Shown here: positions 1-64,000 of the stretch, in pieces
Layout of the letters: every line of letters begins with the position of its first letter
Position numbering within the stretch: the first letter of the stretch is position 1
Source: Podarcis liolepis
Taxonomy: Eukaryota
Length of the DNA stretch: 64,000 nucleotides
NCBI GenBank assembly: GCA_965112155.1
Contig: OZ218102.1
Reading direction: 5' to 3' (one strand)
Notes under the pieces: model-generated
Database searches by the model: none
Told to the model about the DNA's origin: nothing
The model's input: the letters and a program-made list of their open reading frames with translations, nothing else
Translations under genes and position numbers: made by a program

Positions 1-384
1 GTCCTTTTACCACCTATATGTGGTATATTTATGCTCATTAAATGTTGACTGCAGAATTAACCAAGCTTGGCTGAATCACATGCAATGCTAAATTATAGTT
101 TAGTAGCATTAGAAGGATTGTAGCCCCCTCCACTGGTCTACATAGTTGTTAAGATTGTGAGCTAAGACAAAATTCACTAAACTTGTTTTTTGTATATAAA
201 GCAGCCATCAGATCCTAATTCGAAATACTTAAGTGGCATAATAGTGCTCTACCAAACAGCACTGTTGTAAAATTACTGAGATAATGTATATAGCATATAC
301 TTCTAACCTGCTTAGCACTGCTTAAAAGCTTGGTTGTGGAGATTGTAAATTGTAAGCTCATAAATATATTCCTCTTTCTTTCAG

Positions 385-568
385 TGTTCGTCCACCAAAG
401 AAAAGCTGGAAGAAGATTTTCAACTTGTCAGGTGGCGAGAAGACACTTAGCTCGCTGGCTTTGGTGTTTGCTTTACATCATTACAAACCAACTCCTCTTT
501 ACTTCATGGATGAAATTGATGCAGCCCTTGATTTTAAAAATGTATCCATCGTAGCATTTTACATATAC
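385..568 (+). CDS. SMC4: SMC4 penultimate coding exon (ABC-ATPase head: signature LSGGEKT, Walker B/D-loop YFMDEIDAALD)
   Basis: tttctttcag acceptor at 383-384 and gtaagt donor at 569; translates VRPPKKSWKKIFNLSGGEKTLSSLALVFALHHYKPTPLYFMDEIDAALDFKNVSIVAFYIY, typical of SMC4. Confidence 0.97.
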
Positions 569-1485
569 GTAAGTAGTACAGAAGCCAATATCCAAGTTTT
601 ACATTTTTAGTAGTATCAAATTAATGCTAGTTTTGTGTAAAATAATTAGAAAAGGTCTTGGGTATGTCTGCTTCTGGGGCATGTCAATGAAGAGCAGTGT
701 TTCTCTGACTGAAGTGAAGTTACCCAAAAGGAAAGGGTTAAGTCCCAGTACGGATAACAAAAATAAGGAAAATGTCATTAAGTCTTTGAAATTTACATCT
801 TAGTTGCTTGGAGCCTTCCCCAGTTTGCGCTTGCCTTGACTCCAGGACAGCTTTTTTCACAAGCTCTTTGCTTCAGTGTTTGACAATACTTGCATGTTAC
901 TCTTTGGCTGCCTCTCTCTAAAGAATTCACTTCCTCAGCTTTCTGCATTCCAGAAAAAAAATCTTCAGCCTCTTCCTTTCTCTATGGCACCACATTGAAA
1001 AGACAGCATCTTAGGGTGATCAAATAAGCGAACCTAAAGAAGATTGCTGTGGAGCCTAAACCTAGGACTCTCCAATTCCTCCTATCAGTCATTTAATGCA
1101 ACTGTTGTCTGCTGCCATTTTCAATCCTCCACACAGCAACAACGCAGATTGCAATCAAAACTTGACTATTCAATCACTATAAAGAGAACCACACATGGCA
1201 AATCTTTTGTCCCCTCTACTCATCCCAGGTCAGAGATTCAACAGCGGCCCTACTCAAAAAGTCTGACTCCGTAACTTATCAGACCAACAACACATTAGAT
1301 GAATCAGATCTCTGGAACCACTCTGTCTGCTGTCAGTAGCCTCAACACAGGCTCCAAACTCTAGGTCATTTATCCATAATTCTGCTTCTGAATTTTAATG
1401 CCATCAGTTCTTTGACAACCTAGAAAAACAGGAAGGAGAATATTCTGGCAGCATCACTGAAGAGCAGTCAATCACTTGACATGTT

Positions 1486-1628
1486 CATAGAATTGTAGAG
1501 TTATAAGGGACTCTGAGACTCATCTAGTCCAACCCTCTGCAATGCAGGAATATGCAACTGTCCCATATAGGGATTGAAGCTGCTACCTTGGTGTTATCAG
1601 CACTATGCTCTAACCAGCTGGGTTATCC
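1486..1628 (-). mobile_element. tRNA-derived SINE with CR1-type 3' tail (Squam3-like)
   Basis: Minus strand has a tRNA-like head (ggataacccagctggttagagcatagtgctgataacaccaagg...) followed by the CR1 tail ttgcagagggttggactagatga...ttctatga. Confidence 0.65.
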
Positions 1629-2412
1629 TTTAATCATCATAGTGATTCTTTTGTAGCTTTACTCTCAAAAACTATTTCTTGCTACCCATGAATCAGTTCA
1701 GCTGATTCTCCAGGGCAACAAAGAAAGCCACTTTATAATGAGTCATAGCATTGGTTCATCTTGCCCAGTATCATCTACCCTGACAGGCAGTGGCTTTCCA
1801 GGGTTTCAGATAGGAGTCTCTTCTAGTCTTACCTGGAGATGCCTGAGACCTCCATACAAACCAGATGTTCTACCTCTGAGCTAGGGCTCTTTCCCCAACC
1901 TGTATTTCCAGAATCCAGGTCAGCTCCTAAAGAGGTTTCCTTCCCATCCCAACAGAAAAGGCAGAATTGATTACACGCATCAGAATAAGAAATCTTCACA
2001 GTTAGCACAAAGGGTTTACATATTCCCCTCTTGACCAGTGGAGGATCTCAAAGACCTAGTGGTAGACGTCCCAGTAGAAACCTTCCTTTCTGGTACAGTT
2101 CAGTCTAAAGATCATGCCTCCCTAAAGAGAACCCAATGAGAAAAAGGAGGTTCTTTCATTAATAAAGTCTCAAAGCTTCTGTCCTCAACCTTAGGACCCT
2201 GCTTCCACTTTCTTTCCTTCCTGTGTCTAGAGGATTTACTTTTTAACAAAGACCGAGATGACATAACGCATCATAGAATATTGTCCAGACTTTCTAAAGC
2301 TTCTGTCTTTATTCCTGATGCCAATCCTCAAAATTGCTGCTGAACCCAACGAATCTTGGCTAGGGCACTGCTCTCTAGGAATTTGACAAGCTGATAGTCA
2401 TCTCAAACAATG

Positions 2413-2813
2413 GAAGAGATTCAGGCAGGTAGCTGTGTTGGTCTGCAGCAGAAGATATATATATATATATATATTTTAAAAATATTGTCCAGTAGCACCT
2501 TAGAGACCAACTAAGTTTGTTCTCGGTATGAGCTTTCATGTGCATGCACACTTCTTCAGATACACTGAAACAGAAGTCAGCAGACCTTTATCTATAGTGA
2601 GAGGGTGGGGAGGGGTATTACTCAGAAGGGTGGTGGGAATGGGTGATTGGCTGATAGGTGTGGTAAACCTGTTGACGACTGTTAACGACTGCAGTTGGTC
2701 TTTGAGATCTTGTATAGAATGTCCTAGGAGATTGAAGTGTTCTCCTACTGGACATAAATCTGACATCAGGAATCACAAGACAGAGAAACCAGTAGGAGAA
2801 CACTTCAATCTCC
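2413..2813 (-). mobile_element. Penelope-like retroelement fragment (pseudo-LTR plus GIY-YIG endonuclease fragment with local inversion)
   Basis: GIY-YIG-type peptide GHKSDIRNHKTEKPVGEHFNLP on + and PVGEHFNLLGHSIQDLK on -; 25-bp perfect inverted repeat 2727-2751/2789-2813; pLTR sequence shared with 17817-18032. Confidence 0.8.
2526..2563 (-). ncRNA. Minimal type I hammerhead ribozyme motif (Penelope pLTR)
   Basis: Minus strand GTAT CTGAAGA A GTGTGCATGCACAT GAAA GC TC ATAC: CUGANGA/GAAA/UH core, stem I GTAT/ATAC, stem II hairpin closed by G-U. Confidence 0.65.
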
Positions 2814-3070
2814 CTCAGCCAATAAAGTGAGATGAGCACCGCAACCCCAGAGTCGGTCATGACTGGACTTAATGGTCATGGGTCCCTTTACCTAAGGTGC
2901 TACTGGATAATTTTTAAATTTTTAAAATATATTTCTAATGGAAGAAATTGTACTAATCTTGGTGGTTGTTAATTACCTATCACTACTGCTTGAAAAAAAC
3001 TGGGAAACTATTGTGGTTTTTTTGCCAGGCTCATTACAAATCCTAATTGAAAATATGTTTCAATTTCTAG

Positions 3071-3247
3071 GAACAAACAAAAAATGCACAATTCATCATC
3101 ATCTCTCTGAGAAACAACATGTTTGAAATTGCGGATAGACTAATTGGGATTTACAAGACTTACAATACCACAAAAAGTGTTGCAACAAATCCCAAAGTGA
3201 TTGCATTGAAGGGACTTGCTGAACTTGGTTCTGTAGGGTGCTCCTGA
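3071..3247 (+). CDS. SMC4: SMC4 last coding exon
   Basis: tttctag acceptor; EQTKNAQFIIISLRNNMFEIADRLIGIYKTYNTTKSVATNPKVIALKGLAELGSVGCS*, TGA at 3245-3247; in phase with the previous exon. Confidence 0.96.
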   Translation, partial: EQTKNAQFIIISLRNNMFEIADRLIGIYKTYNTTKSVATNPKVIALKGLAELGSVGCS

Positions 3248-3512
3248 ATACAGAAGTGACTTCTATTTAACCAGTAGACTTTTCTAATGAACATTTCCTA
3301 ATACACATTTTCCCCCAGTTTGTGTTTTTAAATGCGTTAGCAACTTTTTCAAAGCTACTAGCATTTTGAAAGAAAGAAAAGGAAGTTCTAAACTGCAACT
3401 AGATGTACATTGCTCTGTGGTGCTTAGCAATCACCATGCCATGCCAGTACACTTTATTTTTGAGGTAAAGCCTATAATTGTTTTTAAAGCATTTAATGTT
3501 TTTATTTGTTAA

Positions 3513-3518
3513 AATAAA
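3513..3518 (+). terminator. Probable SMC4 polyadenylation signal AATAAA
   Basis: AATAAA about 265 nt after the stop, with U-rich upstream and GU/U-rich downstream sequence. Confidence 0.6.
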
Positions 3519-3854
3519 ATCATAAATTGACTGAGGTGTGATTTCCTTGTATTCCTACATATATACCAACTTCTAAAGAAAACTGAAATGTGTGGAAACT
3601 ATAGGTTCATATTACATATACAGTTGCAGAAGCCCTCACCTCCTTACCATTGTAAGGTCGCCATGTTGCAAAGTTGCTTGTATTCTCCAGCGTTTCTTGT
3701 GCTGCGGCAGTCTGCTTCTGGAGAATTGCTGGCCTTGGTTTTTAGGAGGGCTTCCAGCAACACTGTAGGTGTATTTCTCAAATGAAAGTTAAAATGCCGT
3801 TTAAATTTTACTTCAGCTTATTTCTCTCATGGGACAGAGGCAACATTTCAAGCC

Positions 3855-4920
3855 TCATTTTTGTTGTAAGACAGAAAGAGCATCCCTGAGGATGGCCTCT
3901 TTCTCCTGGTATACCTTCCTGCACTTAGCTTCCTCATCTAACACAGATTGGAAAAAGAGCTTCTGCCAAAGCAAAATAAATGTGTAGCCCTTTTGCACTA
4001 CCCAAACCATTTGCTCCTGGAGCAACTGAAGGTTTGTCTTGGTACAGAGGCTACATCTGAAACATGAAAATGAGATTTCTAATTTCTTGTTTGTTTTTAA
4101 TAAAAATGTTAACTGAAGGTATGCAAGCACAGTTCAAAATTCTTGGTCCTCCGCTATAACCATGCTGGTCAGTGAGCAGGCCGGAAACAAAGACTTTTGC
4201 TAATGACACCCTGAAGGTCCACAAGATGTATTTACTTGCAGGCTTCAATCTCAATGAGAATCCATTGTTGAAGTGCTAGAGGATATCTTAACACCACCAC
4301 CCTTTCCCTCTGGTTGGGAATGGGATGAACTCCACAGGTCCCATAAAAAGATATTTTGTTCTTCCCTGGTCTTGTGCAGTATGGGCGAGGCTCAAGAAAG
4401 CAGACGTGATTCTCTTGAAAGAAGGCAGATGCAGCAAACAACATGTAGTGCAAGACTCTAGCTAGGTGGTGCAGTTCTCCTGGTTGACACTGAATAGTTG
4501 ACAACCTTCCACCTCCTGGGAGATGTATTAATTACATTTAAGTTTCTGCTGAATGTATTTTTTTCTTTTGACCTAGATGACTAGATACCTTAAAAGATCT
4601 GAGGTACAGGCCCATATGGCACAATTAAGTGCTACTGATTTCAATGAGATTTATTCCCAAAGTAACCAATATATGTCCAGTGGCAAGAACATTTATAGAT
4701 TCCTACTTGTTCATTTTACTCTAAGTATACTCTTTGCAACCCAATGATATGATCATTGGTCTATGGGAACCTGAAATTTACAGGCCTCTCTGTCTCCCAA
4801 GTGGAATGTTTCCTGACTACATTATATGTGCACAACTGATTTTGAAAAGACTGAATCCTCCTTTCTGGAAAATTTAATCCTTAACACCCCCCCCAATAAT
4901 GTGAATGGTACACAAGGGCA
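3855..4920 (-). pseudogene. Possible decayed KCNRG-like (BTB/T1 domain) gene
   Basis: Weak colinear peptide matches in mixed frames to KCNRG/KCTD T1 motifs, plus a GT-AG pair at 4235/4057; position mirrors TRIM13-KCNRG. Confidence 0.35.
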
Positions 4921-5461
4921 GCAAAGTTACGTTGTTCAAGTTTTATTTAAAATACCTTCAGAAGTAGGTTTGTGATAGAGATGACAATTGTCAGCAAAAG
5001 CTGTTCGCTGTAATGAAGATTAAGATATTAGTACATGGAAAAATACAAATTCTGCAATCCGAAAAACTGGAAAAATAACTTCAATACATTTTCTTTCTTT
5101 TTTTTACATTTTAAAAGCATGAAGCTGAATACGTAATAAAAAGCCCCACAATTCTTAGGAAATAAATTACAGGTGCAAGTTACATAAGGCTGTGGTGGGT
5201 GAACAACCAAAATATAAATCCCATAGGGACTGCTCCACTAGGCAAGATATCAGTGTGTAGCTGCCCACCATCCAAGTCCTAAACATGGTAAGTGGTAAGA
5301 TTGGCAAATGATGTACTAAACTACTAAGTAGTTTATTTTTCAGTTCCCATCTGGCTCTTGTGATGTGGTCCAAAGGAAAGTAGAGCAATACATTTGACAC
5401 CAACGTGGATGCAGGAGTTGCCAGAAAGAGACGTACAAGGCGCCACCTTCTCCCACAGATA

Positions 5462-5657
5462 CCGTATTGGCCTGAATAGAAGCTGCACCCAAATATAAGC
5501 TGCACCTTTAAAATTCAAGGTGGGGGGGGAGAGACAATACCTGAATATAATTCTATCATAAAAGCCAGCATTGTAAGGTTGTGAATTTAAGCCACACTTT
5601 AACTTTTCATGGTTGAAATTTGGGGGGAAAGTGAGGCTTATATTCAGGCCAATACAG
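5462..5657. mobile_element. Tc1/mariner-type MITE
   Basis: TIRs ccgtattggcctgaata / tattcaggccaatacag flanked by TA on both sides. Confidence 0.8.
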
Positions 5658-7296
5658 TATTCTGCAAGGCAGGGGTTTAGTAGTTTTCCTTCTCCCAGGT
5701 GGGCTGCCTTCCCAGGTTGAGGAGCCACATTTGCCCCTCAATTCTCCCTCTACAGCAACATGCAAAAACCCTTCTTGACCGTTGGACCCACTATTGGTCT
5801 CATCCGCTCAATCCACTGCAGGCTGTCTTTGCATGCAGGGATAGTGCAGATAGTGCCCGTGAGTGGGCAAACTACCCCAGGAGCATGACGTCCCCCACCA
5901 GAAGTACTACCCCTTGCCTAACACCCCATAGATATGGAATAGCTTATTACCAAATGCAGCAGTGCCTATTTAAACATACAATCCACATCTAGGTCTGTGC
6001 TGAAAATTTCAGATGATCAGTGCAGGACACACATATTCACCGGAACAGTGATGCACTCGTCCAAAGGAACATTCATTTCCTGTAACTTACACATTTAGAG
6101 TGACATGACATCTTGGAACTTAGATAGGGCTGTCGCCTGTAGGGGTTATGTCTACTCTTGAATCTCTCCAGGAGGCACTTCTAAGGTATTTATAAGAAAA
6201 ATATTCCAGCGCCCTTCTTAGAACTGACTCAAGTTCAAACCTCTGTTGAGCCATAAAGGTAGAAATCCTGTGAGATTTCTAATAGATCCTTACCCCACTC
6301 TGAAGTAAGCTTCATAAAAAGTAAGAGACCTATTTCTGAGTAGAAGTATTATGAATTGTGGTGTATTATGAGATAAGCAACGTAGTCTGTTGAAAAGTGT
6401 AAGTAAACATTTCCAATTTGATAAAACGTGTAATTCATTTATACAAAAATATACAGTGAACATACAGAAACATTGAATCCACCAAGTCTTATGCCAGCAG
6501 AAAAACTAGTTTCAATTACAGCATACTATTGCCTTCTGCGTATATCCCTAACATAATCACCAAACTACATATACATGTACAGTTCTTGTTTGTAGGGTTT
6601 TGTGATTTCCTACAACAGCTGTAAAGCAAACACCTTCTTATGTTCCCAGACATGCTGTTTTGTCACTTTGGGAATTACTGGCAGTTATTTTTCATACTAG
6701 TTAACGATTAACTTTGTTTTCTGGAAAAAATGCATTTTGAAATCTTTGGTACTTAAAACATTAAACACTGATGGGGCAACTAAGAAAATTAGTGGAAGGT
6801 TATAGGGTACTTAAGATTAATGTGTCACTAAAATACTATGACATTCATTCCACTCTCTTTGCACTAAATAATACTTTGGAAATAGCGTTTATAAAATATG
6901 TAAAAGTGTAAGTAAAGACAAACAAGGATTGAAGGTCACAAAGATGTGATAGCAGAGGATGCTAATTCAAGGGAAAGTCTGCTATAGCTCCCAAACTGCC
7001 TTTACAGGACCGTTTAATCTTTACTTCTTTTTTAACACTTTATTTACACTTTAATCTTTACTTATATCAGTTTGTGAACATATTCTGAGACCAGAAATTC
7101 CCATGTATTGGTTTCATTTTAATAAAATTTCCATCCCCTTACTATAAATTGTTGCTGGTAAATCGGCCAATAGGCTCAATCATCTGATCTTAATGGCTAC
7201 CATTCTAAGTTTAACAACAGGCTATAAGAATCTGTTTTTAAAAATTAAAATAATCCATGAGGTCCTTAATATAGCACAGGTTGCTACTTGAAATAT

Positions 7297-8520
7297 TCAC
7301 ATGGAACTAGGGAATATTCTGTATAGGCATTCAAGTAGAAAATTAGAGGTATACCACAGGGTTCCCACCACCATCTGAAACCTCTTACTAAAATCTTGAT
7401 AGAATGTTTCCAAGGACTCCATAACAAAGGGAAATGTTCCTTCCTTTACAAATGGAAAGGGATGTTGGCTAAAGATAATAGTAGCCACAACTAAGAAAGT
7501 GAGTATAACTGCCAGATGCTTTAAGGACCTGAAGAATTCTTTACGTGGTTTCTTCTCCTTTTCACAGCCATGGCTACATATTTTTTCTTTTGAAATTAGC
7601 TTTATTTTGGGAATGACAATCTTGTTGACCTGACTAATTTCACTTTTGGACCACACATCTTTCAGCACCTGCCCTATTCGCGGGTAGATTTCTACAGGCT
7701 TTATATTTGGTAACGGCTTTTCCTTCAAAGCTTTAACACGCTGGCGAATATCATCAACCTTCTCCAGAAATAAGAGGGGAGATTCCTCCTCCTGAATGGC
7801 TGTATTCAGTGACATCAATTCAAGTTGTTCTTCCCGTATGCCTTTCATATTTTCAATTAGAGGTTCATATTCTGTCTCAATTTGCATGTTCACTTCTTCC
7901 AAAGCTGCAAGCAAAGCTTGTTTTTTATGATCAAGTAAATCACTGAGTCTCTTGAAATATTGCAACACAGTTTTTTTATCCTCCTGGACAATGCTCTCAC
8001 ATTGAGCTTTATGTTCTTCCAGGTTTTCAATAAGTAAACACACTTCACTCCAGTGTTTATCTGTCAGCTGTTCAAGGAGTTTGCCAGGAGTTTCCTTTTC
8101 TTTCATGTAGGCACTTTGAAGGTCGTCTATGGGATGGCCATGGTGTTTTCCTATTGTAAGACAATGGCCACATACTAGTTTTTTGTCTTGAAGACAGTAA
8201 ACATTTAGAGGTTGTCTATAATGTTCACTACACGTAGCGACATCTGGATGGTCCTCTTGCTGATACTTTTCAATTATAGCCTTTAATACAAAGTTGACAG
8301 GCAAAGATTCTGTGCCCGTCGGTGGAATTTCAACAATGCTTCTACAGTTGGGACACTTCAGTGGAAGTCTTAAGGGTCTCCATATGGAAAAGTTGCCTGA
8401 TAACTGAAGAACACTTTCCAAACAGTTTCTACAAAAAGTATGTGAACATGGCAGTACACGAGGGTCATCAAATATACTGTAGCAAATGGAACAAGTTAGT
8501 TCCTCTTCAAAATGATGCAT
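7297..8520 (-). CDS. TRIM59: Tripartite motif-containing protein 59 (RING, B-box, coiled-coil, C-terminal TM), single coding exon, 407 aa
   Basis: MHHFEEELTCSICYSIFDDPRVLPCSHTFCRNC...CPNCR RING; CSEH...C..D...VCGHC....HHGH B-box; hydrophobic LAVILTFLVVATIIF; acceptor tttttag 3 nt before the ATG; synteny with SMC4 and KPNA4. Confidence 0.97.
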   Translation of the reverse strand: MHHFEEELTCSICYSIFDDPRVLPCSHTFCRNCLESVLQLSGNFSIWRPLRLPLKCPNCRSIVEIPPTGTESLPVNFVLKAIIEKYQQEDHPDVATCSEHYRQPLNVYCLQDKKLVCGHCLTIGKHHGHPIDDLQSAYMKEKETPGKLLEQLTDKHWSEVCLLIENLEEHKAQCESIVQEDKKTVLQYFKRLSDLLDHKKQALLAALEEVNMQIETEYEPLIENMKGIREEQLELMSLNTAIQEEESPLLFLEKVDDIRQRVKALKEKPLPNIKPVEIYPRIGQVLKDVWSKSEISQVNKIVIPKIKLISKEKICSHGCEKEKKPRKEFFRSLKHLAVILTFLVVATIIFSQHPFPFVKEGTFPFVMESLETFYQDFSKRFQMVVGTLWYTSNFLLECLYRIFPSSM

Positions 8521-10106
8521 TTCCTAAAAATAAAGAGGGAAACGTTTTTAAAGTTATATATATATGTAAAGTCTAATAGAATCAAGTCATTCTAAGTTGG
8601 TTTAATTAAGCTATAGTATTTATTGCATGTTTTTCAACATAGTTTAAGAAATTAATATAGAAATTGTTTTTTCTTTTTTAAAAAATGTGGAATGGGCCAA
8701 AAACTAATCAGTTATATATTACGGATTCCCACTTACTCTATAAAATGATATGTTGCCAAGCTATAACTAGCACAACCCTCTAATGAAGCAAGAAAGGGGT
8801 TTCTGTCAAACCATCATACATGGACCATATGATCAGAGAAATCAATGCTGCTTATGACTTATAAAGTATATATCTAAATTATGCCACCACTCGTTTAGTC
8901 ATCTTAGTCATGTTCAACTCTCCGTGACCCCATGAGCCAGAGCGTGCCTTGGAAACTCACTTTCTTCTCAGAGCTTCTCCTTATTTATGCTCATTGAGTT
9001 TTGTTGGCAAAATACTGGAGTGGTTTGCCAGTTCCTTCTCCAATCACCACTCATACATACAGTTTATATGGGGCTAATGTCATAGGTTTTCTATATATTT
9101 TTTATTCAAGTACATTTCTGTTCTTAAATAAAAGTATACATTAGCTATGCAAAAAGACACTTAGAAAACATTTCCTCTTAAGCAATGGATGTATTATCAC
9201 AGGTAAACTAAGGAGTGTATTGAGGTTCATTTATGTCATCAGCAACATTAAGCCATAAATGCACTTGTTCATTGCAGGACTTTTCTTGTCAGACCAGGGC
9301 TGCCTACTCATGTTCAAATCCCTACTCAGCCATGAAGCTGAGTGGGTGGCCTTGTGCTGGTCACCAATTCTCAGCCTAACCTACCTAGCTCAATTATAAG
9401 GATAAAATGAAGATGATATGCTGTATGTCCAACTAAACTGATTAGAAGGGACGGATAATAAAAAGGTGATAAGCTGCAAGCTTTAAAGGAAACAACATGT
9501 TTTAAATAACTTTCCTACACATGATCTGTATTAAAACTGAAGACGTAGGTCACCCAGACCGAAATAAGGCTTCCTTTTAGAGAATGTTAGGATAAAGATT
9601 GCTCACTCTTAGAGGAGCCCACCTCTTGTATCTCTGCAGGAGCTACTGACCAGTATATGCCACCAATTTGGAAGGAGGCAAACCTAGAGCAGTGACTCAA
9701 GAGATGCAACAGCACCCTCCTTCAAGTGCAAGTAGTTCTGCTGTCTTTCTGAAACAAGAGTGATGGACTGGTCCAAGTGTACTCAGTGCAGCAGACTGAA
9801 TAATAGGAAACAAAACAGTAAATCATTCAGAGTCAAGGGAGGTATCTATTCCTTGTAGCATACCAGCCGGGACACACTTTGGAGATGACTTCTTCAAAAA
9901 GCTATATAGAACTTTTTTAGGAAGGAGTGCTTAAAGAAAAAAAATAAAACAAATGTCATAAGGTAGCCAAATGTTTCTTTTCCACTCAGAGAATTTATGT
10001 GAAACTTAAATAGGATTGTGTCTCCTTCAATGGGCAAAGGGAGAGGAAGTGGGACCGGCAAGACAAAGCAGACAACATTTGCCACAGCTCACCCATCCAG
10101 TCAGTC

Positions 10107-10482
10107 AGCCAGTGTTGTGTAGTGGTTAGAGCAGGGGTGCACAAACTCTGGCCCGCCAAATGTTTCTGGACTACAACTCCCATCAGCCCCAGCCAGCATA
10201 GTCAGTGATGAGGGATGATGGGAGGTGTAGTCCAACATTCATCTAGAGGGGCTGCAGGTTGTGCCCCCCCCCCGGGGTAGTGTTGGACTAGGGCCTAGGA
10301 GACCAGGGCTCAAATCCTCGCTTGGCCATGAAGCTCACTGAGTGATCTTGGGCCAGTTGCTGCCTCTCAGCTTGACCTACCTCGCAGGGTGGCTGTGGGG
10401 ATTCAAAGAGGAAGTGGAGAACCATGTACACCACCTTGAGCTCCTTTGAGAAAAAGGTAGGATACAAAAGCAATAGTAATAA
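10107..10482 (+). mobile_element. tRNA/CORE-type (MIR-like) SINE interrupted by a hAT MITE
   Basis: A-box (gtgtagtggttagag), B-box-like (gggctcaaatcc), CORE-like ctcagcttgacctacctcgcagggt and A-rich tail. Confidence 0.65.
10132..10274. mobile_element. hAT-type MITE nested in the SINE
   Basis: caggggtgcacaaa start, palindromic internal ggactacaactcccatca...tgatgggaggtgtagtcc, degenerate 8-bp TSD ggttagag/gggtagtg. Confidence 0.65.
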
Positions 10483-10714
10483 CAAGCGGGCCACTGACAC
10501 TGATGACAAGGCCCTCGAGGCACTGCCAGTCTAAAGGTGCTGCAAAGGTCTTTGGGATGAGAGGCTGGAGCTGCACAAATGGCAGGAATCTATTCTGTCA
10601 TGAAGTAAGTCATGATTGCACAACACTTCAGCTTCAACCATGATTAACTATGTTTTAGCTTTTTCTATTTTACCTGTAAACTGCCTTCAGTCCCACTCTG
10701 GGGGAAAGGCAGTA

Positions 10715-10995
10715 CAGTGGTACCTCGCAAGACGAATGCCTCACAAGACAAAAAACGCGCAAGACGAAAGAGTTTTCCGTTTTTTGAGTCGTTCCGCAAG
10801 ACGAATTTCCCTATGGGCTTGCTTCGCAAGATGAAACGTCTTGCGAGTTCTTGCGAGCTTGTTTCCTTTTTCTTAAAGCCGCTAAGCTGTTAATAGCCGC
10901 TAAGCCGTTAATAGCCGCTAAGCCGCTAATAGCCGTCCTGCGCAAGACGAAGAGACTCGCGGAACGGATTAATTTTGTCTTGCGAGGCACCACTG
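10715..10995. mobile_element. pogo/Tigger-like MITE
   Basis: TA-cagtggtacctcgcaagac ... gtcttgcgaggcaccactg-TA; internal taatagccgctaagccg tandem units; same family as 48546-48798. Confidence 0.85.
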
Positions 10996-11319
10996 TATAA
11001 ATGTAAGAACAACAACTATGGTTACCACCAAACATCGCTTAGTGCTAAATGTTGGCAAAGCCTTTGAAATGTACCTTGCCAGGAAAAATCAGTATTGAAA
11101 ATGACATGTTCATTGTCATTGATTGTTTAGAAAGGGGGAATCCTTCAAAGGCAGTGCCATGTTAAGTGTCAGCTTCAGCATCCTGCAAGCTTGAAGTTTG
11201 TTTTTTATCACAAGGTTTAAAAAAAAATAGAGCAAGATCACCTATTTTTGGTCAGTCGTGATTTGTGAACATTCCTTTGACCTCTGCTCCATCCAGAGAA
11301 CAGCAGGTTGATAAATTAC

Positions 11320-12830
11320 CTTCTCTTAACTGTGTTTCCTTCAGGCAAGGAACGGAGCTCCAGAGTTAAGCAGCCATTCTCTTTTCCATGGCCACACCCC
11401 TTCTCCAAAGAGTCTTTTGGTCTTGCAAACAGTCTAGTTGTCCTGTGATTGAAGTCTGGAACTTACTTAATCCACAAAGCATTGAGTCTGTCTTCTTTCC
11501 TGGTGTTCCAGAGGAAATGCTTAATCCTCACTGCTGAGAAACTCCATAGCACATTTACCATTGTCATCTGAGCGGTGATCAAGAATCTTGGCAATGAGAT
11601 AATTTGCTGCAATGTTGTCTCCAGCTTGCTCTCTGAAAGCTTGTGCAGGAATGTAAACACAGTTTTGTGACTGCAGAATTCTTGCCTCTTGCACAAGATA
11701 GAAAGCTCAGCCTTCATCCCACAGTAATGGTCCAGGCTTCAATAGCTTCATTAAGTGCCTGTTGCAGGAAACTCAAGTTACGTACTAGAAACAACACCCT
11801 TGTACAGGTGTTGCACCAAATGATCAGTAAATACAGATATTATTTTGCTTGTGCAATGATGTCCAAGGTGTCTTGATCCAGATTCTCCTTTGTTTAGCTT
11901 CTGGGAAGCTGTGATTTCCAGAATTAACTCAGAGAACAAGCTTTTAATGGAATCTTTTGACTTGACATGATGATGCTCATAAAATCTGACAAAGTCAAGC
12001 TGTTCTCTGGAGTTAACTGAAGTGGATATCCACATGAGTCATCATTCTGAAAAAAACAGGTACAAAAGGTACAGGAACTTGCACCTATCTGATTGTGCTG
12101 TTATCAAAATGTTTCTTCCAAAAATATTAAATTAGTGTCAGTCTCTTCCCAAATACTACATTCATTGTTAAGAAGTTAAAGTTCCAGCATGTCCAATATA
12201 ATCTGGGGATTCTTCTTCTTGCAACACCCTCCAAAACTGCATTCCTTTTTGTGCTGCTGGCAAAGGATGCCAGGAAACCAAAAAAAGGTCTGAAAATCAT
12301 TTATTTGTTTGTAAAGCTGTTGGTTTTATCACCAAGTTCACCTGAAGGGTACAGCTATGAACATACTGGGCAGTAAGATATAAGTCCTGGATCCTCTTCT
12401 GCATTCCTATGTGCTCCCCACAAATTCTGATTGCCCCATTGTAGCTCTGAACAAAGAGTTGCTGCTTGTTACGTCTCCTCCTAGTACATCTCTTTCAACT
12501 GCTAACGCACAACTATAACAATAGTATTCCTTCAGTGTGAATCCACTGAACCATTCCACTGGTGAGCAGTCACCATATGGGTGAACACATTGGTCGCGTC
12601 CTCAGTTTCAATAGTCAGAAAATGACTTTAAACAGTCACAAAAAGCTTTTTGACTTCTGTTTAATATGATGCTTCACCGGCATCTATATGCAGTCAAGCA
12701 TATTGTTTCTTTCACAGACCTTAGAACACTCTGGAACTATGTACGTGAAGTTCCATGGATGAGTCAACAGACTTCAAAAGAGTAAACATTAGTTGAATAC
12801 AACCATGGATTTTCTGAATCCGGCAGGCAG
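11320..12830 (-). pseudogene. Decayed hAT (Tip100/ZMYM1-like) transposase in TRIM59 intron 1
   Basis: Ordered motifs broken by stops and frameshifts: KSVDSSMELHVHSSRVF*G; FLTIETEDATNV; QSYNGAIRICGEHIGMQKRIQDLYLTAQYVHSCTLQVNLVI; FASSTKRNAVLE..RRIPR...CWN; dimerization domain LITAQMTMVNVLWSFSAVRIKHFLWNTRKEDRLNAL; PDFN. Confidence 0.85.
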
Positions 12831-14416
12831 AATTCAACACTGCACTCTTCCAATTGTTCCATATGCACAAACACCCCACTTCCACCTGAGCACTGTTCTG
12901 AAGGTTCTCCCAAACCTTCTCCTGGAGGCAAATTTCAGGGGACATGAAGTGGGGGAAGAGAGCTGGGTAGAGCTCCATGGTACAAGTGGAAGTCCTTGCA
13001 CAGGACTTCCACCAGTGGGGCTGGTTAGGTAAGTTCTGCCCATTTTCCCACATGTCATGACCACTAAGCATCAGTTATAAAGCACCCCAGAAAGGCTATT
13101 TCTGTTGTTCTTTTCATGATTGCGCTCTCTTACACACAGTTGCCTTTGTCCACCAAAGAACATAAGAAGTGTCACACTGTAGTCTTTGGCCATCTGTCAT
13201 GGGTGCTTTAGTTGAGATTCCTGCATCGCAGGGGGTTGGACTAGATGACCCTCTATGTCTCTTCCAACTCTACAGTTCTATGATTTACATCTCCCCAATA
13301 ATTTGGCTTAAGGTTTGTTTGTTGCTGGCTTGCAAATGATGGCTTGTTAGGGAGCCACAAAATAGAGTCCCTGCATTGCATATCCCACATATGCAAGGGG
13401 AAGAGCAAAACAGGAGTAATCAGGCAGAGCGTACCAACATGCTGCTCATTCACAATAAGCCACGGGTCATAAAGTTTGGTTTGTCATTCATGTGAACACA
13501 GCTATTGTTTAGGAAATATATGATGTAGGATCGGCGGGACACATCGGCTTTAACTTTGCATTTTTTTCTGATTTAAGTAATTGACTTGATATGACTCAAT
13601 TTTAATCAATCTACACTGGCTGCATGGCTAAGGAAACAGTAGTAATGTACCTTAAAAATGTAAACAAAACCCAGAGTATTTGGAGAAAATTCCATTAGAT
13701 ACTACAGAAAAATATAATAAATAAAACAAACACCAAAGTACAATTTTCAATACTGACCAATAAGATATAGTGAAGTCGTATTTGTCAGCCCTGGGATTGG
13801 TATATTCTAGAAATAACAGTTCTCTATTTATCTGGAATAAAAAGTGAAGAATTTGGCGATTATGTTTTCCAAGCTGGACATTCAGGGGTGATAACAAGCA
13901 GTAAGGCATATTTTCTGAGCTGAAGTAGTGATGCAGAAATCCTATAATTATAATTTATTCACAATGGGCTGAACCTGTCTAAGAATAAGGCAAAAAAGTT
14001 TGTTCTCAGCAGGGAAACCTTTACCTCCATTCCTTAGTTCTCTACCACTCTGATGACTAGTAATTATATGAAAGGAAAAATGCACTCCTGCTTACAAAAT
14101 TTTATTGCCTCATCACTGATGTTTCTCAGCAAATAAAACAAAGAACTTCTTTCACAATGACCTATAACTCCAGCATCAGTGAAACTTGTTTTAAAAAGAA
14201 AATGCTATGTACTGCATGGATATTTTGTTGCACATCACACAAAATAATGACTATAGTACAATGACTATGGTACAATTTCTTCATAAATTAGGAAAGAGGC
14301 GTGGTTCAGTGGTGAAGCACATTTATTCCAAGCAAAAGGTCCCAGGTTTATACAGCAAAAGCCTCGTTTGAAATCCTGACAAGGTACTGCCAGTCAGTGT
14401 AGACAATACTAAACCA

Positions 14417-14739
14417 CTTAGCCTCTTGGGCTTTCCGATCACAGTTTGAACGCGTGTGATGGGGTGAACTCCCGTTGCTTTGTCCCAGCTCCTGCCAAAC
14501 TAGCAGTTCAAAAGCATATTTGAAGTAGATAAATAGGTACTGCTGCTGCAGGAAGGTAAATGGTGTTTCTGTGCGTTTTGGTACTCGTCATGGTGTCCCA
14601 TTGCGCCAGAAGAGGTTTAGTCATGCCGACCACATGACCCAGAAAGCTGCGGACAAATGCCAGCTCTCTCGACCTGAAAGCGCAGATGAGCACCGCACCC
14701 CTTAGTCAAATTCGACTGGTTGTCCAGGGGTCCTTTACC
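14417..14739 (+). mobile_element. Sauria SINE
   Basis: ggggtgaactcccgttgc...agtagataaataggtac...cacatgacc...gatgagcaccgc...cctttacc; further partial copies at 14860-14973 and 2825-2892. Confidence 0.8.
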
Positions 14740-16149
14740 AGTGGACTAATGCTCTAGCATGGTATAAGGTAGTTTCCAATGTTCTTATTATACCGACACT
14801 GAGATTGGAGCCAATCTTTTTTCCAGCAGATTTTTCTTTGTCCTGTTTTATGTTTCTAAACCCGGAAGTGTCTGCGGACAGCGCTGGCTCCCGGCCTCTA
14901 GAGTGAGATGAGCGCACAACCCTAGAGTCTGTCAAGACTGGCCCGTGCGGGCAGGGGTACCTTTACCTTTACCTATGTTTCTAAAAATCTAATATTGTGC
15001 CTATATTTCACAGAAGGCCCTTCCTATGTTTCTGAGAATTCTCCTGTGAAACCCACCTGGAAACACACAGGAATTGCCACAGAGGTGTAAAAAAATACCT
15101 AGTTAATTGTTACTATGGTCATTTGAATTTAAAAGTATAAAAATTATAGTTCCCTTAGCAGATACCCATCTAGGAAATGATGCCAGTTTACCAAGAAATG
15201 TGACTATAAACCAAACACAATATAGCTGGAAAGTTCAGCTGGTTGCATGGGGCTGACAGTGCCAAGGTTGCAGGTTTAATGCCTGTAAGGGACAGCTGGA
15301 TATTCTTGAATTGCAGGGGAATGGAATCCTCAGGGTCCTTTCCAACTCTTATGATTCTAGAAAATAACTACCAAACTTTTAGAAGACATCTGAAGGCAGC
15401 CCTGTTTAGGGAAGCTTTTAATGTTTAATAGGTTATTGTATATTAGTGTTTTATTGGAAGCCACAAGTTCAAAGGTAGGAAAGTATGTAGGCGAACAGAA
15501 GTGAAATACTTTATGGAAGAAATACAAAATCGAATCTGAACTGAGCTTAAGATGGAAACGAAAGATCAGTTCCCTGATACTTGTTTCTTTTTAAACGCAA
15601 GTTTGCAAACAAAACCTGAGAGTTTCTCAATATTTATTAATGCAAGTCACTGTGAAACACTAACGTTTTATACTGTATTCTTAAGCACAAATTAATATAA
15701 AGGGATTTAAATTTAAGGAAGTTTAAATAAGGGCAAGCTGTATATGCTTTAGATCTGGACCCCTCCAGTCATTTATTTGCCAAGTAGCCCCACTCTTGAG
15801 TAATGGTATTGTTTAGATACAAATAGCTGGAGGATCGTGACCCAAGAACAGTCACCAGAAGAGGCATTTAGAACTTAAGGGATAAATTAGTATAGCAAGA
15901 AGTTGACTACAAACGATACTTGCCTTTGAGTTTTCTGGGTCTTAGGGCAGCTGTATTGTTCCGATATGCATCCAAATGCCAGAGTAGAGTGGTACTAACG
16001 AAAATGCCACGAAGTTCTTGGTGGTCACACTGTTTCCCCCCTCCCAAAAGGAGTTACCTTTACTGTTGCTCTTCTTTCTACCTACAGAAACAGGAGCACT
16101 TTTCAAGGCTCTCTCCGCCACTCCCTTAATTTCTCCCCAAACACTTCGG

Positions 16150-16580
16150 GGACGGGGCAGTCACGATGGCAACGACCTAGTACGCCCATAAAAGCCTACC
16201 TCCCCCCCTCCATTTTTATTCTTCCTCAAAATAATACACGTATCCAGCATTACATGCTCACCTCCACCTGCGGCAGCAGATCCCTCGCTCCCCGCAAATT
16301 CCTCTCAGCTTCCCCTGAATGGATCCCAGCCGGGGGCTGCTAAACCCTTCTTCCCCTCCTCCTCCAATCAGAATCGCCGGAAAGGAGGAAAGGGAAGCAG
16401 CCGCGGCAGCTCGCTGCTGCGCACGCGCCTGGGCAAGCCGGTCGTCTCGAGCCAATCAACCGCTTCGGAAGGATCAGTTCAAAAGTAAACGGCCGGACGA
16501 GGGAGGAGAATTTTATGAACGCGGTACAACAGTTCCCTCAGGTCAGCCGTTAACGGCTGCTGGAGCGGGCTGCGCCTTAG
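16150..16580 (-). promoter_or_regulatory. TRIM59: CpG-rich TRIM59 promoter and non-coding first exon
   Basis: CpG cluster; minus-strand donor GAG|GTGAGC at 16262/16261; CCAAT boxes near 16365 and 16452; CHR-like TTTGAA (minus) at 16478-16483. Confidence 0.7.
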
Positions 16581-17147
16581 AACATATTCTGTGTATTTTT
16601 GCCCCTTTCTGTTTCTTTCTTATCCCCACCCCCGCTAAGAAACTTTGGATTTCTCTTCCATAAACGGTGGATTTTTTTTTTTAAAGAGAGAAATTAAAAG
16701 TTAAAACCTTACCAGTCAGGCATACTTTTCAAAATGATGTGATTTTAAGAGGGGGGAAAGTCAACAGAATATCGGCAACCTAAGCATGCAGGCTCAAGCC
16801 ACCCCAAAGTAAACTGGGCTAGGCCCCATTGATTCCAGTAGTAGGTATGTGCTAATAACTGTATGAATTATTGCACTGAGATTTTAAAATAGCTAACTTT
16901 GTCTGGGTTGTGCCTAAAAGCAAAAGCTCCTGATTAGGGGAAAAGAAGCACTTGTGCCATCTATCTAAAAATACAGGAATTCACATATGCAACCAGTTGT
17001 CTGTAGAATCTCAGTCTTCCAGAATTGTCTGACATAACCAAAAAATGAGCCCTATGCTTTTATAGACTTAGCTCACTAATTCACAACTAATTCATTAGCA
17101 AGTTCACAGGCTCTGTGTTCGCTCATAATGCTAAGTCAGACTAAGTA

Positions 17148-17235
17148 AGACCAAACTTACTTGGTCTCAAAGGTGCTACTGGAAGGAATTTTTTTATTTT
17201 GTTTTGACTACGGCAGACCAACACGGCTACCTACT
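17148..17235 (+). mobile_element. Short Penelope pseudo-LTR fragment
   Basis: ttggtctcaaaggtgctactggaaggaattttttt...ggcagaccaacacggctacc matches 17957-18022. Confidence 0.7.
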
Positions 17236-17816
17236 TTTAAGCTTACCTGTGGGTTACCAAAGCATAGATTTCAGCCACTGTTCCCACACTACCAGATGCT
17301 AAGCCATGGATTGGTTTACCACTACACCTGGACCCAGGCTTGTGGTTTATCTCCCCTAGATAAGTGACGTAGGAAAGTAAGGACAAACTCTTAAGCAAGT
17401 GAGCACTCTTCAACATTTGCACTAAAACTGTGCTCACTAACAGTTTCTCGCCATCCTGGAAGAAAGTGACAAGTGGGGTGCTGTAGGGTTCTGTCCTGGA
17501 TCCACTGCTGTTCAATGTCTTATAAACAATTTGGATGACGGAATTAAGGAAATGCTCATCCAGTCTGCAGATGACACCAAAACTAGGAGGGATAGCTAAT
17601 GCCGCAGAAGACAGAATCGGGATTCAGGATTACCTTAACAGATTGGAGAACTAGGCCCAAACTAACAAAATGAATTTCATTACGGAGAAATGTAAGGTTC
17701 AGCACTTAGGAAGAACCAGTTGCACAACCATAAGATGGGGAACACCTGGATCACCAGTACTACATGTGAAAAGGATCTAGAGGTCTAAGCAGACCACAAC
17801 TTTAACATGAGTTGAC

Positions 17817-18032
17817 AGTCAAAATAAAAAAATTCCTTCCAGTAGCACCTTAAAGACCAACTAAGTTAGTTCTTGGTATGAGCTTTCGTGTGCATGCACA
17901 CTTCTTCAGATACACATTCGCATGCACACGAAAGCTCATACCAAGAACTAACTTAGTTGGTCTTTAAGGTGCTACTGGAAGGAATTTTTTTATTTTGACT
18001 ATGGCAGACCAACACGGCTATCTATCTGTAAC
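17817..18032. mobile_element. Palindromic Penelope pLTR insertion with 17-bp target-site duplication
   Basis: 81-bp perfect inverted arms 17817-17897/17920-18000; flanking taacatgagt(t/c)gacagt at 17803-17819 and 18029-18045. Confidence 0.85.
17876..17913 (-). ncRNA. Minimal type I hammerhead ribozyme motif (Penelope pLTR), intact core
   Basis: Minus strand GTAT CTGAAGA A GTGTGCATGCACAC GAAA GC TC ATAC. Confidence 0.75.
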
Positions 18033-19385
18033 ATGAGTCGACAGTGTGATGCAGCAGCAAAAAAAGCTAATGCTATTCTAGACTGCATCAACAGAAGTTT
18101 AGTGTCCAGATCAAGGGAAGTCAAAGCACCTCTCTATTCTACCTTGGCCAGATCACGCCTGGAGTACTGTGTCCAGTTCTGGTTGCCACAATTTAAGAAG
18201 GATATTGACAAGCAGGAACATGTGCAGATGAGGGCAACCAAGATGATGGTCTGGAAACCAAGCCTTATGAGGAATGGTTGAGGAAGCTGGGTTTGTTTAG
18301 CCTGGGAATGATGAGACTGAGAGGAGGTATGATAGATATCTTCAAATATCTGAAAGGCTGTCATGCTGAGGATGGAGCATGCTTATTTCCTCCTGCTCTG
18401 GAGGGTGGGGCATGAACCAATGGATTCAAGTTACAAGAAAAGAGATTCCAACTGAACATCAGAAAGAACTTTCTGACAGTAAGAGCTGTTTGACAGTGGA
18501 ACAGACTTCCACAAGAAGTTGTGGACTCTCCTTCCTTGGAGGTTTTTAAGCAGAGGCTGGAAAGCCATCAGTCATGAATTATCTAGTTGAGATTCCTGCA
18601 TTGCAGGAGGTTGGACTAAATGACCCTTGGGGTCCTTTCCAACTAAAATTCTATGATTTATGATTCTAAGTTTCCAAGCACCTTGTTAAAGATATGTTAA
18701 CTGAGCATTAACAGCATACTGATGTCATATGCTCCCAAAGATACATATGACTTTTGTTATCTTCAAATAGATATTAGACAGCATCAGTAACACAATCTCT
18801 GATTATGGCTTATCAAAGTCAAACCCTGACCTGGGCTAATCTAATATAGGTATTGGACTGGCTGGTTTATAATCCAATCTCATACATTTTCAAAATGTAC
18901 ATTTGTCAATAGAAAATGCTTACCTACTTCTCCAACACAAAGTGTCAGAAGTCATACTTTGGCCACTGTTAAGAGAGGACAATCCTGCAGCCAAACTGTG
19001 TCAGGGACGAATGCCTGCAAGGAAAGTGCATCAAATGACCACTGGCAGATAGTGATATCATTACACGTAAAACAAAGAAATATTATGTCATATGGGCTAT
19101 ATAACATGATTTGGTCTTACTATTTTAAAGCTAACTAGTTCAATTTCCCATTAGTTTTTACTGAGAATGATTCACACAACCTTTCTAGAGGTATGGAGGT
19201 AGCATAGTGTTGGTTTCAAAAGTGGCATTTTTCTCAGACAGTACTGAATTAAATCCCGAATCCTGTGGCTGTGGCTGTGTTGTTTAGACCAAACACCCTT
19301 ACAAGATAAGTAACTGTGTGAGACTATAGTTTAATAGAATCACAGTTAGTTGTTCTGCCCCCCAAAAGGGAATTGTGGTTTAATT

Positions 19386-19434
19386 TCAGTTTACTAACCA
19401 GGACCTTACTTTAAGGTCCTGGTTAGTAAACTGA
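19386..19434. repeat. Perfect 23-bp hairpin at the centre of a larger imperfect palindromic MITE-like element
   Basis: tcagtttactaaccaggacctta-ctt-taaggtcctggttagtaaactga. Confidence 0.85.
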
Positions 19435-22400
19435 CATTAAAACACAGCTCCCCATTTTGGATGTAATGGGTAACTGTGGTTTAATTAAACCACGAGTTAA
19501 GTCCCGAGAAAGAAAAGGAGGGGGAGCATGTGGTCGTCTTGCTTGTCCTGTCTGCTAAATTAGCAAGTCTGGAAAGGAATGCCTGAACCAGGTCAGTACC
19601 ATACTCTCACCACTTTTTCACTCTTTTCTTCAGGTGGTAGTGGAGATTCTCTGATTTCTAAACAAGCAACCCTGTTCAACATCTGCACTAGACTGTCCTG
19701 GATAGAAAACCAAAGAAAAGAATGCAAAGCACTCCCTCTTTTGGACACTAGAAAAAATTGATCTCAACAATGAAGTGGATATGTTATATAGCACTGAGTG
19801 ATTGACATTGCGATCTACCATCTGTTCCACAGATAATCCTCAAGACTTCATAAGTGAAAGAGCTCATGTATATTTTCTCTATGAACTAGAGTATTTATAA
19901 TTTATTGAGTCATGCTGAAGTAAAAATGCAAACATACTGAGATATGTCTGGTAAAGTAAGCTTGAAAAAGCAAATAATGATATACCGTAAATTTGCCACT
20001 GTGTCATAAATAATGTTATGCTTATCTTTCCAGAAGAAGTAAACACCTGTCTATCCTGATAAAATTAAATTTATATTTTACAGCCTCTCATGTAAACATC
20101 TGGGAAATGTCTGGAATTGTGTCTGGAAAGATAAAATCCCATTCCCTGCCTCCCTAAATCAAATAGACAAGCTTTGACAATACAAGCCTTCCCTCCCTCT
20201 AATCAGTGTTGCTTCCAACAGTTTTTTTTCCCTTAGGTGACTTTATATGAAACCAAATGCATTAAATTTGTTTTCTGTGAGCAGACTCATCATCACCATA
20301 GTTCCACTTAAGCCAAGCAGAATGAAACAGTGAATGTATTTCACAGAAAATCAGGAATAGAGCCATTCTTATTAATTTTTAGACATGTATGTACACCCAC
20401 GTTACATAAATTCCTTAAATGAATAATCTAGTCACAGGTGCCAAGTTTCCATTATCATGGTGGCATTTTTTAAAGCCACTGCAATCATTGGAATCAGTAG
20501 TTTCACGTTTTGTTATCCATATGAATCATGGATAATCCAGGGGCAGATAGCTTGTGTGCAGAAAACATGTGTAACCCTTGCTTTTTGTTTTGTTTAAATA
20601 CTTTAGATCATGGTATGAGGGTCTTTATTGTGCTGCAATCCAAACTGGCATTTGTAAAAAGGTGCCAACCTGGATCCCAGCGATACTGGTGAAAATAATA
20701 CCAGAGATTTAAGCACACTTCTTTGAAAGTAAGTAACAGTTTGAGTGCAAAGGTCTGGAGCAGATTTTTGCCTTGCAGGGAAATAGACCAGACCAAAATG
20801 CAATGGCACAAGTTACTGCTTGTAGCATTAGCCACTTGGCCTGTCAACAGTATCGAAGAATGTTACATTAACTGCTCCCTCAACATTTTGTAATAAACCT
20901 TAACAAGAGAGAACACAGTAGATTAAACTTTTTATTACTGTTTTCCACATTCCATTTTATGTCATACTAAATATGGTAGTCATGTGCTGTTATATTTTTC
21001 CATATATACACTTTTAATGTGTAAAGTATTCAATATCAGGCTCACCTTGGAGCAGTATGATAGCAATGCTACCAATAAAAACAAAAGTAAAACCATGTCA
21101 TGGCTGGAAGTATATTATCATTTTATAGCTCAGCAAATATAGAATTAGCCTTGTATTGGCTATTATCATTTGCTGTGGACTAGTTACTGCACAGCATAGT
21201 TATCAAACTGAGCTGCTTGCAAAGTTCAGGCCAGCTAAAAGTGCACTGCTTGTATTATTTTTATTAATTAAATGTCTATAGCACCCTTCATCTGAGTAAC
21301 ACAGGGTGATTTACAACATGCAATGTCTCTAGTTACAACAGAACTACTGTGCGATCTTTAATAAAGCCTTACCTTGTATAGTTCAGTGTCTGCTGAAGAA
21401 TGATCACAAGTTTGAATCTCTTTCTGCTGAAGGGGTGTGGGTTTAAATGATTTTAAACAAAGTACATTTGAGACTGCCAAGAACCAGCTAAGACAAACAG
21501 ACACAGAAAACATAGTGTGATGTAAGCTGAGAATCAAAAACTTGAATGATACATTGTCAGTGAAAGAAAGCATTTTATTTAATCCATTTTTTGGGGGGGG
21601 GAGTGTTAAGATAGTCTTGAATAAGCACCATTGTCCACATTGCACAGGGCTCCCAATACTGTTAGAGTGCACTTACTAATGCGTGACAAAATCTGTAACT
21701 TAATACATCTGCTTTTGTAAATTTACCATAGGACACTACACTACTCATTTTCTGAGTGTTTGACACTGGTGTCCTTAATGGAATTTAAGGAGTTTCCCCT
21801 TCTAATTAACTCCGGTAGTTGTCAGTACATTGCCTCATCTTTAATAGAGGCTCTCATGGTTTATTGTTTTTAAAACTGTAACTTGCATAAAGGAATAAAA
21901 AATTCTAAAATGTATTTAATTACTAAAAGGCAGGATGCCAAATCAGATGTCTGACAAGAAATCACACTCTGTCCCTAGAAAGCAGTTACGTTTTTCATCC
22001 TATATGTGTGAGCTACCATTAGTCAAGGATGGTAGGACAATCTTCACATGTGTGTTGGAACATGTTCTCAACATGTTCCTGATTGAACTCTGGCAGTGTA
22101 AAAAGGTTCTGGATGAAAGAGAGTCCTGGAAAACCGAGTTTGCTCATTTCCTCCTCCCTCCCAATCCGTTTTTGTTTTGCATGGTGTCTTTTCAGATTTG
22201 AAATTTGAAGGCAGGCCCAAGTTTGTTTTTAGTTATAAACTGCTCTGGGAGCTTTTTTAGGACGAAAAATTGGATTTTAAGAAGAAGAAAACCCCAAACA
22301 CTGCCTCTGGCACTGGAGGCAACACATAGTCGTGATGACTACTAGTAGCTATTGACAGCCTTATCTTTAATGAATTTGGCCCTTTGAAAGCTGGTGGCCT

Positions 22401-22489
22401 TCACCACAGCTTTTGAGCACAAATTCTATAGCTTTAACTATGCGCTGTGTGAAGAACTACCGGTACTTCATTTCTTCTAATGGGATGAC

Positions 22490-22798
22490 TCCGGATTCCG
22501 ACACGACGTTGAGGGGGAAAAGTTATCCCATATATACACAGCGCCTAATTTTACACACCTCCACGGCGTGCGTTTTGCCTTTTAACGAAACGCTCGAGCC
22601 CTCAGAAAAATCAGGCGGGAAAAGCGGGGCGCCATTTTTGCGCCTCGCGCCCCCTCCCCCTCCCCAACTGCCAACGACCCTCCTGACGAGACGAACGGGT
22701 CTCGGTTCCCTCAGAGGCAAGCGAGGGCAGGAGCCGCCCCTGAGGACACGCAGCTCCCGAAGTTTGTCTCCTCGGCGCGGTTTCTTAAGTTTGTCGCC
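22490..22798. promoter_or_regulatory. CpG-island promoter upstream of the TMEM127-like ORF
   Basis: High CpG density; YY1-type CGCCATTTT at 22630-22638; strong Kozak gtcgccATGg. Confidence 0.6.
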
Positions 22799-23737
22799 AT
22801 GGAGAAGGCGACCGCCAGCTTCGGGGAGTCGAAGATCGTCCGCCTCGTGCTGCTGAGGCGAAACCGGCTCCGGCGCAAAGGGAGCCTGGCGGCGGCGCTG
22901 GCTCAGAGCATGGCGCTGGCGGTGCTGGGCACGGCAGCCGCCTACCCCATCTGGGTGCTGGTGGAAGACAAGAAGCGGAGGGCGATTGTGCTGGGGGCGT
23001 CCTGGGCGATACGGCAGGACAACCCGGCTCCGGGCACGCCGCTGCTGGGCCCGTCGGGGGGCCCGATCATGCTGGCCATCGCCTGCTGCTGCTTCTTCAG
23101 CGTGGTGACGGGCTCGCTGGCTCTGGCGCTGGACTTCGTCGGCGCGCGCCTGTGCCGCTCGCTGGCGCCCCTCTTGCACTGCGTCACCGCCATGTTGATC
23201 GCATGCACGGCGGCGCTGGGCTCGTGCCTCTTGGCGCTGATCCGCGAGCGGCTGCAAACCCAGCCGGAGCTGCAAGGCTTGTCGGCCAGCCCCGGGCAGA
23301 GCCTCTTCTTGGCTTTCCTGTCGTGCACTTTGGCTTCTACCGCCACCGGGTTCAGCTGCGTGTCGCCGGCCCGGCTGGAGCCGATGCACTCGTCGTGGGA
23401 CGTCGGCGGGGCCAAGTCCTCCTTCCACGGCACGTCCGCCACTTCCCTGCCGCAGCCGCCGCCGGCGCCGCTGCACGACGAATTCCTCCCCTCGGTTCCG
23501 AAGCGCGGCCACGCGGGCAAAGTGCAGTGGCGCGAGTACGTCAACCAGCTGCCGCCCATCTTCCGGGAGGAGCTGAGGAGGAGGCAGCAGCAGCAGCAAG
23601 CTGAGCATGGACACAGCTCAGGGGAGCAGAAGGGCAATGTGGAAGAGGGAGAGCCCTTGTCCGGCGCGCGGGACGCCACACGCCAGGAGACCGTGAAGAA
23701 GGACGAATCGCATGCAGACCCCCTGTTTCTAGGGTGA
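22799..23737 (+). CDS. Intronless TMEM127-like four-TM membrane protein, 312 aa
   Basis: Strong Kozak; high GC3; four hydrophobic segments colinear with TMEM127 ([24 protein letters not shown] vs [46 protein letters not shown] vs [29 protein letters not shown] vs [24 protein letters not shown] vs VSFYLVAGAGGASILAT). Confidence 0.82.
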   Translation: [312 protein letters not shown]

Positions 23738-26272
23738 ACGGCCTCAAGCATCCAAGCCCCGTTTATTGAGGAACCCACATACCACCACAGCGGGAGAATG
23801 AACGCCAACGGGAAAGGGCGACAAGAAAACAGTTGCAAACCACCTGTCGATTTCCTTGAGAAAGATGGAGCAGATGCGAATAAAGGAGCATTTAAAGATG
23901 ACGAGTGATACTAAAACGGGGCTGGTTGGTTAAGAGAGTGACGGCCTTATTTGTTTCGAAGCTGTCATCCCCCTTCCTCTCACTAAAGGAATATCCTTAG
24001 TTTAACCTAGGAAAAAACTTGCATAAAACATTTATTCCCGTATAGGAATCAAACTGTAACCCCAGAAATGAATGATAAAATAACATTGCTTTTTATTTGC
24101 CCCTTACTGTGCACTGAAAAGTCCACCACTTCACCTTGCTACTAGGATTCCTTAATGTTTCAACACAATCTGTTCTCAAACCTGAAACGTGTATGTAAGG
24201 GGGAAACAATATTCAGGACCTCCATATTAGAAACCATCTTCAAAAGCAGGGGATAAGGAACCTATGGGCCACTAGATGTTGGAATCCTAGTCTTAAAAAG
24301 CACAGGTAGCATAACCACTGGTCAAGGATGATAGCTGTAGTCAGACATGTGGAAAACCACACATTCACCCATGCCTTAAAACAAGTGTGGTGATGGATGA
24401 GGAAAATCTCTAGTGAAAATTACAAAGGACAACTAAATGCAAAATTCCCCAAATAAGCCTGTTTTATAAAATGCTGAAAAAGTTTGGACATTTTAAAATG
24501 TTTTGTTTATATTAAGTTTAGTGCAGTTGCTTCAGCTGAACAAGTCTAGATGTGCAAGGGCGTAGCCATTTAAAATGGCAGCCAAACTCTAGATATGCAC
24601 ATGCCAGTTTAACATGCAAATTATATTTTTAGATTAGATTGTGGCTACTGTGCATAATTCCACAGAACCATGTGTAAATTCCATGATGAAGCAATATTAC
24701 TGTATAGTTTAAAACAAAAAAATTGCTAGTTCTTTCCTAACCCTTAATAAAAATCCTTACTTCTCAAATATTATAGCTTGTATGTAAAATTTAGAATAGG
24801 AACAATTGACTGGTCTACAACTTCTTCTAGATAACTACACATTCCAAAGCTTCACTAGTGTAGAGCATTTCCAAGCCATAATAGGAATATATCAAGCTAC
24901 TCTTGATGTCCTTTTAGGCCAAGTTGTTTTCAACCTCTGTATTTCTTGCAATACATTATCCATGGCTGCTTTTGTGCTCAAGCCTTCAATCAATATTCCC
25001 AAATGAAGTTTGTTGCTATCTTTTACTTTCTTCACATTTGCTCCTGGCTATTTTAGCATCCTTGCATACTTTCTACCATAATTGCTCCTTTAATAGAACA
25101 CCACTAAGATGAACAGGATGCTCCACAATTTGCAGTGGAAACAATTCTCTGCAATTCAGTATCTTAAAATCCAGAACTCGTGACATGTAGCTTCAATGCA
25201 TTTAGGACGGTACTGCTCATACCCAACTTCAGAACTGTACTGGTTTTTGAAATGGGTATTTTGAGGAACAATGTTATTTGTGCTTCTCTGTGTATAACTA
25301 GAAACATTTATAAAAGGGTGGCGGTATTCCCCCCCCCCCGCCCCCCCAAACCCTTTTTTCTCTGCTTTCAGAAATTGCTTGTGCCTGAAACTAACTTAGC
25401 AGTGTTTCCCATCTTTTCTTAAGTTACCCAGTACCCAAGGAGTTTGTACATGAAGATTAGCAGGACTCATGCACTTCCCCTCTGCTCCTGTCCCAATTCC
25501 CCTCCCTCTTTTCCTGACTTAAAAAACCATAGCTCGCCACCCAAAGTGACTGTGATTTACCTAAAACTGAAAAAAGGAGAGGGAATTGCCATGCACAGGC
25601 ACATGTGTTGGCATTATGTTTGAACAATGTCAATAAATTATTTCTGGAACCTGCCAACTGCATTAAACACCACCACCAGCACCTGGTCATTCCACAAAGA
25701 ATAGTTTTAAGAAAAACTGAAGCTTAGAGAAAGACATGTCAAATGAGAATTACTATTTGTTATCTTCTGGTAGAAATAACACTTTGAAACCCATACAATT
25801 TTAGTAGTTTCTTATTAATAGGAAAAGTAGATTACAGTATATTGAATTCTGTGGGAAGGGATAGTTGTGAAAGTTCTAGGACAACGGCTATGTATGTGAC
25901 AATGCATTTTTACAATTGATTCAGTAATAAAGGAGTAGAAAGGAGGTTATTTCATTGCAGATGTTTTCCCCTTGTTTAAAATAATTTGTGGAAGGCATGG
26001 TCTCAGGCCTAAAGAGCAAAAGAACATATTGAAACTATGCTGCTGAGTGAATGGGACAGAGGACCTACATTCAAATGTAGTCAATTTGTGTGTGGCAACC
26101 TACAGTTGGTGAAGGCTAAGAGGCATGATTTCAGAAAGGGTGAAAGGGATTATCAAATATAAGCATTATAATTTTGTTCTACTTGCTTAATCAAATAATG
26201 GCACACAAAAGCAGGTTCTGTAAATATTTGTATAGACAAAAATGCATACACCAATGTAACATTGTTGTAAGT

Positions 26273-26285
26273 TTTAATGTTTATT
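26273..26285 (-). terminator. Probable KPNA4 polyadenylation signals (AATAAA then ATTAAA on minus)
   Basis: Minus strand reads aaataaacattaaaac about 1.8 kb after the KPNA4 stop, at the end of an AT-rich, repeat-free 3' UTR. Confidence 0.55.
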
Positions 26286-26488
26286 TTCCCCAAGACAGCC
26301 TAGCCTGCATTCTACTTGGATAAATTTCACAAGCTAGTTTTCTGCTGCATCTAGTTTTTAAACTTTTAACCATGTTTCTGATGACAAGGAATGCTGCAAA
26401 AATACTCTAGTCCAACAAAGAGTTATGATCACAAAATAATCTTTATCCATTCTACTGCGTTTCAGAATTACCAGCTGATTTAAAAAAA

Positions 26489-26641
26489 NNNNNNNNNNNN
26501 NNNNNNNNNNNNNNNNNNNNNNNNNNNNNNNNNNNNNNNNNNNNNNNNNNNNNNNNNNNNNNNNNNNNNNNNNNNNNNNNNNNNNNNNNNNNNNNNNNNN
26601 NNNNNNNNNNNNNNNNNNNNNNNNNNNNNNNNNNNNNNNNN
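26489..26641. other. Assembly gap (153 N) within the KPNA4 3' UTR
   Basis: Run of N following a poly-A run. Confidence 0.99.
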
Positions 26642-28074
26642 TTGCAATGTCACTTTTAATTTAGTGTGCAGAACCTCAAAACTGAGGTATTATTCCAATT
26701 ATAAAAACCACTTGCATTTTGTATGCAAGTTAAGAATACAAAGTTCTCTCTAAAGTGGCTCAAAATAGATTGTTCATGGCTGCCTACATCTAAAGATAAA
26801 AAGTCTAGAACAATTGGACAGATTAGGTGGTATTATTAACGGTGTTCAAACCATGACTTGATTTGTACATCTATTCACATCTCCAATCTTTTCAGCAGTA
26901 CATATGCACCAAATTTTATTTTGAGGTTTCCATATCATTTTCATAGAAAACAAAGTTTGAAAACAAATAACATTGAAACACAGCACGGTATCCTACCACA
27001 ACAGAAACAGCTGGTTACAGGACTCAATAAAATCTAAAAATGAGCTATGCTGTAAATTACCACATGCAAAAATAGCTTTATGTCGTCTCTGAAAATGAAA
27101 AGGATGGTGTTAAACTTGTTTTTTTATTGTTTTCTAGTATTATATGGCAATTTGTTGGAAGAGGGAAACGTTTGTATGAGTTTCATGCAAAAAATCTACA
27201 CAAATTAGTTTTGATGATATGGAAAGCTTTTTTTTTGTAAACAATGAACAGTCATCTGGTGCAAATGCACAGGGAAGCCTTCCTCAAAGTTTTCTGACTT
27301 TACAAGCAACTAGTAATAAGCCATACAGGAAAGGAAATAACTAAAATAAAAGGGGTGGGGAATAAAACAAAACACAGGCTGCAGGAGTAAAACCATAGTC
27401 TGCTGCTAAACCGGTCTCCGTTTTTGTGTCCAGTGTTAACACTTATACACTCCTTTTGATGATTGACTAGGGTTATTATCAGCCCCCTGAAGGCAAATCA
27501 AGCTTGCATGCGTTCACATACAGCATCACAACCATACTCTCGTACACACCCCACTCCAAGACTAGGAGTCTGCTTCATGAGCAAAGAGCCCCAGATTTGA
27601 AACACACACGTGGCCCCACAGCACTGAGTCCAGACATTCACTCAATGTTGTCCATTCACACGGTGCTTCATTAGCAAGACCTGGGCTCATTCTCCTTGGA
27701 CTTATATGGGCATCCTATTCTCCTTTATGCTTACATGGCTTGATGATGGAATAGTACTGCATTTTCCCCCCACAATTGCGCTAATTAAGTCAATGTTCCT
27801 CCTCAGGCACTGAAGATCTTTGACCTGTAGCCCTTTTCCTTTGAACAACCTATATAAGCATTCAGTGTGAAGTTTTTCATTACATTTTGCCACTCACTCT
27901 CACTCGCACCCACTCGCCATCTTGACTTCATTCGGGCTTTTCTGTGATTCCAAATGAAATCTTCACCATTTTCTTCCCCGATTTAATGCAGCAGCGGATC
28001 CCATGAGCCAAGCTTGATGGATCAAACCTTATTTTATTCAGTGCTGCATTGTACCTAACTTCCAAAATACCACT

Positions 28075-28173
28075 CTAGAACTGGAACCCTTCTGCAGGTA
28101 CATTGGCAGATGAATTGAAACCAAATGTTCCACCTTGTATTGCCTCTGGAACAAGGCTTGGATCTTCATCTAT
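28075..28173 (-). CDS. KPNA4: KPNA4 exon 17 (IDEDPSLVPEAIQGGTFGFNSSANVPAEGFQF*)
   Basis: AG acceptor; TAG stop at 28077-28075; importin alpha-3 C-terminus. Confidence 0.96.
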   Translation of the reverse strand: MDEDPSLVPEAIQGGTFGFNSSANVPAEGFQF

Positions 28174-28189
28174 CTGTAAATGAACCACA

Positions 28190-29866
28190 AAGACCAGAAA
28201 TAAGAATCTTCCAGGCTTCCAGTCCCACCTGCCTTAATGGAGGCAGCCCTCACGATAGCAAGTGATCATCACCAAATGAAAAACAAGAATGACAGAGGGC
28301 AAATCATCATTGCAAATTCACCCCAGGGATGGGGGGAACGGGCTTCACTTGCAGTTCGTCTCGGTACTTGGCTCTTGCTCTGGCATGGAATGCGCTGAGT
28401 GCAAAAGCACTTTGCCTGGCGAAAACCCTCCTACGCCGCCATTAAGAAGAGGAGGTTCTCCATTGAATTGGATCCTTAATTGGCTTTAAAGTACTGGCAT
28501 GTGATGGAAAAGGGTTGCAACAACATACTGTGGAATATACCAGCTACATGGGTCAAAGGTTTGAACTGAGATAAGATTTTCTTCGGTGTGGGAGCTGGTT
28601 GGGGAGAGGGAACCCCACAGTTTGTTTATTCTAAGCTTTTATATATTTATGATTCAGCAATAAGATAAAAAGATATTTACAAGTGAGGAAGGGACGTTGG
28701 AGTAATAGTGATATTAACAAGCAAAAATGGAAACAGATTGATCTGAAATGAACGGAGGGGGAGGGGAAGCTCAAGTATGACTATGTTAGAATTATTAAGA
28801 CCAGGGGTCAGCAAATGTTTTCAGCAGGGGGGTGGTGCACTGTCCCTCAGACCTTGTGGAGGGCCGAACTATATTTTTTTTTGGGGGGGGGAGATGAAGG
28901 AATTCCTATGCCCCACAAATAACCCAGAGATGCATTTTAAATAAAATGGCACATTCAACTCATGTAAAAACACGCTGATTCCCGGACCGTCCGCAGGTCA
29001 GATTTAAAGGCGATTGGGCTGGATCTGGCCCCCCGGCCTTAGTTTGCCTACCCATGATTAAGACAGATTAATTCCCCTCAACTCCGTTTAAAAACGACAG
29101 ACAAGGAAAAAGACTGAGATTTTTGCATGCTACTGATGGAATGTAATCTAAGATAAAGTTTAAATGGGCCATAAATCTCTTGCTGGAAGGAAAAGAATTT
29201 GGGGGTTGTGATAAGAACATTGCAGGGATTCTGGGAGTTAGAAAGGAGTATTAAATCTTCAGCACGTTCGAAAACTGCCCACCTTTTCCTAGGCTGAGGG
29301 GAAAATGGCGAAGATCTGCAACATGTTTTACTAGTGAGACAGAATGGTTTCCAGCAGACTGTCGCCAGTTCCAAGACATTGAAGCAAGGGACGGAGAGCT
29401 AAGACCTTTGAGAAACTTTGAGATTCAGTTCCGCCCCAAGCCACAATGGGAAAAAACAACAGCTGGGAAGTGAAAGAGACAACACCATATACGGACAGAA
29501 GGAATCTCCATGGACATAATAGTTTTCACATGCAGGGCAGAATAAATATAAAGTGTGAGTTCCTCACTTGAAGTTTTATATATTTATATATTGTAACATC
29601 ACGAATGGAAATCATTAATTATGTATCTGTTGACTGAGGGATTATTATTATAACCAAAATATAACTGACATTGATTAAGATTATGGAATGCAGTGATACA
29701 AGATCGGAAATGCATCCAAACCACCATGCGGGGAGCCACTTTAACTAAAATGTATTAATTGGAAGTTGATTGGCATTTTCATAATTGTATAATTTGGGAA
29801 TTAATTGTTATTGTTTTAATTTGGCTATTATTGGGGGTATATTGGAAAACTAACAAAAAAAAAAAA
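28190..29866 (+). mobile_element. Probable degenerate poly-A retroelement (L1-like) in KPNA4 intron 16
   Basis: CpG-containing 5' part and purine-rich body ending in ttggaaaactaac(a)n tail; family not firmly identified, boundaries approximate. Confidence 0.35.
28802..29056. mobile_element. hAT (Charlie-like) MITE
   Basis: TIRs caggggtcagcaaa / tttgcctacccatg; perfect 8-bp TSD attaagac. Confidence 0.88.
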
Positions 29867-29950
29867 TCCAATCAAACCAAAGTCCACTACCAGGTTTTTA
29901 ACATTCGGTACTTTACTTCAAAATATTCAGTTTCAGAATTATGTACTTAC

Positions 29951-30045
29951 ATCATCTGAAGAGAAGAACTGATCAATGATCTCATAAGCCAGTTTGTAGA
30001 TGTCTTCATTTTCATGATTTTGTAGTTGTTCAATTTTCTCCAGCC
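29951..30045 (-). CDS. KPNA4: KPNA4 exon 16
   Basis: [31 protein letters not shown]; AG/GT boundaries. Confidence 0.96.
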
Positions 30046-30278
30046 CTGTAAAGTTTAACACAAAAAAGTTGAAGGAATTTTTACAGGACTAGCTGTAAAA
30101 ATGAAAACAAATGATTTTTCAAAACACACTGGTAACCAGAATGTCTACAAATCATATTTCTCCATAGAAACTATGAAAATATTTCCAGATCTGTGACAAA
30201 AATACAAAAACAAAAAACTGAAGGATCACTTTATCAAATCTTAGACCTTGGTATACAAAGGTAAATTGTTAATCGTAC

Positions 30279-30441
30279 CTCCACATTCTTCAATAAGGTT
30301 GGCTATGGTTTCTGCCTCCTCTTCAGCCATTTTTAATATATTACTTAGCCCATCCAACACTACTTGTACAACCTGAGCATCTTTTACTGTTAACAAGTTG
30401 CAAAAGGGAGGAATTACATTTTGTTGAATTAGGTACGCCAC
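30279..30441 (-). CDS. KPNA4: KPNA4 exon 15
   Basis: [54 protein letters not shown]; AG/GT. Confidence 0.96.
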
Positions 30442-31459
30442 CTAAAAAAAGGAATAGAAACAGACATTAAGCCAATTAGGATCAATACAACTTACATAAA
30501 CTGCTTGGAGGTTTATATGATTAAGCCATAAACAAATTATGAAATAATAATAAATATACTAAGAGTATGGAGAAAAAGGAGTTAATTAAAACATTTTCAA
30601 AACTACAGAAATTCAAGTAAAAGGATTCTCACTGTACTCAATAAGCATTATGTCATCTAGTAACTCATAATTGGTTTTGACTTTAAAACCAAACAAATAT
30701 ATTTTTGTTAACTCATATTAAATATGTATTTGATGAATTTGGACATAATCAACTATTGTAAGTTGGTGGATTCTAGCTCCAGATATCGAGGGGGCTTGGC
30801 TTTTAGAACAGAGTATTATGCAAGACTCACCTGTGAGGCTACTGATTTACGTTTTTAAATCTGCAAGGAACACCGAGTGATAGCAAAAGAAACCAAACCA
30901 AACCTTGGATCCAAAGGTGCATTACAGAAGCAAAACTCGACTTCGCTTCATTTTTGCTGCACTCTCCCCTATTTCTCCAGATTCCACATCCCATACTATT
31001 CTGGAAGGTCTCTGTCCCTCAAAAACATCTTTCAGAGGGGTGCAAAGGACTTTAGTGAGAAGGGCAGGCAAACCCTATTGCAGGAGCATCTACTGTGAAA
31101 CAAGCTTCTCTTGAGCATTGAAACACTGGTCTGCGTGAAATTGATCAGAATTGGTTCTAAGTGGATGAACTGATATTTTAAAGGCATATTTTAAAGGCAA
31201 ATAATGAGCACAATGTGGTATAAGGTGGTTCTTGCAAGAGGACCCATCTGTGGCTTTGATCTAGTATAATCCAGTGAAAGTTATACACTTTGAAGTCCCA
31301 TTGAGGTCAAGGGAAGAATTAAGTGTTTGCTTAAAAACTCTCCCACTGAAATCAGTAACACTTCTAAATGCTATTATTTGGTTGAACTGTGCTTCCTGTT
31401 TTGTACGTTCCTTTACTGTTTTAAAACAACAAGTCAGTTCGTCAGACTAGGTTACTTAC

Positions 31460-31531
31460 TTGATCTTTTCTTCCACTGATTGTCAGGTTGCTTATAGCCC
31501 AAGCAGCTTCTTTCTGTGTACCAAAGTCACC
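31460..31531 (-). CDS. KPNA4: KPNA4 exon 14
   Basis: GDFGTQKEAAWAISNLTISGRKDQ; AG/GT. Confidence 0.96.
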
Positions 31532-32309
31532 CTAAAGAGAAGACAGTTGGAGGAATATCTTTATTGTCTACACAGGAGGTGCACTCAGGCAAGTAACATG
31601 AGCTGATTCAGGCACCAGTCTTGTGACCACAGAAGAAAAACAGTGGATGAGCAGAGCCTCTGTATCCCAAAGCTAAGACATATCCCAAAGCTAAGAGAAC
31701 TGGTTTTAGGACGCCAGCATCTGAGGTGTAAGTCAGCCACAGCAGGAAGAGCTGGGACCCTTCAGATGTTTTTGAACTGCAGCTTCCAAAATCCCTGATG
31801 GTTGGCCATGCTGGCTGTTGCTGATGAAGCTGGGTGTACGCACCAAGGACTGAAGAGATGTTACCTGACCTAACATCTAAAACAAGGACCTAGGCACAGC
31901 TTACCTGCTGCCTATCAAATGGGAGTACAGGGAGAAGAGGAAAGTACTGAAGAAAATATCTATGACTGGAAGAAGCCCAGCAGAGGAAAAAGTGATGGAT
32001 GGGTGGAGATCTTCAGGAGAGGATTGGTGGGCATAGGAATAAAGTTGAGCACCTCCTATCCAACCTGAAGGCCTCTGCTGCTTTAATTACTTTGAATTAC
32101 TCATACTGTGGGTCTCTTAGGGACAGGCACCTGTCTAGATGGAAAAACCAGCTTACTGGGAAGAGTGGCCTAGAACCCTTCATCAGGCATACGTACCCAA
32201 CCATCATACATACCCAACCAGCACATTTTATGTTCCACGGCTGTTTCAGTACAACACACACACACAGAGAACAATACAAAAGCTTAGCAAAAGATTGGTT
32301 TTGTCTAAC

Positions 32310-32414
32310 CTTATCTAAAAGGTGTATTATCATTGGCACAAGGTTAGCATCTATCACCGCCTGGACTTGCTGCTGATTTCCTGCAGTGATGTTAGATAGG
32401 AACCAAACAGCTTC
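32310..32414 (-). CDS. KPNA4: KPNA4 exon 13
   Basis: [35 protein letters not shown]; AG/GT. Confidence 0.96.
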
Positions 32415-33304
32415 CTGCAACAACAACAAAACTGTGATTTAAAGAATATCGACAAGAAATACTTTGAATAACGAAAGTATTAATCCATCTCTGTAGAGCT
32501 AGACTTATTTTAAAGGCGCAATACAAGCACAACTGAGAACTATTTAAATTTGATTAACAACACTCAGGCAGTGGAATTCTTCATCAGCTACAGCTACTGG
32601 GCTGTCTTCAAAAGCAGCATGATGCAGCCTGCATTGCAATAGCTTATACAGAAGTTTATTAGAGCACGGATAATGGAGGACAAGTTGTTTCACTCCAGGA
32701 ATAGCTGTAGCTAGAAAACTAGTTGGAGTAGGGCATAGTGGCTTCTTGGCACTGAAGCTACCTGGTCCAACAGTGACAGCTTGGAATTGAAGAGCCCTCT
32801 CAAACTATGAACCTGCTCCTTCAGAGGGAGTGTCTCTTACCGGGATTCAGTTTCAAGTAACAATACCCAAGGATAGCATGTCTTTTAAAAAAATTGGCTT
32901 TAACACTACTGCAGTTTAGAAGAAAGATCAGTATTAGATGGAACAGTTTGTAGTATAACAGGTGCCAGCTGTAGCACTATGTTTATCTATATGTTGACAA
33001 TTTTATCTATACTTGTTTAACAGTTTGGTGGATTTTACCTGCATTTTATTCAGAATTTTATTATGTACTTTATATATTAGAGAGTTCTGTGGTTAAGTGG
33101 TCTATAAACCTTACTATTTTTTTAAAAAAAACTACCTATAGAAGCATAAATGAAGTTGCTACTAGTGCAAATATTTTTTGATAAATGTAGAACCCAAAGA
33201 ATGTGCAATTTTTGTTTCCCATTTAAATCTGGCTTATTCTCGAGTATGGGAAAAATGATGATTTCCTAATCTAAATCATATGTTTTAGGTGTCATTAAAC
33301 TGAA

Positions 33305-33617
33305 CTCTTGGATCAGATCACATTCCTTTTGCCTAACAAAAGGAACCTGTTAGAGGTTTAAAATGTCTAGATGCAAACTGCGAGCTTATTTTGGGCTCTA
33401 ATCACTGGCAATGTTGCAGTAAACCCAGATGATTTAGCAACAAGGCCTCAGATGCACTGCGAAATCAACAGCTTCTTTATCAGTGCCCACAGTTTACATC
33501 ACTATATAACTTTTACACAACCAACCCCTTTTACCTCAGACTAAAATTTTCCCCCCCTTCCCTAATGTACACACCCCTTACTATTCCCTATTACCTCCAT
33601 TTCATCATTTCCAAGAG
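33305..33617 (-). ncRNA. SCARNA7: Box C/D small Cajal body RNA SCARNA7 (U90) in KPNA4 intron 12
   Basis: Terminal stem CTCTTGGA/TCCAAGAG; box C ATGATGA (33608-33602); box D CTGA (33316-33313); about 313 nt; 5' end TGGAAATGATGAAAT resembles mammalian U90, whose known host gene is KPNA4. Confidence 0.85.
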
Positions 33618-34593
33618 TCAGTTTATAATTCAGGTGTAGGCAAAAGACAGACTGGAGAAACACTGACCAATTTTTGATGAGCTACCTTATATTTAAAGGC
33701 CACCAATTGCTAGGATATTATTTGTAATATTTATTTTAGGTCCTGCTCTTCATTATAACTGATCTTAGGCCAGGGTACAATAAAAATTCCATTTAAAAAT
33801 ATAACCATAACCAAGAACAATGCTGTACTAGAAAGGGTTATATCTGATGCACCACGATACATTTTATGTTTTGTGCTTTCATATGAAAGCAGGATTCTGC
33901 ATGTTAAACAGGGGAAAAAAACATTATTCAGTGCCACTGTGAGACGGGAAAGCAAAAATAATGGACTGAATGACCACCTCAAAGTGTCCAGTTATAGGAG
34001 TTTGCTACATTATTCAGAAAGTTTTCTTGAAATTTAGAAAACTACTTGTGGGATTGCCTTACCTTGTAAGTGCCCACTTGAATGCTTTGATCTGTGAAAC
34101 TGACACTGTTACATAATACTTCCTACACAGCTGTAATAAATCAATCTTTCAGTGTTGCAGCACATTGGAACTCCCTGTCTATACTCCTCAGGCAGACATT
34201 TCCGTTGTACTCTTTCCAATGACCGTTTAAAGCTTTTTTGTTTAGGCAAACCTATCCAGACTTGTAGATGCTGATGTGCTGCATTCTTTTTTACTGTTGA
34301 TTTTAATTATCTTTAAAAAATTTAAACTGCTTTTATTTATAATTTTGTATTACCTGTAAATTGCTTACAGAGATTTTACTACAATCAAGCAGTATAATTT
34401 TTGTGAAACAAACAAACAAACAAATAAATAAATATGCTCCTTGCAAAGGAATTGCTACATTACAATTTCTTCAAAAGTCAGAACAACCTTTCAAGTAAAG
34501 AGATTGACGATTATCCTGTACTTTTGTTTGAGAGATATGTCACACAGTCCCCTGGTATCAATTCTCATGCATTCAGCGTCATGCCCATTTTCA

Positions 34594-34740
<147 letters not shown>

Positions 34741-35780
34741 TCAAAAGTTAAAACCTGATGGCTTGAGCAGCATGTTTTAAAATCAAGCATTATAGTATTA
34801 AGACTACATGATTTGACTGAGGCTGAAATCCTATTCACATTTACTTCTGAGTAAGTATGCACAGGATTACACAACACAGCTTTAATAGATCAACTGTACC
34901 ACTTAAATCAGGTAGAAGACATGGTTCTCCCCCACCCCCCGGGCAAAAATTTAAAACTTGCAACTTTACAAATCTGACAATGAAAGATTTGAGAAATTAG
35001 GATTTCTGAAACAGCTACTGTGTTGAGCAGCAGATTCATCTTTTTCATGAGCCAAATTTGATGGTGAAAATGGTAATGGGTTGAGCTGGTATTACACAAA
35101 TAAACCTTAGGGTCACACACTTAGTAACTTCCTGGTTTTCAGCAAATCAGTTGGCCATTGCATCTGAATTGAGAAACAATGGTTTGTGCAAAGCCTGATT
35201 TGTTTTGTCAGATTGAATGACAAGCAATGGCTTGCTAAAAGGCAGGTTACAAATCAGAGTGCAAAAAAGAACTTAGTCCCACCTCTCCAGATACTTCATT
35301 ATATCTGAACCAATCTACAACGACTTGCAGTTTGTATCCAGAGCTGGAAAATTGAAGTGGAAGGACCAAGCACCCATTTTCAACCATTTTGACTCTAATT
35401 TGATAGCATATCCCATATTCCTAAGTCTGATAAAATGAAATATTAAAGAATACATCTCTTTTACAATGAGCATTAAACTTGCTAGTTAATAAAAGCTTTC
35501 ACTCAAGAGAAACTAAAGAAAGCTACTGTCCTTTTATTTTTTGAATCTATTTTGTCCTATGGGGACAGCAGCTTTAAAAATGTTTATTCAAGGCAAAAAC
35601 CCGATTCCACATTCCACAAAATTTGAGAAACATTCAAGTCAGAATTTTTTTTACATTTCTGAGCTTGACAAACACAGTGACTGAACAGTAAAGAATACAA
35701 TGTGCTTCATACTGTAAATTTCTAATGCAATGCTGTCAGCAAAAATGCTTCAAATAAAGGAGAAATGGTACAAGACTCAC

Positions 35781-35912
35781 TTGCACTTTAACTTCCTGAT
35801 GGCTGAGAAGAGGAACCAAATGAGGAACTATCCCCGAGTCTATCACCATCTGAATCTGTTCATTGCCTGAATCTGTTAAGTAGGAGAGGGCCCACACTGT
35901 ATCTACCAATAT
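35781..35912 (-). CDS. KPNA4: KPNA4 exon 11
   Basis: [44 protein letters not shown]; AG/GT. Confidence 0.96.
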
Positions 35913-36869
35913 CTGTTCAAAAATCAACAAGACACATTAGAGTAATACAAAGGAAGTTCTGCAAGACACAATGAGTCATATATAAACAGAAGCATTTCCC
36001 ATTGAAAACAGTGATGTTCTCAGCCTACTTAGTATTTTAAGTTTCTGCAACATACCACAAAATAAATCACGGACGGTATCTGACAAAATCCCTTGCAAAT
36101 TTTTGTTTCATACTTGCTTTCAAAAACATTTCCTGCTGAATCTTAAAACACATTATGCTGCTAACTCCTCAGCTATGACACTTGTCTAATTTCCACCAGC
36201 AAGTATATACATTATATCAAAAGGCCTCTGGCCTCTCCTATGTATTGGCAGAGTGGATTCTGATTTTGTTGCAGGTTAAGTCCCAGCCCAGCTAAGAACA
36301 GAACGTACAGAGAAGCATGTTCTGCAGATTTATTCCTGAACTGAATGGGTGCTTCATGGGCTGTCCAACAGATAAGTGCCTCAAACGCTAAGCCCTTCCA
36401 AAAAGGATAGAATTGTCCCACTCAGATGATCCAGAATGACAGTTCTGGTAGGTATTCTTATTTTAAGGGAATGATCCCATCCACCACCAACTTAGTGCTT
36501 GCCTATGGATATATGTTAAGTAGAGAACCAGTGGGAAGTCTATGCAAGTCTCACCAACCCTGTGGGAGATGAAATTTGTGCCAGTGAACATAACTTTTCT
36601 GCAGTTACCGGGACCATAGCCCCCATGTAAACTGCAAGTTGTCTGTATTTGTGAACTGTCCCTCAGTTTTGTGGGAGCACTGACTTCTGAAATATGTTTT
36701 ACTCCTTTGAGAGACTTTTGCTTTGTTAATAAGACTGACAAGTATCCACCAATAGAGCCAAAGAGGCACAAATTGCTTTCAGGGGTAACCTGGCGAGGCT
36801 GTGATTTGTTTTTTCAATATGTGCTTATAATTAATCAGTAAACAGGCCGTGCAATATTGAGATACTCAC

Positions 36870-36914
36870 ATTTACATCTGTGTGATGAATTAAAACACAG
36901 AGTGCTGGGAGGAT
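36870..36914 (-). CDS. KPNA4: KPNA4 exon 10
   Basis: ILPALCVLIHHTDVN; AG/GT. Confidence 0.95.
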
Positions 36915-36995
36915 CTAGGAGAAAGAGAAAAAGGTAATTCAAAATTCTGCAGGAAAGCTCACAGTGATAAAATTTCAACAAAGAAGTAGTTTTAC

Positions 36996-37165
36996 CTCCT
37001 GGATCGTTTCCATAGGTGGAGGCGGGTCTTTGTGGCGACACAAGTTGACCATTACCCAAGTAACATTTCTTAAGAAAGTTATGGGAATAGATGGGCTGAT
37101 GAATGACAGCAGAGGCTTCACCACTCCAAGACTAATGACATAATCTCTACACTGGGGTCCATCAC
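36996..37165 (-). CDS. KPNA4: KPNA4 exon 9
   Basis: [56 protein letters not shown]; AG/GT. Confidence 0.96.
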
Positions 37166-39056
37166 CTGTATAAACATGGAGGAGCTTGTGGGTAGAAGAA
37201 ATATCAACACTGGTCTATCAAAATTGCTTTTCCCCATTAGGATAGCTCTCTCTGTATGTGAACAGTTTGAAATAAGCAACTTCCAGGTATAGACTCAGTT
37301 TGTTAGAATGGTTGATTTGTAGAATTAAGAGTTGGAATGGGTGCTTGCAAGTCATCTAAGTCCAACCTCCTCCTTGATGCAGAAAATCTACAAAGGATGG
37401 CTGTCCAGCATCTGTTTGAAGACCTCTGGACAGAGAGACGGCACTCCCAAAACCCCTTTTGGGAAAGCAGAAAACAAGCCCTTGCCTTTTTCTGTAACAG
37501 CCCTTCAGGCATTTGAATAGTGTTGTTGGGGCAGCATTTGAAATAATGAGAAATGAGAATGCTTCTACATTTCAGTATTTTTAGCCAATGTGTAAAGTCA
37601 GAGTTATGACTGACAAGTGCTATGGAGAAATTTAGAGTAATACACATTTTAGAGAAGACCCCTAAATAACCCAGGAAGTCCTTTCTCCAAAAAATTGTAG
37701 AAGAAACTGATTGTTCATTTTCAAACTTTCTTCTTCTTACCTAGTAGAAGCAGAACAGTTGCTGCTGAGAGAAAATAACTAAGAAAACCAGTACTTTAGT
37801 GTAGCTGTAAATCAGATTATTTTTTGGGGGGGGGGGAATTCCGCACTCCACCCCTAAGCATGAACATTATAGATCCCTTTTTGTTACAAAAAAGAGAAAA
37901 GGGTGCTTATCAATGTTCTGTTAACATGGCTGTAGCTATTATGAGACAGAAATAACTACAACAAATGCTCTTAGAATACACTGCCTGCTTTTTAACAATT
38001 TAATCTTGAATTTTTCCAAGTATGGGCATCTTGGCTGCCATAAATCTTATGCCTCATCTGAACTCTCCCCTCCACATACTCCAAATACCATGCTAGGTTG
38101 TTCACTGAAATGTAGTATTTCCAATCTATGAAAAACCAACAGTAAATTCAGGAAACTTGAATACTTTGCATGGTTTGGCGGGGACTATTTTTTGTCACTA
38201 ACAGCTATGTTGTAAGTAGACATTCAAGAGGTTAAGCCTTTTGAAACATAGAAATGCAATTGTGGAAAATGTTTCACCAGTGAGGCCCCTGATTTATTTG
38301 TGAGTTCTCCAAAATAGAATACAAATTGGTGTATGACATAAAAGGTATGCAAATATATGCCCTCTTTTGCATGTGGCTGCGGAGGGCCCAATCCATATAT
38401 AATGCACTAGGTCTAGAAAATCATGTTGGCACCTATGCACAGGATACACTACCATGACTAGATATATTAAGCTGGCATAATAGCATAATAGCTTCTTCAA
38501 CCTGCCCTGCCCATTTTTGGAAATGCATAAAGTCAAGTATGAAGTCATAACCTTCTTGGCTGAGTGTCCTAGAAGACCTGCCCCCTGTCTTGAAGGCCTT
38601 TACCCACCTGGCCTGGGGGAGGGGATGACTGACTCCAGCCAAAAAACCAGAGGCTGCTGAACAGTCTCTTGGGCTAGAGTTTTGTTTTGTGGGCTTTGTT
38701 GGGGGGAGGGGATTGCTGCTGCTCAGCAGCAGAAAAGCTATAGACTTCTGATTCTTAACTGTAGTAGTTTAAAGAATGTAGTTTGATACAGAGAACTAGA
38801 AATGCATATGCTATGCATAGGTATCAGATATTCCACCAACTTGGGAGCTTTGCTTGCTGTGTGATGAATACCGAGAATAAGTGCACCATGACCTGAATGA
38901 CTCATGTAACATCCTTCCATGTGATTTACTTGTCTGAACCTTCATGTGCCTAACTAAAATATGCTTTGGGAAAACACTCCCTAGCACAATTGTGTACATC
39001 GCTGGAGAAAAATAGCTTTCATTCAGTAGTAAAATTCTAAGCAGTTCTCATTGTCA

Positions 39057-39254
<198 letters not shown>

Positions 39255-40714
39255 TTAAACTTTAAATCATGGAATATATAAACAGCCATTCCTCATTCAA
39301 AGATATTCAGATTGCAAATCATGCATAGTCGCAATTTGTCTAGTTATCACTCAACTGATACATAATTTCAGGGGCTTAGTGCATGGAACTGAACCTCTTG
39401 AGAAAAAAGAAGCGCCTTTCTGAACCTCCAGTTCTTCCTCCAAAGCACTATAATGTTCAAAATAAATCCTTCAAATTTTTTCCAACAGGCAAGATGCACA
39501 ACTGTGTCTGGAACTTAGCATATCTCCCCAATGAGATGTAGCACACTCAGTATGCAGACAGAACAATGATGTGTAAAAGTGGAATTACCACACACTTATT
39601 TCTGTTCCTTTTGCATTATGGCTGAAGGTAGCATAAAGCCTCCGTCATTGCCACTTCAGTTTTGCAAAGCTCTGCAAACAGTATCCTTCTCCTGTGGAAT
39701 ACTTCTAAGCATGTATGGCACTAAATCCCACTGACAGCACATTTTCAATTTACTATATTTTTTTATCTTTAAACAGCCATTGGGTTGGATCCAGACCTCC
39801 TGCAAACACTGCTGACAATCTCTCCTACTTCCTGCAGCCTCTTGAACAGATATGAAGGGTTGGGAGAGCTTGTGGAATAGCATGAGAGGTGTCACTGGGA
39901 TTTGCCGAGGCGGCAGGGAAATTGGTGAAAACCACCTTTCCAGCAGGAAACCCACATTGGTTCTTCATCCCCTCTGAGAACTGAAGAAGTCCTTTCACTC
40001 TGGTAAGGGCAAGTCTGGATCCAACCCATTATAAAAGAAAACTAGAGAAGTAACTATTTTTAAAAAATATAAAAAGTCTTTTATACCGATCAAGAAACAC
40101 TGAAAACAGTCATATATTAGCAGTGGATAGTTCCAGAGATATTCTTCAGATTATATATATTTTAAAGGCAATTCCACATATTCAAAACAATGTCCAAATA
40201 CTAAACAGCAGTTAATCTTAGCTACGATTAGTGAAAGTAAGTCAGTTTAAAACCTTGGCTGGCTTGTTTCCCACTAATCACAGTTTGTCTAGGTTCAGAT
40301 GTCACAAGCTGAATTGGTTCTAAAAAGGAAGAGAAAGTTTATGGATGTCTCTTCATAGTGGTGCCAGAAGGAAGGCGGGAACTAGGCTTGTTATTGTAAT
40401 GCTAAACTATGGTTTAGTGTTACATGCAAATTTGGCCACAAGCTCCAAATCAATTCGTTACTTACTAAATCCCATATTTCTGATCACAAAGCGGGAACAC
40501 CTTCAGTGCTATCCAAATTTAATTTCAGTTTAGTGAGAGATTATGTACACATCTTCCTTTTAGCGTATGATTCATTGATTAGCATTTAGAATTCAATCAT
40601 CCTGGCTACAGCATCAAAGAACCAACTCATTGGCACATGTGAATGAATACCCAAAGAAGAAATATATCGTGTGCATAGTTCTACTCAATCAGCAAGGCAT
40701 TTTTGCAGGAGTTA

Positions 40715-41036
<322 letters not shown>

Positions 41037-43378
41037 TCAAACTTTCGGGCAAAGTTCAAATGGCTCCAATTGATTATTATAGCTAAAAACATGAAAAGCA
41101 GCTAACAGGGATTTCACAGCATACTCCATTTCCTATCTTAACATAAAAATTAAAAAATATGGTAGTAATTATTCTGATATTTCATAAGTAACAATCAAAT
41201 ACAATTTAAATTTAAACCAGTAATTCTGAATGCATTATCTTACCTCCCCCTTCTTGACATTTGTAAAATATATTTTAAAGTCCAAAATGTCTTAAATTAA
41301 ATCAAAATTAAACTGAAAGGAGATCAAAGGCAAGCAAATGTGCCCATTTGCCTCTTTTTAAAAGAGAAGACACAAGATAGCTACCTGGGCCAGAGTGCTA
41401 GACAGTACAAAAATATGTTCATTATCCTGCTACAGAACATCATATACAGAGATTGCTGGTGATTGAAAGAATTGAATAAGACTGGTTCTCTCCTTTTTTA
41501 GAGGGTAAAGTTCTTGTCAGGATGGAGAGAATGGATGGCTGCAGAAATGTGGAATGTTCTCCCCCAGGGAGGTTTCCCTGGTACCTTTGTTACAAATTTT
41601 TAGGCGCCAGGCAAAACCATTTCTCTTCTCCAAGGCCTTTGGCTAACTAAACAATCTATGGCCTTTAAACTGGGGGAGGGGTTTGGGTTATTGTTTTCAT
41701 TTGTTATTGCATTGTGCATTCTTGTGTTTTTATATTGTAAACCACCCTGTGAATGATTGTATATAAATTTTATAAATAAAATAAAGAGGTACATGTGTGA
41801 GCGAAAGTGTGAGGTGCCAAGCATCTTGAGCAAAAGGGTATAGGGTGGCTCTAGTCCTGAAGCACCACCCCTGCTTTAAACAGAACAAAGGTTTCTTGTA
41901 TACCTTGGAGAGAAGAGTTTAGAGCTGGACAACTGGCTGGTCAAGTATTTCATGAGGCCAAAGAATGACACTACACATGTAACAGTCTACTGCTGTTTAT
42001 TTCATTATCACGCCATGTGTTAGCAAGAGGAGTGAGAACTGCTTTTCCCCTAATCTTGAAGCAGTCAGGTTCATACCCATGATACATTAGATATTGCATG
42101 AAGATAGAACAGGTCAAGCTGTTGCCACTGATATATGGGAGAGCTGCCTTTAAAAACTGACATTAAATATTTTAATATATTAATGAAATATTTATAGACC
42201 ACACTTTATCTATCCAGCTACTAGGTCTGAGTCCAGGATATAAATCAAAAAAGGCAAAAATAAATAAATATGAAGGCAGTTAAAACTATGACATCAAAAT
42301 ATCAAAACCATGGGTAGCCAACATGGTGCCATCCAGATATTGCTGGACTATAATTCCCATCAACTCCATCCAGCCTAGTCAATGATCAGGGATGATGGGT
42401 GTTGGGAATTTAAGAACATCTGAAGGAAACCAAACTATGAATAAATATAACCCTGGGATAATCACTCACTTAGAAATCCTTAAAATACCCCATCAAATAA
42501 ATCAGTCTTGGTCTGATACCATCATGATAGCAATGTTGGCACCAGCAGCACTTTTAAATGAAGGGTATTTTACATATCAGGTGCAGGTTAGTTCACTGAC
42601 AATGGAACAAGGAGAAGAGCCCCTCTGGCAACTACGTCTTCAGGTATGTCACCCAATACTTTGAACTGAGCTCAAAAGCAGATAAGCAGCCAATATAACT
42701 TTGAAAATTGGCATCAAGCAACTCTATCTGGCCGTACCCATTAAAATTCTGGCAGCTGCATTCTACACTTATTGAAGCTTCCAGTTTGTCTTCAAGGCAG
42801 TTTTGTAACTTCATGGAAGTTACAAGAGCATGGACTGCTGTGTCAAAATGGTCCCTGTCCAGCCAAAGCTGGTTCCTTTCTTTGGCTCTTTTTAATTTCT
42901 CTCTTAATTTAACTGTTAAGGTGGCCCTGGCATTCCAGGATAAAAGTTAAAGAGAGAGAACACTTATTTCATGAATCATTCACAATTACATGTTATATAA
43001 CCTTCTTGAAAGTTATATTTGGCAAACTAACAAAACATCTGACCAACCATCCAACTTTTATCATCTATCAAAAGTGCACTTTTTTTTAAAAAAACCCTCA
43101 AACAATTTCCCTTAAAATATATGTCATTTTATGCCCAGTTACTTGTGGCATTTTGTGAAATATTGATTTCATTAATATTTGCATGAGGAAAATGGAATTC
43201 AATTGTTGATCAACTTGTGCTCCAAACCAATTTAGAATATGTCAAATACAGATTAGTGTTCACATTAAGAGCAGCTGAAGAACCAACATTTCCAGTCATA
43301 ACACAGCACAGCTACCGATTCCACTAACAAACTGTACTACCATAGAAGAAAGCATATCTGAGTAAATTATTCTCTTAC

Positions 43379-43431
43379 CTTGCAGCTTGCACTGCACTTA
43401 ACTGGATACCTTGGTTGTCACTTGAAGCATT
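43379..43431 (-). CDS. KPNA4: KPNA4 exon 5
   Basis: NASSDNQGIQLSAVQAA; AG/GT. Confidence 0.95.
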
Positions 43432-43511
43432 CTAAGAAATAAATATATTTAAAAATCAGGACTTTCACAATATAAGTGAATTTTAAAAACAGAAGTGGTT
43501 AAGATACTTAC

Positions 43512-43541
43512 CTGCACTATTGCCTCTAGAGATGTGTTTTG
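43512..43541 (-). CDS. KPNA4: KPNA4 exon 4
   Basis: QNTSLEAIVQ; AG/GT. Confidence 0.95.
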
Positions 43542-43620
43542 CTGAAACAAATATCAAAGCATTAGAAATGTATTCAAAAAGACATACATATATAATATTT
43601 AATCACCAATTAGTTCTTAC

Positions 43621-43710
43621 CACTCTGAAGTCACCATCTATATCAGAATCTTCACAGATATCTTCATGAGGTACGTTTCGTCTCTTTAACAGATGCTCAT
43701 CTCTTTTGTT
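43621..43710 (-). CDS. KPNA4: KPNA4 exon 3 (IBB domain)
   Basis: [30 protein letters not shown]; AG/GT. Confidence 0.96.
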
Positions 43711-44491
43711 CTTTTAAATACAAAATACAAATTACATTCAGACAAGGGGCATCTGCTTTCCCCAATGCTTCAAAAGTGTATTATAAATATTTGTAAAATT
43801 TAAAACATGCAAATATGTAATGTAAGAAAAATGCAGTGTACAAAGCAATAAAAAATATTAAGGGTAGAAAATACAATAAGAGGCTTATAATTCATATTAC
43901 AGTATAGAAAAAGTTACATGATTTACATAACCTGACACAGTACACATTTATATTCACTATTTATAATTTGCCAATCAAATTTTATATTCATATAGGTAAC
44001 AGTTTTGTGTAATTCTAAAGCTTGCATGTTCCAAAGTTTTAAATGATCAAGTACATAAACTTTTTGGGGAGGAACAGAGTAATGGAACTAAAGAGTAGTC
44101 TATTCATGGAGTTTTACATGGAGCAGTTGAGGAATGGCAGCCATGGATGAAAAAGAACTATGCAGTTGAAAGGTTACTGTAAGTCACTTTAGAAATATCT
44201 AGAATTCTGAAAAGCAGCATAAAAGCTAACTTAGAACAGTACCCAACAATGTAGTTCCATTAGTGAAAGGTCTGGTTGCATAAAGGAACTTCTCCCTCAC
44301 ATCTCCCAGCACATAACTAAATCTTTTGAGAAGATCTGGAGAGGGCACGGTGCGGTGGGTAGTTTTATTGTGTAAAAGGAAATCCTGACACTAATGCAAG
44401 CACTTTGTTGGGTACCAACCTAAATAAAAAAAAATGCCTAATACCAATCAATTTTTTTTGCCAATTATATAGATAGGTGCCAACCTATTTA

Positions 44492-44660
44492 CCGTATTTT
44501 TCGCTCTATAACACGCACCCGACCATAACACACACGTAGTTTTTAGAGGAGGAAAATCCGTAGGCATGCCACCCGTAGGCATTTCCTCCATAACACACAC
44601 AGACATTTCCCCTTACTTTCTAGGAGGAAAAAAGTGAGTGTTATGGTGCAAAAAATACGG
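44492..44660. mobile_element. Tc1/mariner-type MITE
   Basis: TA-ccgtatttttcgctctataacac ... gtgttatggtgcaaaaaatacgg-TA. Confidence 0.82.
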
Positions 44661-45985
44661 TACTCTCAAACAAAATTCTTATAGATATGCCAAGGAAACT
44701 GGCATTCTACTATTGGATTATGGATCTTACATTAATACGTATATATGCATTTACTTGATATTGTTCTTTTCCCACTCCAAAGTTTCAGACTTTTTGGGAG
44801 GAGCAGAGTGATGCAAGCAAAAAGCAAGTTGTCTGTGCAGAAATGTGCCTTACATGGCAATAGTCAAGGAACAGCAGCAATGAGAAAGAAAGGAGTATGC
44901 AGAGCAAATAGCTATCCCCGAACATTGGAAGCTCTGTAGACCGCCTCTAAATTCTGAGCACGTATCATCACACACATATTTTAAAACTTTTTCTGCAGTC
45001 AAAGGGAGAGCCAAAATTCTCCTAATACATTTAATACAAATAACCTCAATTATTTTTGAAATGGATTTTCCTTGCTACACATGCCCAATTAAACTTAAGC
45101 GCAATTTGTATCTACATAAGGAAAAGAAGTATTATCAGTGATATACACCAAAGCAAAAAAGTCAATTGTACAGCAAGGAAATAACTTGGGTAAATAATCA
45201 CTTTATAATGTGCAAAGCTTAAAGAAATCCATCATTATACATAGAAAACAATAACACATATTTAGACAGTGGTATTAGTAGAGCTCAATGCTTCAAGTGA
45301 AATCAAACAGAGGTGAGATGAATCAAATTTAAGCAGTTTAGTATTGCAGCTAGTAAACAATTAAAACATTGACCATGGCTGGGAAACTTCTAATGACAGG
45401 GAAAAGTAGTATTTCAGGACTGAAGCATCTGGAGTTTTCCATCAACAAATAAGAAACATAAGTTTGTAAATTTATGAACTTTGTATGTTCGTCATACTCA
45501 GTGAAGAACCATTAAAACTTAAGTCAATTGATTTCAATGGGAATCTGCAAGTGTGACTGGGGTGATTTGGGTATACGAGTTTTTTTCATATATGTGCCAT
45601 CCCCGGAACATAATCTTCATGCAAGATGCTTTTGTACGAGAAACTGAAGTCACCAAACAAAATTGACTGGCATTAGATTTAGGGCAATTAAAAAATAGTG
45701 CTTCACACTGTTCATAATTAGCCAATGGAATTCACTAAAAGATGCAGTAATGGGCATTAGTTTAGGCAGCTTTTAGAAAGATTAGAAAGTTTCATGTTCT
45801 CCTCTATGGATAGGCATACTATAGGATGCAATTCAGGAGATAATTGCTAGAAATTATGGGCTTGATCCAGTCTAAAATGGCAGAGCTTCTGTGGCTCATG
45901 TTCCTTGACTGATGAGAGGTGGCAGAGGATTCTTTAACATGGGGAAAGGGAATGGAAACAGAGCACATCTCTTTATTCTTTATAA

Positions 45986-46285
45986 CAGTGGTTCACAAAG
46001 GGTATGGCGCGCCACACTGGTGTGGTAGATGAGGATGGCAAGTGTGGTGGGAAGATTCAAGGACAGTCAACGGCACATTTAAATAGCATAGTATAGTATA
46101 ATATAGTATAGTAATTTTTTTTATTTGCAGAATATGGATAGGTATTTTTTTCAAAATCAATCACTGCTCAGAGTTGTTTCTTTTTGTTTTCCAATGTATT
46201 TATTATCAATAATTTTTTTTGGTGTGGCACGAACCAATTTTTATTCTAAAAGTCTGGCTCTGAGAAAAGAGTTTGGGAACCACTG
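45986..46285. mobile_element. hAT MITE
   Basis: TIRs cagtggttcacaaa / tttgggaaccactg; near-TSD ctttataa/ctttatgg. Confidence 0.78.
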
Positions 46286-46364
46286 CTTTATGGGGATTGC
46301 TGCACCTGCAGTGGATTGGATCAAGCCCACACTAAATTAAGTGATAAATAGCATTAAAGCTTAC

Positions 46365-46409
46365 CTTTCTTAATTCCACAACGACTTCATTTCGTTGTCT
46401 TCTCATAGT
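46365..46409 (-). CDS. KPNA4: KPNA4 exon 2 (IBB domain)
   Basis: TMRRQRNEVVVELRK; AG/GT. Confidence 0.96.
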
Positions 46410-48545
46410 CTGTAAAGTTACACAAGAAAGTTACATCTAGTTTCCACTGTTCAATAAGGCACAAACTACAGTGTCTTGAGACCTAAATGTCAACGTGGGG
46501 TTCAAACAATTCCCCACATGAAATTATAGGTTAACTATTCGAAGCATGAAAACTGCATACCCTTTGTTGTGGCTGTCTGAATTGGCTGCCTCAAGCCTTA
46601 AAAATGAATATTTAGCATTAGAAATTTGATGAAAGAAAAGTAGGTACAGTATTCAACTACTGAAACTAATGTTAAGGGGAAGCCTGGGGTCATATTTTAA
46701 TACACGGTGTTACTTTTATAGTTCTCATGTTTATTTTTCTTATTTACATCTTACTTTTCTTCCATCATAGAACCCAAAGCAGAGATCACCCATCTAGACA
46801 CTGACCAGACCCAGACCTGCTTAGCTTCAGCCAAGGAGATGGGTGATGCTTTTAGATCATACCCTCATCCACTATGGCAAAATGAAGTAACCTAGCTATT
46901 GCCGAATATCATTGTCTCATGAAAGTAAGTCTCATACAGAAGATACAGATTTAGTCTCTCTCTATCTGAATACTACCTAATGTTAGCAGTGCTTTTCTTC
47001 TAGGAAAAAAAAGGTACTGTTACTATGTATCCTTGAGTACTTGCAGAAAAGAAACACTAACTGTTAGGCAGTTGACATGTTTACTAATTGTATACAGACC
47101 AGTGAAACCTGCAACAAAATGAATAACAGTAGCCCACCTGGCCTGAAAAAAAAGATAGCATGATCAGGTCATGGGTGTGAGCAGAAGGGAAGAAAAGAAA
47201 AATTTTTTTTTTTCTTTCTAAGCCTCCTGGACCTTCTTCTGCTGTGCTACATAAAAACACCAGAAGGATGAGTTCTCGTGCTGGGTGTCAGACCTGAGCC
47301 ATTTGGGAGGCCAAAACAAGAAAGGAAAACCGCTCTTTTCCTTTCTTTCCTTAAACATCCCTGTACGTTACAGGAAGTGGGGGTGATTTCTAAAACATTA
47401 GGAGACATATCATCTCAAACCTAATCACAAACACCCTTATTTTCCTCAGCTGGCATCTACATCTATATTCACTAGGAAAGCCAAACTCAGCCAGTTCCCT
47501 GAGCAGACGCAGTATACATGCATCCCATAATCCTCAAAGTTAGAGAATTGTGGAATGTGTTCTGCTGGTGCTACTTAGCTCAGGGAACTTGCCTACACTG
47601 TTCCTTGTCTATCATCACTGTGGTACTTTAAAGAACGGGGTGAAACAGCTAAGGAAGCTGTATCACCCCGTCCCAATATTTTAAGGAAAACTTTCAATTG
47701 ATCTAAATAGAAGATTGACAATTGCTTTAAAGAAGCATATTTTCATACCAATACTATGGCTTTCAAAAATTAGTATAGATCTGCGCCAAATTTAAAAGCA
47801 GTGACAAAAATAAGCAATGCATAGAAAGATTATAGAGAAGGAAAACATCTAAAAATACAACCCTATCCAACACCTAATCAACAGTACTGTTGCTCAATAT
47901 TTAAAGTAAGTATTTCAGGCATGACCATTCATGTTCTATTGTCCAAAACTGACATTGACAGCCAGAGGTTTCACACCAAGGATTTCCTATAGGAAGGCGT
48001 TTCTAATACACACCCATCGGCATACATACAGGCAACAAAATAATATCTGATTAAACTCAGGCAGGGTCAATAGTTCAAGCATGAATCAAAATGTAGCTTA
48101 TAAAATCTGAGAATATGTTGAGAGCCACCGCACAAGCAAAATTAATAGGGACACCAGAAAATCACTAAAGTATCCCCTGTAGCACTGGTTCTTAAGGTTT
48201 TGTACTCATTATACATACTTGGAAACTACAATTAATTCAGAATGCGACAGCTAGGCTGGTGACTGGGAGTGGAGACCATATAACACTGGTACTGAAAAAC
48301 CAACATTGGCTCCAAGTACGTTTCCAAGCACTATTTGAAGTGTTGGTGCTGAACTTTAAGGCCCTAAACTGCCTAGGCCCTGTATTCTTTGACATTTCCA
48401 CTGCAGCAGAGACAAGTTAATTCTTTGTTTAAATTTAAAACAAAGTGAATTGCCTCTTCAGCAGGTGGAATGAATCTTAAAAGATACCACAGCCCTTCAA
48501 TTTTCTCCTATATTATCTTGGTCTCAGAGATCACTTAAAACAATA

Positions 48546-48798
48546 CAGTGGTGCCTCGCAAGACAAAAATAATTCGTTCCGCGAGTCTTTTCGTCTTGCA
48601 ATGTTTTTCGTCTTGCGAAGCACGGTCCGTCGCGACTGCGCCTCTTCAAGCGGCTTTAAGAAAAAAATGCAAGACGTTTTCGTCTTGCGAAGCAAGTCCA
48701 TAGGGAAATTCGTCTAGCGAAGCAACGCAAAACCGAAAAACCCTTTCGTCTAGCGAGTTTTTCGTCTTGTGAGGCATTCGTCTTGCGGGGCACCACTG
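48546..48798. mobile_element. pogo/Tigger-like MITE (same family as 10715-10995, opposite orientation)
   Basis: TA-cagtggtgcctcgcaagac ... gtcttgcggggcaccactg; repeated tcgtcttgcga motifs. Confidence 0.82.
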
Positions 48799-49145
48799 CA
48801 CCATGGTCCATTGAATTGCTAGAGACTCTGGCCAGCACTGCTCATCTCACATCTTGCCTCACATCCATAAAGATTGGCAATATGGCTTTGAGTTGCTCCT
48901 GCCACCTTCTCCAGTTTGTACTTATATTTCTGAAAATCCAGTTTTAAAAACTGGAGCTGCTAGACCAAAGGCAATCTTAATATCACGAAGCCAATATGTA
49001 TCCTCTGAAGTACAAAATCTGATTTTAATGCAGAAGTGACTCCACTTCCAGGATCAAGAACGAATTTCTGCTATCTGCACAGATCTGGGAACCCTCTGAT
49101 CAGGTCTCACCAACTGCACAAGTAAACCAAGAAATTGCTTTAGGT

Positions 49146-50349
49146 CGGTGTTTCCCAACTGGGGGCCATATGGGAATGCCAGGATATTCCAAGGGGGCCA
49201 CAGGTGAAAATCGCGTAAATGGGACACCACAGCACAAGGGGCCACAGAGGGAAGTGAGAAGTGAAGAAAAGAAATCAGTAAAAAATAAATTAAAAAATTC
49301 CTGATTGGTTGGCTATCTACTTGGCCAATTGCAAGTGGATGGGGGGGCAGCCCACTAGGGCTGAACGCTTCTTTTTGGCATGTGTGTTTTCTTAGAGCAG
49401 TCCCGGTTTGTTTCCTGTGGGAGAGGGCAATCATTGAGGCTCTCGTTTTGTTCAGCAGAGCCCATGATCCAGAACCTCCAGGTCAGGTAAGTGCGGGGGT
49501 GGGTTGGCAATGGGTAGGCAGTGCGAGTCAGAGCTGCTTGTTGCTACCGCCAGTCTGGACCAAGTGGCAGCCTGGGCCTGGCTCTGCATGGCGCAGGGTG
49601 CAATCCACCCCAGCACCTAGCTGAACGGGGTTGTCTGGTGCTGCTGACTTGCATCTAGTAAATAACTAAGTGTCTACACAAAAGAAAGCCACACTGAGTT
49701 CAGTGAGCCTTACTCCCAGGTAAAGGTTTGTGGGGCTATAGTGTTTTATCTGGGCAGCCATGGCTCCTCTGGACAACAATATCTTTTTGCACCAGGTCAG
49801 TGAGGACCACTTGCTTTTTAAAATTCTCCCATTTTCACATAACTCCCTGTGCGCCTTTTGGACTGTATCTGTAGGTTTCCCCCTGTGTCAAATAAGTGTT
49901 GTTTACTTTTTATAATACACAGAACATGGATCTCCCTCAGGAGGTTCTGGACTCTCCTTCCTTGCAGGTTTTTAAGCAGAGATTGGATGGCCATCTGTCA
50001 TGGATGCTTTAGCCAAGTTTCCTACATTGCAGGGGGTTGCAGTAGAAATATGACCCTTGAGGTCCCTTCCAGCTCCACAATTCTATGTTTTTCTGGTTCA
50101 ACAATATTTCATTATCATTTTATGTAACTGTATTTTGTATAATTTATAAAAATTATAAATAAAACATGTTCTATTTACAAACAAATTATTTAAATAACTA
50201 CTTTTCTACCAGTAGGATGGGGGAGGCATCGGTGTAGCCAATATTTTTGTTAAGGGGGCAGAACCTCAGATTTGTATTGATTTTTACTTATTGGGGGGGA
50301 GCTGCCCCCCAGGCTATGCTCTTGGGGGTCCACAGGTCGGGAAACATTG
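49146..50349. mobile_element. 1.2-kb non-autonomous hAT element with a nested CR1 3' fragment
   Basis: TIRs cggtgtttcccaac / gtcgggaaacattg; perfect 8-bp TSD ctttaggt; CR1 tail at about 49930-50087. Confidence 0.8.
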
Positions 50350-50814
50350 CTTTAGGTGACTGTATTTTTAGATGTAGCAATAAGAACAGTGCATGATCTG
50401 AGATTATGTCCCAGGATCTCTTGCAATGACGGCATGTAATTAGAAATGTGGGTCAGCATCCTCTGAAATATTGTAGAGGATCCTGTGATACATCTCACTC
50501 AATATGCACTCAAACTATGTAGCAAAGTATTTCAGGAAGGTCCTAAATCTTCCCACACTCCAACTACAAACCAGCAGAGATTTCAGAGGTGTAACATTCA
50601 GAATGTAATGTCCCCAAGCTTCAGCATCAATACAGAATTGCAACATTATAAAAGTAGGATTTGCTGATGACAGCAGGACAGAACAACTTCTGAAGGAACT
50701 GTTGAGCATAATGACACTTGAAAAATTCAAATCACACGACATAATGCATCTATGACAAGCATTAGGAGAGCACTATAGCAAAGGTTTGCTATAGGTCAAT
50801 GTCAGAGAAACACC

Positions 50815-51660
50815 GATTTGTAGAGTTGTACCCCAAGGGTCATCTAGCCCAACCACCTGCAATGCAGGAATCTCAGCTAAAGCATCAGTGACATAGGGCC
50901 ATTCAACCTCTGCTTAAAAACCTCCATGGGAGAAGCATTCACAGGCTCCTGAGGAAGTTCCACTGTCCATACCACTATCAAACAGCTCTTACTGTCAATG
51001 TTCTTCCTAATGTTTAGTCAGAAATTCCTTTCTTGGAACTTGAAGCCATTGGTGCGGGTCCTACCCTCCAGAGCAAGAGAAAAAAGGTTGCTCCATCCTC
51101 CATGTGACAGCCTTTAGTTATCTTAAGATGGCTATCATATCTCCTCTCAGTCTCTTCTTTTCCAGGCCAAATATAACCAATTCCTTCAAACCATTCCTCA
51201 TAAAGCATGGTTTCCAGACTCTTGATCATCTTGGTTGCCCTCCTCTGCACATCACCTTCCAGTTTGTCAATATCCTTAAGTTGTGGTGCCCAGAACGGGA
51301 CACGGTACTCCAGGTGTGGTCTGATCAAGACAGATTAAAGCAGAACTTTCCTTGATAAGGATATTATACTTCTGTTGATGCAGTCTAGAATAGGATTAGC
51401 TAAGCATGTGGTCTAGTAAGACCGGTCTTTTTCACATGTACTACCGGTAAGTCAGATGTCCCCATCTTATATTTATGCAGCTGGTTCTTCCTGCTTAAGT
51501 GTAGAACCTTACATTCATCCCAACTGAAATTCATTTTGTTAGTTTGGGCCCAGTTCTCCAATCTGTTATGGTCATCTTGAATCCACATTCTGTCTTCTAC
51601 CACATTAGCTACCCATTCCAGTTTGGTACCATCAGCTAACTTAATTGGACCTGCCTCCAT
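50815..51660 (-). mobile_element. 5'-truncated CR1 LINE
   Basis: Peptides KLADGTKL..VAN..EDR..IQDD.NRLENWAQTNKMNF and IRPHLEY.V.FWAPQ.KDIDKLE; CR1 3' end. Confidence 0.88.
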
Positions 51661-53535
51661 TAACCCCAAACCCCACTACTCCAATAGTTAAAAAAAAGAC
51701 AGCAAGCTGGTTGTTCAACTCCATAACACATCTAATTGTTTAAAACACAAAGCTAGTTTAAAAGCCTGTGTTTGGACTTTACAAAATAGGTTTACTCATA
51801 GTCCACTAACCGTTAAGTAGTGTGGAACTGTGTTATTGATTTGCTCCCCTGATATATGTTATCTTGTATAACCTAATGGGCTTATTACTGTGACATAACT
51901 CTATGTGTGCTCAATTACCCCAAGAAATCCAGAGAATGTAGATCTGAGCATCCTAGGCTTTTTGCAGTTTTGTGAAGGGGGACTCTAAATGCACATCAAA
52001 TATCCTGCACCCACAGTAAATAATTGGATCAGAGTGCATGAATACTTTGGCAATCAGAGCCTCAGAGACACTAATTTCAAAATGACAGAAGGTCTCTCGT
52101 ACACTGGCATAAATCATGTTTCCCCCTGTCCTTTTCATTACTTTATCTCACAACGATCAAATGTTATCTGTAAAAATACTGCTTCAAAATTTATCTCTGC
52201 AAAAAATGGGTGCTTTACAAACTCCTGAAAATTAAATCATATGCTGGATTTTCCAACTGCACCTTGGAAACTAGGATTGCAATTCTAAACATATTTATTG
52301 GAGATCAAGCCCAGAATAATACAATGAGAATTAATTCTAAGTAATAAACACACGTGGGATTGAACTGTAAAGCTTATTAAAATTAAAAGTGATCCAGTGT
52401 AAAATGCAGTGTTATAAAGGCTTATGTTAAATATGCTTATTCAGAAACAGCAGAACAGTAAGTAAATCCAGATCATGGTCACAAAGACAGATGGATTTTG
52501 GATGACTAAGGAATTTGATTCAGTACTGGGGATCCCTTTGTCCTGGGAGCACAGGACTCAAGCAGAAGGTCTGTTTTCAGGAGAGCAGGGAAGTGGAACC
52601 TAGGGCTACCATGAAATATTCAGTTCCACACCCCACAGAGTGCTGTACAATCCTACTCTACAGAAAAGCAAAGTGGGAAAGCCCTCTTTTTAAAAAGCTG
52701 TATAGTTACCATGTCAACAGCTGACAGACTAATTCCAGTATTTTTCATGTTTTGAATGAAAGCTTTAAATAAGCATATCACAGAACAGATGCAAAATGTT
52801 CAGCAGTTGCTGCCTAGAATACATGACATTTATGAAGAATTCAAAAGTTATGCTAGCTGCTGGCAAGTATGCAGGTAAATTAGTGAAGGGCAAAAATCAG
52901 GATATTTTCCCAACTGATTATTCAGAAATACACAATATTTCTATGAAAAAATGAAAAGCAGAGGGCAGCAGTATACAAGTCATGGATTCTTCTGGGAACT
53001 CTTGGAACTACAGTTTTTTTCAGAGAGATAAAGGCTCTTGAAAAAATCCATCAACCTCACACAATTAACCACTTTCACTTAAGGAAAAATTGTGATTTTT
53101 AGGCCTCTCTAAATGAAACAGGAAGTGCCATCTTATATACATTTACTCAGAAGTCCCACTGAATTCAATGGGATTTACTCCAGACAAGTGTATATATAGG
53201 ATTGTAGTTTCAAGTTAGAATAATAGCTATACTGTGACTATTTTCTCAATTTAAAGATGAGGTCGAGGCTAAAGGACTGTTTACTTGCCAGCAATTCTGG
53301 GGGCGAGAGATATATAAACTGGGACATATTGCTTTCATGCACTTAACAAATGCATGTTAAGTGCCATGGGTGGCCAATCTGTGACACAGACAATGTAATT
53401 GGCGGGTATCTGCTCACCAGAACTGTGTGACTGTATGTTCCATAGCTCAGCATTTAGGGGCACAAACTATCTCATGGCACACCAGGGGGTGGGGGTACAT
53501 ATGTGTTCATTTGGCTCTAGATTGGCACATGCTCA

Positions 53536-53660
53536 GAAGAGGAGGAGTTTGGATTTGATATCCCGCTTTATCACTACCCTAAGGAGTCTCAAAGCCGCTA
53601 ACTATCTCCTTTCCCTTCCATCCCCACAACAAACTGTGAGGTGAGTGAGGCTGAGAGACT
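53536..53660 (-). mobile_element. SINE 3' fragment with L2-type tail
   Basis: Minus strand tctctcagcctcactcacctcacagt...ttgagactccttagggtagtgataaagcgggatatcaaatcc. Confidence 0.6.
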
Positions 53661-54160
53661 ACACCATGCTGGCTCTCAGACATGCCTTGTGGAATCAGCT
53701 AGCAAAGAAGCCTGACCACCATTGTTATACACTGTGGTGTATAACTTGGGACAGAATCCTGAGCTGCTCCAACCTGTATTGATATTCTACACTGCTGAAA
53801 AGAGGGGTAATTATGTTTACATGCTTTTGCTCTCCACAGCTGACTATATCCAAAGCCAGATCTTTGACGAGACACTTGAAGTCATACTCTTATTTTATTT
53901 TTAAACACAGGGAAGACACAGACTGTCAACTTGGTGAAAAATACTTGGAAATATTTCCCATTTAACTGCTTTAAGTTTAAACTAGCATTTAAATAAAATG
54001 CATGTGAACATGTTTCTGCTGAACACAGGCGAATGGTTCTGGGAGCAGTTGCTACCTTTGAAGAAATGCTGATTAAAATTCGGTTTTAATATGGTCAACT
54101 TGGGGCTGGGTTTTACATATTTTAAAACGCTGCATGCGTATTCTGCCTGTTTGCACCGTA

Positions 54161-54282
54161 ACAGTGTGGCTAAGGAGGCTAATTACATCAAGTACTGCCA
54201 GGTAACACGGTAGTTTGTGAATGTGTGTACACACACGTTACCTGGCAGTACTCGATGTAATTAGCCTCCTTAACCACACTGT
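54161..54282. repeat. 46-bp inverted repeat with 30-nt loop in KPNA4 intron 1
   Basis: Arms 54161-54206 and 54237-54282 differ at 2 positions. Confidence 0.9.
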
Positions 54283-54439
54283 GTGTGTGTGTGTGTACAT
54301 GTAGCGCCCTAAAAGCTATTTTTGCCGTGGTGTGTAGCTCACAAAGTCTAGTTCCTACGGAGAAAACGCGTGTCACGAGAAGCGGAGAGAGAAAACAGTA
54401 GAGACAACATGTCATCTGACAGGCAGTTTCCATGTCAGG

Positions 54440-56420
54440 CAGCTGAGTGGGTGGGTAGAGAGGGGCGCCTCCATCCGCTCCAGCAGGGCTGCTGTCCTCC
54501 TCCCATTTCCCGCTCTGCTAACCCTGGCCCCAGCTACTGCCCCTTCCCACCCGCCTGCCGGGAAAGTCCGAGGCCCAGGACGGAAAAGGAGAGGCAGAAA
54601 AGGCCTGCCCCGCTCTCTCCTCCAACGCCCCCCCCCCTCGCGAAGCATCCTCGCCACGGTGAGCAGAAGCGGCCAGGCCTGGGCCCTCCCAAAGCCCGCG
54701 GGTACGGAGTGGCGACGCGTCCCCTCGTGAGGAAAAGCCAGCCAACCCCACCCACCCGCCGGCCGGCCTGCCCTGTCTCTCCGCTGACGGAGCGGCCGAC
54801 TCGGGCTCAGGCCTCGCCTCGAGGTAGGTAGGCCCCGCCACGGGAGATTAGCAGAGACGCCACAGCCAACCGCCTCTGCGGCGGAGGCCTTGTCCGAACT
54901 GATCCCCGACCTCGCTTGCCGGCCCACCCGGCCCCTCCCTTCGCGCGAAGCGGGCTGCTAGGCCCGGGCTAAGGAGGGAGAAGAGCTACCTCCAGGTCTC
55001 GGCCTTTGTTCTTAAAGTTCTTCAGCCGTTGGTTGTCCAGCTTCTCGTTGTCGGCCATGGCGGGAGGTAGGGAGCGCGGCCTCTCCTCTTGCCTCTCCTC
55101 CCTCCTCTTTCTCCGTCGACACCCAGGCCGGACCCAGCCGGGCCCCTTCTTCCCGGCGCCGCTTCCGCCCCTTCGCCTCGCTCGCTCGCCTTCCCTTCTG
55201 CGCCGCGGCGGGTCTCCCTGGCTGGCCTGGCTTGGTGGCGGGCTGGCGGGCCAAACCGGGCGGCCTCCTCCTCCTCCTCTCGCCTGCTCAAGTCGCTCCC
55301 GGCTGGCTTAGGCCTTCCCAGGGCGGCGGAATGTGCCGGTAGCGAAGGGAAGAGAGAGCGAGAGAGAGAGAGAAAGATAGGGGGGAGGGAGGGGAGGGGA
55401 CGGGCATGGGGCAGGGGAGGAGGCAACAGCCTCGCTCTCAGACGGACGGCAACGGCCACGCCCACCTCTCCCTCCCTCGCGCGCGCTCGCTCTCCCTCTC
55501 CCTCTCCACCCCTCCTCCCGGCACCATCCCCCTCCGACAAGCGCTGGCCTGATTGGCTGGCTCTCCTTGATGGGCAAAGGGGAGGCTCGCCGGCACACTG
55601 GAAAGAGTGGAGGTGGGTGGGAGGAAAATACGCATTCGAGGGGGAGGGGGGAGGAGGAGAGGAGAAGAAGGCGGGGCCGTGAGGGGAGCGAACTGCGCGA
55701 GCTCGGGTTTCGCAGCGTATTTCCTTCCCCAACCGCCAGGGGGGAAGCGGCTCTTTCCCCGCCCCCTCACGCGCGCACACGCCCAGGCGCGAGGCCCTGG
55801 CAGCCATTTTGGGGGCTGTGAGGCGGCTTCGGGAGCGCCGTCCCCGGAGTAGGGCAGGAGGAGCTCTTAGGCTGGCCGCTTTTGGCAGGGGAATAAAAGG
55901 CACGACCGGGTTGTTTTCGGCAGATTTATCCCTTCCTTCCTTCATTTATTTCCTCCCCCGCCCATCATCGTATCGAAGAAGAGCCGGAGAAGCTCGCGGA
56001 AAGCCCTGGTTCAGAAGTTGCGCACTTAAGTCGCGTTGAGTTCAGTGGTGCGAGGTTAACCCTCAGGAAAACGGGGCGTAGGGTCGCAGCCTGTGTGTGT
56101 GTGTGTGTCTTTTTTTTGGAAACAGTCGCCAAAGTCAGCAGGTAAGCCGCAGGGGTCAGGCATGTTCCGGGGGGAGGCACGGTAACGCTCCTTCCCATCT
56201 CCGGCGGCTCCTGCCAGAAAAGTCCCTTGCGGAGCAGAGGCGGACTCAGCCTCGCACACTGCCAAGAAAGAAGAGCGCTGATCGAGGACGTGAAATCGGG
56301 CGCGTCCTCATCTGAACGTTTGAAAAGACGAAACGGCGCGGTTTTATTGCGCCTGCTGGGAGAACCGAATACAGAAGCGACACGGGCGCCGTCCCCGTTT
56401 TGCTGTCCTCTGTGCGGTTC
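54440..56420. promoter_or_regulatory. KPNA4: KPNA4 CpG-island promoter
   Basis: About 2 kb GC/CpG-rich tract spanning exon 1; CCAAT (gattgg 55551), GC boxes, YY1-like gccatttt 55803, (GA)n tract. Confidence 0.85.
54990..55058 (-). CDS. KPNA4: KPNA4 exon 1 coding part (importin alpha-3 start)
   Basis: ccgccATGg Kozak; MADNEKLDNQRLKNFKNKGRDLE; donor gtagct; the 17 exons sum to 1566 nt (521 aa plus stop). Confidence 0.97.
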
Positions 56421-59357
56421 CTTTGGCAGTTGCCAGGGTTGTAATAAACTTATGAACTCTTGTTACAGTTGTGATAATTGTATTCTCGACTTGGGTTTTT
56501 TCTGAGGGCACGGGGCCGTCCTATGCAGAAATTGTGCACGTGATAAAATTATCTTAAGACTATGGTTCCCAGTTACTGGGGGTCTGCGGAATGCACTCGG
56601 GGGTCCGCAGCTCCATCCCTTTCCTCCCCCCCCCAAAAAAAAACTTATTTTTTGTCATTTTGCATGGTAATATCGCAGGTGTTATGGTCGGTTTTGAAGT
56701 CATACTGTTTTAGTGCTTTGTACTTTTTCCACATGTTGGCCAAAATCGGTTTTGAAGTCATACCGCAATAACGATTCTGACCAGCAATACGCAGCAATAT
56801 ATATCGCTCCTCGCATGAGGAAGAGCAGGGCAGCTGATTTCAAGGTCCCATGGATATCGCACGTTTCTGAGCTGAGGGCGACCAGGGCAGCCAACCTCAC
56901 TTCAAGGCACCGAATTCACTTCAAGGTACCGTGGCACAACCTTCAGCTTGGCACCAAGGCTGAGCAGCTTCTCACAGTCAACAGGAAAGCAGCAGCAGCC
57001 ACAGTGGGAGTACATCATCGCTAGCTGCACCCCCCATCCCCTCCCACTCAAACCATGTAGGAGAGGTGACTCCGCTTCCTCTCTTCCCCCCACTCATCCG
57101 ATCTCCGACTCCTTCCCTCATGCCTACATCGTGATATATCGGAATATTGTGATGTTTAGCTGCTGATATATCATGATTTTGAAAACCTATATCGCTCAGC
57201 CCTAGCCTGTTTTTTTAATACACCTAAAATCCTTTGCTGATTAGGGGCTACCCCATATTTTGTTCCAAAAAGTGCTTTGCAGAGGTAACTACCATTGAGT
57301 TATCAAAACTTTCAAAAGTAGAGGGGGCTGTGGCTTGGCTTTTAAAAAATAGGGGGTTATCCATAACTAGCTAATTGGGAACCACTGATCTAGGGCAAGA
57401 ACTTTAATAATTTTGCACAAGCAAAACAGGAGATGCAATCTTTTCTACTTTGTTTTTTTGAATATTGGTGGGAACTCTCTCCTGCTGAAAATTCTTAAGT
57501 ATCTAGTGTGACATTCATACTGTCTCCCCACCTGCTGCTCTTACATAATTGTTAACTGCATGTAAAACCATAGTATGTGTTCCGTTCCATTCAATGCTCT
57601 GCTTTTGGAACGAATCGGGAAATGAGCATTGGGAAGAGAAAATACATCTTGGTGGTGGAATGGGTGCTGGCCAGTTGGTGCCAGTCAGAATTAGCTTCTG
57701 TTGCTAACTTACAAAACTAGATTATTTTTTCAACAAAAATAGCAGGTAGCTGTGCTTGTTCATTAAAAAAAAAACAACCAAAACCAACAGTTCCTGTAGT
57801 AGAAAGTCTGGACTCCAGTTCCCATTGACTTAAGACAGGAAATAGCTTATGATGGGAGAGTGAAGGGAAGCAAGGGTTAGTAGATCACTCTGATCCCTGC
57901 ATGGTGCAGTGCCTGAGCCAGCAAACTGGGTTCTTCTTGAACCTTTTCAAAATGGTGAAAGCAGAACAAATACAGGCATCCTCTGATTCTGATTGTTTTC
58001 CATGTTATCGCGCATGATGGTGGAACACGCATACGCCTGTTCTGCCCCCTTTCTGGCCACTTTTGTGTGCCTCTGATGTGTACATGAGCAGTCACCATCA
58101 CACGCATATCAAACACATGTAAATTGGTCATTGCCTGTACCTGAAAGAGAGAACACAAGGCGTTAATGTTCTTTTTTGGGTCCTGAGTATTTCCAATGGA
58201 ATAATAAACCTGTGGAGAAGGCATGGGCTGGAGAATCCCATAGAGACTAAACAGACTTAAAAGGTTTTGTTTTCTGAGGGGAAGGGTTACATAAAACAAG
58301 GGAATGAAATTGTGAACCTGGCTAGATGAGGGGTTTGTATACTAGAGTGGAAGTTTCGAGCTGTGGGGCATTTAGGGTCTGACTTACAGGACAAAGTTGA
58401 ATTTTATGTCCAAAATTGAATACTGATTCTAAGATTGATATTTACCATAAGCATCAGTGTAAAAGTACTGAATGCAAAAAATATTTTGTATGTAGCCTTG
58501 GATAAAATATCCTAACCTTAAAAAATGCAACTGACTCATCACTTTACTGGTAGAGATAATGTTAGTTGAAAAGAAAGGTGCTTTAGTTCTTGTCAGCTAA
58601 TGAACAGCCAGAAGTGTGTCTCTGTGTTGGTCATGTACAAAAGGCACCTGCTGCTAAATAAGACTGATTTGTATCCAACCAGAGCTTTTGGTCCTCATGG
58701 AAGAGAGAACAATTTTCCCTCTTGTTAGGGAAGGTAACTAGTATGTACCATTGTATACTTCCTCTATCATGATTGCAAAGAAAACACCATGCCTTGATTG
58801 CACTGTCACTTGTAGCAGAAAACTCAAAGAGCCAGGGGCGCATCCTGTATGACAGCAAGACGAAACATCACAGAAACAATCGCTAGAAGAAGAAAAACAA
58901 TATTTTGCAACCAGTGAAGCTTCTGCACTACTTTAATGAAGACCTCAGCACATTTCAGCATGGTCGAAAAATGCTTCTTGGATCTGAGTGTTCTATATTG
59001 TTTACATACATCATATGCAAGAATTATCATCCCCATATGTTTGAGCTTCTCTTATATAAAATTCCACATGCTACACAGTTTGAACAGGCATCTTTTCAAC
59101 GTTTCACCAAATTTTAAAGTTTTCTATTGCATTAATTTGGGGTGAGGGTTGTTCCTTTGAAAAAACAAGGATAACTTTTTCCTGCATTTTCTTCTGGACC
59201 TTCACATCTTTTTCTTAAGAGTAAGTTAAAACATTTTCATTTTAACTGATAAAACCTGATCTTTATGCGAGGAATTCAAAGATGTTTTTTACTTAGCGTA
59301 GACCCACAAAAATTAATGAACATGACTAAGTCCATTCATTTCAATGCAACTACTCTG

Positions 59358-59359
<2 letters not shown>

Positions 59360-59393
<34 letters not shown>
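59360..59393. repeat. (TAT)n microsatellite
   Basis: About 11 tandem tat units. Confidence 0.9.
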
Positions 59394-62008
59394 GGCCTTT
59401 ATTTGCATAAGTTTAAACAATAAAATCCTACAAAGTCATCCAAATACATTGATAATCCAAACACATACACTATATAAAAGACTAGATAGCCACCGTTGAA
59501 TAAATCAGGCAACTTTCAATTTAGTTTTAAAGATCTCTGCTAAATACCCCGAAACAATCTTGGTAGTTTACTCTGAGTAAAACACTGAGTAAAACTTAGT
59601 TGAATACCACCCTATGTCCCCATATTATTATATATTTGTATTGTTATTTACTGATAATATATTATGTATAGTCACTATCTTACAACGTTCGGTAAAGTTT
59701 GTTAAAATATGTTCCTGTTGCTTGCCTGTTACCTGGGAATATCAGTGTAGACCATAATGGGAATATTGCTAAGGACTTTGTGCTGGATCCAAGATCTCAT
59801 ATTTCCCAGTTCTGTAATGATCAGAAGCTTATATCACCTACCTGTCCCATAGAAATGATTGTTGAAGCCATTGGTAAATTAAGAAATAATTTAGGTTGTA
59901 ATTCTATGCATACCTGCTTTGGAATAAGCTTAATTCAAAACACGCCCACACTCACTTCTGTAAACATGCATGTATAGAGTCCCTGTAGTTTGAAGACAAG
60001 CTTAGAATATTCACATGGGAAAATGGGAAATGGAAGCCAATTAGTTTGAACATATTCTTGTCATTTAACATTAAAGGAGGAAAATTTACAATATTCATAA
60101 TTTAGTATGTGCCCCCCAGACACATCATCCCAGGAAGTTTTCCAGTCATTTGCTTGCCTGTGAATCTGGCTCAGCAGAGGTTTTTCTAATTGCTTAGACC
60201 AGTGAATAGCTAGCTCCAGAAACTTTCATGGGAGACGGAGACCTGCTCTGGTAAAAGGTGAAAAGAAGCCTCTTTGTTGACTTTCCTTTGACCAGAGCTG
60301 GCTGGTGACACCCAGTCTTACTCACTGCCAGGCATCTCTGAGATTAACATGCACACCCAGTTCAGAGTTGAGAAGCAGGCTTAAATCCTGACAGCCAAGC
60401 TCAGTAAAGGACCTGTGCTTGGGATTTTTATTCAAGTATCTTCTTATGCTTGGTTGTGTTTGTTTTTTATTTTAATTGACTTAGTCCCCAAGTGGCACAA
60501 CTAGGCAGTACCTGATTGACAGAATAAAATAATAGAAATTCTGCAATAAACAATTTTTCCAATAAACAATTCCACTTTTCTATATTGTGCAGCTTGTTTG
60601 GAACTTGATATGCAACAAGAAGTCATTTCTTTGGCCACAGGCTGCCATGGCACAGATAAGATTAGAATTTTGCTGCCAATGCAAGCTGAGACAGAGAAGA
60701 ATTGATAAGGAGACAGCCTGCTTGCTGTGCACATGTAATTTCAGCAATAGTAACCAGAGTAGGCAAAAACTAATGGTTTGTGTAAATACTGTTCTTTTCA
60801 AGTTTGCCCTAGTTAAGGAAGTCTCTTTCAAAGTTAGGAACAATTGCTGAGAATTTATGGGAGTTCTTTTATCTCACCATTTTTTCTGGAACTCCCCCAA
60901 TGTTACAGCAATGTTCAGCTCAGTGATTAATGGTCCCCCCCCCCCCCGAACTTAAGAATGATTTGCTGGTACACTGTGCCTGCTTATTGCTTCCTACATC
61001 CCCTGCTGCCTCCTTTCATTCTTACACTGCAAGCTCTGTGGGGCACAAACCACAGCCCTGCCTGGGGGAGTTTCATGGGGCACTGCTTCTAAGCTGGGCT
61101 CTATCTACTCCTCCTGCTTCTTTCCTTTATACTCTCCTATCCATTTCTTGTTCCATCCTACAACAGATTGTGTAGGCGTATTTTTCTTGGGGGGGGGGAG
61201 TGTATTTTCACAACAGCTCTGCAGGAAGAGAGCCTCTTCTACACCACCGAGGAGCCACAAATTGATTCAATTTGCTTTTTTTTTATTGCCGCCACCCTAT
61301 CTTTCAAGCCATAAAGATTCCCAAGTGAGCTTGCTTTATTTATTTAACAAAAACTATATACTGCTTGATAGTAAGAAACCTCTAAGCAGTTTGCTTATTT
61401 ATGTAAGGTTTACTTACTTATGTAAAAAAAAAAATGACTGCTATCTCAGGGATGGAGCCGCTGGAGCAGCTCACGGTCGCCATAAAAATCTATCGCAATA
61501 AAAAACAGTGTAAAATCTCCATAAATATAATATGCATGTTGTAAACAATATAAAACAGCATGGAAGAAAATGCAGCCGTGCAAACGCCCATTAACAATTT
61601 GCTGGAGCTTGATCAACAGCCTGGGAAAACAGTTGCATTTCACCTTCCTGTAAAAGGAGGCATTTCAGCTGTTGGCAGCTGTGTGGTCTCCTGCCGGGCT
61701 ACATGCTCCTTTCTTCCCCATGGAACTGCAGGTCTTTTCACTGTCCAAAGGCAGAAAGAGAGAAAAGTTGGCAGCCTGGGTATAGCCAGGACTTGGGGGG
61801 GAGGCCTTTTTTTGGGGGGGGAAACCTCAGCTCTCTATTTATATTGATTTGAAATACACCCATGGTTGGCAGATAATTAGTTTCCTGGCTGCACACTTCA
61901 CATATCTGGGATTGAGGGCCTACACACATGGTAGACTTAGCCAGTGTCTGAGATGCCACTAAAAACAGCCTTCCTTTAGCGGTTGTGTTTATAACAATTG
62001 GGACTACT

Positions 62009-62351
62009 TGCTGGAGGAGACTCTTGAGAGTCCCATGGACTGCAAGAAGATCAAACCTATCCATTCTTAAGGAAATCAGCCCTGAGTGCTCACTGGAAGG
62101 ACAGATCCTGAAGCTCAGGCTCCAATACTTTGGCTACTTCATGAGAAGAGAAGACTCCCTGGAAAAGACCCTGATGTTGGGAAAGACTGAGGGCACAAGG
62201 AGAAGGGGACGAGAGGGCGAGATGGTTGGACAGTGTTGTTGAAGCTACTAACATGAGTTTGAAAAAACTGCGAGAGGCAGTGGAAGACAGGAGTGCCTGG
62301 CGGGCTCTGGTCAATGGGGTCACGAAGAGTCGGACACGACTAAACAACAAC
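62009..62351 (+). mobile_element. RTE-BovB LINE 3' fragment
   Basis: CWRRLLRVPWTARRSNLSILKEISPECSLEGQILKLRLQYFG..MRREDSLEKTLMLGK.EG.RRRGR; ends cacgaagagtcggacacgactaaacaacaac. Confidence 0.92.
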
Positions 62352-62394
62352 ACACGGATCACTCCAAATTCACTCTGCGGACCACATGGTGAAT

Positions 62395-62700
62395 TGTCTG
62401 TGTGGCATGAAGGTTGCAGGTGTTACCTAAATAGCTTGGTAGATAGTGTTGGAGAGGAGTCAGTTGTCATGGTGCATGCTGGCACCAATGGCAGATGTGA
62501 GGTAATCGGAGCAAAATTTAGGTTGCCAGGTAGAATACTGAAAGCCAGGACATCCAAGCCAGCGTTCCCTGAAATGCTACCGGTTTCACGCAAAGGGCCA
62601 GCTAGACAGGCACAGCTCTGTAGTCTCAATGAGCCAATGTGAGGATGGCTTTGGATTAGTTAAGCTCCACTTAAACTGGGATGAAACCACACAGTTGGTC
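62395..62700 (+). mobile_element. CR1 ORF1 (SGNH-esterase-like) remnant
   Basis: LVDSVGEESVVMVHAGTN...AKFRLPGRILKARTSK.AF.EMLPV.R.GPARQ resembles the CR1 ORF1 HVGTND motif. Confidence 0.7.
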
Positions 62701-64000
62701 CTTAAATTTAGAAGAAGAAAGGTGTCTTAGCAGCTGAGAAGGGTCCAGTTCAGAACAATCCCCATAGGGGACAAAACATTGTAGGTCAAAACAACAAGCT
62801 GTTCTGAGAGTCTTTTTGGCTAAAGGGCTGGGTATAAAATGCTGTAAGTAAATACGCGACAGCCCTCAAATAATTGAATCAGAATTGGAATCTATGATTA
62901 TCTACATATATTTAAAATTGAAGGTTTAAGTGGTATGTATCAATGCTACATAAGAAGAAAATGCAAAATGTTCAAACTAGAACCTACAAAAAGGCTTTCC
63001 TAAATAACCAATGAACTTCGCTGTTTGTTTTGAAAGAATCAAGCCTGTCTGGATTAACAGAGACAATTTCTCAGTGTTTGTTTTGCAAGATCCTAGCTAA
63101 ATCTTAATTTTACATGAAGTTACAGCATTTCACACTGGCTCCTTCTGTACTTCTAATTGCAATGAGTGTAACAAACCATCAGATGGCTCACTTTTGAAAA
63201 GCTCTTAACTACAGGTACAACAGAGTGCCTCCTTGTGGTATCCTATGCTAATAAGGAACTCATTCCTTGAATGAGGATCCTTGTGTAGCCAAAATGGCAC
63301 CATCCATGCCCAAGAGGAAGGCGTAAGCAGGTTTGGGAAAACCCCAAGGTTTGCAGTACATAAAAATCTTCAGGAACATAAATATTAAAGGGTGCTGGGG
63401 GTGGGGAGTGGAGACAGGCCCAAAAGAGCCTAGTAAGGGTTATGCATGATCAGCTGGCCAGGGAATTCTGACTGCTGGGTGGTCGGGGAGGAAATGGAAA
63501 AGGGCAAGGCTGGTTGGAACACTCTCTACTGGAACATTTTGTTGCCGGTCCCACTTGTGTCAGCTTTTTTCAAATGCAGCTTTGCAATGCCTGTTTCTTT
63601 GGAGTCAGGTGAGGATCCCAAGGAGGTGACGGTGCCTTACTTAACTTGAGAGAAGGCTGCCTTCCCCCACGGATTTTGATTTTTTTAAAGGATGGACCTT
63701 TTGAATTGACTTTCACTTATCTTAACTCTTTTCCACTTTCAGTTACAGTGCCGATTGCACTGTCTAAGGATAAATACCATTTTTAAAATTTATTCTCTGG
63801 CTGTGTATCTTAACATTAACTGGCCTTGTGAAAACATAGCTCATTTGAATAATTTAATCTGACTTGTAATGCATTAGGCTGATTAGAAAACAAGAACAAT
63901 TAGAGTCATGTTAACAATAGGATCTAGAGAAGTAGGAGCATTGATAATAGCAAGATGGAGGTTCTAAAATTCATGTGTTCTAGTTCCTAATTGCGCCACT

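Follow-up and report, generated by a model that had tools for sequence, protein, structure and literature searches.

A putative deep paralogue of TMEM127 encoded by a single-exon gene between TRIM59 and KPNA4 in the lizard Podarcis liolepis

Introduction

TMEM127 is a tumour suppressor, and as a membrane adaptor it allows WWP2 to clear the cell surface of MHC-I, MHC-II, RET and cytokine-receptor chains. To our knowledge, it is generally taken as a single-copy gene without paralogues. The human protein comprises 238 aa, represents Pfam family PF20517 and is an endosomal/lysosomal adaptor with four transmembrane (TM) helices. Its PPAY/Y236 motif is needed for WWP2 binding (PMC7342019; PMC12720080), and an acidic dileucine motif drives its internalisation (bioRxiv 10.1101/2020.04.08.031039). 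TMEM127 has been assigned to the same functional class as NDFIP1 and NDFIP2 (PMC7342019), which are PY-motif adaptors of NEDD4-family ligases. A further group to be compared here are the claudin/PMP22/MP20/TARP-gamma/LHFPL tetraspans, left-handed four-helix bundles with a beta-hairpin in loop 1.

Here, we describe a gene in a stretch of 64,000 nucleotides from contig OZ218102.1 of P. liolepis (GCA_965112155.1), in the following called the window. We consider it likely that this is a functional single-exon coding gene within its own CpG island, the lizard orthologue of an old jawed-vertebrate deep paralogue of TMEM127. It would encode a four-pass protein of the claudin/PMP22 fold, for which a PY-less, ligase-independent mode of action is proposed. 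The system is of a known kind, and the role suggested for it is a proposal from sequence and model. If the assignment is right, most jawed vertebrates, apparently not mammals, possess a second and very divergent member of the TMEM127 family, and a name becomes available for genes that are listed as "uncharacterized LOC" in reptile and bird annotations. In a literature search for "TMEM127-like" and "tmem127l", we found no paper naming the family, as had been expected from the preliminary description of the locus, which regarded the gene as a little-described family member.

Results and Discussion

Gene structure and genomic neighbourhood

The listing of open reading frames (ORFs) contains an ATG-started frame of 312 codons plus TGA at 22799–23737 on the plus strand. 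Homologous core (TM1 to TM4) and tail are all located in this single unbroken frame, and together with the orthologues and the third-position GC content this gives a complete single-exon coding sequence (CDS). The start codon is embedded in the context GTCGCCATGG, with the core GCCATGG and a G at both -3 and +4. The closest upstream in-frame stop is found at 22583, and a scan of 22486–22798 detected no further ATG. We thus annotate an ATG-free leader at 22488–22798 (+), which carries a TATA-like TATATA at 22531 and probably includes the transcription start site. A CpG island at about 22251–24000 covers the promoter and the entire gene; in 500-nt windows its GC content is 0.51–0.71 and its CpG observed/expected ratio 0.78–0.99, compared with a ratio of 0.06–0.3 in the flanks. 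An AATAAA poly(A) signal occurs at 23879–23884 (+), 142 nt past the stop codon, and is followed by a GT-rich stretch; the 3' end of the mRNA is predicted at approximately 23900–23965. A scan for bacterial-type promoters and terminators, which is unsuited to a eukaryotic locus, returned nothing. Hence the ORF length, the strong Kozak context, the separate CpG island and the intron-free CDS are all as the preliminary description had them.

ORF length alone is weak evidence for a gene, since two ORFs, of 363 and 298 aa, also occur on the antisense strand; a length of 312 aa was reached in only 0.4% of Markov-1 simulations. We regard the protein-coding nature of the ORF as established from three sequence properties: homology (E 5.7e-98), a GC3 of 0.89 versus a GC2 of 0.52, and frame-preserving indels in a sister species.

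The neighbouring coding exons could be read in the window and place the gene between TRIM59 and KPNA4, again as first described. A 407-aa RING/B-box ORF at 7297–8520 (-), which we take to be the TRIM59 coding exon from reading its sequence, has the gene placed upstream of it. On the other side, KPNA4 exons 1–3 and the last two coding exons were located on the minus strand, from approximately 55050 down to 28075. A six-frame motif search identified the end of the last coding exon at 28075–28190 (-), with the terminal residues PAEGFQF and the stop at 28077–28075. Since KPNA4 runs on the minus strand, the ORF lies tail-to-tail with its 3' end. Two minus-strand AATAAA signals within 24031–24097 (24036–24031 and 24097–24092) probably mark where the 3' UTR of KPNA4 ends, in convergent orientation to the gene described here, and lower-depth contigs span 23949–25308 over this presumed end. 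SCARNA7 sits within a KPNA4 intron.

Predicted protein and fold

Hydropathy as well as AlphaFold2 (AF2) models confirm the four hydrophobic helices noted earlier. In the AF2 model, pLDDT is 75.6 overall and above 90 in the TM core. A four-TM protein with both termini in the cytosol is predicted, the orientation being taken over from the topology of human TMEM127. TM1 (residues 30–48; 22886–22942, +) is rich in Ala, contains a conserved Gln36 and precedes the invariant Pro50 and Trp52, as seen from the invariant columns and from AF2 model 2 (pLDDT >90). The first extracellular loop forms a beta-hairpin at residues 53–65 (22955–22993, +), a hallmark of the claudin fold, which DSSP assigns in both AF2 models, with strands at residues 53–56 and 62–65. 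TM2 (residues 84–114; 23048–23140, +) carries a CC motif (C97, C98) and LDF(L/V)G at its cytosolic end. TM3 (residues 120–154; 23156–23260, +) is annotated as starting at the family-invariant His127, and TM4 (residues 167–188; 23297–23362, +) is preceded by a conserved G-x-S (G166, S168); the limits of TM2 to TM4 are based on AF2 and conservation. Residues 189–312 (23363–23734, +) constitute the cytosolic tail, which according to motif scan, alignment and AF2 is mainly disordered and fast-evolving. Within the tail, an SSWD-x-G box is kept among squamates, and AF2 predicts a helical segment at residues 242–270 (23522–23608), with pLDDT 75–88 for residues 241–270. Conservation follows the same division: 27 columns are invariant in 13 sauropsid sequences, all of them at residues 26–183 (TM1 to TM4) and none in the tail.

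The model has the claudin/PMP22 fold, a four-helix bundle with a beta-sheet in loop 1. Structurally, it comes closest to claudin-19 (Z 15.1, rmsd 3.0, 148 residues), MP20 (Z 14.4), claudin-15 (Z 13.9) and TARP gamma-7 (Z 13.4); with claudin-4 included, the Z-scores range from 15.1 to 13.0 over 148–161 residues. The fold was resolved by a deeper alignment and VIA-align; with the initial shallow model, Foldseek had reached no better than E ~1e-3. Foldseek and matches of PDB profiles indicate the same families as the structural alignment. In contrast to this structural agreement, sequence identity to the claudin-type tetraspans is only 10–16%, and the claudin W-GLW-C-C signature of loop 1 is missing together with its disulphide: residues 49–83 are free of cysteine, and only the Trp after TM1 is kept. 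A motif scan of loop 1 found neither a Cys pair nor an N-glycosylation site. The squamate profile matched no PDB sequence. ODF4 and TMEM225, which a feature-based similarity search had proposed, were dropped as candidates, since no Pfam or profile match supports either of them.

Orthologues across jawed vertebrates

The best orthologue was found in Rhineura (E 5.7e-98), followed by those of geckos, iguanians and snakes down to about 1e-45. A phmmer search against 1.84 billion representative sequences returned 22 proteins, including those of turtle, alligator, swan, duck, frogs, caecilians, coelacanth, bowfin and ray. The window protein reaches anamniote members at E 5e-12 to 1e-4, the ray at E 4e-5. 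When the sauropsid profile is aligned to the anamniote profile by hhalign, the two match with a probability of 99.8% (E 1.9e-30) over 165 columns across TM1 to TM4. The maximum likelihood tree mirrors the species tree, with support of 100/100 for the split between sauropsids and anamniotes and of 97/91 for the grouping of window protein and Rhineura. The gene is thus the lacertoid-side member, closest to Rhineura. Searches for mammalian and teleost members, in which a divergent query was used, found none, and the exact window protein is absent from a collection of 15 billion sequences.

Amphibian database entries named "transmembrane protein 127-like" (e.g., Bufo bufo XP_040275261 and Rhinatrema XP_029449678) belong to the same orthologous family according to phmmer, hhalign and tree, and so do sauropsid entries named "uncharacterized protein LOC..." (e.g., Rhineura LOC133373771, Sceloporus LOC121926631, Cygnus LOC121074598). 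Squamate entries bear neither a family name nor a Pfam domain.

Relationship to TMEM127

Homology to the TMEM127 family is supported transitively, through intermediate sequences. The link rests on such intermediates because the window ORF gives no match to PF20517 even at E<=10 and none of its 12 squamate orthologues (0/12) matches this profile; direct Pfam and NCBIfam scans of the window ORF gave no meaningful match either. Among 27 family members, 13 match PF20517 at E<=0.01, 4 of them above its gathering score of 25.3 bits; the matching members are from anamniotes and birds. The coelacanth Latimeria is the clearest case, with 55.3 bits (E 8.4e-15) for TMEM127 versus 22.6 bits for the next family, Claudin_2. 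A word-index search with Latimeria returned only the query, and one with the family alignment only family members and no canonical TMEM127. The kinship claimed in the preliminary description therefore stands as far as the orthologues carry it, by the PF20517 matches and the hhalign alignment, but not for the window ORF taken by itself.

The protein could alternatively be a generic tetraspan of the claudin superfamily that has no specific kinship to TMEM127, so that the anamniote matches to PF20517 reflect superfamily-level similarity only. Besides the missing Pfam match of the window ORF, this would be in line with the feature-based matches, which rank Claudin_2, ODF4 and LHFPL clusters over TMEM127 (0.90–0.88 versus 0.87) and which for Latimeria put claudin, clarin and LHFPL first. 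The whole-family profile also shows weak matches to TARP gamma-7 and claudin-15 chains in the PDB (E 0.004–0.03) and to no TMEM127 chain, and the majority of the PF20517 matches remain under the gathering score. However, PF20517 is the top family and the only one in Pfam that is matched repeatedly, whereas any claudin-type family is matched by at most 2 of the 27 members and none of these matches reaches the gathering score; the bit scores of Latimeria point in the same direction, and so does the lack of the claudin Cys pair in loop 1. Two features outside the profile comparison also speak for TMEM127. A coding intron shortly before TM2 appears to be common to human TMEM127, where it ends before c.245 in codon 82 (C84 and M85 confirmed), and to the caecilian orthologues, and the acidic dileucine motif in the tail of anamniote orthologues parallels that of TMEM127. 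We consider a generic tetraspan unlikely on this evidence.

As a deep paralogue of TMEM127, the window protein would share with it the four TM helices with putatively cytosolic ends and a TM1 rich in Ala and other small residues, followed by an invariant Trp; in human TMEM127, W53 is a pathogenic site. It differs in its tail, which has approximately 124 aa compared with about 45 aa in TMEM127, in its single-exon CDS and in its chromosomal neighbourhood.

Motifs for ligase docking and sorting, and a proposed mode of action

A scan of the window protein and about 38 family sequences detected no PPxY or LPxY. This differs from TMEM127, in which PPAY-Y236 is needed for binding to WWP2 or NEDD4: a PY motif occurs nowhere in the family of the window gene. 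Since no member carries PPxY or LPxY, the function of an E3 adaptor cannot simply be transferred from TMEM127. Like NDFIP1 and NDFIP2, the proteins are small, span the membrane several times and may belong to the endocytic system, but there is no sequence relation to these, and with PY motifs lacking from the family that mode of action is not expected. A QPPPAP stretch in the window protein was considered as a decayed PPxY and rejected, because it is not conserved even in Rhineura and a PY motif is present in no relative; we read it as a chance resemblance.

The acidic dileucine is confined to anamniotes, where E[ST]xxLL is found in Latimeria, Xenopus, Bufo, Amia, Geotrypetes and the sequence P0017, and EEGTLI occupies the site in Narcine. 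It is absent from the window protein and from all sauropsid tails. The scan of the window tail for PPxY, LPxY, acidic dileucine and YxxPhi gave no hit, and its sole Tyr stands in an R-E-Y context.

From these observations, we propose that the transmembrane bundle binds other membrane proteins, as is the case for TMEM127. Binding would involve TM1, which is rich in Ala and has a conserved Gln, together with the invariant Trp that follows this helix, the His with which TM3 begins and the Asp-Phe behind TM2. NEDD4-family ligases would, unlike in TMEM127, not be docked via a PY motif. The anamniote orthologues are probably routed through the endocytic system by AP complexes, because their acidic dileucine (E-[ST]-x-x-L-L) is kept. 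Sauropsid proteins appear to have lost the dileucine signal as well as the glycosylation site in loop 1, and their tail to have become long and fast-evolving, with a short helical box that is conserved. They probably serve as a scaffold or auxiliary subunit that works independently of ligases, and they may reside at the surface. Thus the divergent family member keeps the TM core and never has a PY motif, and its sauropsid form is also devoid of the sorting signal and of coding introns. It would be a naturally occurring separation-of-function variant, with which the activity of the TMEM127 membrane core alone could be studied.

Selection and transcription

The preliminary description had called for selection and expression data as a check. 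In comparison with a sister species that is about 3% diverged, all listed indels inside the ORF (4/4) are multiples of three, compared with 1/8 outside (Fisher p=0.01). The substitutions among those listed, which form an incomplete list, comprise 8 non-synonymous and 4 synonymous changes, a ratio of approximately 0.7. Short-range selection on the ORF is thus weakly shown, and the ORF is only mildly constrained.

Evidence for sense-strand transcription is weak. Approximately 3 sense reads map to 23510–23911 in a tag-type single-cell RNA run. Contigs of the sister species end at 23967 or 23694; the contigs over the ORF are unstranded and come from runs that are only presumed to be RNA. The stranded raw reads are chiefly minus-strand and located upstream of the ORF, with a peak at 21634–21900, and a minus-strand AATAAA lies at 21579–21574, where contigs of three runs start (21560–21587).

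These reads would also fit a silent or decaying relic in P. liolepis, if the RNA of the locus is transcribed from the minus strand. Such RNA might be non-coding and run divergently from the CpG island, or it might belong to a KPNA4 isoform whose long 3' UTR ends at about 21560. The scarcity of plus-strand reads near the 3' end of the ORF and a drop in contig depth over its 3' half in one run could be understood in this way, as could the substitution ratio and two departures of the window protein from the squamate consensus at near-invariant sites, G47A and S51I. On the other hand, the ORF is intact and retains every family-invariant residue, and the terminal branch of the window protein in the tree has a length of 0.55, which equals the family median. 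Indels that are all in frame do not suggest decay, nor do the strong Kozak context, the leader free of ATG and the separate poly(A) signal. The low sense-read counts say little, since they come from a single-cell library of the tag type that was made from another species and sampled at 12%. We therefore hold a relic to be quite improbable.

Introns and origin of the gene

Isoform pairs of the caecilian orthologues part just before TM2, just after the His of TM3 and in the tail. Because these isoforms imply coding introns, the single-exon state of the lizard CDS is probably derived. Around the ORF, neither a flanking direct repeat nor an A-tract or poly(A) remnant was found; missing hallmarks of retroposition are uninformative here, as this is expected for an old event.

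A more far-reaching scenario can be formulated for a functional TMEM127 paralogue, although we would give it little credence. The sauropsid gene might be a retroposed replacement of an ancient TMEM127 ohnologue, which was inserted into the TRIM59–KPNA4 interval in the sauropsid stem and later shed its trafficking and ligase-docking signals. Its product, blind to ligases, might now compete with TMEM127 for transmembrane clients, e.g., immune receptors, or partner it in binding them. If so, receptor degradation driven by TMEM127 would be held back in non-mammalian amniotes by a brake that was lost in mammals.

A reptile-specific retrocopy of the canonical multi-exon TMEM127, as first suggested, would agree with an intronless CDS set against the coding introns of TMEM127 and with a human TRIM59–KPNA4 interval in which we know of no such gene, but it is extremely improbable and in fact excluded by the orthologue distribution, apart from the introns of the caecilian orthologues, a divergence from the TMEM127 profile far beyond that of a reptile-age copy, and the lack of poly(A) remnant and direct repeats. 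The earlier view of an old, divergent paralogue retained in reptiles is upheld with respect to an old relative of TMEM127 and falls short in its limit to reptiles. Orthologues are present in ray, bowfin, coelacanth, amphibians, birds, crocodilian and turtle, and with the family tree in agreement with the species tree throughout the jawed vertebrates, the term "reptile retrogene" is too narrow.

Genomic context and gene structure

The reading frame at 22799-23737 on the plus strand encodes 312 aa from an ATG in the context GTCGCCATGG. The first in-frame stop codon on its 5' side lies at 22583, and no second ATG occurs in the 311 nt ahead of the start (22488-22798). An imperfect 23-nt direct repeat (22749-22798, 74% identity, spacing 27) is located directly 5' of the ATG in the presumed 5' UTR. 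The coding sequence consists of one exon, and a poly(A) signal AATAAA follows 142 nt 3' of the stop codon. The gene is contained in a CpG island (approximately 22251-24000) in which GC reaches 0.71 and CpG o/e is about 1.0, compared to an o/e of 0.06-0.3 in the flanks. The coordinates, the missing introns and the separate CpG island reported in the preliminary description were thus reproduced.

The length of the frame by itself is not convincing in DNA this GC-rich, although 312 aa were attained in only 0.4% of Markov-1 simulations. Coding periodicity is found in the plus frame, with GC of 0.65/0.52/0.89 at codon positions 1/2/3. Two antisense frames on the minus strand (22523-23614, 363 aa, and 22942-23838, 298 aa) overlap the gene. 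Neither has homologues among the matches, and the best explanation for both is that antisense stop codons are removed by the GC3-rich sense frame.

On the minus strand, TRIM59 was read from the sequence as a 407-aa RING/B-box/TM frame at 7297-8520. KPNA4, likewise on the minus strand, has its exons 1 (MADNEKLDNQRLKNFKNKGRDLE), 2 and 3 near 55050, 46400 and 43690, respectively, and its last coding exon encodes the C-terminal PAEGFQF, with the stop codon at 28077-28075. SCARNA7 (33308-33613, minus strand; RF01295, 130.6 bits, full length) is the sole gathering-level Rfam match in the window and lies inside a KPNA4 intron. This agrees with the identification of KPNA4, which is the host gene of SCARNA7 in mammals. 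The TMEM127-like gene is found 4.3 kb past the KPNA4 stop codon, and the two genes converge. KPNA4 probably ends at two AATAAA signals on the minus strand (24036-24031 and 24097-24092), approximately 100 nt from the poly(A) region of the TMEM127-like gene. A run of 153 Ns (26489-26641) falls within the presumed KPNA4 3' UTR. A second CpG-rich patch (16001-16750, GC 0.51-0.55, o/e 0.80-0.87), approximately 7.5 kb upstream of the TRIM59 coding exon, is a candidate for the TRIM59 promoter or first exon; if it is the promoter, TRIM59 does not need the island at 22.2-24.0 kb. The TRIM59-KPNA4 region is paralogous to the TRIM13-KCNRG-KPNA3 region.

An old family ranging from rays to birds

No family of Pfam or NCBIfam was matched by the lizard protein, and both this protein and the TRIM59 of the window are absent from a collection of 15 billion sequences. 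A word-index search returned nine squamate proteins, among them those of Sceloporus, Phrynocephalus and Notechis; the closest is LOC133373771 of Rhineura floridana (E 5.7e-98, 56% identity across 97% of the query). An exhaustive phmmer search of 1.84 billion representatives, with matches named through sequence-cluster membership, found 22 proteins. These comprise geckos (Sphaerodactylus, Gekko), a turtle (Carettochelys LOC142018432), Alligator, birds (swans and goose, LOC121074598 and others, and duck), frogs (Spea, Bufo, Hyperolius, Xenopus laevis), caecilians, coelacanth, bowfin and an electric ray; no mammal or teleost is among the 22. The Bufo and caecilian entries are annotated as "TMEM127-like", the duck entry as "TMEM127 transmembrane region domain-containing protein". 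Neither "TMEM127-like" nor "tmem127l" is used in any paper of the literature searched. The gene is an unnamed new member of the TMEM127/claudin-fold kind, and its family is old. The preliminary description had rightly seen a TMEM127 relative, while its restriction to reptiles falls with a family that spans ray to birds.

Kinship with TMEM127 and predicted fold

The resemblance to TMEM127, noted earlier, was recovered via intermediates, as the lizard protein itself is without a Pfam match. The profiles of sauropsid and anamniote members align across TM1-TM4 (hhalign probability 99.8%, E 1.9e-30). Scanned singly, 13 of 27 family members match PF20517, the TMEM127 family, at E<=0.01, while any other Pfam family is matched by at most two. 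The gathering score is passed by four members, i.e., duck (30.2 bits), Spea (30.4), Xenopus (26.7) and coelacanth (55.3, E 8.4e-15), the latter with Claudin_2 as runner-up at 22.6 bits. Since anamniote and bird members match this profile and none of the 12 squamate proteins does, the kinship is, judged from sequence profiles, real but transitive, with squamates as the most derived members. Canonical TMEM127 is known to be conserved across vertebrates. Low PF20517 scores, the missing C-terminal PPxY and the "-like" names at NCBI mark the family members as paralogues of it rather than orthologues.

An AF2 model built on the 27-sequence alignment has a mean pLDDT of 75.6, exceeding 90 through the membrane core. 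It predicts the four helices expected from the first reading (residues 30-48, 84-114, 120-154 and 167-188), a beta-hairpin in loop 1 (53-56 and 62-65), and a tail that is disordered save for a helical segment at 242-270 (pLDDT 75-88). In an exhaustive structural comparison of the model, claudin-19 ranked first (Z 15.1, rmsd 3.0, 148 residues), followed by MP20, claudin-15, a designed claudin fold, TARP gamma-7 and claudin-4 (Z 14.4-13.0); generic helical bundles trail at Z<=12. The same families were indicated by Foldseek with the first model and by the family profile against PDB sequences. Unlike claudins, the lizard protein lacks the Cys pair of loop 1. No TMEM127 chain was matched in two PDB sequence searches.

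Origin of the gene

In a maximum likelihood tree of 26 members (LG+C20+F+G4), anamniotes and sauropsids form separate clades (support 100/100 each), joined by a long stem of approximately 3 changes per column. Frogs and caecilians cluster inside the former; the latter resolves turtle, alligator, birds and a squamate clade (99/97), where the lizard protein is sister to that of the amphisbaenian Rhineura (97/91). Each species contributes one copy and the topology resembles the species tree, which argues that the family descended vertically from a gene of early jawed vertebrates.

Predicted isoform pairs of three caecilians part at three points: approximately 20 residues ahead of the TM2 "CC" motif in Rhinatrema, directly after the invariant His that opens TM3 in Microcaecilia, and in the tail in Geotrypetes. 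Coding introns are thus indicated there. In human TMEM127, an intron ends before c.245 (codon 82; NM_017849.4:c.245-1G>C). It lies three residues ahead of Met85 (C84, M85), likewise shortly before TM2. The Rhinatrema point resembles this position. The next human intron (c.409/410) is presumably located just after the counterpart of the TM3 His. This pattern suggests that the paralogue was born by DNA-level duplication and that the single exon of the lizard is a derived state. The long stem branch would be in keeping with retroposition in the sauropsid stem; around the lizard gene, neither a target-site duplication nor an A-tract is left. A reptile-age retrocopy of TMEM127 is excluded by the single-copy, species-like tree and the long stem between the clades.

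Conserved residues and putative mode of action

Seven residues (P50, W52, V55, G66, H127, S168, A182) are invariant in all 27 members, and A32, A33, Q36, A48, G87, C98, A108, D112, F113, L144, G166 and S186 are nearly so; all lie in or beside membrane helices. TM1 of human TMEM127 covers residues 30-53 and W53S is pathogenic; the invariant Trp of the family occupies the corresponding position. TMEM127 binds WWP2 and NEDD4 via PPAY-Y236, whereas a motif scan found neither PPxY nor LPxY in any family sequence. The "QPPPAP" stretch in the lizard tail is not kept even in the aligned Rhineura protein and is probably coincidental. The acidic dileucine motif that internalises TMEM127 has a counterpart in anamniote tails, E-[ST]-x-x-L-L followed by acidic residues, and these members also carry NxT sites in loop 1; the scan found neither feature in sauropsids. 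Two boxes are common to squamate tails: SSWD-x-G, which follows TM4, and G-K-x-x-W-x-x-Y-hydrophobic, which runs into the predicted helix. The transmembrane core may serve as a scaffold that binds other membrane proteins in the manner of TMEM127. Such a scaffold would act without PY-mediated ligase recruitment and, in sauropsids, also without an AP-dependent sorting signal.

Transcription and selection

Three small sequencing runs of a sister species (approximately 3% diverged), guessed to be RNA, were used together with the raw reads of a single-cell RNA run from another relative. Contigs from all three small runs begin at 21560-21587 and span the gene, reaching 23967, 23694 and, in pieces, 23463. 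They carry no strand information. Their depth is 11-25, compared to 2.6-5.9 over 23949-25308; shotgun runs of this size could not yield single-copy DNA contigs that deep, and the runs thus represent RNA or capture data. The single-cell reads are mostly minus-strand and peak at 21634-21900, adjoining a minus-strand AATAAA at 21579-21574. It appears that a polyadenylated minus-strand RNA (21560-22840), holding no convincing frame, runs from the CpG island to approximately 21560. This RNA may represent either divergent transcription from the promoter or a distal 3' UTR isoform of KPNA4 that crosses the gene in antisense. With contigs and reads over the locus, transcription is likely; sense expression is weakly shown, by approximately 3 plus-strand reads at 23510-23911, where the mRNA is expected to end.

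Among 12 substitutions against the sister species in an incomplete list for the coding sequence, 8 are non-synonymous, all conservative, and 4 synonymous (ratio approximately 0.7). The listed indels against the sister species measure 2, 8, 1, 1, 5, 4, 1 and 12 nt outside the frame and 3, 6, 6 and 9 nt inside (Fisher p=0.01), and the 9-nt indel leaves the stop codon in place.
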